This document shows positions 1 to 64,000 of a DNA stretch of 64,000 bases, piece after piece (position 1 is the stretch's first letter; each line of letters begins with the position of its first letter). Location of the stretch: positions 12,992,001 to 13,056,000 of the forward strand of contig CP086569.2 of NCBI GenBank assembly GCA_009914755.4. The letters are read 5' to 3'. Source of the stretch: the human T2T-CHM13v2.0 reference genome, Homo sapiens. The position numbers and the translations under genes are program-made. The notes beneath the pieces were generated by a model. It was not told the DNA's origin and did no database searches. It worked only from the letters and a program-made list of their open reading frames with translations.

Positions 1-98
1 AACCAACATGGCACATGTATACCTATATAACAAACCTGCACATTGTGCACTTTTACCCTAGAACTTAAAGTATAATTATAATAAAAAAGGAAAATAAG
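1..98 (+). mobile_element. L1 (LINE-1) 3'UTR terminal fragment with A-rich tail
   Basis: Matches the canonical L1PA 3' end (...ccaacatggcacatgtatac..aacaaacctgcacattgtgcac..ccctagaacttaaagtataat) followed by ataaaaaaggaaaataag; truncated by the window start. Confidence 0.85.
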
Positions 99-1985
99 TT
101 CTTAGGTTGTCTGCTAAGGGGTGAGCACAGAGTTTATTCTATCAGTTCAACTAATAGTCAACTAATAGCTATTACTAATGCTGAGTGGGTTGAGGCATCT
201 CTTCCTTTCACCTGCTTTCCAATGAAGTCTGTGGTGTTCTTTATAATTGGCTAGCCACATGGAGGTCTATGGCCTATAAAGGGATCAATGATAATGTCCT
301 TAGAACTAGGCTATTATCCCAGACTGCCTAGACACCAATTCTTCCAGTGTCTCAAAATGAAAATGAGCACATGCTTGTAATATTCTCTGCTTTGGAACCT
401 AAAAGTTGGCTTTTGATATGGATTTTTTTAATGAAAAACTTCAGCCAAACAACTTGTAGGTTACATGTCACTTTGTAAACAAGTGTGCTAGGTGGAAGAG
501 CTGGAATTAAACAGATTCAATCCTTTATCTATGGGACATCTCAGAATTTTATAAATTCAGCTATGTCTGAGGAAACCATCAAAGCATAAACTAGAGCATT
601 GAACACAATCAGGGATGGGTCAAATGTATAAACTCTTTGATTTTGGGAAATAGCTCTATATAGCCCTCATATTATGAAGGCAAACTGTATCTAATTTGGC
701 CAAAAGTAAGTGAAAGAGCTCTCATGCTCTGATGGATGATGTAAAAGATGGCTGATGTGGAATGTGTGCAAACATCTTAAGTTCTTGGTGCTCTTCCCAA
801 CATTGTCTTCTGAGTTATGTTTAGTCTGAGACATATGATTAAACTGTTACTTTGCCTGTATACTTCTCTGTCTTGGACATATGTACCCCCAGGTGCTCTA
901 AATATGCCCAGGACAGGTGGGGAGGCCAACAACTATCTGCATTCTGCTGCCAGATTAATCTTATGAAAATACCACTTTGATCAACTTAAGGTAGGAAAAG
1001 CCCTTAATCACCCTCCTGCACCAACAGGAAGAAATAAACACTACACAATCCATCATTTAAAGCCCACGGTACTAAGGCTTCAATACCTCTTTTAAATTAT
1101 CCTCCATTTCTTTCCAAACAAATATTTCCCCAGGAAAGTTGCCTATCATTGTTTATAAAGACTGCCTCTTAACTAGACTTGGACTTGAGAAAGAGACAAG
1201 CTAAGTGAAATCAACATCTCCTTATAGGAATGCATGAACTGAATGGGCTTTTATATTCTTATAAGATTTCCCCCCCTTTTTCCCCTAAAGTTTCAATGAA
1301 TGGAAGTGAACTCCTGTGACTATCTTACCACAGCACGGAAGAATTTAATACAAAGGTTACTTGTGTTGGCTTCTCTTCAAGAGGGTTTATTGTTGAAATG
1401 TCAAAACAATTTCCTATAAGATTATTTCAGCTGGAAGTCAAGCCTTTGATGATACAATCACATTGTTGTACCTATCCAGAAGTCTCATGGCTGGGATGAG
1501 GCAAGCAGTGAGGAAGTCATGTAAAGAATCAGGGATTGTCAGTACAGTTCAGAAACAGAGAGACTCTGGAGAGCCAGAGAACATGAGTAGGAAGCTTGTA
1601 CCTATGGTTGTGAGGTCTGCAGTTGCTAACAGTCCTGAAGACAAAACCAGAGCCCACCCGTATTTTAGAACAGGAGCATCATTCATCATCAAAATATCTT
1701 CAGGTGGGGGCTAAAGTAACCCCACCTTGAATGCTAATCCACCATGTTGACTTCTGATTGACCCTAGTTCTGGGCAGGCCTCTAAGATTTCTATTCTATC
1801 TACTGTTCCTTGTGTTAAGAGAATGTCCTTGCCATAAATCCTGCCCACAAAACAATCATCCTATACACCCCTTACCCCATGGTATATAAGCCCTGGGTTA
1901 TTTGGCAGTAATGGTATAGAAATCCACTTGACCTGTCTGCCACACAAGACACAAACATGGGTTCTGTTTCTAAGTACCAATTAAG

Positions 1986-2013
1986 TGTTTTTTTGTTTGT
2001 TTGTTTGTTTTTC
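1986..2013. repeat. (GTTT)n microsatellite
   Basis: gtttttttgtttgtttgtttgttttt. Confidence 0.9.
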
Positions 2014-3132
2014 TAAGAAACTAGATGTGTCAGCTTATTTCTTTGGCATCTCAGCTTTCTTGGGCTTTTGGGGATAGGTTTGCACAGACTTGCCCATTAT
2101 GGATGAGGTGTTTGGGAACACCTCATCCCAAAATTCAAGCCAGGAGGACAAAAGGTGAAGACAGTATCAGAGATGCAAAACCCAACCACCAAACCAATAG
2201 TCTAGTCCACCAAGAGATATCCCATTAACCCACAAACCCAGAAAGGTTTAGGTAAGACATTTGGGCTGAGAGGTGAGTGTCTCATGTTAAGGTCAACTAT
2301 GTGTAATGGCACATCTGCAGAATAATGCCAGTCAAAGTGTGCACTGCCTTCTGCTCTGAAGTCCATACAGTCAGGGGACATTACATCCATTCTCTCCGTC
2401 CAATGTGAGCTGAGTTCCTCCATGATCTAACCCTATCACATCACCTTCATCTTCTTGTCTGATTGTCTGATTGTTATGAACAATCAGAACAAGCCTCATG
2501 AAGTTAATCATGGTCTATGTAGCAGCAATAGCCCCAAGCCCCAACCTCCTCCAGACCCTCCAAAACACCTAGGATGGAGACCATGAATTCTCATTAACTT
2601 ATTCCAGCAAATTCAAGATATTCCAATGGACATGCCCATCTTGAACACATGGGCAAATGAACACTGTTAGATCCTGGAGTTGTTTAGCATAAAATACAGA
2701 AAATTTGCCTTTACCTAGGAGATAGAACTTTGAAAATAAAAGGAGCTCTGAAGATGAACCAGGATTCATTCCATCATTTCTCCAAATGAGGACTCTAACA
2801 CCAACAGGGTTAACAAGTGAGTCTTGGTGATATTGCTTGATCAGAGACAAGCCAGGAGAAATTCTCCAGAAATCCTGTCAGCTCCTAAACAGCTCTTGGA
2901 GATCCAACTCTATTACACTATAGGACTGGTATTTCTTGAGGGCTGTTAGGGGGAAAGCCGATGTAACTGTTGTGGCTAACAAGCATGACTCATTGGGTGT
3001 AATCACAAAGCAATTTTATTTTGTCTCTTACTAGCTCTTTCATATATATTCACTGGGGCTTAGAGAGTAGGGAGAGTTTTGTTGGCCTCTGGAGGAAATG
3101 ACAGCCAGCCCCATAACTTTTCTTTAAGCACA

Positions 3133-3907
3133 TGCTCTCTTTCTCCCTCCCTCTTTCCTTCCTTCCCTCTCTTTCCTTTTCTCCTCTCTTTCTCCATCCC
3201 TTCCTTCCTCTGTTTATCCATTTGTTCCTCTCTGTATGGCTCTCTGTCCTTCTTTCTCTTTCTCCCTTACCCTCTTCTCTTTCTCTCTTTTACTTTCTCC
3301 TCCTCCTACTCCTTCTATCTCTCTGTCTTTCTCCTTCCTCCATTCGTATATCTCTAACTATCTCATCTCTCTCTCCCAGTCTGCACTCCCTCTCCCTTAT
3401 CTCTTCTCTCTTTCTCCATTTCTCCTTTCTATTTACCATTCCTTCCTCTTTCTCTCTCACCGTCTTTCCCTCTCTTTCTCTTCCTTACTTCTCTTTCTCC
3501 CCTCTGCTTCCTATTTTTCTTTCTTTCTCTCTCCTTCTCCTCCTTCTTTTTCTCCCCTTCCCTCCCCTCTCTCTTTCTTTGTTTGGTCCTTTTTATATTT
3601 TTCCATTTCCCCCCTTCTTATTCTCTCCTTTCCTCTCTCTTTCTTCCTCTTTTTCTCTCTTTCTGACTCTGCCTCACTCTTCCTCCCTCCTTTCATTTTT
3701 TCCTTTCTCCTTTCCTTTCCTTTTCTTCCCTTTCTCTCTCCTTCCCTCCCTTCCTTTCTTCCTTCCTTCCCTTCTTCCTTCCTTCCTCTCTCTTCTTTCA
3801 TCCCTCTGTCTTTCTCCTTTCTTCTCTCTTCCTTCCTTTCCTTGTCTCCCTCTCTCTTCCTCCATTCTTCTCTCTCCCCTTCCCTTAATTTTTTCCCTCC
3901 CTCCATA
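3133..3907 (+). repeat. Long polypyrimidine (CT-rich: TCTC/CCTT/CTTT) low-complexity tract, about 775 bp
   Basis: Essentially only C and T on the + strand for about 775 bp. The overlapping 275-280 aa ORFs (S/L/F/P-rich) are translation artefacts. Confidence 0.95.
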
Positions 3908-4850
3908 CAAAAGGTGTGTGTCCTATCAGCATCTTCCACATCCACTTGGGAATCATTAAGTCAGAGGAGGATATTAAGAGAAGGCAACTTTGAGCTTCTT
4001 TTCATTCCACCCAGTGGCATAGGCCCAAGTGCAGGAGGAGAGGAAACCTGCTTGGCTCATGTGACGAGCTCTTTCTAGTGTAACTGTAGCAATGATAGAT
4101 AGAAGTCCTTATTTCTCCCCAAGCCCCCTGTAGACATTGCAGCAGGTTCCTAACCCAGTGGGAAGGGACATGCATGACTTACTCTTCAAAGGCTTCAAAG
4201 TCATCATCTAGGAGACCCTGAGAAGGATGGGCTGAGAAACAATGAACTCTGAGCTGTTATGCAATATCAGGGTTGCTTATGTAGCCCTATGGAGGCTGCA
4301 CAAATTTCTGGCTACATTCGCCTGTGACCTTGCAGTTTTTGTCATCTTATGCTATGACTGGGGGTTGCAGCTGCTGGATGTAAGTACAGCCAAAAATACC
4401 AACATTGACACTCACAGGCCGCTGAGGACCTTAAACCATAACATCTCTGGCTGCTGGTGTAGGTATTGTGCCTTATCAAGGAAGGGGCATCATTTCAGTG
4501 GCCTGAACAGAAGTTCAACTAAGTTTCAATGGGCTAAAATAAGGGTCTCTGCAAGAATGGTTCTTCTGGATGCTCCACGAATGAATCTATTTTCTTGCTT
4601 TTTCCAGCTTCTAGAGGTTGCTGTATTCCTTGGCTTGTGGTGCCTTCTTCCTTCTTCCACCATGCCAACTTCTACTCTCCTTGTCACATCTCCTTTTTCT
4701 CTTTCTCTGAATCCAAGTCTTCCTTCTATAAGAAGCATTGAGAATACATTGAACCCACCCAAACAATCCAGAATAATCTCCCCATCTCAAGATTTTTAAC
4801 TTGATCCCATCTGCAAAGTCAGCTTTACCACATAAATCAACATATTCATT

Positions 4851-5240
4851 GGACATGGACACCTTTGGGGCCATTATCCTGTCTACCACATGAGGATTAA
4901 GATATGGACATCTCTGGGGCCATTATTCTGTCTATTACATGGGGATTAGGATGCAGACATCTTTGGAGACATTATTTTGTCCACCACATGCAGATTAGAA
5001 TGTGGACATCTTTGGGACCATTAGTCTGTCTACCACATGGGGATTAGAATGAGGACATCTCTGGAGGCATTATTCTGTCTCCGACATAAGGATTAGGATA
5101 TAGACATCTTTGGGCACAATATTCTGTCTATATGGGGATTAGAATGTGGACATTTTGGGGGCCATTTTTTTTTCTGTCTACTGCACAGGGATTAAGACAT
5201 GGACATTTTGGGGTGGCCATTATTCATCTGACCACAATGG
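4851..5240. repeat. Minisatellite, about 49-50 bp unit x about 8 copies
   Basis: Repeating unit ggacatct(c/t)tgggg(c)cattattctgtctaccacatggggattag(g/a)atg... with point-variant copies in tandem. Confidence 0.9.
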
Positions 5241-5539
5241 GAGAGTTTTCCTGCTGAGTTAGTATTCATTCCTGCATTGCAGTGAGGCTAAGACCAAGGA
5301 GATTTTTCTCTTCTAAAAATATGACCTGAAGACATCCAACTCTTTTTCCTGAGGAGCAATCTCAGATGCACCTTCAAGGAGAGCCCCAATTCCTCTCAAG
5401 CACTGATGGAGACTGCCCTAGGTGAAGGTGAAGAAAATTTGACATAGGGGAGAAAAAGAATGTCTTAATATCTGTGGTTTTTAACAAAGACAGGGTACAC
5501 ATTTTCTCTTTGTTTTTCTAACTTTAGATGAATATTAAT

Positions 5540-6135
5540 GGGATAAAAGTGCAACTTTTTTACATGCATAGATTGCATAATGATCAAGGCAGGGTTTTTA
5601 GTAATCCATTTCATTGTACCCATTAACTAATTTTTCATAATTCTCCTCCCACCTCCTTACGCTTTTGAGTCTCCATCATCTCATTCCATTCTTTTCATCC
5701 ACATATAACATATTTTAACTTCCACTTATGAGTGAGAACATGTGACATTTGTCTTTCTGGGTCTGGCTTTGTCCACTTAGGATAATGGCCTCCAGTTCCA
5801 TCCAAGTAGCTACAAAAGACATAGCTTTATTTTTCTCACGGTGGAATAGTATTCCATTTTGTGTACATGTACCATATTTACTGTATCCAATCTGCCATTG
5901 ATAGACACTTCCATTGATTCCGTATCTTTGTTATTGTGAATGGTACTGCAATAAACATACAAGCACAGGTATCTTTTTGATACAATGATTTATTTTCCTT
6001 TGGGTAGATACCCAGTCGTGGGATTGCTGGATGGAATAGTACTTTTATTTTCAGTTCTTTGAGAAATCTCCATATTGTGTTCCATAGAGGTTGTACTAAC
6101 TTACATTCACACCAGCAAAGGATACCCATTTTAGA
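5540..6135 (-). mobile_element. L1 fragment (ORF2 C-terminal region + 3'UTR), older L1P/L1M subfamily
   Basis: Minus-strand ORF 5878..6129 reads ...[25 protein letters not shown]...LGIYPKE..., the L1 ORF2 C-terminus. The flanking sequence has the ...cccacttatgagtgagaacatg... ORF2-end motif in antisense. Confidence 0.8.
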
Positions 6136-6930
6136 TGCTTAATATCCTCAGAAACTTGTTAACAAAAGGACATTCACAACCATCAAATTTGAGTATTATT
6201 CCATGACTGGATTCATGTTATCAGCAGCATTTATGCCAATATTTGGGCCTATGATCAACCTCTGATGAGTTATATCAAACTATGTTGGGATGTAACTGAT
6301 GAAGAAAATAGGATGAAAGATTAATGCTCAGCCCAGGAAGCAGTTTAGCCATGGGGTTGATTGAATTCACCATTGTGAGAGCTGCAGGTGAACTGCCCAC
6401 CTCCAGCTATAGAGAAACATAAAATGAAGATACTATTACAATTGGGAATAATTGCGCCATTGTGGTGATTTTGTCTCCTCTTCTGAGGGACCACTTGATA
6501 CCTTGTTTTACTCCTTAGGTCTCTCCTTGCCTTACCTGGACCTGTTCACTTCTGTAGACCTGGAGGTAAAGAATTTAACCTTGTTCAAGGAGAGGTGTGG
6601 GCTTTGGCCTTGGCTGGAATTTAACCTTGCTCAGAGAGAGGTCTGGGCTTTTGCATTGGCTCTAGAACTTGACATCTAAGCCTTTGGAATGGGTGCCAAA
6701 CAAAGACAGGAGTGTATTTGTTTCTGTAGGGGTGTTGGTTCACACTGGGCAGTCTAACAATGTGATTTGGAGTGAGGGTAGCCACATCCATTAGTAACAA
6801 TGGGATTCAGGTTCCATGGTATTGGTAGACCTTCAGTGAGGCTGGAGAATGATCAGCCACATAGACAATTAGTCAATCACAATGAAGCCTCTGTAAACAC
6901 TGAACCCCAAGGCTCAGGTGATATGCCCGG

Positions 6931-7328
6931 TGATATAGTTTGGATATGCTTCAAATCTCATGTTGAAATGTGATTCCCGAGGTTGGCAGTGGGACATGGT
7001 TGGAGGTGATTGGATCCTGCGGGTGGATTTTTCAGGAACGGTTTAGCACTATTCCCCTTGGTACTGTCCTTGTGATAGTGAGTGTGTCCTCATGAGATCT
7101 GGTCATTTAAAAGTGTCTAGCCCCTCCTCATTCTCTCATTCCTGCTTCCACCATGTGAGACAACTGCTCCCCCTTCACCCCTACCATGACTGAAAGCCTC
7201 CTGAGAAGCAGATGCTGGCATCCTGCTTCCTGTACAGCCTGCAGAATTGTGAGCAATTAAACCTCTTTTCTTTATAAATTACCCAGACTCCATTTATTCT
7301 TTATAACAAGGCAGGAATAGACTACTAC
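6931..7328 (+). mobile_element. MaLR solo LTR (THE1/MST-like)
   Basis: Starts tgatatagtttggatatgcttcaaatctcatgttgaaatgtgattcc and ends ...ctcttttctttataaattacccagactc...actactaca, the characteristic THE1/MST termini. Confidence 0.7.
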
Positions 7329-7743
7329 ACCCAAGTTGGCAATACTTCATGCATGTTGTCATATATTGATGCCTAGAAACCAACACTTCTCTGACTCCAA
7401 GGGGAGAGGATAATAGAAGCTCTGTTTGGTACTTGGCTTGGACCTCTATCCCATGCACCTCTTTCATTTGCTGACTGTGATCTGTCATCCTCTCACTGTA
7501 ATAAACCACAAATGTGAGTGTAACAGCTTCCAGTGAGTTCTGTCAGTCCTTCTAGGGAACTGTCAAACTTGAGGGTAGTTTTGGGAACTCCTCTCAACCT
7601 GCAACTGGTGTCCAAAGTGAGAGTGGTCTTGTGGAAGAGCCCCCTCCTCTGAGAGCTCACTTTCTTGCTTGTTTTACTGGCCTTATGATATCTCTCTGCC
7701 TTGGCTGACCCAAGTAGTGTGTTAGTCCTTCAGAAGGACAGCC

Positions 7744-8040
7744 GTCTAGGGAAGGTGGTTCACACCTATAATCCCAGCATTTTGGAAGGCCAAAGTGGGA
7801 GGATCACCAGAGCTCAGGAGTTCGAGACCATCCTGAGCAATATAGTGAAACCCTGTCTCTACAAAAATAAAAATAAAAATATTAGCCAGGCATGATTGCA
7901 CACACCTGTAGTCCCAGTTACTTGGGAGGCTGAGGTGGAAGGATCACTTGAGCCCATGAGTTTGAGTCTGCAGTGACCTATGATTACACCACTGTACTCC
8001 AGCCTGGGTGACAACAGAGTGAAACCATCTCTAAGACATA
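7744..8040 (+). mobile_element. Alu element (AluS-like)
   Basis: ggtggttcacacctataatcccagcattttggaaggccaaagtgggaggatcacc...ccactgtactccagcctgggtgacaacagagtgaaaccatctc; its tail merges into the GA-rich tract. Confidence 0.9.
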
Positions 8041-8499
8041 AAGAAAGAACTAAAAGAGAAAAGAAAAGAAGGAAGGCAGGAAGGAAGGAAGAAAGGAAGG
8101 AAGGAAGGAGTGAGGGAGGGAGGGAGGGAGGGAAAAAAGAAAGAAGGGAGAGAGAGGGAGAAAGAGAAGGAAGGAGAGTAGGAAAAAGGAAGGAAGGAAT
8201 GAAGAGAGGAAAGAAGAGAAAGAAGAAAGAATGAAGGAAGATAAAAAGACAGAAAGAAGGGAGAGAGGGAGGGAGGGAAGGAAAGTACAAAAAAGAAGGA
8301 AGAAAGAAGGAAGGAAGGAAGGAAAAAAGAGAAAAAGAAAGACAGAAAGAAAGAGAGAAAGAAAGGAGAGAGGAAGGAAGGAAGGAAGGAAGGAAGGAAG
8401 GAAGGAAGACAGAGAAAAAAAGAAAGAAACAAACAAACAAAGAGAAAGAAAAAAGAGAGAAAGAAAGAGAGAAAGAAAGAAAGGAAAAGAAAGAAAGAG

Positions 8500-8546
<47 letters not shown>

Positions 8547-8620
8547 GAAAGAAAGAAGGAAGGAAAGGAAGGAAGGAAGGAAAGGAAGGAAGGAAGGAAA
8601 GAAAGAAAGAGGGGGAACAG
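8041..8620 (+). repeat. Polypurine (GAAA/GGAA/GGGA)n tract, about 580 bp
   Basis: Only A/G for about 580 bp immediately 3' of the Alu, probably an expanded Alu A-tail. The K/E/R-rich ORFs here are artefacts. Confidence 0.95.
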
Positions 8621-9340
8621 AGAAGTCCATCATGGTGTGTTTGCAAGCCCTTTGCTTTTCTACCTGCCCTGTCTGTCTTTAATGAAATAACTCTTTTGGT
8701 CAGGATCTGAGCCATGAGTATGCTGCAGTTAGCTAAACCAAGACTTCCCTTCCACATTGTGCTGGCAGCGATCCCACAGACGACTGTGGGGCCCAAGAAA
8801 GACAGGTGAGTTAATATCACTCTCTATCCTTACCAGGAACCAGGGCCTGATACAGGCATCAGCTCTGGAGGTTCAGGCAGAATACTTTGCCAAGAGAAAT
8901 CACACCTAGAATTTGGCCTGGAAAACCTCTATACTTGTTTCTGACTCTTTGAATGTTATCATGAAAATATTTTCTAGCCATATTCCAACAATAGAATATT
9001 ATCCAGCCTTAAAAAAGAAAGAAGCTTTGACACACACTGCAGTGTGGATGAACCTTGAAAACACTAAGCTCAGTGAAAGAAACTCTTCACCAAGGACCAC
9101 ATATGGTATGATTCCATTGATAGGAAATGTTCAGAATAAGCAAATCCATAGACAGAAAGCAGATTAGTAGTTGCCAAGGGATGTGGGATCAGGAGTAATT
9201 GGAGAAATTGCAAGGATAGCTAAAGAGTGTGGAATTTCTTGTTGAATTGATGAGAATGTTCTAAAGTTGATTGTGGTGATTGCTGCACAGCTATGAACGT
9301 CCTAAAAATGATTGCTTTGTATACTTTAAATGGGAGAACT

Positions 9341-9603
9341 GGGCCGGATGTGGTAGCTCACACCTGTAATCCCCGTACTTTGGGAGGCTGAGGTGGGAGG
9401 ATCACCTGAGCCCAGGAGTTTAAGGCCAGCCGGGGCAATATAGCAAGACCCAAAAACAACAAAATTAGGCAAGCATGCTGGCACATGCTGGTAGTTCCAG
9501 CTTCTTGGTAGGCTGAGGTGGGGGGATCACTTCAGTCCAGGATGTTGAGGCTGCAGTGAGCCATAATCGTGCCACTGCCCTCTAGCCTGGATGACAGAGT
9601 AAG
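9341..9603 (+). mobile_element. Alu element lacking an A-tail (abutted by L1)
   Basis: gggccggatgtggtagctcacacctgtaatcccc...cactgccctctagcctggatgacagagtaag, then directly L1 sequence. Confidence 0.85.
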
Positions 9604-9846
9604 AACACATGGACATAGGAAGGGGAACATCACACACCGAAGCCTGTTGTGGTGTGGGGAGAGGGGGGAGGGATAGCATTAGGAGATATATCTAATGTTA
9701 AATGACAAGTTAATGGGTGCAGCACACCAGCATGGCACATGTATACATAGGTAACAAACCTGCACATTGTGCACATGTACCCTAAAACTTAAAGTATAAT
9801 AAAAAATAAAAATAAAAAATAAAATAAAATAAAAATAAGAAATAAA
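9604..9846 (+). mobile_element. L1PA 3' end fragment with A-rich tail
   Basis: aacacatggacataggaaggggaacatcacac...gggagggatagcattaggagatat...gggtgcagcacaccagcatggcacatgtatacat...cctaaaacttaaagtataataaaaaataaaaataaaa. Confidence 0.9.
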
Positions 9847-10892
9847 TGGGTGAATTGTGTGGTATGCAAATTATATCCCAAAATAGCTGTTTCAAAAAAA
9901 AACATAATGAGCCTTTCTTCTCCTCTGTCCATACTAGTTACTGAGCCCTATCTGTCTCTGGACATCAGACGCCACATCTCTCCTCCTAGGTGCTCTCACA
10001 CACTGCAATTTTCTGCCACAAACCACAAAACTGCCTAGGATTGCCAAATGTATGCTCATTTATACATAATTTACACTCCATGTACTTCCACATAGAATCA
10101 AAGGATTTGATGTGGCTTATAATAAAATCACATGAACATACGGTTGCTAAAACTAAGTGTCAAGAAACACCACAAAGCAGGTATGAAAAAAGAGAGACAA
10201 TTTTTTTCTGGAGCCTAAAGAAATTCTCATCATAATCTTCTAAGCCTCCTAAAACTACAAACCTGAAAATCCCCTGGTTCTTCCCATATTATTGAGGTTT
10301 ACAGATGTTTCCTTGAGATATCAAGGACACTGTGCTTCCCATTGCAAAATGTTTAAAATTTCCGCAAAGCTGACCTGTATATTTACATAGTAAAAAATAT
10401 TTAACACCCTTTATGTCCTTCCCTGGAATAAAATCTCACAACTCCCTCTAACTTGTGGAATTAAATGCAAGTTCATGCAAGAAATGAATTCCAAATGAAT
10501 CTTGGAAATTATCAATGATTTAACTTTAATCATTAAAGTTAAAAACTTTTAATATCTTAAAAGTTATTAAACATGCCTTCATGTCGCAGCTGTGAATCTT
10601 CTTGTTACAAAATTATCAATGATTTATAACAATGCATCTTGAAAGTTATTTAATGCATGCCTTCATGTTGCAGCTGAAAAAAAATGATGCCAACAGAAAT
10701 GACTTTCATAAAGACAGATAGCTAACAAAATACAGAGCAGAGATATCAGCCTGGATCTACCACACTTTCACTACATCCTTGTGAGTTATTTCAACTTGAC
10801 ACCAAACATTTTCTAACTTGAGTGAAGACTACATTAGAAATAATGCTTAAAGAGCATTTAAAAGCAAATTCAATTATGTTATTTGTGTCCAT

Positions 10893-11080
10893 TTACGGGG
10901 TACAATGCAATTTTCTTACAGGCATAGATTGCATAGTGGTGAAGTCAAGGCTTTTAGGGCATCCATCATGTGAGTAATGTACTTCGCACCCATTAAGTCA
11001 TTTCTCATGCATCCTATCTTCCCACTCCTTCACCTTTCTCAGCACTTGTCATCATAGCTAACAATTTAATTTTTGTTTAA
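10893..11080 (-). mobile_element. L1 3' fragment, older subfamily (antisense)
   Basis: tttacggggtacaatgcaattttcttacaggcatagattgcatagtggtgaagtcaaggcttttagggcatcc..., the reverse complement of the L1 3'UTR region. Confidence 0.7.
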
Positions 11081-11194
11081 TGGAGATTGTTTGGTCAGTC
11101 CCAGGCATATAATAAGAAATATTTGTCCTAATTTTGATAATATAAAGCAGTCATGGTTTAAGACCTGCTTCTTAGTTTTTTCAGCTACTATAGC

Positions 11195-11470
11195 AGATTA
11201 TCATAAACTGAGTTGCTTATAAACAGAAATATATTGCTTACAGTTATAGAAGCTGGGAAGTCCAAGATCAAGGTGTGGCAGATTCAGTGTCTGGTGGGGA
11301 CCCACTTCCTGGTTCATAGATGGCACCTTCTTGCTGTGACGTCACATGGTGGAAGGAGTGAGGGAGCTCTCTGGGGTCCCTTTTATAAAGACACTAGTCC
11401 CATTCATGAGGCTACACCACCTTATGAGTCTCAGAGGACTCAACCATAACACCATACTTGGCCAATAACT
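11195..11470 (-). mobile_element. Ancient MaLR-like LTR remnant (MLT/MST-type)
   Basis: ttataaacagaaat...ctgggaagtccaagatcaaggtg...cacatggtggaagg...tttataaagacactagtcccattcatgagg..., the MaLR structural motif set. Confidence 0.45.
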
Positions 11471-11574
11471 TAGACTTATCTTTTGCTGGTGAGGGTACTA
11501 CTTTTGTTTGCTACAGTTGCTTCAAAGTTTCACAGACTTGGAGGCTTAAAAATCAGAAATATGTCTTTTTATGT

Positions 11575-11875
11575 ATCTGAAGGCTGGAAATCTGAGATCA
11601 AGGTGTAGGCAGAGCTGGTTGCTCTTGAAACCTCTCACCTCAGCTTGCAGACATAATCTTTTCCATGTGTCTTCACGTGGTTGTCCCTCTATGTGTGCCT
11701 TTGTCATTTCCTTTTCTTATAAGGATACCAGTTCTATTGGATCAGGGCCCACTCTAGTGACCTCATTTTACTCTAAGTACCTCTTGAAAGACCCTGTGTT
11801 CAAATGCAGTCATTTCAGTCATAGCATCTTGAACCGTATCTTTAAATCAGGTCCTGGGGTTTAGGCTTCAATGTA
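11575..11875 (-). mobile_element. Ancient LTR-like remnant (related motif set)
   Basis: ggctggaaatctgagatcaaggtgtaggcag...cttataaggataccagttctattggatcagggcccactc... Confidence 0.35.
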
Positions 11876-13004
11876 TAAATTTAGCAGGGACACAAGTCAG
11901 TCCATAAGTGGTAGGTAGGGAGGTAGAGCAGTGAATGAACAGCGTTTCTACTGGAAATGCCCCAAGAAGAAAGGTGATGTTTGCCATTGTCCTTCTAGGT
12001 CACCTCTCCTAGATTCTAGCACCTTTCTGTGGTCACACCAACTGATGGGCTAGAGAGTCACCAGTTACAAGCTAGATAAATGCTGTACTTAGACCAGGTC
12101 TTTATGATACAAAATAATAGACGACTGTGGATGTTTAAATTATTGTGTCCAACCTCTACATGGTCTCCCACAATGAAAGTGATTCTGAGCCCTTTGAAGC
12201 TCCAGAATCCATGGCTAGACCTTCATGTAGGGATTGGTGTCATCCAATCAGATTTAGGAGAAAAGAGTGAGGTCCCTGCAGAAGAGGGACTGCAGCCTCC
12301 AATGCCTTCAGACTCAAGCTGCAACATCAGTCCTTCCCTGGGTCTCCAGCTTGCAGGTGGCTCTCATCCATTCTTTCTGACTGCTGTGTAATATTTCATA
12401 GTGTGAATAGTCAATTGTAGGAATCAGAATTCAAAGATGGCTGCCAAGACTTTGGGCCCTGATGAGCACACAGATTGTTCAGTCAAACATGAATCTGGGT
12501 GTTACTGTGATGGGATTTTGCAGACATCGTTAATGTTCCAAATAAGTGGACCCTAAGAAAGGGAGCTTGACCTAATCACATGAGCTATCTAAACCTGGGC
12601 CTAGAGTCAGACACAGGGAAGTCAGACATCCAAAGTAGCAGTGAAATTCCCCTGATGACTTTGCAGATAAAAAAACTGCCATGTTGTGGAAAGGGCCATG
12701 GGGCCACTACCTGTAGAAGCTGAGAATGGCTCTGGCTAACAGCTAGAAACATGTTGGAGACACACTCCTTCAGCCTCTAGGAACTCAATTCTGCCAACAA
12801 CCAGGGAGCTGAGAAGAAGGCACCCAGCTTCAGATGACACTGCAACCCTGACAACACATGATTTCAGCCTGGGGAGACCCTCAGTAGAGAACTCAGCCAG
12901 GACATGTTCAGATATCTAATGTATAGCACTCTGAGATGATAAATGGGGATTGTTTCAAGCCACCAAGTTTATAATTTGTTATGTAGTAGTAAAAAATACA
13001 CACA

Positions 13005-13600
13005 ACCAATGTGGTGATTCCTCAAAGATCTGGAACCAGAAATACCATTTGATCCAGCAATATCATTACTGGGTATATACCAAAAGGATCATAAATCATT
13101 CTGTTACAAAGATACATGTGTGCATATTACTATTCACAATAGCAAAGACATGGAATCAATCCAAATGCCCATCAATGATAGACTGAATAAAGAAAACATG
13201 GTACATATAAACCATGGAATACTATGCAGCCATGAAAAGGAATTGTCCTTTGCAGGGACATGGATGGAGCTGGAAGCCATTATCCTCAGCAAATGAATGC
13301 AGGAACAGAAAACCAAACATGGCATGTTCTCACAAGTGGGACAGAAACAATGAGAATGGACACAAGGAGGGGAACAATATATACTGGGAACTATTGGGGG
13401 AGCAGGGGGAGGGAGAGCACCAAGAAAAATAGTTAACACATGCTGGGCTTAATACCTAGGTGTTGGGTTGATAGGTGCGGCAAACCACCATGGCACACAT
13501 TTACCGATGTAACAAACCTGTACATCCTCCACATGTACCCTAGAAATCAAAATTAAAATTAAAATTAAAAAAGAGAAAATGCATAAAAGCATAAAAAAGT
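13005..13600 (+). mobile_element. L1PA 3' end (ORF2 C-terminus + 3'UTR + A-rich tail)
   Basis: ccaatgtggtgattcctcaaagatctggaaccagaaataccatttgatccagc...caatagcaaagacatggaatcaatccaaatgcccatc...ggcaaaccaccatggcacacatttacc..., then (AAAATT)n/A-rich tail. Confidence 0.85.
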
Positions 13601-13867
13601 CTACCAGTCTGTCTGCTGGACCTATCTAATAAATCTAGTATTATAAGAAGATCCATAGATTTTTCAAGCCATCTAAGAGTATTTTGTAAATCATGGCTTG
13701 GTGCCCGAGACTATTGTGTTCTTTCAGAAGTTCAGATTTTGGCTTGTTATTTGATTGAGGAAAACTTCTACTATTCACCTGCTTTATATTGTTAATTTAG
13801 ACTTGAGTATCAGTAAAGTATATCAGTTTCTGAAGGGCATGTGGCATGTGAGGAAACTTTTTCTGCA

Positions 13868-13987
13868 GACATGAGATCTCATTACATTGCCTAGGTTGGT
13901 CACGAAATCCTGAGCTCAAGCGATCCTCCCACCTGAGTTTCCCAAAGTGTTGGGATTAGAGGCATGAACCAGTGCACCCAGCCAAGA
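13868..13987 (-). mobile_element. Alu fragment (left monomer, antisense)
   Basis: gatcctcccacctgagtttcccaaagtgttgggattagaggcatgaaccagtgcacccagcc. Confidence 0.8.
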
Positions 13988-14164
13988 TAACTTTTGAGGT
14001 GACTTATAAGAGGCTGTGGAAGAATTTTATTTTAGAATTGTCTATTTTATTTATTTCTGAATTATCACTATTATTATTATAATCATTATTATTTTGTATT
14101 TGGTAAGGTTATATTTGATTTTGTAAATATGTTTATATTCCATATGTTTTATAAAGGGAAAACT

Positions 14165-14462
14165 GGCTGGGCTCAGTGGCTCAAGCCTGTAATCCCAGAA
14201 CTTTCGGATGTCAAGGCAGGAGGATCACAAGGTCAGGAGATTGAGACCATCCCAGCCAACATGGTGAAACCCCGCCTCTACTAAAAATACAAAAAGAAAT
14301 TAGCTGGGCATCGTGATGGGTGCCTGTAGTCCCAGCTATTCAGGAGGCTGAGGCAGGAGAATGGCGTGAACTTGGGAGGCGGAGCTTGCAGTGAGTTGAG
14401 ATTGCACCACAGCACTCCAGCCTGGGCAACAGACTGAGACTCAGTCTCAAAAAAAAAAAAAA
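14165..14462 (+). mobile_element. Alu element (AluS-like) with A-tail
   Basis: ggctgggctcagtggctcaagcctgtaatcccag...gcactccagcctgggcaacagactgagactcagtctcaaaaaaaaaaaaaa. Confidence 0.9.
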
Positions 14463-14521
14463 GAAGAAGTAGAAGGAGAAGGAGAAGGAGAAGATTACAA
14501 GAAAAAAAAAAATCAATGCTG
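14463..14521 (+). repeat. (GAA/GGA)n microsatellite from an Alu tail
   Basis: gaagaagtagaaggagaaggagaaggagaag...aaaaaaaaaaa. Confidence 0.85.
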
Positions 14522-14606
14522 CTAAAAGAGAATACATTGATGCTATGATGCTTAATCCTTATTTTTAATAAGTTACTTTTTGAATATTATTGCTGTCGTA
14601 CCTTCA

Positions 14607-14930
<324 letters not shown>

Positions 14931-15289
14931 AAGGAAAAAAGTAAAATGTAGAAGAACACATAAAGTCAGCAGGGCCAGTTCACATGAAGTAATGCACCAA
15001 CCATTACCACTAAGACATCTCAAGACATAATCATAATATTAGCCAACAAATAGGACTTTTCACTAGTAGGATGCTTTCTTCATTTCTATGTGCAGGGGTA
15101 GAGAACATAGCCTTATGGTGTCTTCTAGTTCTCAAATTTCATCTGCAATTCCATACTTTAGCCAATGGGGAATTGCTAAAACATTTTGGAAATGAGAACT
15201 GGCAAGAGCAAAACAGCAATTTAGGAAGACTGATCTATGAAGATCCCATCAAATAACTTTGTGGATGGAGACAGTGGAGGGCATGGGGT

Positions 15290-15555
15290 CTACATCTGTT
15301 TTGTGTTGCTATAGCAGAATACTCAAGACTTGGGTAATTTATAAAAAACAGAAATTTATTCCTTCAGTTCTGGAAGCAGGAAAGTCAAAGATCAGGGTGA
15401 TGGCATCTTGCAAGGACCTTCTTGTGGCATTCTCCCATGGTGGAAGGGAGAAGAGCAAGAGAGGAACCAAGCTCCCTTTCTCTCATTTATTTTATTAATC
15501 TGCTCATAAAGATGAAGCCCTCATGACTTAAACATCTTCCAAAAGCCCCACCCCC
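15290..15555 (-). mobile_element. MaLR-like LTR remnant
   Basis: tgttgctatagcagaatactcaagacttgggtaatttataaaaaacagaaatttattccttcagttctggaagcaggaaagtcaaagatcagg... Confidence 0.45.
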
Positions 15556-15572
15556 AAGCACTGAAGATTAAG

Positions 15573-15877
15573 GGGTTTTGTTGTTGTTGTTTTGAGATAC
15601 TGTCTCACTCTGTCACCCAGGCTAGAGTGCAGTGGTGCTATCTCAGCTCACTGCAGCCTCTGACTCCTGGGTCCAAGCTATTCTCCTGCCTCAACCACCT
15701 GAGTAGCTGAGGTTACATGTATGAACCACCATGCCTGTAGTTTTTATATTTTTAGTAGAGATGGGGTTTCACCATGTTGTCCAGGCTGGTCTTGAACTCC
15801 TGACCTCAAGTGATCTGCCTGCCTCAGGCTCCCAAAGTGCTGAGATTACAGGCATGAGCCACTGTGCCCAGCCAGGA
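15573..15877 (-). mobile_element. Alu element (antisense)
   Basis: gttgttgttgttttgagatactgtctcactctgtcacccaggctagagtgcagtgg...cccaaagtgctgagattacaggcatgagccactgtgcccagcc. Confidence 0.9.
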
Positions 15878-16104
15878 TAAAGTTTTAACATATACATTTT
15901 GGGAGATACATTCAGACCATGGCACAGGGTAACTTCTTAGAAATTGATCATGTGTGATCTTGACATTTCAAGTGTGGGCATCTGGACATAATTATTAGCA
16001 CTCAAAAATTATAAAGGGGATTGTCTGGTTTAAAGAAGTGTGGTCATCACCATTCATGTTTAGTTGAAGAATATTGAAAATATCAAAAATAATAATACAT
16101 TCTC

Positions 16105-16378
16105 ACTAGGCTCATGTTTATAATCCCAGAACTTTGGTAGGCTGAACCAGGAGGATCATTTGAGACCAGGAATTTGAAGTCTGCCTGGAAAACACAGACA
16201 CCTAGTTTTTTAAAAAAGTTTTTTTAAAAAAAACTTATGAAGGAGTGGTGACATACACCTGTAGTTTTAGCTAGTTGAGAGGCTGAGGCCAGAGGATAGC
16301 TTGAGTTCTGGAGTTCCAGGCTGCACTGAACTATAATTGTGTCACTGCAATCTAGCCTGTTTCACAAGAAAAGAAACC
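16105..16378 (+). mobile_element. AluJ-like (old, diverged) element
   Basis: gctcatgtttataatcccagaactttggtaggctgaaccaggaggatcatttgagaccagg...cctgtagttttagctagttgagaggctgaggccagaggatagcttgag... Confidence 0.7.
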
Positions 16379-17342
16379 CTAATTTTATCAGCAAGGTCAA
16401 ACAATTTATTTAATTGTGGAAGCATACATAGTAATAATGAAGAAATAATCTAATCAGGACACAGTTTAATCAAACTCCTTAGATGTCTGGCTTCTTTAAA
16501 AAAATAACCTGAAGTGTACCCAAGTTTGATTCTGGAAAATATGATACTTTCTTTTTATAAAAACAGGACTCAGATATCTCTTTATGTCAGAGATGGATGC
16601 CAAATATATCTAGAAAACAATATTTTGATGAGTTAGCTATAAATTTAAAAATAGAAATAAAATCATCTACTTATAACATTTTAAGAAAATCTGAAGAAAA
16701 TAGTTCTTTGCAAAATTTGTTTTGTGTTTGACAGAAGTGAAATGTTTGAATATATTTGGTTCACTCTAATCAGTAAGATTTAACAACTTCTATCATCTAG
16801 TACTATTTTCCAAGAAAAACAAAATAATTTCATATTATCCAGGACAGCATTTTTCTAACATAAAAAGTCATAGGACTGCAGGTTAAAATTAAGCTTTTAC
16901 TTGAAATCTCTTATTCACATTTTTATTTCAGGTGTCTTCTGATATTCGTTTAAAAAATGTAAAGATGACAATGAGCATGAGTTTTTAAAATGCTAGTTAC
17001 AATAGTTGCAATCTTAACAAAATGGTCTGGGTTGGAATTATTTACTTCAGTAGAGACAATGAAATGATACAAGAATAATAGCTGAAGAAGTCTTAGATAT
17101 GGCTTGCTTTTCTATTTGATGTAGATGGAACCTGACCCTCAGAGACGCTCATGTCACCGCAGAGATAAGAAAAAAAAAGAATCACAAGCTTTTTCAATTC
17201 ATGCTACATCACTAAGTCACTCATGAATTACAATAATCCCCTCTTATCTTTAGTGTTACTTTCTGCAGTTTAACTTATCATGGCAGACTGAAGTCTGTAG
17301 ATATTAAATGGAATATTCCAGAAATAAACAATACATTTTAAT

Positions 17343-17909
<567 letters not shown>

Positions 17910-18678
17910 TAAACTAGGACCAGATGAATCGAAGGGGTTAAATCTCACTGTTTAGAGTGAACCAAATATACTCAAACACTTCACTTCTGCCAAACATAAA
18001 ACACATTTTGCAAAGAATGATTTCCTTCAGGTTCTCTTAAATTTTGCACTAGGGCCATTTTAGTTCTATGTTCTTACATTTAGAGTTACTCATCAAAATA
18101 TTGTTTTCCAGATATCTTTGATGTCCAAGAGACATTTGGGTTCTGTTTTTACAAAGGAGAACATCCCATTTTCCAGAATTCATGCTACATCACTAAGTCA
18201 TTCATCTCACTTCATCTCATAATGTTCATTCTGTAGGCTTTTATCATTGCATATCATCACCGAAGAAAGGTGAGTAAAATGCAGTAAGAAATTTTGATGG
18301 AAAGAGACCACATTTATACAACTTTTATTATGTCATATTGCTATGATTGTTCTATTATGAGTTCTTGCAATTCATCTCTTAGTGTGCCTAATTTATAAAT
18401 TAAATTTCATCATGAGTTTATTTGTGTAGAAAAAACCTAGTATATGAAGGGTTTGGATACTATCCACACTTTAATGCATTCATTGGGGGTCTTGAAACAT
18501 ATGCCCCTGAAGACAAGAAAGAACTGTAGCACTGAAATACTCAAAAAGGCCAGTCACAGATGCTGAGTTTAACATTCATGTTCTTAGTCATGATATACTT
18601 AGTGAATCAACACTATTTCCATTTCAAATTCTACTGTTGAATTATTTGCCACTTTCGCCATTAAAAGTAATAGCAACA

Positions 18679-18976
18679 GGCCAGGTGCGGTGGCTCATGT
18701 TTCTAATCCCAGCACTTTGGGAGACCAAGACGGGTGGATCATGAGGTCAGGAGATCAAGACCATCCTGGCTACCACAGTGAAACCCTATCTCTACTAAAA
18801 ATACAAAAACTGAGCTGGGGGTGGTGGTGGGCACCTGTAGTCCCAGCTACTCAGGAGGCTGAGGCAGGAGAATGGCATGAACCTGGGAAGTGGAGCTTGC
18901 AGTGAGCCGAGATCACGCCACTGCCCACCAGGCTGGACAACAGAGCAAGACTCCGTCTCAGAGAAAAAAAAAAAAA
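18679..18976 (+). mobile_element. Alu element with a roughly 16-bp TSD
   Basis: ggccaggtgcggtggctcatgtttctaatcccagcactttggg...gtctcagagaaaaaaaaaaaaa. Flanks aaagtaatagcaaca (5') and aaagtaattgcaaca (3'). Confidence 0.9.
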
Positions 18977-19001
18977 GTAATTGCAACAACCGCAATGCCT
19001 T

Positions 19002-19296
19002 TTTTTTTTCCTTTTTTGAGATGAATTCTCATTCCATTGCCCAGGCTGGAGTGTAGTGACACAATCTCACTCACTGCAACCTCTACCTCCTGGCTTCAAG
19101 CAGTCTTCCAGCCTCAGCCTCCCAAGTAGCTGGGACTACAGACACACGACACCACACCCCAGCTAATTTTTGTATTTTTAGTAGAGACGGGGTTTCCCAT
19201 GATGGCCAGGCTTGTCTCGAACTTCCGAGTTCAGGTAATCCACCCATCTTGGCCTCCCAAAGCACGGGATTACAAGCCTAAGCCACAACTCCTGGC
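19002..19296 (-). mobile_element. Alu element (antisense)
   Basis: ttttttttttccttttttgagatgaattctcattccattgcccaggctggagtgtagtg...cccaaagcacgggattacaagcctaagccacaactcctggcc. Confidence 0.9.
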
Positions 19297-19799
19297 CAAA
19301 AACTGCAATGATTTTTGCAACAACCTAATAGTTTTTGTTCATCTCAAAACAAACTTCACACAATGGTTATAATTCCTAGATTTCAGTTCACTGTCTTCCT
19401 CAGCTTCCTCCCTTAGAACTCTATGGTTTTTAACCTAAATGTACTGCAGAAACCTAAGAGCTACAGAGAAAATAGCACTACATATTCTTTCAACAGCTCT
19501 TCTGGGCTTCCAATGAATAATGACTTTATACCAAAAAAATCATCTGAGTTTTTATGAAAAAGTTGGAAGGAAATGGAGAATGAGAAGATTGGTGACTTTT
19601 CATTTAAAATTTATTTCCTTGGAATGTTATGTGTTGCGAGAAATCTCAAATCCTGTTTTTTCAAGTGAAAAAAAGGGAGATAAGAGAAGTGGGGTGAAAA
19701 AAGACTTTAGAGAAGATAGAATCAGTGTCAGCCATATCTTCTTCCCCAGTGGAGAAGAAATCATCTCTTTTAAAATCCATGTGCTATAATGAGAACACA

Positions 19800-20026
19800 G
19801 GCCAGATTTTGTGTAGCAACACATTTTCTGGCCACATCAATTCCACTTTTGAGACTTTGGGACTTGGGCTGAGCCACTATTGTCTTCCTACTTCCTCAAC
19901 TTGCAGATGGCCTATTGTGGAACCTCACCTTGTGATCGTGTGAGCCAATGCTCCTTCATAAACTCTCTTTTATATACACATAGATCCTATTAGGTTTGTC
20001 CCACTGGAGAACACTGACTAATACAC
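19800..20026 (+). mobile_element. Ancient LTR-like repeat 3' end (family unresolved)
   Basis: Ends ...gatcctattaggtttgtcccactggagaacactgactaataca, resembling the conserved 3' terminus of old ERVL/MaLR LTRs. Confidence 0.3.
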
Positions 20027-20939
20027 AAACCTACTTAGCAAAAAAAATAGTCTAGTTAAGAAAGCAGAACAGTGCATTATATAATGCAGATTACAAATGC
20101 TATTGACTGGCTTATGGTAGACTTTCATGTTAGTGGACTTTCAATGTACTATTTGAGGGCTTCCTGTTTTCCTGAACTTCTCCAAATATAAACACATCTT
20201 CAAACAAAGTGAATCTGTATTTGCTTCTTCCTAGGTAGTTAAAGAATCAGCGCTTTTCTCTGGAGTCAGTCTTCTTACTGACATTAATTCTTCATCTACT
20301 TTGTTATTTGCAGTGTGTCTGTAAACTTCATAAAGAGAGTGAATGTGTCATCCATGTGATCATTGTATTCTTGGCCCCAAGCAAAATGTCTATGGCAGAG
20401 AAGGTTCTCTGAAAACAGATTATTACAAAAATAAACAGAAAAGCCTTATAATATCCTGGTACTGAACTGAATTTAGGAATGCTAAGCCATCCTGCAGAAA
20501 ACATTAAATGAGTCTTAAAAAAATCTGCTGTAATGGAAATCCCAAAACTTTTCTTAGTTGTCCATTATGATAGAAACTTAATTCTCGATTTAATTCTCTC
20601 CCACATTATCCTGAGGTTTAGCCAGAGCTCATATTTCATAATGATGTCAAGTCATAAAGAAGAGACTGTATTATTACACACCCATTAACCAATTTAAACA
20701 CAGCTCTTTTATGATTAAAAACAGCTATCAACATAGCATTTGACTCTTACCTTTTAAGAAGAACCCATTGCATTTCATGGTGAACCCTCCTGAACCTAGT
20801 GGATTGTATGAGAAGCCCCTTTAGCCAGAAAAAGAAGTGAATTCTGGAGTCAAACATCTACAAAATGATGCTCTGTCCATTGGGAATTCTTCTTGTATTG
20901 TAGATACCTCTTTGTATGCATAGATAGAATGGTTGTATC

Positions 20940-21500
20940 TACAAACCTTAAAACAAAATTCTAAGTCCCCTCCCCTTGAGATCTGATTGGACTCTTCCTC
21001 TGGGCAAGCGCATTCCATTTTTCAGGAATAATCTGAAAAATGTGTTCAGGCCATGAAGGGGAAGTTGGGCATCCCTCATGATACCCTCCTCCATTTTGGA
21101 ATTACTGAAAGAACAGACTCTAATAAGGAACATTTACAGTTTATTCTCTGAAGCCTGTTACCTGGAGGCTTCCTCTGCATCATAAAACCTAGGTCTCCAC
21201 AGCCCCTGACCGTAACCCAGACATTCCTTTCTATCGATAATAATTCTTTCAACCAATTGCCAGTCGTAAAATCTTTAAATCTACCCATGACCTGGAAGTT
21301 CCCACTTCAAGTTGTCCTGCCATTCTGAACCGAACCAATGGACATCTGATACGTATTGATTAATTTCTCATGTCTCCCTAAAATGTATAAAACCAAGCTG
21401 TAGCCCGACCACCTTGGGCACACATTCTCAGGATCTCCTGAGGCATGCGCATCCTTAACCTTGGCAAAATAAACTTTCTAAATTGCTTGAAACCTGTCTC
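20940..21500 (+). mobile_element. Class-I ERV LTR fragment (3' portion: U3 end, TATA-like, poly(A) signal)
   Basis: cccatgacctggaagttcccacttcaagttgtcctgcc...atgtctccctaaaatgtataaaaccaagctgtagcccgaccaccttgggcacac...ccttggcaaaataaactttctaaattgcttgaaacctgtctcag. Confidence 0.5.
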
Positions 21501-22084
21501 AGAAAATTTTCATTTGCATATCCATGGATGGAAGTGGATTCAAATCCACATTAGTAACCAGAGGTGTGGATTGAGGTCAGGACTCTTGTTGGTTTCCATG
21601 AAGATCTCCTGCACCTTATCCCCCCTCTTTCCCCATCCTCCAATCCTAGGTTTCCTCTCTTCAATCTTTAGACATAGATTAGATTGTGTCATCTGCTCAC
21701 CTCTGGACAAATGATGGGAACACAACAAACTCTCTGGATTATTCCAAACAGAACATTCCCCAGAGCTGACATAGGGATGATGTGTGCATGTACATGTACA
21801 GGACTCCAGTAGGAAAAACAAAAGAATGGCTGATAAACAAAGCTCCTTCTCTCTAAAGTTATTTGGTTAGAGCACTTCATAACTATCTACTTTCCAGGGA
21901 ACTCCCAGGTAATTGAGGAGAACCCTTAGGGCCTTATTTAAAGAATTTAGATATTGTTGAACATGTGGGACATGGTTTAAGAGGAAAATGTGATATGAGT
22001 AATCACACATCTTATCTTGCTTTGGTTTAAGAAGTAGGATCCCCATAATTACTCATTTTCTATTCTGAATATTACCACAAAGTG

Positions 22085-23182
22085 GTCTCCATTCAGACCC
22101 CAAGAGAAGGATTTTGGACCTCATGTAAGGAAGAATTCAGGGTAAATCTATAGAGCAAAGTGAAAGCAAGTTTATTAAGAAAGTAAAGGCATGGCCAGGC
22201 ATGGTGGCTCATGCCTGTAATCCCAACACTTTGGGAGGCCAAGGCAGGTGAATTACCTGAGGTCAGCGTTCAAGACCAGCCTGGCCAATGTGGCGAAACT
22301 CTGTTTCTACACAAAAATTACCTGGGTGTGGTGGGGCACACTGTAGTCTCAGCTACTTGGGAGGCTGAGGCAGAATCATTCAAACCCAGGAGGTGGAGGT
22401 TGCAGTGAGCCGAGAGAGCGCTACTGTACTCCAGCCTGAGTGACAGAGCAAGACTCTATCTCAAAAAAAGAAAAAAAGAAAAGGAGTAAAGAATGGCTAT
22501 TCTATAGGCACAGCAGCAGCTTGGTCTGCTGGACAAAGGATACTTATAGTTATTTATTGATTATATGCTAAACAAGGGGTGGAATATTCATTATTTTTCT
22601 GGGAAAGGGGTGGACAATTCCCAGAACTGAGGGTTTCTCTCCCTTTTAGACCATATAGGGTAATTTCCAGATGTTGCCATAGCATCTGTAAACGGTCATG
22701 TTGCTGGTGGGAGAGTCTCTTAGTATGCTAATGAATTATAATTAGAGTATAAAGAGCAGTGAGAATGACCAGAGATTGCTTTTGTTTCCATCTTGGATTT
22801 GGTGGCTTTTGGCTGGCTTCTTTACCACATGCTGTTTTATCAGCAAGACCTGTATCTTGTGCCAGCCTCCTATCCCATCCTGTGACTTAGAATGCCTCAC
22901 CTCCTGGGAATGCAGCCCAGTAGGTCTTGGCCTCGTATTACCCAGACCATATTCAAGATGGAGTCGCCCTGGTTCAAACACCTCTGACATGAGTACTTTC
23001 CTTAGATCCCTCCCTCCTACCAATAAATGAAGGCTTTCTCAGTACAAGGTGGACGCTCCTCATCTGAAAATCCAAAATCCAAAATGTTCTAAAATCTTTA
23101 ACTTTTGGAATGCTGACCTGACATCGGATTTTCTGCATGTATGGCTGAGAGACTGACAACTTACACCTTTGCTTCCTCTTTC
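22085..23182 (+). mobile_element. Class-I ERV LTR fragment (5' portion), interrupted by an Alu at 22193-22482
   Basis: gaccccaagagaaggattttggacctcatgtaaggaagaattcagggtaaatctatagagcaaagtgaaagcaagtttattaagaaagtaaagg [Alu] ...gattatatgctaaacaaggggtgg...gaccatatagggtaatttccagatgttgccatagcatctgtaaacggtcatg...cctgggaatgcagcccagtaggtcttggcc...caagatggagtcgccctggttcaaacacctctgaca. Confidence 0.5.
22193..22482 (+). mobile_element. Alu element inserted into the ERV LTR
   Basis: ggccaggcatggtggctcatgcctgtaatcccaacactttggg... with tail aaaaaaagaaaaaaagaaaa. The flanking agtaaag(g) is duplicated. Confidence 0.9.
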
Positions 23183-23485
23183 ATTTTTTTACTTTCTTTC
23201 AGACAAGGTCTCACCCTGTTTCCCACCATGGCTGTAGTGCAGTGGTGTGACAATAGCTCACTACAACCTCCACCTCCTGGGTTCAAGAGATCCTCCCACC
23301 TCACCCTCCTAAGTAGCTGGGACTACAGCTGTGTACCATCACACCATGCTAATTTTTGCATTTTTTGTTGAGATGGGATTTTGCAATGTTGCCTGGGCTG
23401 GTCTTGTACCCCTGGGTTCAAATGTTCCACCCACCTTGGTCTCCTGAAGTGCTGGGATTACAGGTGTGAGCTACCACACCCAGTC
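23183..23485 (-). mobile_element. Alu element (antisense)
   Basis: tttttttactttctttcagacaaggtctcaccctgtttcccaccatggctgtagtgcagtggtgtgac...ctgaagtgctgggattacaggtgtgagctaccacacccagtc. Confidence 0.9.
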
Positions 23486-23557
23486 AACCTTTTCTTTCTG
23501 ATGTTTCAGTATAAACAAACTTTGTCTCATGCACAAAATTATTTAAAAATTTTGTAT

Positions 23558-23840
23558 AGGTTGGGTGCAGTGGATAATGCCTATAACCCCAGCACTTTGG
23601 GAGGCTGAAGTGGGAGGACAGCTTGAGCTTAGGAGTTTGAGACCAGCCTGGGCAACATAACAAAACCCCATTTCTGGAAAAAATTAAAAATATAGGCCTG
23701 GTGGCATGTGCCTGTAGTCCCAGCTACTGGGAAGGCTGAGGTTCAAGGGTCACTTGGGCCCAGGAGATTGAGGCTGACATGAACTGTGGCTGCACCACTG
23801 CACCACAGCTCGGGTGACAGTGAGATCCTGACTCTAAAAG
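23558..23840 (+). mobile_element. Alu element
   Basis: aggttgggtgcagtggataatgcctataaccccagcactttgggaggctgaagtgggagg...gcaccactgcaccacagctcgggtgacagtgagatcctgactctaaaag. Confidence 0.9.
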
Positions 23841-24468
23841 TATAATGATGATAATAATAAAAATAACAGTATTGTATATGAAAATGTATACAATACAATA
23901 GTCTATGTGTTTAAAGTATATATTAAACATAAATTAATTTTATGCTTGTACTTATGTCTTATCCCCAAGACATCTCCTTATGCATATGCAAATATTCCAG
24001 AAACTGAACAAATCTGAGATCTGCCACTGCTTCTGGTCCCAAGCATCTCAGATAAGGGAAACTCGGCATGTGGTAGTGAAAATGCTAAGTGTAGGTGGAG
24101 GATGTCTTGCTTTCCATGAGATGGTGCATTCTGAAGTGGACATAAGCCCAGGTGGGACTCTGGGCATCCCAACGATGGAATTTCCCCACATTCCTACTCA
24201 TGGCCCTCACCCCATGTCTTCTTTAGAGTTTTCTGAGCATCAGGGAAATCCGATGTAACGGCAATCATCAGCACCCATCCCTTGCAAATAACACAAATAA
24301 CCTCATCTGCCTATCATCTCACCAGATGCCACTTGTCCCAGGATGAGCTGACATGCCACTTCTGCAAGGAACACAGCATTGTTGATGCTAAAAATGGCGA
24401 AACAACAAAATGAAAAAATCTTGCTTCTTCTTAAACTCCTCTTGAAAAACTAAATCAAACCTGTGAGT

Positions 24469-24790
24469 CTGGCAGGGCATGGTGTCTCAAGCCTAGAATC
24501 CAAGCACTTTGGGAGGCTGAGGCTGGTGGATCACTTGAGATCAGACTGAGGCTGGTGGAGTTTGAGACCAGCCTGGGCAACATGACAAAATGCAGTCTCT
24601 ACTAAAAATACAAAAATTAGCTGGACATGGTGCCAGGTAGCTGTAGCCCTGGCTACTTGGAGGGCTGAGGTGGGAGAATCACTTGAGCCTGGGAGGTCAA
24701 GGCTCTAGTAAGCCATGAATGTGCCACTGCACTCTAGCCTGAGCAACAGAGCAAGATCCTGTCTCAAAACAAACAAACAAACAAACAAAA
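24469..24790 (+). mobile_element. Alu element with a (CAAA)n tail
   Basis: ctggcagggcatggtgtctcaagcctagaatccaagcactttgggagg...cactctagcctgagcaacagagcaagatcctgtctcaaaacaaacaaacaaacaaacaaaaa. Confidence 0.9.
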
Positions 24791-25321
24791 ATCCTGTGGA
24801 TCATCCTGTGGGGTGCTGTGATCATGACTCTAGGATATGAGACAGATATGTACCTTGACCACCAATAATCCCATTGCCACCATGGGCAACATGCAAATGA
24901 AGGGACTCTGAAGCTGGCTAAGAATTTTGTTCTTGAAGCTATGATTGCAGATGACTGGAGGAGGAATCATAACAGTAATAATAATAATAATAACTCTTGA
25001 CTTCAAAGGATCAGGCAAGAAAAAAGAGAGTTCTACAACAGCAGAAGTTTCTTTGCATTAAGCTGTTGGGAGGGAGGACTGGAGGGAGGGAGGACAGCCA
25101 TCTCCATTGCTGCTGCATGGTACAGCTTAGGCTATCATCACCAGGTGTTTTATTCCCCATACACTAGTAAACTGAACTTTGCAACGACAAATATTTGTGG
25201 GAAGAAAAGGATTTTAAAGATAGAAATTGAAAACAACAACCTGGGTCAGAGGAGTGAGAAATCTACATCAATTCAAATGCAGAGGACATCCCACCCAGTG
25301 TTCACTGGTAAATCAGAGAGG

Positions 25322-25672
25322 CTGTATTCATCTGTTTTCATGCTGCTGATAAAGACATAGCTGAGACTGGGCAATTTACAAAAGAAAGAGGTTTAATGGA
25401 CTCACAGTTCCATGTTGCTGGGGAGGCCTGATGGATCATGGCTCATATGATGGCAGACAAGAGAAGAGAATTTGTGTGGGGAAACTCCCCTTTATAAAAT
25501 CATCAGATCTTGTGAGACTTATTCACTATCATGAGACTAGCACGGGAAAGACCCGCCCCTGTGATTCAATTACCTCCCACTGGGTCGTTCCCACAACACG
25601 TGAGAATTGTAGGAGCTACAATTCAAGATGAGATTTTGGTAAAGACACAGCCAAACCATATCAGAGGCTAAA
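25322..25672 (-). mobile_element. MaLR solo LTR (THE1/MST-like), antisense
   Basis: ctgtattcatctgttttcatgctgctgataaagacatagctgagactgggcaatttacaaaagaaagaggtttaatggactcacagttccatgttgctggggaggcc...caattcaagatgagattttggtaaagacacagccaaaccatatca. Confidence 0.75.
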
Positions 25673-26580
25673 TTTGAGCTGTGTCTTCATGTCAGGGTCT
25701 TACTCCACAGTTTGTTTGTCCTCATTCCTTCTGCAAACCCTGGAGGTACTCAGCCATAAGGATGCATCTCGGGGACCCTTCCTTGCTCCAGTTGAGTTCT
25801 GCACATTGTCATTTGCTATGATGATGGGTCCAGCCCCTACAGCAACTCCAGGACACAGGTCCAGACAGCCTTGGGTGCAGAAGATGCCAGAGGCTTGAGA
25901 CTAGATTTAACACAAGTGAAAACATCTGGAAGCATGTCCTGCTTCCCCTTTGAGTTTTGAAGAGCCAAGGAAAATTACTGTCATGCATCTTCAAAGAGGA
26001 TAAATGAAAGTTGGCATGCATGGGCGTATCATTGCATACAAAAATGCAATGCTTCCTCCAGGTCACCAATAGGGAAAGTGAGACATAACCCTATGCATAG
26101 TCTTTCTAGATGGATTGATGGAAACAACATCTGTATTGCATAATGTGTCACTAGATGCAATAAAAATAACCTCAGAAACATCTCTTGGACCATCTCAGAA
26201 TAAAGCACTTGGAAACGCTCAGTGGGCACATGCTTTGATAAGCAATCTAGCTTTCCTTTTAGAAATCTTATAACATCAACCTTACCATCATTTAGAGAGG
26301 AGGACATCTAAAAACGTTGGGCAAATTCTTGGGCTCTGAACTTGATCAGTCCATTGAAGAAACACGCTGACTTAGAGTGTCACTTCCTAGAATTTACAAA
26401 AAAATAATTCTTGCTTTGTTAAACAGCATCACATTCTGCACTTGTACTGTTCTACTATTTTCACATCAACCCATGCATGTCTCTTCCAAACATGACCTCA
26501 CTTGCTTGGGTGTTGGTGGGTCTTTGAACGTCCGTAGCAAATGATTTCAAAATCACTTTCTCACCAAGGATCCTAAGAAT

Positions 26581-26890
26581 CTGGATGAAATTGGAAATCA
26601 TCATTCTCAGTAAACTATCTCAAGAACAAAAAACCAAACACCGCATATTCTCTCTCATAGGTGGGAATTGAACAATGAGAACACATGGACACAGGAAGGG
26701 GAACATCACACTCTGGGGACTGTTGTGGGGTGGGGGGAAGGGGGAGGGATAGCACTAGGAGATATACCTAATGCTAGATGACGAGTTAGTGGGTGCAGCG
26801 CACCAGCATGGCACATGTATACATATGTGACTAATCTGCACATTGTGCACATGTACCCTAAAACTTGAAGTATAATAATAAAAAAAGGGG
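26581..26890 (+). mobile_element. L1PA 3' end fragment
   Basis: ctggatgaaattggaaatcatcattctcagtaaactatctcaagaacaaaaaaccaaacaccgcatattctctctcataggtgggaattgaacaatgagaacacatggacacagg...gggtgcagcgcaccagcatggcacatgtatacat...cctaaaacttgaagtataataataaaaaaa. Confidence 0.9.
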
Positions 26891-27019
26891 GGGAGGCAGT
26901 GAAGAAGAGGAGAAAAAGCATCTGCAATTATCATTCCCCCGCATATAATCACAAAACATACTAATGTGTTTAAGTTGATGTGGGAGTTACCATGCATTTC
27001 CTGATCTTACCTCATTGCA

Positions 27020-28562
27020 AAACATCTTTTCTTTCCTTTCTTCCTTTTCTTTCTTTTTCCTTCCTTCCTGCTGGCTTTTCTTGCTCTTTTTTCTTTCCTC
27101 TTCCTTTTTCCTCTTTCTTCCTTTCCCCTCCCTCTCTTTCTCCCTCTCTCCTTCCTTCTTTCTCTTTTTTCTTTTTCTTTCTTTCTTCTTTTTCTTTTCT
27201 TTCTTTATTTCTTTCCTTTCTTTTTTCTCTCTCTTTCTTTTGCTTTATTTCTATTTTCTTTCCTCTCCTTTGTGCTCTTCCTTCCTTTCCCATCCCTCTC
27301 TTTCTCCCTCTCTGTATCCTTCCTTCCTTCCTTCTCTCTCTTTCTTTCTCTTTATTTCTTTTTTCTTTCCCCTTCCTTTTTGCTCTTTCTTCCTTTCCCC
27401 TCCCTCTCTTTCTCCCTCTCTCTCCTTCCTTCCTTCCTCCCTCCTTCCCCCTTCCCTCCCTCTCTTCTCTTTTCCCTTCACTTCCCTTCTCTTCTCCCTT
27501 CCCTTCTTTTCTCTCCTTCCTTCCCCCCCTTTCTTTCTTTCTCTCTCTTTTCTTTGTGTCTTTCTCTCTCTTTTTTCCTTCTTCTTTCATTCTTCTTCCC
27601 TTTTTCTTTCTTTCTTCCTTTCCCACTTCTCTTTTTCCCCCTCAATTTTCCTTCCCTCCCTTCCTTCTTTCCTTCCTTCCTGCCTTCCTCCCTTCCTGCC
27701 TTCCTCCCTCCCTCTCTTCCTCCCTCCCCCTCCTTCCCTCCATCTCCCTCTCTCCTCCCTTTCTTTTATATTCTTTTTTCTCTTTTCTTCTTTCTTTCTT
27801 TCTTTCATTCTTTCTTGCTTGCTTGCTTGCTTTCTCTCTCTTTCCTTTTCCTTTTTGTTCTTTCTTCCTTTACCTTCCCTTTCTTTCTCTCTCTCTATCC
27901 TTCCTTCCTTCCTCTCTCCTTCACTCTCTTCTCTCTTCTCTTCTCTCCTTCCTTCCTTCCTTTCCTCTTTGTCTTTCTTTTTTCTCTCTTTCTTTTTTTT
28001 CTTTCTTCTTCCTTTTTTCTTCTTTCTGTCTTCCTTTCCCCTCCTTCTCTTTTTCCCTCTCTCAATTTCCCCTCCCTTCCTTTCTTCCTGCCTTCCTGCC
28101 TTCCTTCCTCCCTCCCCCTCCTTCGCTCCTCCCCCTCCTTCCCTCCCTCCCCCTTCCTCCCCCCTTTCTTTTATATTCTTTTATTTTCTCTTTTCTTTCT
28201 TCTTCCTTTTTCTCTCTTTCACTTTCTTTTCTTTCTTCTGTTTCTCTCTTTCTTTCTTCCTTTCCCCTACCTCTCTTTCTCTCCCTCCCTTCTTCCCTCC
28301 CTTCATCCGTCTCTGTCTTTCTCCCTTCCTCTTCCTTCCCTTCTCTTCCCTTCCCCTCCCTCCCTCCCACCCTCCCTCCCTTCCTTCTTTTCCCTCTGTA
28401 TTCCTTTTTCTTCTTTCCTTCCTTTCTTTCTCTTTCTTCCTTTGCCTTTTCTCTTTTATTCTTTCTCCCTTTCTGCCTTTCTCGTGTACCTCCCTCCCTT
28501 CGTTTCCCCTTTCTTTCTTATTTCCTTCCTTGCTTGCTTTCTGCCTTCCTTTTTTTTTTTCC
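27020..28562 (+). repeat. Giant polypyrimidine (CT-rich: TTCC/TCTC/CTTT/CCCT) low-complexity tract, about 1.54 kb
   Basis: About 1540 bp almost exclusively C/T on the + strand, with rare g/a interruptions. The 434-534 aa ORFs and the antisense K/E/R/G-rich ORFs are artefacts. Confidence 0.95.
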
Positions 28563-28659
28563 AGAGCCCCTGTTAGTATCTTGAAGAACCAGACCCTTGC
28601 AGAATAGCCTGGGAGAAATGTTGCTGTACCATTAATGTCTCCCATGTTTTTTACTACAG

Positions 28660-29760
28660 TCTTCATGAATTCCACAGTAAACTCCAATTTCAAACTTCCT
28701 CTTGAGTTTTCGATCCACCTAGTGACTGTCCTGCATGCTCAACACAAAGATCATATGACACTGCATTATCTCAACCCTCCAGATTATCCATTCCCAGGAT
28801 CTCCTATTTCTCAAAATTTTTACCTGAAGCTTTCATCTCTCTTTCTCTAACATAATAATCTCTCTATTTTATTTTCTCTTTCCCACCAGAAGCCAATCAC
28901 CTACTTTGATTGAATAATTATTATGAACTGAATTAAACCCTTTTGCTCCAAATTCATGGGTTTCAGCAGTATAAATCCTCATGTGAGATTATGTGAAGAC
29001 AAAGCCTTCAGGGAGGTGATTGGGTTTAGGTAAAATCATAAGAGAGGGGTGTTAATCTGATATGGCTGGTGAATTTATAAGAAGAGGAAAACATTTCAGA
29101 GTTCTCCATCTGCACAAACACAGAAGGACAAACTGTGAAGACATGGTGAGAAGACAACATCTACAAGTCAATGAGGGAGGCCTCAGGAAGAACCAGCCTT
29201 GCCCACACCTTGATCTCAGATGTCCAGCTTCCTGGACTGTAGAAGAGTAAATGTCTGTTGTTTAAGCCTCCCTGTCTATGGCATTCTGTGATAGCAGTCT
29301 TATAAGGAGAGGAGATGAGGACACAGACACAGGCACAGAGACAACCATGTAATGACACAGGGAAAAGATGATGTCTACAAAGTAAGGGGAGAGGCCTCAG
29401 GAGGAACCTTCCCTGCCTACACCTTGATCTTGGATGTTCAGCTTCAAGGATTGTGGGAGAATCAATATCTATTATTTCTAAGCCACCCAGTCTATGGTAT
29501 TCTGTTATAGTATCCTGAAATACACTAAGATATCTCATTAGAAGATAAGATGAGGACACAGACACACACAGAGGGATGACCCTGTGAGGATACAACCCTG
29601 TGAGGACACAAGGAGAAGGTGGCATCTACAAGCCAAGGAGCAGGTCTCAGGAGAAACCAGCCCTGGGTACACCTTGATCTTAGACTTCCAGCTTCAAGGA
29701 CTGTGGGAGAATCAGTGTCTGTTGTTTGAGCCATCGGGTCTGTAGGACTTTGTTACGATA
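28660..29760 (+). mobile_element. MaLR-type (MLT1-like) LTR copy A, with a tandem triplication of its 3' roughly 230 bp (29100-29760)
   Basis: Shares about 640 bp of co-linear homology (roughly 88 percent identity) with 31005-31640. Contains ...ggaggtgattgggtttaggtaaaatcataagagagg... and ...ctgtagaagagtaaatgtctgttgtttaagcctccctgtctatggcattctgtgatagcag.... The last roughly 230 bp segment recurs three times in tandem. Confidence 0.6.
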
Positions 29761-30478
29761 GCCCTAATGGATGGATATGCTGTTCTTTAAGCCTGTGGCC
29801 ATCACCATTCCTCTCCTCTGTCACCACCCTCAACCAGGCCTTCATCAACTGCAGCACAGCTCATAAATAGTTCCGAAAAGATTCTTCTGAGCTTTCCATG
29901 GGCTCACTGCCCATGGAAATTGAGCTGATTGAGCTTCAGAGTTTTTTTTTATGTTCAATTATATGCAAGTTATGTGGGATTCCACTCTATGGTGCAGAAG
30001 TGGAATAAAGATGACTCTTTTAATCAGTTTCATTTCCTTCTAAAGTTGTGGTTGCTGTTCATTTTTTTTTCTTTAAACATTCTTTGAACAATTTACCACC
30101 CTTTTGCCAAAGCTTTCATCATTTTCCATTTCTCCCTAGACTCCTATCTTCTCCAGATCTGAGTTCACCATAGCCTGCATCTCAGCTGCAAGTCTACAAG
30201 CCGGCTCTTCTTGGAATTGAGGTCTAAGAACACTGGAGATTTTTCGGAGTCCATGGAAGTATTAAAAAATGCAACTCAAGTGCATTCATGGCTTGGTCTT
30301 GCTAGATGAGGTGACTTATTCTACAGTAACAGAAACATACTATCTAAACTAGAGTTTTAGTTTCTCAGTCGTTTAATGTGTATCTCATGTCTAGAGCTGT
30401 TCAAAGTACAGATGCTCCTCAACTTTAACAATAGGGCTACACCCCATAAACCCATTATAAGTTGAAAATAGTGTAAGT

Positions 30479-30797
30479 CTAGGCTGCACACAGTGGCTCG
30501 TGACTGAAGTCCAGGAACTTTGGAAGGCAGAGATGGGAGAATCACTTGAGCCCAGAAGTTAGAGACCAGACTGTGCAACATACTGAGACTCTGTCTCTGC
30601 AAAAGAAAAAAAAAATGAACTGGGCATAGCGGTACACACCTGTAGTCCAACTTGGGAGGCTGAGGCAGAAGGATCACTTGAGTACCGGAGGTTGAGGCTG
30701 CAGTGAGCTATGACTGTACCGCTGTCCTCCAGCCTGGGGAACAGAGTGAGACACTGTCTCAAAAAAAAAAAAAAAAGAAAGAAAGAAAAGAAAAAAC
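30479..30797 (+). mobile_element. Alu element with an A/(GAAA)-rich tail
   Basis: aggctgcacacagtggctcgtgactgaagtccaggaactttggaaggcagagatgggagaatcacttgag...ccagcctggggaacagagtgagacactgtctcaaaaaaaaaaaaaaaagaaagaaagaaaag. Confidence 0.9.
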
Positions 30798-31004
30798 TCA
30801 AATTGTAAGTCTAAAATGCATTTAATACACCTACCCTAATGAATCCTGATACAAAGATTCTATTAAGCTGTTTATTTGGGTGGGGAGCAAGGAAGAACAA
30901 ACAGAAATTGGAGAAATGAGCTAGAGAGTGGAGAAAGTCCTTGGTCATCTTTACCAAGCAGGTGACCACCATGGATAACCAGGGTGAAGTCCCTGGCTGA
31001 AGTA

Positions 31005-31640
31005 AGCTCCAATTTCAAACTTCCTCTTGAGTATTTCAAACCACCTAGCCACTGTCCTGCAGTCTCAACACAAAGATCATGTGATACTGCATCATCTCAA
31101 CTCTCCAAATTATCCATTCCCAGGCTCTCCTATTTCTCAAAAATTTTACATGAAGCTCTTATGTCTCTTTCTCTAATTTAATACTCTCTACATTTTTATT
31201 CCCTCTTTCCCACCAGAAGCCAATCATCTACTTTGGTTGAATAATTACTATGAGCTGAATTATGCCCTTTTGCCCAAAATTCATGGGTTTAAGCCAGAAA
31301 ACCCCATGTGAGATTATGTGAAAACAGAGCCTTTAGGAGGTGATTGTGTTTAGGTAAAATCATAAGAGAGGAGTCTTAATCTTTATAAGAAGAGTAACCA
31401 TTTCAGAGTTCTCCCTCTGCACACACACAGAGGGACAACCACCTGAGGATACAGGGAGAAGATAGTGACTACAATCTACAAGCCAAGCAGAGAAGCCTCA
31501 AGAGGAAGCAGCCCTGCCCACACCTTAATCTCAGACTTATAGCCTCCGTGACCCTGAGAGAATCAATATCTGTTGTTTACAAGCCACTCAGTCTATGGTA
31601 TTCTGTGATAGCAGACTGAAATGGACTAAGACACTTCATA
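31005..31640 (+). mobile_element. MaLR-type (MLT1-like) LTR copy B
   Basis: gtaagctccaatttcaaacttcctcttgagtatttc...ggaggtgattgtgtttaggtaaaatcataagagagg...gagaatcaatatctgttgtttacaagccactcagtctatggtattctgtgatagcagactgaaatggactaagaca. Confidence 0.65.
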
Positions 31641-32612
31641 AAAAGAGATCAGGATGCATAAGGATTCATAAGAAGAGATCAGCTTTTCCAAAGCTGCAAG
31701 CTTTGGAAAGAGAACAGAATACTCTTTCCAGCTGTGGGATGGGTGAATGAGAGTACTTGCCCTTCAACACTCATTAGTCCTTAGCTGAGGGCAGTTCTTT
31801 GTGGGACCTCCTAGATTCTCGGCACTCTGGCTTGACTAACACATGTCCAACTATCAGGCTCCCCTGGTCACATAAAGACCTCAAGCAAAGGAGCACAGGG
31901 GCACCCTGTTGGAAGCATTAGGGTCAGCGTGTGCTATAATATAATGCAGGAAGGATGTGACATTACAGATCAGTGAGCAAATGAGGAACTATTCAATAAA
32001 TAGAGCTGAGGCAATTGGTTTTCCATATGGAAAAAAATGAAAGCAATATGAACCCTCCCTCCACTACACATATACATATTTCCAGATGGATTAAAGTTAA
32101 ACCTCTAGAAAGAAATATAGGAAAAATATCTCTCTCATCTTGGAGTCCAAAAGCATTCTTTCTTAAAGACACAAAAATATTAACTGTTGAAGGAAATGCC
32201 ATGCTAACAACTTACCCATAAGAACTTTTGTTTTTCAAAAGACTCCATAAATAAAATGAAAAGGAAATGCCAATATAGGAGAAAAACTGCACAAAGCCTT
32301 CAGAAAAGAAGATATCAAATGATTTATATCCAGACATATACAAACCTTGAGATACATAGAAAAGATACAACTTCTTAGAAAACTCAGAAAGTCAAAGAGG
32401 AGGTATTACACGCAAGTGACCTCAAAATGTTGGAAATGATGCTTGATTTTGTTAATTCAGGGAAAGATAAAACCACAATGTGATAAATATCTTATCCATT
32501 TAATTAGCAAAAGTTTCAATTTTCTGAAAATTCAAGCATTGAAGAGAATCTAGCTCAACAGAGAGTACTTAGATAATGATATTGGCTGTGCAAATTAATA
32601 CTAACTCTGGAA

Positions 32613-32915
<303 letters not shown>

Positions 32916-33288
32916 TGAAAACTATTTTTACATCATCTCTCAGCTACATTCACATGCCTATGCTTCAGCACTTCTTCCCCTGACTGGATATCATAGGTAA
33001 ACACTTGCAGTCATGCCTCCAAACACACGTATTATATGGTGTCCTTGTTGGTAAATAGTCACCCCTGGAAGGGATCCAAATACCCATGGACAGGAAAATG
33101 TACAAATATAATGTGGTCCACTCATTCAATGGGGTATTTTGTAGCCAAAAAAAAAAAATGAAGAAAAAGAATGAAATACAGACACATGCAACAATATGAA
33201 TAAATGTAAGCAAAAGAAACTGGAGTGAAAAAGGACATCCACAAAACTATTACCAAGTATAACACTATTTTTGTTGTTTTCTGTTTTG

Positions 33289-34092
33289 GTTTCTTGTATA
33301 ATTTATTATTTTATTTTATTTTATTTTAAGTTCTGGAGTACATGTGCAGGGATGTGAACGTTTGTTACATAGGTAAATGGGTGCCATAGTGGTCTGCTTC
33401 ACCTGTCAACCCATCACCTAGGTATTAAGCCCAGAATGCCTTTTTGTATAAATTTAAGGGGTGTAATTTTGTTACATCGACATATTCCATAGTGATAAAG
33501 TATTGGCTTTTTGTGTGACCATCACCCAAATAACTTACATTGTACCCATCAAGAGCTTTCTCATCCCTCACACCCCTCCCACCCTTCCAAGTCCCCAACG
33601 ACTATTATTCCACACACTGTCCATGTGCACACATTATTTGGCTCCCACTTATAAATGAAAACATGAAGTATTTGGCTTTCTGTTTCTGTGTTGTTTCACC
33701 CAAGACACAAGTATGGCCCCTAGTTCCATCTGATGCTGTAAAAGACATTATTTTATTCTTTTTTATGACTAAGTACTATTCAATTGTATATATATATATG
33801 TGTGTGTATATATTATGTGTGTATATATGTATATATACATATACATGTATACATATATGTGTGCATATATAGGTATATATACATATAAATGTATACATAT
33901 ATGTGTGTGTATATACATACCACATTTTCTTTATCCAATCATTCACGCTAAAGTTGATTCCATGTCTTTGCTATTGTGAATATGCTGTAATAAACATGTG
34001 AATGCTCAGTGTCTTTTTGATATGATGATTTCTTTCCCTTTGGGAAAACACCCAGTACTGGGATTGCTGGGTGGAATGGTAGTTCTGTGATA
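33289..34092 (-). mobile_element. L1 3' fragment (antisense; ORF2 C-terminus + 3'UTR) carrying an internal (TA/TG)n expansion at about 33781-33925
   Basis: tttattattttattttattttattttaagttctggagtacatgtgcagggatgtgaacgtttgttacataggtaaatgggtgccatagtgg...cccacttataaatgaaaacatgaagtatttggctttctg...ccacattttctttatccaatcattcacgctaaagttgattccatgtctttgctattgtgaatatgctgtaataaacatg. Confidence 0.8.
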
Positions 34093-34460
34093 CCATTTTT
34101 TAAAGTGTCAAATGAAGCAAATTCTATATTACCTATTAAGAATATAGATGTATGTCTAATTTAAAATCAAATATGTGTATCTACACAAATACACACACAG
34201 TTTAGACTTATTAGAATATATAGTAACATAATTTTTAAAATAAGGAAATGATAAAATCTAAATTCAGGATAGTGGTGAATGCCAGGTAGAAACAGAGAAT
34301 AAGGGATGAAGCAGAGAAAAAAAAAACAGATAAATACAAGATATTGTTAATAACATAATTCTCATGCTGAACAGTAGGTATTTTACAGTTCATTATATTA
34401 TTATGCCTGACATACTTCATATTTTGTATATGGCAAATACTGCATTTAAAATAGAACAAA

Positions 34461-35169
34461 CGCTGGGCATAGTGATTCATGCCTGTAATCCTAGCACTTT
34501 GGGAGGCCAAGGCAGGAGGACCATGTGAAGTCAGAAGTTCAAGGCCAGCAGGGGTAACATGGCAAGACCTAATCTCTACAAAAAATTTTTTTAAAAAAGC
34601 CAGGCATGGTGGCACAAGTTTTGTATTGGCCCATTCTTACATTGCTATAAAGAAATACCTGAGACTGGATAATTTCTAAGAAAAGAGGTTTAACTGGTTT
34701 GCGGTTCTGCAGGCTGTACAGGCAGCACAGTGGCTTCTGCTTCTGGGGAGGCCTCAGGAAACTTACAATCATGGTGGAAGGAAAGGGGAAGCAGGCGTCT
34801 CAAATGACAGAAGCAGGAGCAAGAGCGGGGTGGGAGGTGCTACACACTTTCAAACAACCAGATCTCGTGAGAACTCACCATAACACAAACAGCACTAGGG
34901 GGATGGTGCTAACCCGTTCATGAGAAACCGCCCCTATGATCCAATCACCTCCCACCAGGCTCCACCTCCAACACTGGGAATTACAGTTCAGCATGAGATT
35001 TGGGCAGGAACACACATCCAAACTAGATCACACTTGTAGCCCCAGCTACTCAGAAGGCTGAGGCAGGAGGATTGCTTGAGCCCAGGAGTTCAAGGCTACA
35101 GTGAGCTATGGTTGTGCCACTGCACTCCAGTCTGGATAACAGAGCAAGACCTTATTTCTTAAAAAGAAA
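34461..35169 (+). mobile_element. Alu element split into two parts (34461-34620 and 35031-35169) by a nested MaLR LTR insertion
   Basis: Part 1 is cgctgggcatagtgattcatgcctgtaatcctagcactttgggagg...aaaaaagccaggcatggtggcacaagtt. Part 2 is cacttgtagccccagctactcagaaggctgaggcaggaggattgcttgagcccaggagttcaaggctacagtgagctatgg...cactccagtctggataacagagcaagacc. Confidence 0.8.
34621..35030 (-). mobile_element. MaLR LTR (THE1/MST-like) nested inside an Alu
   Basis: ttgtattggcccattcttacattgctataaagaaatacctgagactggataatttctaagaaaagaggtttaactggtttgcggttctgcaggctgtacagg...gggaattacagttcagcatgagatttgggcaggaacacacatccaaactagatca. Confidence 0.75.
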
Positions 35170-35876
35170 ATTAAATAGATAAATTAATTAAATAGAAGAA
35201 ACTGTTCTTTACAAATGTAAATAGCAATAGCATTCTTGCAAACTTTTAATCTGTTATATGTATGCATCTTGTGAGGTCTAATTATGTTGAAGAAGTGCTG
35301 CCCAAATCACAGAGTACCCAGAAAATTGTCCTTCTATTACCATTCTGTTTGTTCCCGTTCAATGCTCAATATGAGAGTGTGAGTTGAATATTTCTGTAAA
35401 ACAATACATTTTCTTACTAATAAACTTTTGATTTTTTAAGGATAAATATGATGAGACATAACATATTTGAAGTTTCTCATCTACGTAGAAAATGATGGCT
35501 GGAAAAAAATGAAAACAAAGTAAAATGTCTTTGCTCATGAAAAACTTTAGAAAGAGTTGTTATATATCAAGAGCGCTGTCAGCTTCAAATCACCTTTAGA
35601 GAGAATGGAGGGCATGGCCTTAAGAAAAACCTGCCAAAATATCTGACGCAATTCACCAGGAAACATTCACATGAATTTGTAGTCGGGTTTGCCATTTACT
35701 GTAATACTACCAGCTTCCTATTTACATTCTGAAATGGATTGCGATAGACACATGAAGGGCCTTTACAAGAGCTTGTCAATTTCTATTTCTTTCATTGTGT
35801 CTGCCTTCTAATATTCATGAAACCTAACCCACATTGTATTTTTCTATGTTTCTATTGTATTTAATAATAAAAATAT

Positions 35877-36165
35877 AAGCCAAGTGCAGTGGCTCACACC
35901 TATAATTCCAGCACTTTCGGAGGCTGAGGTGGGAGGACTACCTAAGCCTCAGAGTTCGAGACCAGACTTGGCTACATAGGGAGACCTTGCCTCTGCCAAA
36001 AATTTTAAAAGATAGCTCAGCATGGTGGCACATGCCTGTGATCCCACCTAGGTTGAGGTGGGAAAATCGCTTGAGCCTGACAGTTTGAGGCTGCAGTGAG
36101 CTATGATCGTACCACTGCACTCAGCTTGGGTGACAGAGTGAAACCTTGTCTCAAAAATAATAATA
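35877..36165 (+). mobile_element. Alu element
   Basis: aagccaagtgcagtggctcacacctataattccagcactttcggaggctgaggtgggagg...ccactgcactcagcttgggtgacagagtgaaaccttgtctcaaaaataataataat. Confidence 0.9.
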
Positions 36166-36984
36166 ATGGCAACATGAACTAATAATAAAACACACATTTA
36201 AAGAAAAATAACAAAAATGTAAGCACTGATTCATTTTCTATACTTTATAATATGGCTTCAGAGCTGATCTGGTACAGATACTAGCTTACCCTGGGATGCT
36301 TTAGAGAGGAAAACTATAAAGGGGTTTGAACTGAATTTCAAAAGAGAAATTTAGAAATGAAGAGGAAGAATATCTGGGAGCAAAGAGAGAAGACATGCAT
36401 AAGTTACAACTGAATACATGACTTTGGAATTCAGAGTTGGTTATGAACAAGGTGTCATGAGATGACTGGGGGAAATGGCTTGCTTTAAGTAGGGGACAGC
36501 AGAAGGAATGGGGGAATTTGTAAGCCAGATGTAGCAGTTCCCATATGGCAAATCAGAATGTAGGGAGACACGAGAGACTCCAGTTATGGGGTAGCAGGAG
36601 AGAAAGCAGTGTGTGAGGTGGACTGTGCGAGCGGCAGATTGGACTTGGGAGTGGTTGAGTTCTCTTCAAAGCAGGCTCTGAGGTGGAATTTAGTTCACCA
36701 GATGCTTATTACAAATGCTGATTATTGGAAAGGAGAATTGCATTTGACATGAGGCTGTGTGGTCCAGAAAAATGTCTTTCTTTCTTGAGTGATGGCTTAT
36801 GCACTATGCCTGAGCCACAATAAATTTTACCTCCTGCATTTTTCTTCCAAGAAGTCAGGCAGCTCATTAGCTGCCAAAAAGGAAGGTTTTGTCCCATTCT
36901 GACTTCTCTGGTTAGTGGAGAGAACACTTGCAAATTTCCAAATTGTCCCTTTGAAACTTTCTAGGAGTGTCACATTGATTATAG

Positions 36985-37700
36985 ATAGAAAAGTGAGAAG
37001 GATAATAGGTGAGTCAACAGATTATAGATGATTAGATAGATGAGATAGTTAATAGATATTAGAGATGGATAAATGATAGAGATAGATGGTAGATTAGACA
37101 TATGATATGATATGATATGATATGATATGATATGATATGATGTGATATGATATGATATGAGGATAGATGGATGGATGGATGTTGGATGGATGGATGATGG
37201 ATTGATGGATGGATGGATGGAGAGACTGACAGACAGAAGAATAGATAGATACAATAGTTGGATACATACATAGATATGACATATAGATAGATAGATGAGA
37301 TACACAGATATAGATGATAGCTATATAGATATGATACATGGATAGATACATGAGATACATAGATATAGATGGATAGATACATAGATATGATAGATGATAG
37401 ATACATAGATATGATGGACAGATGAGGTGCATAGATATAGATAGATACATAGATGTGATATATGGATAGATGAGATACATAGATATAGATTGATATATAT
37501 GATGGATGGATTGGTACATAGATATGATGGATAGATAAGATGCATAGATATAGATGATAGATACATAGATATGATATATGGATAGATGAGATACATGGAA
37601 GATATATGGGTACAAAGATTATCAAATAAATGGATGGTTGATAGACTGATAGATATAGATAGGTAGATATATAGCTAGATAGATGTAGCTTGTTACGAAC
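36985..37700. repeat. (GATA/GATG)n-derived complex microsatellite with higher-order repeats, about 0.7 kb
   Basis: gatatgatatgatatga..., then ggatggatggatg..., then repeated tagatacatagatatgat(a/g)gatagatgagatacatagatatagat blocks. The 91-231 aa antisense ORFs (I/Y/S/L-rich) are artefacts. Confidence 0.95.
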
Positions 37701-38442
37701 ACTTGAAATTCTTATTCCAAGTGCCAATTCCTCACCTTCCTCAATCAGGCCCACTTCAGTGACACTTAATCATTAGAAATGTTGCAACTGGCATGTGGTT
37801 GGAGGTTGGTTCTTAATGGGGAAGGGCCATGAGTAGTGGGCAAACAAGAGAGAAAAGGAACCCAGAAATGCAGAGGACATGGCAGTGAAGCTGTTTCATG
37901 TCTTGTACACTTCGGCAAGCCATCCTCCCTCCTCCATGGCAAAGGGCATCTGAGGTCGTGTAGGAGACAAGGAGCACCAGGGGGAAAGAGTGGCAATGAC
38001 AAGTTGGCACTGGCTAGGAGGTGCTGTGGAAACAGGAGCAGGAGCACAGCTGTGATGAGGCAACAGCTGACACAGTGTGGTTTGGATGAAGCTTGTGTGG
38101 CCAGGAGATTGTGGGCTGGTTAAAGGGGACCAAGAGAGTGAAAATGAATAGAATGAAGCCAGGAGTTGGGATATGCCTTGAGCAACACCTCACCCAGTCT
38201 TTCATTTTCCTTCTGGAAACACTGAAAAAAAATAAACTGGCAGGAAAAACAAATGTTTCACCACCTGGCTTTCCCAATTTATTTTGCATGAATTGCATGC
38301 ATTGTTTTTGATATCATCCCTGTGACTGAATTCACTAGTGATGGTTTCAGAAGGAAAATAGTTTGATGGTCTGGAAAGGAAAAAATGAATAGAAAAAATC
38401 ACTTAAAATAATGGATCTAGCATTAACCTTCTTCAATCTCTC

Positions 38443-38443
<1 letters not shown>

Positions 38444-38474
<31 letters not shown>
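38444..38474. repeat. (GT)n microsatellite
   Basis: tgtgtgtgtgtgtgtgtgtgtgtgtgtgtg. Confidence 0.95.
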
Positions 38475-38477
<3 letters not shown>

Positions 38478-38568
38478 CTTTAAGAAATTAATAGAAAGCA
38501 AATAACAAAATAATTCCCTCTAAATAATGTAGAAAAAAAGCTTATGATCTAACAGAGGGATTTTGTAG

Positions 38569-38818
<250 letters not shown>

Positions 38819-39613
38819 GTTTGAAATAAAGAAAAGAGAATAGCAAGAATTAATTACACAATCAGCCTTCTATTCTGTGTATTCAAACTCTCATGGATCA
38901 GAAATATGGAAAAAAAAAACATCTGAACTAAACAAGTACAGATTTTCTTTGTCATCATTCCATAAATAATTCAGCATAGCCACTATTTACATAACATTTA
39001 CAGTGCATTTGGTAGTATAGGTAATCTAGAAATGATTTAAAGTATACAAGAGGTTTGCACAGGTTATACACAAGTATTACACAATTTTATATCAGGATCT
39101 TGAACATCCATGGGTTTTAGTACCTCTGGGAGCTGGTGGAATCAATCCCCCATGAATACCAAGGGAAAACTGTATTTCACAGGCAAATCTGTCTGTTTCT
39201 ATTAGGTGAGGACTATGTGATAAGAATAGCTGGTAACATTTAACAATCCTCCCCCTACCTGTACAGCAGATGGAAGGCCAATTACTTTTGCTATTCATGA
39301 CTATGATGTAGAGAACATTTCCTGTCTGAGTTGAGATTTTCACTCTAAAGAAGCACATTTGCTTATTACTAAACTCTCCAGGTCCAGTTAAGAGCATGAC
39401 TCTATCCTCAAATATGATATACAACCTACCTTTATAAAAAATCAGTTCATAACTGTCCCCTAGCCCAAGGGCAGGGTCTATATGGTGATGGTAAGGAACT
39501 CAAAAGGCTTCTCCCAAACTCATTCCTGCCAAGAAGGAGACACGGTAGCTGCTAATCTGAGAGTCACATGACCAGAACATTTTAGGTCAATCCGTATTTA
39601 AGATATTCTCTCA

Positions 39614-39925
39614 GGCAGGTCATCGTGGCTCACAGCTGTATTCCAAGCACTTTGGGACACCAAAGTGGGAGAATTGTTTAAGACCAGGAGCTTGAGCCCA
39701 GAAGCTCAAGACCAGGCTGGGCAACACAGTGAGCCCCCATCTCTAAAAAAATAAAACAAAAATAATCAGCTGGGCATGCTGGTGCATGACTATACTACCA
39801 GCTCCTTGGGAGGCTGATGTGGGAGGATCACTTTAGCCTAGGAGGTCTAGGCTGCAGTGGGCTGTGATTACACCACTGCACTTCAGCCTGAGTGATGGAG
39901 AAAGACCCTGTCTCAAAAAAAAAGA
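39614..39925 (+). mobile_element. Alu element
   Basis: ggcaggtcatcgtggctcacagctgtattccaagcactttgggacaccaaagtgggag...ccactgcacttcagcctgagtgatggagaaagaccctgtctcaaaaaaaaag. Confidence 0.85.
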
Positions 39926-40036
39926 AAGAAGGAAAGAAGGAAGGAAGGAAGGAAGGAAGGAAGGAAGGAAGGAAGGAAGGAAGGAAGGGAAGGAGGGAGG
40001 GAGGGAGGGAGGGTGGGAGGGAGGGAGGCAGGAAAG
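39926..40036 (+). repeat. (GGAA)n/(GGGA)n tetranucleotide repeat from an Alu tail
   Basis: aaagaaggaaagaaggaaggaaggaaggaagg...gggagggagggagggagggtgggagggagggagg. Confidence 0.95.
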
Positions 40037-41217
40037 TCTCATTTTACCTATACGGAGAAAAAAAAGGAAAGATTGGAATTGCTCAAAGAAGAGAAAGATG
40101 GAATAGGAAGAGAAAGAAATGGATGAAGATGTGCACTTATTGAATCCTAAGTCACACCAAACATATAACAAAAAATAGCAAACACATATAACAAATCTTA
40201 CTCTATAGATGAGGAGATGCAGGTTTAAAGAGCAACTGGAAAGCAGATGGCGTAGGAATAAAAGATGAGTTCCAAGACAAGACCTCCAATGTGAGTTTTC
40301 CTGGCTTTAACATCTATCTTTCTCCCATACTGCCTTAGGCCTTTGGTGTGTGGGTTGAGCTTGGTTGGGAAAATATGGCCACCATATTGCTGGGAAAGCC
40401 ACCAAGAGTGGACTGTTACCAATATCCAAGGGACATGAGTCACTTCACATTTTCTTTCCTCTTGACTTTAAATACTCAGTGCTTTAATTTCAGACCAAAA
40501 TTTATTTTTTTTTTCCAGAGGGTGAAGGATCCTAAAATATTGTTGCCTTTGCTCCATAAACCCAATATTTTAGAAGAGTAATTCAAAGAGAAGTGTCATT
40601 AAATGATTACTCCATAGTGGAAAGCCTCAATTGCCCTCTGTTTGCCTTAGGGGAAGACCACAAAACAAAAGATGACAGCCAACCAATCATCACCATCCCT
40701 GTGGCAGTTCTGAGCCTTGGTCATGCCACATGTACCCTCCAGATAGCACACATTTCTCATGGGGCAGCCTGGGTGGGTGATGGGAAAGTAAAGCCACTTG
40801 TTCCAACACATTCCCAGAAGTATTAATTTTTGAAAATGATGCATGTGTAATTTAAAAATAAATATTCACCCACAGTAGAGTCAACAGGAATGTCAGTATG
40901 TCACGATCTCCTATACTTATTTCTACTGCAAATAAGAGAGGGAAAAATTGCAAAGCCTGAGATACACATTTATAAATGATAATATAATTATCCTCCTCCA
41001 ATAATCAGGATGTTATAGTCAAAAAAAAAATACGCTGTCAATGTTCAACTCACTAGGTTATATAGGCAGTATAGGCAGGTATGTATTTAAATTTATTCAA
41101 AGGTGATAAAAGGGGATTCAAACGTAAGAACTAATGAGGATGAATGTTATACAATATTCTCACCTGAGATGAAAAGAGAACTAAGTTTGAAGATATTGGA
41201 CTTTAATTGAAGACATA

Positions 41218-41492
41218 GCTGGGTGCGGTGACTCACACCTGTAATCCCAGCCCTTTGAGAGGCCAAGGTGGGCATATCAATTGAACCCAGGAGTTTAACA
41301 GCTTGGGCAATGTAGCAAAACCCCACGTCTACTAAAAATGCAAAAATTAGCTGGCGTGGTAGTGCGTACCTCTATTCTCAGCTACTTAGGAGGCTGAGGC
41401 TGGAGGATAACTAGCACCCAGGAGGCAGAGGTTGCAGTGAGCTGCACTCCAACCTGAGTGACAGCATGAGACCCTGTCTCAAAAAATAAAAT
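41218..41492 (+). mobile_element. Alu element
   Basis: gctgggtgcggtgactcacacctgtaatcccagccctttgagaggccaaggtgggcatatcaattgaacccagg...agtgagctgcactccaacctgagtgacagcatgagaccctgtctcaaaaaataaaata. Confidence 0.9.
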
Positions 41493-41527
41493 AGACACAT
41501 TCTATAAGGTATAAGGACACAGGTATT

Positions 41528-42380
41528 GGGCGAAGGATATGAACAGACACTTCTCAAAAGAAGATATTTATGCAGCCAAAAAACACATGAAAAAATGCTC
41601 ATCATCACTGGCCATCAGAGAAATACAAATCGAAACCACAATGAGATACCACATGAAACCAGTTAGAATGGAGATCATTAAAAAGTCAGGAAACAACAGG
41701 CACTGGAGAGGATGTGGAGAAATAGGAACACTTTTACACTGTTGGTGGGACTGTAAATTAGTTCAACCATTGTGGAAGTTGGTGTGGTGATTCCTCGGGG
41801 ACCTAGAGCTAGAAATACCATTTGACCCAGCCATCTCATTACTGCATATATACCCAAAGGATTATAAATCATGCTGCTATAAAGACACATGCACACGTAT
41901 GTTTATTGTGGCACTATTCACAATAGCAAAGACTTGGAACCAACCCAAATGTCCAACAATGATAGACTGGATAAAGAAATGTGGCACATATACACCATGG
42001 AATACTATGCAGCCATCAAAAATGAAGAGTTCATGTCCTTTGTAGGGACATGGATGAAGCTGGAAACCATCATTCTCAGCAAACTATCACAAGGACAAAA
42101 AACCAAACACCACATGTTCTCACTCATAGGTGGGAACTGAACAATAAGAACACATGGACACAGTAAGAGGAACATCACACACCAGGGACTGTTGTGGGGT
42201 GGAGGGAGGGGGTAAGGATAGCACCAGGAGATATACCCAATGCTAAATAATGAGTTAATGGGTGCAGCACACCAACATGGCACATGTATACATATGTAAT
42301 AAGCCTGCATGTTGTGCACATGTACCCTAAAACTTAAAGTATAATAATAATAAAAATAAAAATAAAAATAAATTTAAAAA
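41528..42380 (+). mobile_element. 5'-truncated L1PA insertion (ORF2 C-terminus + 3'UTR + tail) flanked by a perfect 15-bp TSD
   Basis: Body runs from gggcgaaggatatgaacagacacttctcaaaagaagatatttatgcagcc to ...catgtaccctaaaacttaaagtataataataataaaaataaaaataaaaataaatttaaaaaa. The TSD aaggacacaggtatt sits at 41513-41527 and 42381-42395. Confidence 0.9.
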
Positions 42381-43850
42381 AAGGACACAGGTATTAATTA
42401 TTATACTCCATTAAACTCCTATTCATTGTATCTAGGATTTAATCTTTTGCTTAATTTTACCAGGAGATATGAAGAACTCATAGGAAAGCAGAAAATGTAT
42501 CTGTAGAAAAAAAAAAGGATATAAGAAAATAAATTAATCCACAAGTATTTAGTCAACGTGGACGCTGATTAATTTGGGAGAGTTATAAAACATAACCCAC
42601 AGCCTCCAAGAATTAAAATATTGCAGCTTACTTTTTTTAAACATTCATATTGTATTTTTATTGTCTCTAACATATACCAGATATGACCACATAAGTAACA
42701 TAAAACTGAGATTTCTATACGTATCAATTAACATTGAAGACTAACAAGCTTTACTGATGATAGAATCCATTTTTTTCTTCAACTTTTAAACACAAAGTAT
42801 CCAAATAATTGCATAATTTAATCTCAAACATTAAGATTAAACTTCACATTATCAAGATGAAATTAATTAATTATGTGAAGTACTGTTTCTGTATTAATAT
42901 ATGTGATAAGGCTATTCCTATCCCTCAGCAGGAATTTTCACTTAGAAGTAGAAAATTATTTTCGTTTAAACCTTGAAAAGATGAACTCTGCCCTCATTCT
43001 TATCGAAAGATAATATTGCTATGAAGATAGAGATTCTTCTTGCCTATGCAAAATATAACCAAATAGAAATTACTATAGAAAGTCATATGACATAGTTAAA
43101 AAGTTCACGTTTCATACAAAGGAAATTTGAATCTTCATCTCCCATTATCTTTGCATCCAAGGCTGACCTCAGGGCTGGGCTGGCTACCTATAACTTTGGT
43201 TCTGTCAAAAGATAGGGATTATCATTGAAACCAAATGGATTTAAAGATCCAAGAACTGTGGAAATGGGACTCAAAGGAATTCCAGCTCTGTGTGAACTAC
43301 ACGTATTCAAGCTAATGTGAACTGCAATTTTCATAATGTTGGATACACAGTATTTCAAAATTACCCAAGGCAAGTGTCCAGACAGAAGTTCTGGCTAATT
43401 TTAACCGGTTATGCAAGAAAGAAAATGGAAATAGGTCAAGAATTTCTGAAGACAGAAGGAGAAAAAAAAGCTCTGTTGATTTTTACAGTCAACTGTGTGT
43501 GTCCTAGAAAAACTCGAGCATACTGGTCCTTGTAGCTCCTCAGCAAAGTAATTTTATATAAGGATAATTTTGATGATACAGATACTGCATACATTCAGCA
43601 AACACTTACTGAGCCCCTGCTACCAATCTATGTCCTGTCTCTACATAATTGTTGGTGGTAGGGTCCATGTTTTTTGGAGGGATTAACATTGTACTTCTCT
43701 GAGGTCATATATTCCAAGAGAGGCTTTTGACCAAATGCTGTTCAATCAAAGCTAACCATGAGTGGTTCCATTCCTTCTGCCATGTGTGGGTTGAGCATAG
43801 GCATACAACACCACTTTGTCTAAAGGCACATAAGGTTAGATTTTCTGGGG

Positions 43851-44210
43851 TGCTATATTAGTCTGCTCTCATGCTTCTAATAAATACATGCCTGAGACTG
43901 GGTAATTTATAAAGGAAAGAAGTTTAATGAACCCAGCTCTACATGGCTGGGAAGGCCTTGCAATCATGGCAGAAGGTGAAGGGGAAGGAAGATGTATCTT
44001 ACATGGTGGCAGGCAAGGGGGTATGAGAAGGGGAGCTGGTTTTTTTAGAAAACCATCTGATTTTATAAGACTTATTCGCTATAAAAAGAACAGCAGGGGA
44101 AAAACCCACACCCATGATTCAATCATCTCCCACCAGGTCCCTCTCACAACACATGGAGATAATTACAATTCAAGGTGAGATTTGGGTAGGGATACAGCTA
44201 AACCATATCA
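43851..44210 (-). mobile_element. MaLR solo LTR (THE1/MST-like), antisense
   Basis: tgctatattagtctgctctcatgcttctaataaatacatgcctgagactgggtaatttataaaggaaagaagtttaatg...aattacaattcaaggtgagatttgggtagggatacagctaaaccatatca. Confidence 0.75.
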
Positions 44211-44229
44211 GGTGCTATTAGGAAATGTT

Positions 44230-44390
44230 TCTTCTCCCACCTGGGCATGGCGGCTTACACCTGCAGCCCCATCACTTTGGGAGGATCATTTGAACCAAAG
44301 AGGCAGAGGTTGCAGGAGCCAAGATGGGGCTGCTGCACTCCAGCTTGGGTAAAAGAATAAGACTCTGTCTCAAAAGAAAAAAAAAGTACC
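44230..44390 (+). mobile_element. Alu-like fragment (internally deleted)
   Basis: ggcatggcggcttacacctgcagccccatcactttgggaggatcatttgaaccaaagaggcagaggttgcaggagccaagatggggctgctgcactccagcttgggtaaaagaataagactctgtctcaaaagaaaaaaaaa. Confidence 0.65.
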
Positions 44391-44589
44391 TCTCTCTTTC
44401 TTGCCAGCTGCAGACACTATCAGGCTGGTTGGGACACCTGGCCTCTATCTAAAGAGCATCAGTGGAGTCAGCATGTAGGCAGAGTTAACATTAAGAGCCA
44501 GAGTCTCATCAGCCCATGCCTAGCACCTTCTTATCATGTGCATCCCTATTGTGTGAATTCATTAAGTTGACACTTTATGTCAGTTTCAG

Positions 44590-46670
44590 CTACAATTGAT
44601 GGAAAAAATCCAAATCATCCCAAACATAATCTAAACAGAACCAATGACAACAACCACCTCATTATCTCAATAGTTGCAGAAAAGGCTTTCAATAAAATTC
44701 AACACCCCTTCATGCTAAAAACTCTCAAAAAACATAGGTATCAATGCAATCTATCTCAAAATAATAAGAGTTAGTTATGACAAACTCACAGCCAATATCA
44801 TACTAAATGGGCAAAAGCTTAAAGCATTCCCTTTGAAAACAAGCACAAAGACAAGGATGCCTGGTCTCACCACTCCTGTTCAAAATAGTATTGGAAGTTC
44901 TGGCCAGGGCAATCAGGCAAGAGAAAGAAATAAAGCGTATTCAGATAGGAAGAGAGGAAGTCAAATTGTCTCTCTTTGCAGATGAGATAATTGTTTATGT
45001 AGAAAACCCCATCGCCTCAGCCCTTTAAGCTGATAAACAACTTCAGCAAAGTTTCCTTAATCTCCTTAAGCTGATAAGCAACTTCAGCAAAGTTGCAGGA
45101 TACCAAATCAATGTGGAAAAATCATAGGCATTGCTATACTCCAATAATAGACTTCTTTAAATTTCATATGGAGCCAAAAAAAGAGCCTGTGTGGCCAGGA
45201 AAATACTAAGCAAAATGAACAAAGCTGGAGGCATCACACTAACTGACTTCAAACTATACTACAAGTTTACAGTAACCAAAACAGCATGGTACTTGTACCA
45301 AAAGAGAGATATAGACTATAGACCAATGGAACAGAACAGAGGCCTCAGAAATAATACCACACATCTACAACCATCTGATCTTTGATAAACCTGACAAAAA
45401 CAAGAAATGGGGAAAGGATTCCCTAATTAATAAATGCTGCTGGGAAAACTGGCTAACCAAATATAGAAAGCTGAAACTGGATCCGTTCTTTACACCTTAT
45501 ACAAAATTTAATTCAAGATGGATTACAGACTTATATGTTAGACCTAAAACCATAAAAACTCTGAAGAAAACCTAAGCAATACCATTCAGGATCTAGGCAT
45601 GGGCAAGGACTTCCTGACTAAAACAAAAAAGCAATAGCAACTGAAGCCAAACTAGACAAATGGGATCTAATTAAACTAAAGAGCTTCTGCACAGCAAAAG
45701 AAACTACCATCAGAGGGAACAGGAAACCTACAGAATGGGAGAAAAATTTTGCAATCTACCCAAATGACAAAGGGCTAATATCCAGAATCTACAAAGAACT
45801 TAAACAAATTTACGAGAAAAAAATCAAACAACCCCATCAAAAAGTGGGCAAATGGTATGAACAGGCACTTCTCAAAAGAAGACATTTATGCCAACAGACA
45901 CATGAAAAAATTTTCATCATCACTGGTCATCAGAGAAATGCAAATCAAAACAACAGTGAGATATCATCTTACATCAGGTAGAATGGAGATCATTAAAAAG
46001 TCAGGAAACAACAGGTGCTGGAGAGGATGTGGAGAAATAGGAATGCTTTTACACTGTTGGTGGGACTGTAAACTAGTTCAACCATTGTGGAAGACAGTGT
46101 GGCAATTCCTCAAGGATCTAAAGCTAGAAATACCATTTGACCCAGCTATCCCATTACTGGGTATATACCCAAAGGATTATAAATCATGCTACTATAAATA
46201 CACATGCACATGTATGTTTATTGCAGCAGTATTCACAATAGCAAAGACTTGGAACCAACCCAAATGTCTGTCAGTGATAGGCTGGATTAAGAAAATGTGG
46301 CACTTATATACCACGAAATACTATACAGCCATAAAAAAAGGATAACTTTATGTCCTTTATAGAAACATGGATGCAGCTGGAAATCATCATTCTGAGCAAA
46401 CTATCACAAGGACGGAAATCCATACACCGCATGTTCTCACTCGTAGGTGGGAATTGAACAATAAGAACACTTGGACACAGGGCAGGGAACATCACACAAC
46501 AGGGCCTGTCATGGTGTTGGGGAGGGATAGCATTAGGAGAAATACCTAATGTAAATGACGAGTTAATGGGTGCAGCAAACCAACTCGGCACATGTATACA
46601 TATATAATGAACCTGCACGTTTTGCACATGTACCCTAGAACTTAAAGTATAATAATAATAAAAAAAAAAG
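44590..46670 (+). mobile_element. 5'-truncated L1 (ORF2 RT-domain 3' half through 3'UTR and A-tail), older L1PA/L1PB; contains a 33-bp internal tandem duplication at about 45021-45099
   Basis: Translated pieces match L1 ORF2: ...[24 protein letters not shown]..., ...[38 protein letters not shown]..., ...[39 protein letters not shown]...[57 protein letters not shown].... The 3'UTR ends ...ccctagaacttaaagtataataataataaaaaaaaaag. Confidence 0.9.
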
Positions 46671-46879
46671 AATAGTGGACTTTTCTGTAATCTATGGCAG
46701 TCAGCCTTCTTGCACGTTTTTTCTTAGTATGATTTAGTAACAGTTTTCAATTCAAAGGTGTAAGTGGATGTTTTCTGCCAAATATACATGTATTTATACT
46801 AAATATGTGTAATTACTATGTATTAATTATTATAGTTTACCCTGGAACAATGCGGGGGTTAGAAGCACTAACCCCTGCA

Positions 46880-47470
46880 CCATTGAAAATCTACCTACAA
46901 CTATGGATTCTCCCAAAACTTAAATACAAACAACCTACTCATATGTTTCATATATATATAAAATCTCTTTGACCACCTATACATATATGTATATGTCTAT
47001 TTCATAACAAAATATTTTAATGTTATAAATATAAATAAAATAAACTTTAGATATATAGCTATATAAGTATTAACACTTACATACATATATTTCATAATAT
47101 ATAGTTATATTTATGTTATATCTAAATATTATATTACATATAATATTTATATATTAATATATACATTATATATTGATGTACATTATAAATTGTTGATTTA
47201 TTATGAATTAGAAATTATTTATTTATTATATTGTTAAATTTATAATTTATAATATACAGAAATATTAATTTGTACTTTATAAATGTATACGTTATATAAT
47301 CCTTGAACAACATGTTTTCAGGAAGCATTTTTGAATGTCAGAACTGGAAAGAAAACTTGGTCAAAAATCTCACTGATACTATAAACAGTACATTAATACA
47401 TATCATGTATGTTTACATGTATTATATATGGTATTCTTATAATAAAGCAAGCTAGAGAAAAGAAAATGCT
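46880..47470. repeat. AT-rich/(TA)n low-complexity block
   Basis: Long runs of atatat/tatata/ttata variants. Confidence 0.85.
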
Positions 47471-47697
47471 TTTAGGAAAATAATAAGGAGGAGGAAACAT
47501 ATTCACTATTCATTAAGTGGAAGTGGGTCATCATTAATGTCTCCATTCTCATCATCTTCACATTGAGGAGGCAAAGGAAAAGGAGGGAGAGGAAGGGTTG
47601 ATTTTGCTGTGTCAGGTGGCCGAGGTGGAGGAAAATCCTCATATATCTGTGTCGTTCAAGGGTCAACTGTAAATTAATTATAGAAATATATGTACTT

Positions 47698-48019
<322 letters not shown>

Positions 48020-48277
48020 TTATAAAGCTTCATCTAATTATGTTTAAATGTTTTATTTATATCCATAAAATTAATAGATTGTGTTATAATATAGACATCC
48101 ATATATGTATATGTGATCAAATAAATTATAAGTATTTTAAATAATTGTTTAATGTTATATATTTATACTTATATAGAAAATATACATTTATATTTACATA
48201 TATACACACACATACTTTCATGGATTATATTCTTCTAATCATTGTGTTTTTCCTCTATGTTTTGAAATACATACTAA

Positions 48278-48673
<396 letters not shown>

Positions 48674-49131
48674 TAGGGGCCGTCCTGTGCATGATCAGAT
48701 GTTGAAGAGCATCTTTGGCTTCCACCCATGACATGCCAGTGACACATCCCAGTTCACACACGCAAAAATGCTTCCAGACATTTTGAAATATCCCTGGGGT
48801 GGAGGGGTACACAGTCATCCCCAGTTAAGCATAATTTATCTAGGTTTTAGTGGAATTATTTTTTTCTATACATGTATATTTTGTTCTGCATTATACAAGG
48901 TATCTCTCACCTAATGCGTTAATTTGTCATGAATTAAGGCATATGCAGTCTCCATTCTAAAATTCAACTCATCTTTTTTTTACCTTCATCATCAGCAACT
49001 GCATCATTATTTTCTGAGTATTCTGATATTTTTATACCAAGTCCCTAAAGGGTACCAATTCAGTTTTCTGAATTATTTTTGTTTCTTTCATATGACCAGC
49101 ATTCCTTCCAGAAGTATTCTTGTATAGAGCA

Positions 49132-49493
49132 CGATATTAGTCCATTTTCATATTGCTATGAATAAATACCCAAGACTGAGCAATTTATAAAGAAAAAGAG
49201 GTTTAGTGGGCTAACTGTTCCACATGGCCAGGGAGGACTCAGAATCATGGCAGAAAGTGAAGGAGGAGCAAAGGTATGTTTTACATGGTGACAGGTAAGA
49301 TGGTGTGTGCAGGGGAACTGCCCTTTAGAAAACCATCAGATCTTATGAGACTTACTATCATGAGACCAGCACAGGAAAAAACCTGGCTTCATGATCCCAT
49401 TACCTCCCACCATGTTCCTCCCACAACACATGAGAATTATGAGAGCAACAATTCAAGATGACATTTGCATGGGGATACAGCCAAACTATATCA
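49132..49493 (-). mobile_element. MaLR solo LTR (THE1/MST-like), antisense
   Basis: gatattagtccattttcatattgctatgaataaatacccaagactgagcaatttataaagaaaaagaggtttagtgggctaactgttccacatggccaggg...caattcaagatgacatttgcatggggatacagccaaactatatca. Confidence 0.75.
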
Positions 49494-49639
49494 CAGTCAT
49501 CACATAACTAATTGCATGTTAGAAAAAGACTCTATTTGATGTTTCAGAGGGCCCTGTGCAAACAAGGATAAGATGCTTTGCTTAATAAATGAATGAAAAA
49601 AAAAAGACTGCATCCAACCAGATAAGGACATAACCAAGT

Positions 49640-49990
49640 GAGAGGTGAAGCCAGCTAGACTTCCTGGGTCGAGTGGGGACTTGGGGAAATTTTCTGTCTT
49701 ACAAGAGGATTGTAAAATGCACTAACTAGCACTCTGTAGCTAGGATTTTTTGTAAAATGCACCAATCAGTGCTTTGTAGCAAGCAAGGGGATTTTAAAAT
49801 GCACCCATCAGCACTCTGTAAAAATGCACCAATCAGCACCCTGTAGCCAGCAAGATGTTTGAAAAATGCATCAACCAGTGCACTGTAAAATGCACCAATC
49901 AGTGCTCTGTAAAACACACCAATCAGCACTACACAAAATGCACCAATCAGCAGGAGTCTAAAAGTAGCCAGTTGTGGGGAGGATTGAAAA
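49640..49990 (+). mobile_element. LTR12 (HERV-9 LTR)-like U3 tandem-repeat fragment
   Basis: cctgggtcgagtggggacttgg...(aaatgcaccaatcagc(a/g)ctctgta...)xN. About 8 CCAAT-box-containing roughly 37-40-bp units resembling the LTR12 U3 enhancer repeats. Confidence 0.55.
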
Positions 49991-49994
49991 AGGA

Positions 49995-50315
49995 GGACAT
50001 GGATGAAATTGGAAATCATCATTCTCAGTAAACCATCTCAAGAACAAAAAACCAAAAACCGTATACTCTCACTCATAGGTGGGAATTGAACAATGAGAAC
50101 ACATGGACACAGGAAGGGGAACATCACACTCTGGGGACTGTAGTGGGGTGGGGAGAGGGGGTACGGATAGCTTTAGGAGATATACCTAATGCTAAATGAC
50201 GAGTTAATGGGTGTAGCACACCAGCATAGCACATGTATACATATGTAACTAACCTGAACATTGTGCACATGTACCCTAAAATTTAAAGTATAATAATAAT
50301 AAAATATAAAAAAAT
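49995..50315 (+). mobile_element. L1PA 3' end fragment with A-rich tail
   Basis: ggacatggatgaaattggaaatcatcattctcagtaaaccatctcaagaacaaaaaaccaaaaaccgtatactctcactcataggtgggaattgaacaatgagaacacatgg...catgtaccctaaaatttaaagtataataataataaaatataaaaaaa. Confidence 0.9.
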
Positions 50316-50401
50316 ACAGAAAAGTAGATCATATTTTCCCACCAGGGACAATATTGTCACCAATGAGACAAAAATTGGTTCTTGAGGAGTGAAAAAAAAA
50401 A

Positions 50402-64000: not shown

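What the first reader, a model, noticed from the sequence alone, without database searches (positions are those of the whole stretch)
27020..28562. Exceptionally long (about 1.54 kb) pure polypyrimidine tract
For about 1540 bp the + strand is essentially only C and T (TTCC, TCTC, CTTT and CCCT motif families, partly mirror-symmetric). Tracts of this kind adopt intramolecular triplex (H-DNA) structures. They stall replication and transcription, and are associated with fragile sites, length polymorphism and assembly gaps. It is not visibly derived from a neighbouring Alu tail, unlike the GA tract at 8041-8620. The window holds two more tracts (3133-3907 CT-rich; 8041-8620 GA-rich on +, i.e. opposite strand polarity), about 3 kb of mirror-repeat DNA in 64 kb.
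Basis: partly seen in the sequence, partly recalled or inferred. Interest (0 to 1): 0.55.

Follow-up and report, generated by a model that had tools for sequence, protein, structure and literature searches.

The report
Long degenerate polypyrimidine low-complexity repeat
A real 1.5 kb stretch of primate non-coding DNA that is about 96% C and T on one strand: an old, decayed compound repeat of a well-known kind, with only modest triplex-forming potential and no sign of function.

Summary
Window 27025-28562 (1538 bp) is 95.7% C+T on the + strand, far beyond chance. It is not "pure": 66 purines interrupt it, about one per 23 bp, and the longest clean run is 123 bp.

It is not a live microsatellite, since no unit repeats perfectly more than 4-5 times. 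It is a compound repeat built from a ~37 bp core present seven times, 107-165 bp modules (90-97% identical) and a ~410 bp higher-order duplication (88% identical). Differences between copies show transitions and transversions in a neutral-like ratio (43:27), so nothing appears to preserve pyrimidine purity.

By published H-DNA criteria, only 9 motifs with arms of 10-13 nt qualify. They cover 197 bp (13%), a density similar to the PKD1 intron 21 tract. The two Alu-tail GA tracts in the window are better triplex candidates, with arms up to 25-26 nt. The tract also holds six G4/i-motif patterns, and its + strand has no hairpin potential.

No adjacent retroelement tail was found. I could not retrieve other alleles, the locus or the gene context.

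Verdict: an ordinary member of the known class of long purine·pyrimidine tracts. The H-DNA reading is only partly supported, and the fragility and polymorphism claims are untested.

The parts
27025..28562 (+). Whole polypyrimidine (+ strand) / polypurine (- strand) tract, 1538 bp, 95.7% C+T, 66 purine interruptions
27084..27206 (+). Longest uninterrupted pyrimidine run (123 bp); the next longest are 27383-27479 (97 bp) and 27481-27555 (75 bp)
27085..27438 (+). Left block of short modules: a 66-bp segment at 27085-27150 recurs at 27357-27422 (97%) and at 27254-27313 (92%); a 107-bp tandem pair lies at 27225-27332 and 27332-27438 (90%)
27450..28354 (+). Higher-order tandem duplication of about 400-420 bp (27450-27960 aligns to 27873-28354, 88% identity over ungapped columns, score 343 against 150+-17 for shuffles). 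The copies share rare purine markers (CTCAATTT, CCTGCCTTCC, TTTTATATTC)
27106..28288 (+). Seven copies of a ~37-bp core CTTTCTTCCTTTCCCCTCCCTCTCTTTCTCCCTCTCT, starting at 27106, 27271, 27378, 27610, 27857, 28021 and 28249
27577..28381 (.). Nine canonical H-DNA motifs (arm 10-13 nt, spacer <8, >=90% Y, AT <80%): 27577-27599, 27924-27947, 28000-28027, 28111-28138, 28131-28163, 28282-28302, 28334-28354, 28354-28380, 28357-28381. Together they cover 197 bp
27168..27246 (.). Best imperfect mirror repeat (39-nt arms, 5 mismatches, 1-nt spacer); too T-rich to pass the AT filter for much of its length
27439..28376 (-). Six C3+N1-7 x4 patterns (i-motif on +, G-quadruplex on -): 27439-27460, 27722-27748, 28131-28153, 28283-28301, 28338-28360, 28362-28376
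26582..26887 (+). Left neighbour: 3' end of an L1 with its poly(A) tail (82-92% identical to four other L1 3' ends in the window). It lies 137 bp from the tract, and its tail is A-rich on the + strand, the wrong polarity to have seeded a T/C tract
28563..28675 (.). Right flank with no other copy in the window (113 bp), preceded by a T12 run at 28549-28560
28676..29308 (+). Right neighbour: copy of an interspersed repeat (81% identical paralogue at 31001-31625); its edge lies 113 bp from the tract

Best explanation
This is a non-coding, degenerate, compound polypyrimidine·polypurine low-complexity repeat in primate DNA rich in Alu and L1 elements.

How it most likely arose (inferred): a pyrimidine-only seed of CTTT, CCTT, CCCT and CT microsatellites grew by slippage. 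It then grew by unequal exchange or duplication of larger blocks, namely a ~37-bp core, 107-165-bp modules and a ~410-bp higher-order unit. It has since been decaying by ordinary point mutation and small indels, with no selection for purity.

What it does today follows passively from composition:
- Neither strand can form hairpins.
- The duplex carries nine short H-DNA motifs and six G4/i-motif patterns. Under negative supercoiling these could transiently form short triplexes or quadruplexes and slow polymerases.
- Sequences like this are hard to sequence and assemble.

The most likely biological role is none. It is probably a neutral tract that is mildly prone to instability and length variation.
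For: Shown:
- Composition and boundaries.
- Internal direct-repeat architecture at offsets of 107, 165, 272, 408 and 475 bp.
- Copies are 88-97% identical, each with private substitutions and indels.
- Differences between copies are 43 transitions to 27 transversions: 38:17 for the higher-order unit and 5:10 for the modules. Changes that create purines are therefore not avoided.
- No perfect short tandem run exceeds 4-5 units.
- Mirror symmetry is only modestly above shuffles, with nine qualifying H-DNA motifs covering 197 bp.
- Six G4/i-motif patterns.
- The + strand folds to 0 kcal/mol, against -122 kcal/mol for a control kilobase.
- The only Rfam family hit in the window is an Alu-type SRP match elsewhere.
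- The 434-534 aa ORFs in all three + frames encode only F/S/L/P-rich strings. This is expected because stop codons need purines.

From the literature:
- The kind is well known (PKD1 tract, PMC11667243; genome-wide H-DNA census, PMC11879447).
- GA-rich DNA causes HiFi coverage dropout (PMC9186530).
Against: - Neutrality is inferred from one sequence. The transition/transversion count is small, and alignment within two-letter DNA is ambiguous.
- No orthologues or other alleles could be retrieved, so neither conservation nor polymorphism was measured.
- The genomic locus, gene context and transcription status are unknown.
- Four R·Y tracts in 64 kb, three of them with uninterrupted runs >=100 bp, is a denser cluster than I would expect from my recollection of Bacolla et al. 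2006 (about 2900 such runs per genome). This could reflect a regional property that I did not explain.
Confidence: 0.82

Rival explanations
1. One reading: the tract is a potent intramolecular-triplex (H-DNA) element that stalls replication and transcription and makes the locus fragile, highly length-polymorphic and hard to assemble.
For: - The tract is R·Y-biased over 1.5 kb.
- It has nine canonical H-DNA motifs at about 80 times the genome-average density.
- Its motif density is comparable to the PKD1 intron 21 tract, which forms triplexes in vitro and stalls forks (PMC11667243).
- GA-rich DNA causes HiFi dropout (PMC9186530).
- Modules that are 88-97% identical could support unequal exchange.
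Against: - Only 13% of the tract lies in qualifying motifs, and arms are 10-13 nt, against up to 797 nt elsewhere in the genome.
- Mirror symmetry is barely above shuffles (z about 3.7; the best imperfect score of 24 is within the null maximum of 25).
- There is a purine interruption about every 23 bp.
- Symmetry-breaking changes abolish H-DNA and interruptions stabilise repeats (PMC11667243).
- No run exceeds 4-5 perfect units, so slippage should be slow.
- No data on this locus were obtainable.
Confidence: 0.3
2. Origin from a retroelement tail: the tract grew out of the poly(A) tail (poly(T) on the + strand) of an old minus-strand retroposon whose 3' end would lie at 28563 onwards. This would parallel the two GA tracts in the window that grew from Alu tails.
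For: - A T12 run at 28549-28560 ends the tract directly against the right flank.
- Two of the four R·Y tracts in the window (8031-8635 and 39907-40042) start exactly at Alu 3' ends, so this route operates locally.
Against: - The 113 bp right of the tract match nothing else in the window, and the nearest recognisable repeat edge is at 28676.
- The only adjacent tail, that of the L1 at 26877-26887, has the wrong polarity and lies 137 bp away.
- No transposable-element library was available, so an ancient element cannot be excluded.
Confidence: 0.2
3. Functional element: if transcribed in the + sense, the tract would give a 1.5-kb pyrimidine-only RNA segment that binds PTBP1, PCBP or hnRNP K proteins (a sponge or splicing modulator). 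Alternatively, it acts as a GA-factor-bound or nucleosome-organising regulatory element.
For: - YUCUYY and YYUCUY motifs occur at 111-115 per kb, against about 3.8 per kb in the background.
- C-patches occur at 59 per kb, against 10.5 per kb in the background.
- The strand is completely unstructured.
Against: - These motif densities follow automatically from the composition.
- The decay pattern is neutral-like.
- There is no Rfam match and no evidence of transcription.
- The longest (GGAA)n on the - strand is 4 units, which I recall is too short for GGAA-microsatellite enhancer activity.
Confidence: 0.05
4. Assembly or sequencing artefact: the tract, or its length, was produced by mis-assembly of low-complexity reads.
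For: GA/CT-rich DNA is a known trouble spot for sequencing coverage (PMC9186530).
Against: - Internal copies are 88-97% identical rather than 100%, and each carries private substitutions and indels.
- The sequence is aperiodic, with many unique purine landmarks.
- Both junctions run into ordinary unique DNA.
- A collapsed or duplicated assembly would give identical copies.
Confidence: 0.03

Closest known systems
PKD1 intron 21 pyrimidine-rich element (2.5-kb polypyrimidine tract; Van Raay et al. 1996, as reviewed in PMC11667243)
   Same: Both are kilobase-scale, strongly pyrimidine-biased on one strand, irregular rather than a single microsatellite, and dotted with many short mirror repeats. 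Densities are similar: 11 perfect mirror repeats in 1.54 kb here against 23 perfect and 4 imperfect in 2.5 kb there. Both also carry G4-capable C/G runs.
   Different: - This tract is shorter.
- Its gene context is unknown, whereas PKD1's is intronic in a GC-rich gene.
- This window is about 40% GC and L1-rich.
- No experimental evidence exists for this tract.
- Here a clear ~410-bp higher-order duplication and a recurring 37-bp core are documented.
Long uninterrupted homopurine·homopyrimidine tracts of the human genome (Bacolla et al. 2006, NAR 34:2663; recalled from memory, paper not held)
   Same: It contains a 123-bp uninterrupted R·Y run and lies in a local cluster with two more runs of at least 100 bp (179 bp at 8439-8617 and 104 bp at 3696-3799).
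   Different: It does not reach the 250-bp uninterrupted class that the paper emphasised. Its total length comes from many short runs separated by purines.
Alu/L1 poly(A)-tail-derived GA-rich microsatellites, such as the (AAGGG)n in the RFC1 AluSx3 tail (PMC11667243), and the window's own tracts at 8031-8635 and 39907-40042
   Same: It uses the same unit families (AAAG/CTTT, AAGG/CCTT, AGGG/CCCT).
   Different: - No retroelement 3' end abuts this tract.
- It is 2.5-11 times longer than the window's own tail-derived tracts.
- It is far more degenerate.
- It is organised into large duplicated modules.
Expandable triplex-forming disease repeats, such as (GAA)n in FXN
   Same: It has R·Y composition and the same kind of potential for polymerase blockage.
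   Different: Those are long, pure, single-unit repeats with perfect mirror symmetry. Here no unit repeats more than 4-5 times, and interruptions are frequent.

Membership tests
Long homopurine·homopyrimidine (R·Y) tract | One strand almost exclusively purine or pyrimidine over a long stretch, with an uninterrupted run of at least 100 bp | tested here: met
   95.7% Y over 1538 bp; longest pure run 123 bp at 27084-27206
Long homopurine·homopyrimidine (R·Y) tract | Uninterrupted run of at least 250 bp (the stricter class of Bacolla et al. 2006, recalled from memory) | tested here: not met
   Longest run is 123 bp
H-DNA motif (non-B-gfa criteria as used in PMC11879447) | Mirror repeat with arms of at least 10 nt, spacer under 8 nt, at least 90% AG or CT, and AT content under 80% | tested here: met
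   9 of 11 perfect mirror repeats pass; arms 10-13 nt; 197 bp covered (criteria)
H-DNA motif (non-B-gfa criteria as used in PMC11879447) | Mirror symmetry exceeding what the composition alone gives | tested here: inconclusive
   11 repeats against 4.2+-1.8 in dinucleotide shuffles. The best imperfect score is 24, against 15.6+-2.2 with a null maximum of 25. The excess is modest and comes partly from short-unit two-letter repeats, which are inherently mirror-symmetric.
H-DNA motif (non-B-gfa criteria as used in PMC11879447) | Actual triplex formation under supercoiling or low pH (S1, permanganate or chemical probing) | not testable with these tools
   Needs experiment or ssDNA-seq data
PKD1-type pyrimidine-rich element | Kilobase-scale irregular polypyrimidine tract containing many separate mirror repeats | tested here: met
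   1.54 kb with 11 perfect mirror repeats (7.2 per kb), against 23 perfect and 4 imperfect in 2.5 kb
PKD1-type pyrimidine-rich element | Located in an intron of a transcribed gene, with orientation-dependent polymerase or fork arrest | not testable with these tools
   Locus and gene context could not be identified; no eukaryotic genome search was available
Retroelement poly(A)-tail-derived microsatellite | The tract starts at the 3' end of an Alu or L1, with the purine-rich strand continuing the element's sense strand | tested here: inconclusive
   Not met for any element recognisable by comparison within the window. The L1 tail at 26877-26887 has the wrong polarity and lies 137 bp away, and the right flank 28563-28675 has no other copy in the window. 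An ancient element cannot be excluded without Dfam.
SVA 5' hexamer region | Tandem (CCCTCT)n followed by an Alu-like region | tested here: not met
   At most one perfect CCCTCT copy; no Alu similarity in either flank
Active or expandable microsatellite | Long uninterrupted array of one short unit | tested here: not met
   Maximum perfect copies: TTCC 4, CTTT 4, CCCT 3, CT 5, CTT 3. Tandem Repeats Finder short-period rows show only 61-78% matches.
G-quadruplex / i-motif motif | Four runs of at least 3 G (or C) separated by loops of 1-7 nt | tested here: met
   Six matches on the C-rich + strand within the tract, out of eight C-type matches in the whole window. Folding was not tested.
Protein-coding gene | An ORF with a plausible protein product | tested here: not met
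   ORFs of 534, 530 and 434 aa occur in all three + frames at once and encode F/S/L/P strings. This is a consequence of DNA without stop codons. They are absent from the public gene-call collection.

The most novel reading that the evidence does not exclude
The tract is a pyrimidine-only minisatellite with higher-order structure (~410-bp unit built of ~107-165-bp modules). It varies in copy number among haplotypes and, together with the three other R·Y tracts within 37 kb, marks a regional hotspot of replication pausing, recombination or structural variation. Alternatively, if the host gene runs in the + sense, it supplies a 1.5-kb intronic PTBP1/PCBP-binding RNA platform that influences splicing, by analogy with the abnormal splicing linked to the PKD1 intron 21 tract.
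Probability: 0.07. Interest if true: 0.5.

Novelty: new member of a known kind. Interest (0 to 1): 0.15.

Why it matters
This tract matters little beyond bookkeeping. It is a good example of a kilobase-scale R·Y tract that is easy to over-read. Strand purity alone does not make a strong H-DNA element, because mirror symmetry and uninterrupted length do, and both are weak here.

In practice, such a tract can cause read dropout, alignment ambiguity and spurious long ORFs, so it is worth masking. If population data showed module-level copy-number variation, it would be a usable minisatellite-type marker and a natural test case for how interrupted R·Y tracts behave compared with PKD1.

Tried and rejected
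- **Other alleles or copies.** Exact-protein look-ups of four ORFs spanning the tract or its flanks found nothing. Exact 25-30-mers from both flanks were absent from the metagenome and prokaryote genome collections. Polymorphism and orthology therefore could not be examined.
- **Structured RNA.** The Rfam scan of the whole window found only an Alu-type SRP match at 17537-17653, and nothing in or near the tract.
- **Protein coding.** Rejected, because the long ORFs are composition artefacts.
- **PRDM9 hotspot motif.** There is no CCNCCNTNNCCNC or CCTCCCTNNCCAC in the tract.
- **SVA hexamer origin and GGAA-microsatellite enhancer.** Rejected on repeat counts.
- **Hairpin or cruciform.** The + strand folds to 0 kcal/mol. 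There is also no long inverted repeat with the opposite-polarity GA tract, only a 51-bp low-complexity match.
- **Common origin of the four tracts by segmental duplication.** Rejected, because only short low-complexity matches occur and their flanks are unrelated.
- **Bacolla et al. 2006.** The paper could not be read, so its numbers are from memory.
- **Locus and gene.** I did not try to identify them with the expensive protein searches, because the answer would not change the classification.

Full report
**1. What the sequence shows**

The window is primate DNA rich in Alu and L1 elements. Rfam's only hit at its gathering (family inclusion) threshold is an Alu-type SRP match at 17537-17653. 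Self-comparison finds about twenty Alu copies, several L1 3' ends and a near full-length L1 at about 50.3-56.4 kb.

- **Edges.** Read directly, the tract runs from 27025, after "aaaaca", to 28562, before "agagcc". That is 1538 bp at 95.7% C+T.
- **Chance.** Outside the four biased tracts the pyrimidine fraction is 0.477 and the longest R or Y run is 36 bp. The binomial tail for the tract underflows to zero, so chance is excluded.
- **Purity.** The tract is not pure. It holds 66 purines (31 A, 35 G) with a median spacing of 18 bp. The longest clean runs are 123, 97 and 75 bp.

**2. Anatomy**

The tract is not a working microsatellite. The longest perfect arrays are (TTCC)4, (CTTT)4, (CCCT)3, (CT)5 and (CTT)3. 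Tandem Repeats Finder's short-period rows show only 61-78% matches.

Larger direct repeats dominate instead:
- Self-BLAST without low-complexity masking gives hits at offsets of 107, 165, 272, 408 and 475 bp.
- A 66-bp segment at 27085-27150 recurs at 27357-27422 (97%) and at 27254-27313 (92%).
- A 107-bp unit is tandemly duplicated at 27225-27332 and 27332-27438 (90%).
- The region 27450-27960 aligns with 27873-28354 at 88% identity over ungapped columns. The score is 343, against 150+-17 for shuffles. This is a tandem duplication of roughly 410 bp that shares rare purine landmarks (CTCAATTT, CCTGCCTTCC, TTTTATATTC).
- A 37-bp core (CTTTCTTCCTTTCCCCTCCCTCTCTTTCTCCCTCTCT) occurs seven times across the tract.
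- T-rich and C-rich blocks alternate accordingly.

**3. Is purity maintained?**

Differences between the internal copies total 43 transitions and 27 transversions: 38:17 for the higher-order unit and 5:10 for the modules. Within a pyrimidine tract, transversions are the changes that create purines, and they are clearly not avoided. The ratio is what unconstrained primate DNA gives (my own knowledge: about 2:1). The counts are small, and alignment in two-letter DNA is ambiguous, so this is suggestive only. It points to neutral decay of an older and purer repeat.

**4. Non-B DNA potential**

I used the published criteria: arm at least 10 nt, spacer under 8 nt, at least 90% AG/CT, and AT under 80% (PMC11879447).

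| Region | Perfect mirror repeats | Passing all filters | bp covered | Longest arm |
|---|---|---|---|---|
| Main tract 27025-28562 | 11 | 9 | 197 (12.8%) | 13 nt |
| 3116-3910 | 6 | 6 | 127 | 12 nt |
| 8031-8635 (Alu tail) | 48 | 48 | 275 | 25 nt |
| 39907-40042 (Alu tail) | 21 | 21 | 90 | 26 nt |

- **Symmetry against shuffles.** Dinucleotide shuffles of the main tract give 4.2+-1.8 mirror repeats, with a longest arm averaging 12. The best imperfect mirror has 39-nt arms with 5 mismatches at 27168-27246. It scores 24, against a null of 15.6+-2.2 with a maximum of 25. Mirror symmetry is therefore only modestly above what composition gives. Part of the excess is automatic, because any two-letter repeat unit of five bases or fewer equals its own reversal up to rotation (direct reasoning).
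- **Comparison with the genome.** Coverage is about 80 times the genome mean of 1588.88 bp per Mb. However, the arms are tiny next to the genome's longest, at 797 nt.
- **Comparison within the window.** The two Alu-tail GA tracts are more regular and are the better triplex candidates. The whole window holds 712 bp of qualifying H-DNA motif, not "about 3 kb".
- **Quadruplex patterns.** The tract carries six C3+N1-7 x4 patterns, which read as i-motif on the + strand and G-quadruplex on the - strand. That is six of the eight C-type matches in the window.
- **Hairpins.** The + strand has no hairpin potential: 0 kcal/mol over 1000 nt, against -122 kcal/mol for a control kilobase.
- **Sensitivity to interruptions.** The review notes that single symmetry-breaking changes abolish H-DNA and that interruptions stabilise repeats. 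This argues against treating the full 1.5 kb as one strong H-DNA element.

**5. Surroundings and origin**

- **Left side.** An L1 3' end with its poly(A) tail lies at 26582-26887 on the + strand. It is followed by 137 bp that match nothing else in the window. The tail is A-rich on the + strand, which is the wrong polarity to seed a T/C tract.
- **Right side.** A T12 run at 28549-28560 ends the tract. After it come 113 bp with no other copy in the window, and then an interspersed repeat at 28676-29308 whose 81% paralogue lies at 31001-31625.
- **Other tracts.** The GA tracts at 8031-8635 and 39907-40042 begin exactly at Alu 3' ends.
- **Relationship between tracts.** The four tracts are not copies of one another. 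Only short low-complexity matches occur, and their flanks are unrelated.
- **Tail origin.** I could not test whether 28563-28675 is the 3' end of an ancient minus-strand retroposon, because no transposable-element library is available. That origin remains possible, at about 0.2.
- **SVA origin.** Excluded, since there is at most one CCCTCT copy and no Alu-like flank.

**6. Things that are not there**

- The ORFs of 534, 530 and 434 aa in all three + frames are artefacts of DNA that lacks stop codons.
- There is no Rfam family in or near the tract.
- There is no PRDM9 13-mer, degenerate or strict.
- There is no (GGAA)n longer than 4 units.
- An assembly artefact is unlikely. The copies are 88-97% identical rather than 100%, each has private changes, and both junctions run into ordinary DNA.

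**7. What could not be done**

- No other allele, orthologue or copy could be retrieved by four exact-ORF look-ups or four flank-pattern scans. Length polymorphism, conservation and fragility therefore remain untested.
- The locus, the host gene and the direction of transcription are unknown.
- Bacolla et al. 2006 is not held. From memory, it reported about 2900 uninterrupted R·Y runs of at least 100 bp and 814 of at least 250 bp in the human genome. By that measure this tract falls in the first class only. Three runs of at least 100 bp within 25 kb (123, 179 and 104 bp) would then be an unusually dense local cluster.
- Literature does support the claim that GA-rich sequence causes HiFi coverage dropout and graph fragmentation (PMC9186530).

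**8. Verdict**

The object is an ordinary, old, degenerate compound polypyrimidine·polypurine repeat with an internal higher-order duplication structure. It is a new member of a well-known kind, and its closest studied relative is the PKD1 intron 21 tract.

Its most likely "function" is none. Its effects are passive consequences of composition: short triplex and quadruplex motifs, polymerase and sequencing difficulty, and possibly module-level length variation.

Interest is low, at 0.15. The most novel reading not excluded is a copy-number-variable pyrimidine minisatellite marking a regional instability or recombination hotspot, or an intronic PTBP1/PCBP platform. I give that about 7% probability.

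Noticed in passing
window 39907-40042: A fourth purine-rich tract (90% R, 99-bp pure run at 39915-40013) starts at the tail of a + strand Alu. It holds 21 canonical H-DNA motifs with arms up to 26 nt, plus two G4 patterns.
   Followed up: partly
window 8031-8635: The Alu-tail-derived GA tract is the most regular R·Y tract in the window. It has a 179-bp uninterrupted purine run at 8439-8617 and 48 H-DNA motifs with arms up to 25 nt, and 45% of it is covered. It is a better triplex candidate than the 1.5-kb tract.
   Followed up: partly
window 3116-3910: A second CT-rich tract (92.5% Y, 104-bp pure run) whose flanks have no other copy in the window and no adjacent Alu or L1 tail. It has the same polarity as the main tract but is not homologous to it.
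   Followed up: partly
window 37033-37754: A degenerate (GATA)n-type array of about 650 bp with a 116-bp higher-order period and strong G-over-C skew (GC skew 0.45). It generates spurious 173-231 aa ORFs on the minus strand.
   Followed up: no
window 28676-29308 and 31001-31625: Two 81%-identical copies of the same interspersed repeat lie 2.3 kb apart in the same orientation, with an Alu (about 30482-30795) between them. The first copy is followed by internal tandem-like repeats at 29113-29755. The family was not identified.
   Followed up: partly
window 4851-5166: A 49/98-bp tandem repeat (6.5 copies, 75-79% matches) lies about 1 kb downstream of the first CT tract.
   Followed up: no
window 26888-26912: A G7 run and a short purine-rich stretch (gggggggaggcagtgaagaagaggagaaaaagc) directly follow the L1 poly(A) tail. 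This is a small tail-derived purine extension of opposite polarity to the main tract, which starts 137 bp beyond the tail.
   Followed up: no
window 50000-56433: A near full-length + strand L1 with long ORF2 fragments is preceded by another L1 3' end at 50000-50304. All the larger L1 pieces seen are on the + strand. If the window is intronic, this would weakly suggest a minus-strand gene, given the antisense bias of L1 in genes (own knowledge).
   Followed up: no

What the first reader, a model, noticed from the sequence alone, without database searches (positions are those of the whole stretch)
28660..31640. Two co-oriented MLT1-like LTR copies 2.3 kb apart (about 88 percent identical); the upstream copy carries a 3x tandem duplication of its terminal 230 bp
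Intervals 28668-29300 and 31005-31640 are co-linear over about 640 bp. They share rare features such as the ...tttaggtaaaatcataagagagg... segment. That is closer than two random copies of an old MaLR subfamily would be. Either they are the 5' and 3' LTRs of one heavily deleted MaLR provirus, with 29760-31000 (minus the Alu at 30479-30797) as internal remnant, or a local segmental duplication. In the upstream copy the terminal about 230 bp (…cctcaggaagaaccagcc…ccacaccttgatct…gtttaagcc…ctatgg…) recurs three times head-to-tail (about 29100-29330, 29330-29560, 29560-29760), forming an LTR-internal minisatellite.
Basis: partly seen in the sequence, partly recalled or inferred. Interest (0 to 1): 0.5.

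Follow-up and report, generated by a model that had tools for sequence, protein, structure and literature searches.

The report
Locally duplicated old MLT1 LTR block
An ancient, decayed retrotransposon LTR (MLT1 type) in primate-like DNA was copied, together with 243 bases of neighbouring non-LTR sequence, to a second place 2.3 kb away; this is ordinary genome wear and tear, not the two ends of one provirus.

Summary
A (28676-29308) and B (31001-31625) are co-oriented and co-linear (blastn E 7e-171, 87% identity over 604 aligned bases). Both carry an MLT1-type LTR.

Three corrections apply:
1. The canonical LTR 5' end is at A 28919 and B 31246. The first 243 nt of the shared block ('f', 90% identical) therefore lie outside the LTR.
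2. The three head-to-tail units in A are real (29072-29297, 29298-29532, 29537-29779). They are only 74-78% alike, no closer than each is to an unrelated MLT1 copy 17 kb away, and TRF does not call them. This is an ancient triplication, not a minisatellite. The unit includes the LTR's 3' terminus, so it is not LTR-internal.
3. A-B identity is uneven: about 90% up to A 29124 / B 31431, about 81% after that.

A and B share many derived changes (17 shared against 6 and 1 private in the 5' LTR part). They are 62-69% identical to independent MLT1 copies. No target-site duplication was found, and the spacer holds an unrelated dispersed repeat carrying an Alu.

Best reading: a solo MLT1 LTR with an early 3'-half triplication was later duplicated locally along with its flank. 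The 5'/3' LTR-pair reading is not supported. Interest is low.

The parts
28676..28918 (+). f(A): non-LTR sequence directly upstream of LTR A, shared with B
   Evidence: 90.0% identical to 31001-31245 over 240 aligned nt, K2P 0.108. No other copy in the window or in loci L001-L004. It lies upstream of the canonical LTR start defined by independent copies.
28919..29071 (+). LTR A, 5' part (starts TATTATGAACTGAAT)
   Evidence: It starts at the same position as C1 (cTTATGGACTGAC) and L004 (TGCTATTGACTAAAT). It is 88.1% identical to B. Relative to C1 and L004 there are 17 derived sites shared with B, 6 private to A and 1 private to B.
29072..29297 (+). U1: 3' part of LTR A, from TTTATAAGAAGAGG to GATAGCAG; lacks the last ~19 nt of the LTR
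   Evidence: Alignments; junction read. Its first ~55 nt are 89% identical to B, the rest 81.7%.
29298..29532 (+). U2: second head-to-tail unit; starts TCTTATAAGGAGAGG and ends with the LTR terminus ...ACTAAGATA
   Evidence: (D5, D7, D9, D11). 77.6% identical to U1 and 76.0% to U3 over the distal 170 nt.
29537..29779 (+). U3: third unit, beginning 4 nt after the U2 terminus (CATTAGAAGATAAG...); contains a 16-nt x2 micro-duplication at 29579-29611
   Evidence: It shares 6 derived sites with U2.
29780..31000 (.). Spacer between the copies. It contains an Alu (about 30482-30799, with target-site duplication) inserted into a fragment of another dispersed repeat (about 30398-30481 and 30800-30860)
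   Evidence: No homology to the sequence downstream of B or upstream of A. No significant Pfam hit in six frames (one sub-threshold hit, E 0.11). The fragment at 30424-30472 matches 61512-61562, and that second copy is also interrupted by Alus.
31001..31245 (+). f(B): second copy of the non-LTR block
   Evidence: The left edge of homology is sharp (ga|AGTAAGCTCC against ac|AGTAAACTCC).
31246..31633 (+). LTR B: a single complete MLT1-type LTR ending ...GGACTAAGACA. It has a private 16-nt deletion before TTTATAAG and a private 7-nt insertion

Best explanation
One MLT1-type (ERVL-MaLR) LTR inserted here long ago, most likely ending up as a solo LTR.

Early in its residence, the stretch from the TATA-like TTATAAGAAGAGG motif to the LTR's 3' end (about 230-240 bp) was duplicated twice in tandem. 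This gave U1-U2-U3.

Later, a block was copied in direct orientation to a site 2.3 kb downstream. The block comprised 243 bp of upstream non-LTR sequence, the LTR 5' part, and one unit. The mechanism was non-retroviral, for example replication template switching, or a larger tandem duplication followed by deletion.

The copies then decayed neutrally. An Alu landed in the spacer.

Shown here: the anatomy, the extent of homology, the shared derived changes, and the relative divergences.

Inferred: the order of events, the mechanism, and the timing. K2P of 0.11-0.13 in the well-matched part would be of the order of 25-65 million years at 1-2.2e-9 substitutions per site per year. No function is implied.
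For: - The A/B homology is far beyond chance (E 7e-171; 87.1% over 604 nt).
- The homology begins 243 nt upstream of the LTR's 5' end. That end is fixed by two independent MLT1 copies whose upstream flanks are unrelated to f.
- f is as similar between A and B (90%) as the LTR 5' part is (88%).
- At 83 sites in the 5' LTR part polarised by C1 and L004, 17 are derived and shared by A and B, 6 are private to A and 1 is private to B.
- A and B are 61.6-68.7% identical to C1 and L004, and C1 is 60.4% identical to L004. The A/B split is therefore much younger than the family.
- U1 and UB (B's single 3' unit, 31381-31633) share a roughly 12-nt insertion (TTCTCCATCTGC) that is absent from U2, U3 and C1. 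This fits the order: array first, then the U1 insertion, then the A/B split.
- U2 and U3 start at the same LTR position, and U2 keeps the LTR terminus. That indicates genomic tandem duplication.
- Units are 74-78% alike, about the same as each is to C1 (74.5-78.3%). The triplication is therefore about as old as the insertion.
- MLT1 is an ancestral mammalian LTR group, and most ERVL/MaLR insertions are solo LTRs (PMC5538554).
Against: - Identity drops from 89.9% to 81.3% at about A 29124 / B 31431. In the distal 170 nt, U1-UB (81.7%) is barely closer than U1-C1 (77.5%) or U3-UB (80.6%). A single recent duplication should give uniform divergence. Something extra is needed: gene conversion, unit exchange within the array, or an older duplication with later conversion of the 5' 450 nt.
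- B has one unit where A has three, so a loss or a partial copy must be assumed.
- The apparent vestige of a next unit after B's LTR end is not significant: 463 of 5000 random windows score as well.
- The spacer shows no homology to either outer flank, so the duplication mechanism cannot be reconstructed.
- The origin of f is unknown. No curated MLT1 or MaLR-int consensus could be consulted.
Confidence: 0.7

Rival explanations
1. f is the 3' end of a MaLR internal region. The locus would then be the remnant of a tandem 'int-LTR-int-LTR' structure, made by unequal recombination between the LTRs of one MLT1 provirus. In that case 29780-31245 is a decayed internal region and the upstream internal copy is truncated at 28676.
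For: - Without the Alu, the stretch between LTR A and LTR B is about 1150 nt. That lies within the 1-2 kb noncoding internal fragment described for MaLRs (PMC5538554).
- f abuts the LTR 5' end exactly in both copies.
- The lack of any significant Pfam hit does not count against this, because MaLR internal regions are noncoding.
Against: - There is no purine tract immediately upstream of either LTR (..TTTGATTGAATAAT|TATTATG).
- Nothing resembling a primer-binding site is evident after U3.
- The spacer holds a fragment of a different dispersed repeat that has a second copy at about 61386-61560.
- Homology stops sharply at 28676/31001 instead of continuing into more internal sequence.
- f has no other copy upstream of the independent LTRs available (C1, L004). 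Those may simply be solo LTRs, so this point is weak.
Confidence: 0.15
2. The A/B duplication is as old as the tandem triplication, so all four units date from one early episode. The higher identity of the first ~450 nt (f plus the LTR 5' part) would then come from a later ectopic gene conversion between the two copies.
For: - Identity is two-tier, with a change point at A 29124 / B 31431.
- The four units are roughly equidistant in their distal 170 nt, at 74-82%.
- Derived-site sharing among them is star-like, with long private branches: 12-20 private sites against 2-6 shared per pair.
Against: - The heterogeneity is modest. LRT is 7.6 with a searched change point, and Fisher p of 0.006 is post hoc.
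- U1-UB is still the closest pair overall.
- The conversion tract would have to reach exactly to the left homology boundary.
Confidence: 0.12
3. A and B are the 5' and 3' LTRs of one heavily deleted MLT1 provirus, as the reader proposed first.
For: - The two copies have the same orientation.
- The spacing is compatible with a short MaLR internal region (PMC5538554).
- The distal LTR parts are about as diverged as independent copies.
Against: - The homology extends 243 nt beyond the LTR 5' end.
- There are many shared derived changes.
- 88-90% identity in the 5' part is far above the 60-69% seen among independent copies of this ancient family.
- The ends do not match as a target-site duplication: CCACA or ATAAT on the left against CTTCA on the right.
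- The block does not begin with TG.
Confidence: 0.03

Closest known systems
Solo LTR of the MLT1 group (ERVL-MaLR, ancestral mammalian LTR retrotransposons)
   Same: - Full-length alignment to independent MLT1-type LTRs.
- Same 5' start (TGYTATGGACTGAAT-like) and the same 3' end (...ACTAAGACA).
- Same internal landmarks: TTATAAGAAGAGG, ACACCTTGATCT and GTTTAAGCC...GTCTATGG.
   Different: - It is present twice, each time with the same non-LTR flank.
- One copy has its 3' 230-240 bp in three tandem copies.
- No recognisable target-site duplication.
- The subfamily was not assigned, because no Dfam or Repbase access was available.
Full-length MaLR element (LTR, 1-2 kb noncoding internal region, LTR)
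   Same: Two co-oriented LTRs separated by about 1.15 kb of noncoding sequence once the Alu is removed.
   Different: - The homology is not confined to the LTRs.
- The copies are too similar in the 5' part for the age of the family.
- No PPT, PBS or target-site duplication is evident.
- The spacer contains a different repeat.
Small local (intrachromosomal) segmental duplication, as produced by replication template switching or unequal exchange
   Same: A direct repeat of an arbitrary block that crosses a repeat/non-repeat boundary, with shared derived substitutions and indels, and a sharp left breakpoint.
   Different: - Only about 0.63 kb is duplicated, with a 1.2-kb non-duplicated spacer.
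- Divergence along the block is uneven.
Minisatellite / VNTR derived from a retroelement (e.g. the SVA VNTR)
   Same: Head-to-tail copies of a retroelement segment.
   Different: - Only three copies, 74-78% alike.
- Below TRF's detection threshold.
- No sign of ongoing homogenisation, so it is a fossil rather than a variable array.

Membership tests
MLT1-type LTR (ERVL-MaLR) | Sequence homology along the whole LTR to independent members of the family | tested here: met
   A and B align from end to end with C1 (window 11908->11500, minus strand) and L004 (metagenome contig) at 61.6-68.7% identity. Their 3' halves also align with C2, L002 and L003.
MLT1-type LTR (ERVL-MaLR) | Canonical termini (5' TG..., 3' ...CA) at the positions seen in other copies | tested here: met
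   The 5' start is TATTATGAACTGAAT in A and TACTATGAGCTGAAT in B, against TGCTATTGACTAAAT in L004. The 3' end is ...GGACTAAGACA in B and ...ACTAAGATA in U2, against ...GACTAAGACA in L003. The TG is mutated to TA in both copies.
MLT1-type LTR (ERVL-MaLR) | Short target-site duplication flanking the insertion | tested here: not met
   ATAAT upstream of both LTR starts, against CTTCA (after B), TCTCA (after U2) and ctgtt (after U3). At this age decay is expected, so this is weak evidence.
MLT1-type LTR (ERVL-MaLR) | Best match to a curated MLT1 subfamily consensus (Dfam/Repbase) | not testable with these tools
   No repeat library is available.
Single MaLR provirus (5' LTR, internal region, 3' LTR) | Homology between the two repeats ends at the LTR termini | tested here: not met
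   The homology continues for 243 nt upstream of the LTR start at 90% identity.
Single MaLR provirus (5' LTR, internal region, 3' LTR) | LTR-LTR divergence of about twice the divergence from the family ancestor, with few shared derived changes | tested here: not met
   17 shared derived sites against 6 and 1 private in the 5' part. A-B is 88-90% identical there, against 60-69% between independent copies. The distal 170 nt alone would be compatible.
Single MaLR provirus (5' LTR, internal region, 3' LTR) | Internal region homologous to MaLR-int, with a PBS after the 5' LTR and a polypurine tract before the 3' LTR | not testable with these tools
   No MaLR-int reference is available. By eye there is no purine tract before either LTR. 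Part of the spacer is another dispersed repeat. The lack of any significant Pfam hit is uninformative, because MaLR-int is noncoding (PMC5538554).
Single MaLR provirus (5' LTR, internal region, 3' LTR) | One target-site duplication around the whole unit | tested here: not met
   TCCAC/CCACA before 28676 or ATAAT before 28919, against CTTCA after 31633.
Minisatellite (tandem repeat array) | Head-to-tail copies of one unit | tested here: met
   U1, U2 and U3 are separated by 0 and 4 nt. Start-to-start spacings in register are 214 and 250 (D5). Junctions were read.
Minisatellite (tandem repeat array) | Units clearly more alike than unrelated copies of the same element; detectable by TRF | tested here: not met
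   Units are 74.1-77.6% alike, against 74.5-78.3% to C1. TRF reports no period of about 230.
Local segmental duplication | The duplicated block crosses element boundaries and carries shared derived substitutions and indels | tested here: met
   f plus the LTR are duplicated together. Shared derived features include the TTTT insertion, the GGTAAAATCATAAGAGAGG variant and the roughly 12-nt U1/UB insertion.

The most novel reading that the evidence does not exclude
The 450-nt stretch that stays about 90% identical between the two copies (f plus the LTR 5' part) may be kept alike by recurrent ectopic gene conversion, or by constraint on a co-opted regulatory element, while the adjacent 3' units drift freely. 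That would make this a small example of concerted or constrained evolution of a duplicated LTR-plus-flank module.
Probability: 0.07. Interest if true: 0.3.

Novelty: already known. Interest (0 to 1): 0.08.

Why it matters
It matters little beyond correct annotation. The case shows that two similar, co-oriented LTRs a couple of kilobases apart need not be a provirus. The extent of homology relative to the LTR termini, and the shared derived changes, settle the question. If annotated as a provirus, the pair would give a false LTR-LTR insertion age for an MLT1 element.

Tried and rejected
- **Public collection scans.** The f 25-mer gave 0 hits in viral contigs and 0 in genome contigs. An MLT1 3' motif gave 0 hits in viral contigs, 0 in genome contigs and only 4 short contigs in metagenome contigs. 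Those four were enough for outgroups but not for a proper consensus or for finding MaLR-int.
- **Simple 2.3-kb tandem duplication.** I tested whether the spacer is homologous to the sequence after B or before A. It is not.
- **Vestige of a next unit after B.** I tested whether the sequence after B's LTR end (CTTCATAAAAAGAGATCAGGA) is a remnant of the next tandem unit. The resemblance is not significant against random windows, so I dropped it as evidence.
- **UB as a hybrid unit.** I tested whether B's unit is a U1/U2 or U1/U3 hybrid left by array collapse. No A unit reaches the ~89% expected for an ortholog.
- **Conversion of U1 by U2/U3.** I tested whether U1 was converted by its neighbours. 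Derived-site sharing is symmetric, 7 against 5.
- **Six-frame Pfam scan of the spacer plus f.** No significant hit; one sub-threshold hit at E 0.11.
- **Rfam scan of the whole window.** The only match is an Alu scoring as SRP RNA elsewhere in the window.
- **Large protein searches.** I did not run them. MaLR internal regions are noncoding and the result would not change the verdict.
Full report
**Context.** The window is primate-like interspersed-repeat DNA. It holds many Alus, several L1 3' ends and long polypyrimidine tracts. The only Rfam match at gathering score is an Alu scoring as SRP RNA.

**Check of the observation.** Blastn of 28600-31700 against the whole window gives one strong non-self match: 28676-29308 to 31001-31625, same strand, E 7e-171. 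A global alignment has 87.1% identity over 604 aligned positions, with K2P 0.14 and 16 gap events. The quoted tttaggtaaaatcataagagagg motif is in both copies (D12).

Three head-to-tail copies of the LTR's 3' part are also present in the upstream copy (D5/D7/D9/D11; alignments). The Alu in the spacer is real and has flanking direct repeats.

**Where the LTR begins and ends.** An unrelated MLT1-type LTR lies on the minus strand at 11908->11500 (C1), with a second fragment at 11450->11170 (C2). A scan of metagenome contigs with a conserved MLT1 3' motif returned four short contigs that look like mammalian DNA. One of them, L004, contains a full LTR.

In a joint alignment, C1 and L004 both start at the position corresponding to A 28919 (TATTATGAACTGAAT) and B 31246. 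Their upstream flanks are unrelated to the sequence upstream of A and B. The LTR 3' terminus (...ACTAAGACA) is at B 31633, and in A at the end of U2 (29532).

The first 243 nt of the A/B block (28676-28918 and 31001-31245, here called f) therefore lie outside the LTR. They are 90.0% identical, as similar as the LTR 5' part at 88.1%. The left edge of homology is sharp and does not begin with TG.

**Provirus or duplication.** Four results argue against a 5'/3' LTR pair:
- The homology is not co-extensive with the LTR, as shown above.
- At 83 sites of the 5' LTR part where C1 and L004 agree, A and B share 17 derived states and have only 6 and 1 private ones. Shared indels include a TTTT insertion and the GGTAAAATCATAAGAGAGG variant. 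LTRs of one provirus are identical at integration and afterwards accumulate only private changes.
- A and B are 61.6-68.7% identical to C1 and L004, which are 60.4% identical to each other. MLT1 is an ancestral mammalian group (PMC5538554). A genuine MLT1 LTR pair should by now be about as diverged as unrelated copies, not 88-90% alike.
- No combination of ends gives a 5-bp target-site duplication.

Whatever f is, a post-insertion duplication of a block containing non-LTR sequence is required. If f were the 3' end of a MaLR internal region, the rival reading is a tandem int-LTR-int-LTR structure. The spacer length of about 1150 nt without the Alu fits the 1-2 kb noncoding MaLR internal fragment (PMC5538554). 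Against that rival:
- There is no purine tract before either LTR.
- The homology stops abruptly at 28676/31001.
- Part of the spacer (about 30398-30481 and 30800-30860) belongs to another dispersed repeat. It has a second, likewise Alu-interrupted copy at about 61386-61560.

A six-frame Pfam scan of the spacer found no significant hit; the only match was sub-threshold at E 0.11. This is uninformative for a noncoding internal region. I could not consult Dfam, so the identity of f and of 29780-30395 remains untested.

**The tandem units.** The units are U1 29072-29297, U2 29298-29532 and U3 29537-29779. U2 and U3 begin at the same LTR position, the TATA-like TCTTATAAG motif. U1 lacks the last ~19 nt of the LTR. 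U2 carries the LTR terminus and is followed after 4 nt by U3. The repeated segment therefore runs through the LTR's 3' end. It is a genomic tandem duplication rather than an LTR-internal repeat.

U2 and U3 share 6 derived sites. U1 and B's unit (UB, 31381-31633) share 5 derived sites plus a roughly 12-nt insertion absent from U2, U3 and C1. All four units have long private branches, with 12-20 private sites out of 175.

Over the distal 170 nt, unit pairs are 74.1-81.7% identical, and each unit is 74.5-78.3% identical to the unrelated C1. TRF reports no array of this period. The triplication is therefore about as old as the insertion itself, and is a fossil rather than a minisatellite.

**Unexplained detail.** A/B identity is 89.9% up to A 29124 / B 31431 and 81.3% beyond. 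The LRT is 7.6, and Fisher p of 0.006 is for the best split, chosen post hoc. In the distal part, U1-UB is scarcely closer than other unit pairs.

I tested three explanations:
- UB as a collapsed hybrid of A-type units. No A unit reaches about 89% to it.
- Conversion of U1 by its neighbours. Derived-site sharing is symmetric.
- A vestige of a next unit after B. Not significant.

What remains is either an older A/B duplication with later gene conversion of the 5' 450 nt, or rate and alignment noise. The data here cannot decide between them.

**Most likely history (inferred).** The steps are:
1. An MLT1 insertion.
2. An early tandem triplication of the 3' 230-240 bp.
3. A small insertion in U1.
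4. A local, non-retroviral duplication of f, the LTR 5' part and one unit to a site 2.3 kb downstream. K2P of 0.11-0.13 corresponds to very roughly 25-65 million years at 1-2.2e-9 per site per year.
5. Private indels: a 16-nt deletion and a 7-nt insertion in B, and loss of the U1 terminus in A.
6. An Alu insertion in the spacer.

The spacer shows no homology to either outer flank. A simple 2.3-kb tandem duplication is therefore no longer visible, and the mechanism cannot be reconstructed.

**Verdict.** 'MLT1-like' is right. The provirus reading is not supported, and local duplication of an old LTR together with its flank is. This is ordinary genome decay of a known kind, and interest is low.

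Noticed in passing
window 27024-28560: A 1.5-kb almost pure polypyrimidine (CT-rich) tract made of degenerate 4- to 200-nt periodicities lies about 110 nt upstream of copy A. A purine-rich counterpart in inverted orientation lies at about 8041-8626. Window 2001-4000 also has strongly negative GC and AT skew.
   Followed up: no
window 11170-11908 (minus strand): Two adjacent MLT1-type LTR pieces sit about 50 nt apart on the minus strand: a near-full copy at 11908->11500 and a 3' part of a different-looking subfamily at 11450->11170. They were used here as outgroups.
   Followed up: partly
window 30398-30860 and 61386-62040: Two copies of one dispersed repeat (tacagatgctcctc...ataaacccat.ataagttgaaaat...) are each interrupted by Alu insertions next to the gttgaaaat stretch. 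The second copy also has a local duplication of gtttaacaatagggttacat.
   Followed up: partly
window 31635-31683: Directly after the end of LTR B there are two copies of TTCATAA(A/G)AAGAGATCAG, 30 nt apart. The motif resembles the LTR-internal TTATAAGAAGAG, but the resemblance was not significant against random windows.
   Followed up: yes
window 41527-42368, 45151-46668, 54924-56438 (also 26582-26886, 49995-50314): Several co-oriented repeat copies that look like L1 3' ends are 86-92% identical to one another, the longest pair over 1.5 kb. An L1 ORF2-like stretch (…ELFNK…) starts near 31950. The L1 identification is from memory and was not tested.
   Followed up: no
window 18679-19297: This region matches its own reverse complement over 627 nt at 74%. 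The arms match Alu-like repeats elsewhere in the window, which suggests two Alu elements in inverted orientation next to each other. The Alu at 17537-17653 scores as Metazoa_SRP in Rfam.
   Followed up: no
window 29579-29611: A 16-nt unit (ACCCTGTGAGGACACA) is duplicated in tandem inside U3. It accounts for part of the length difference between units.
   Followed up: yes
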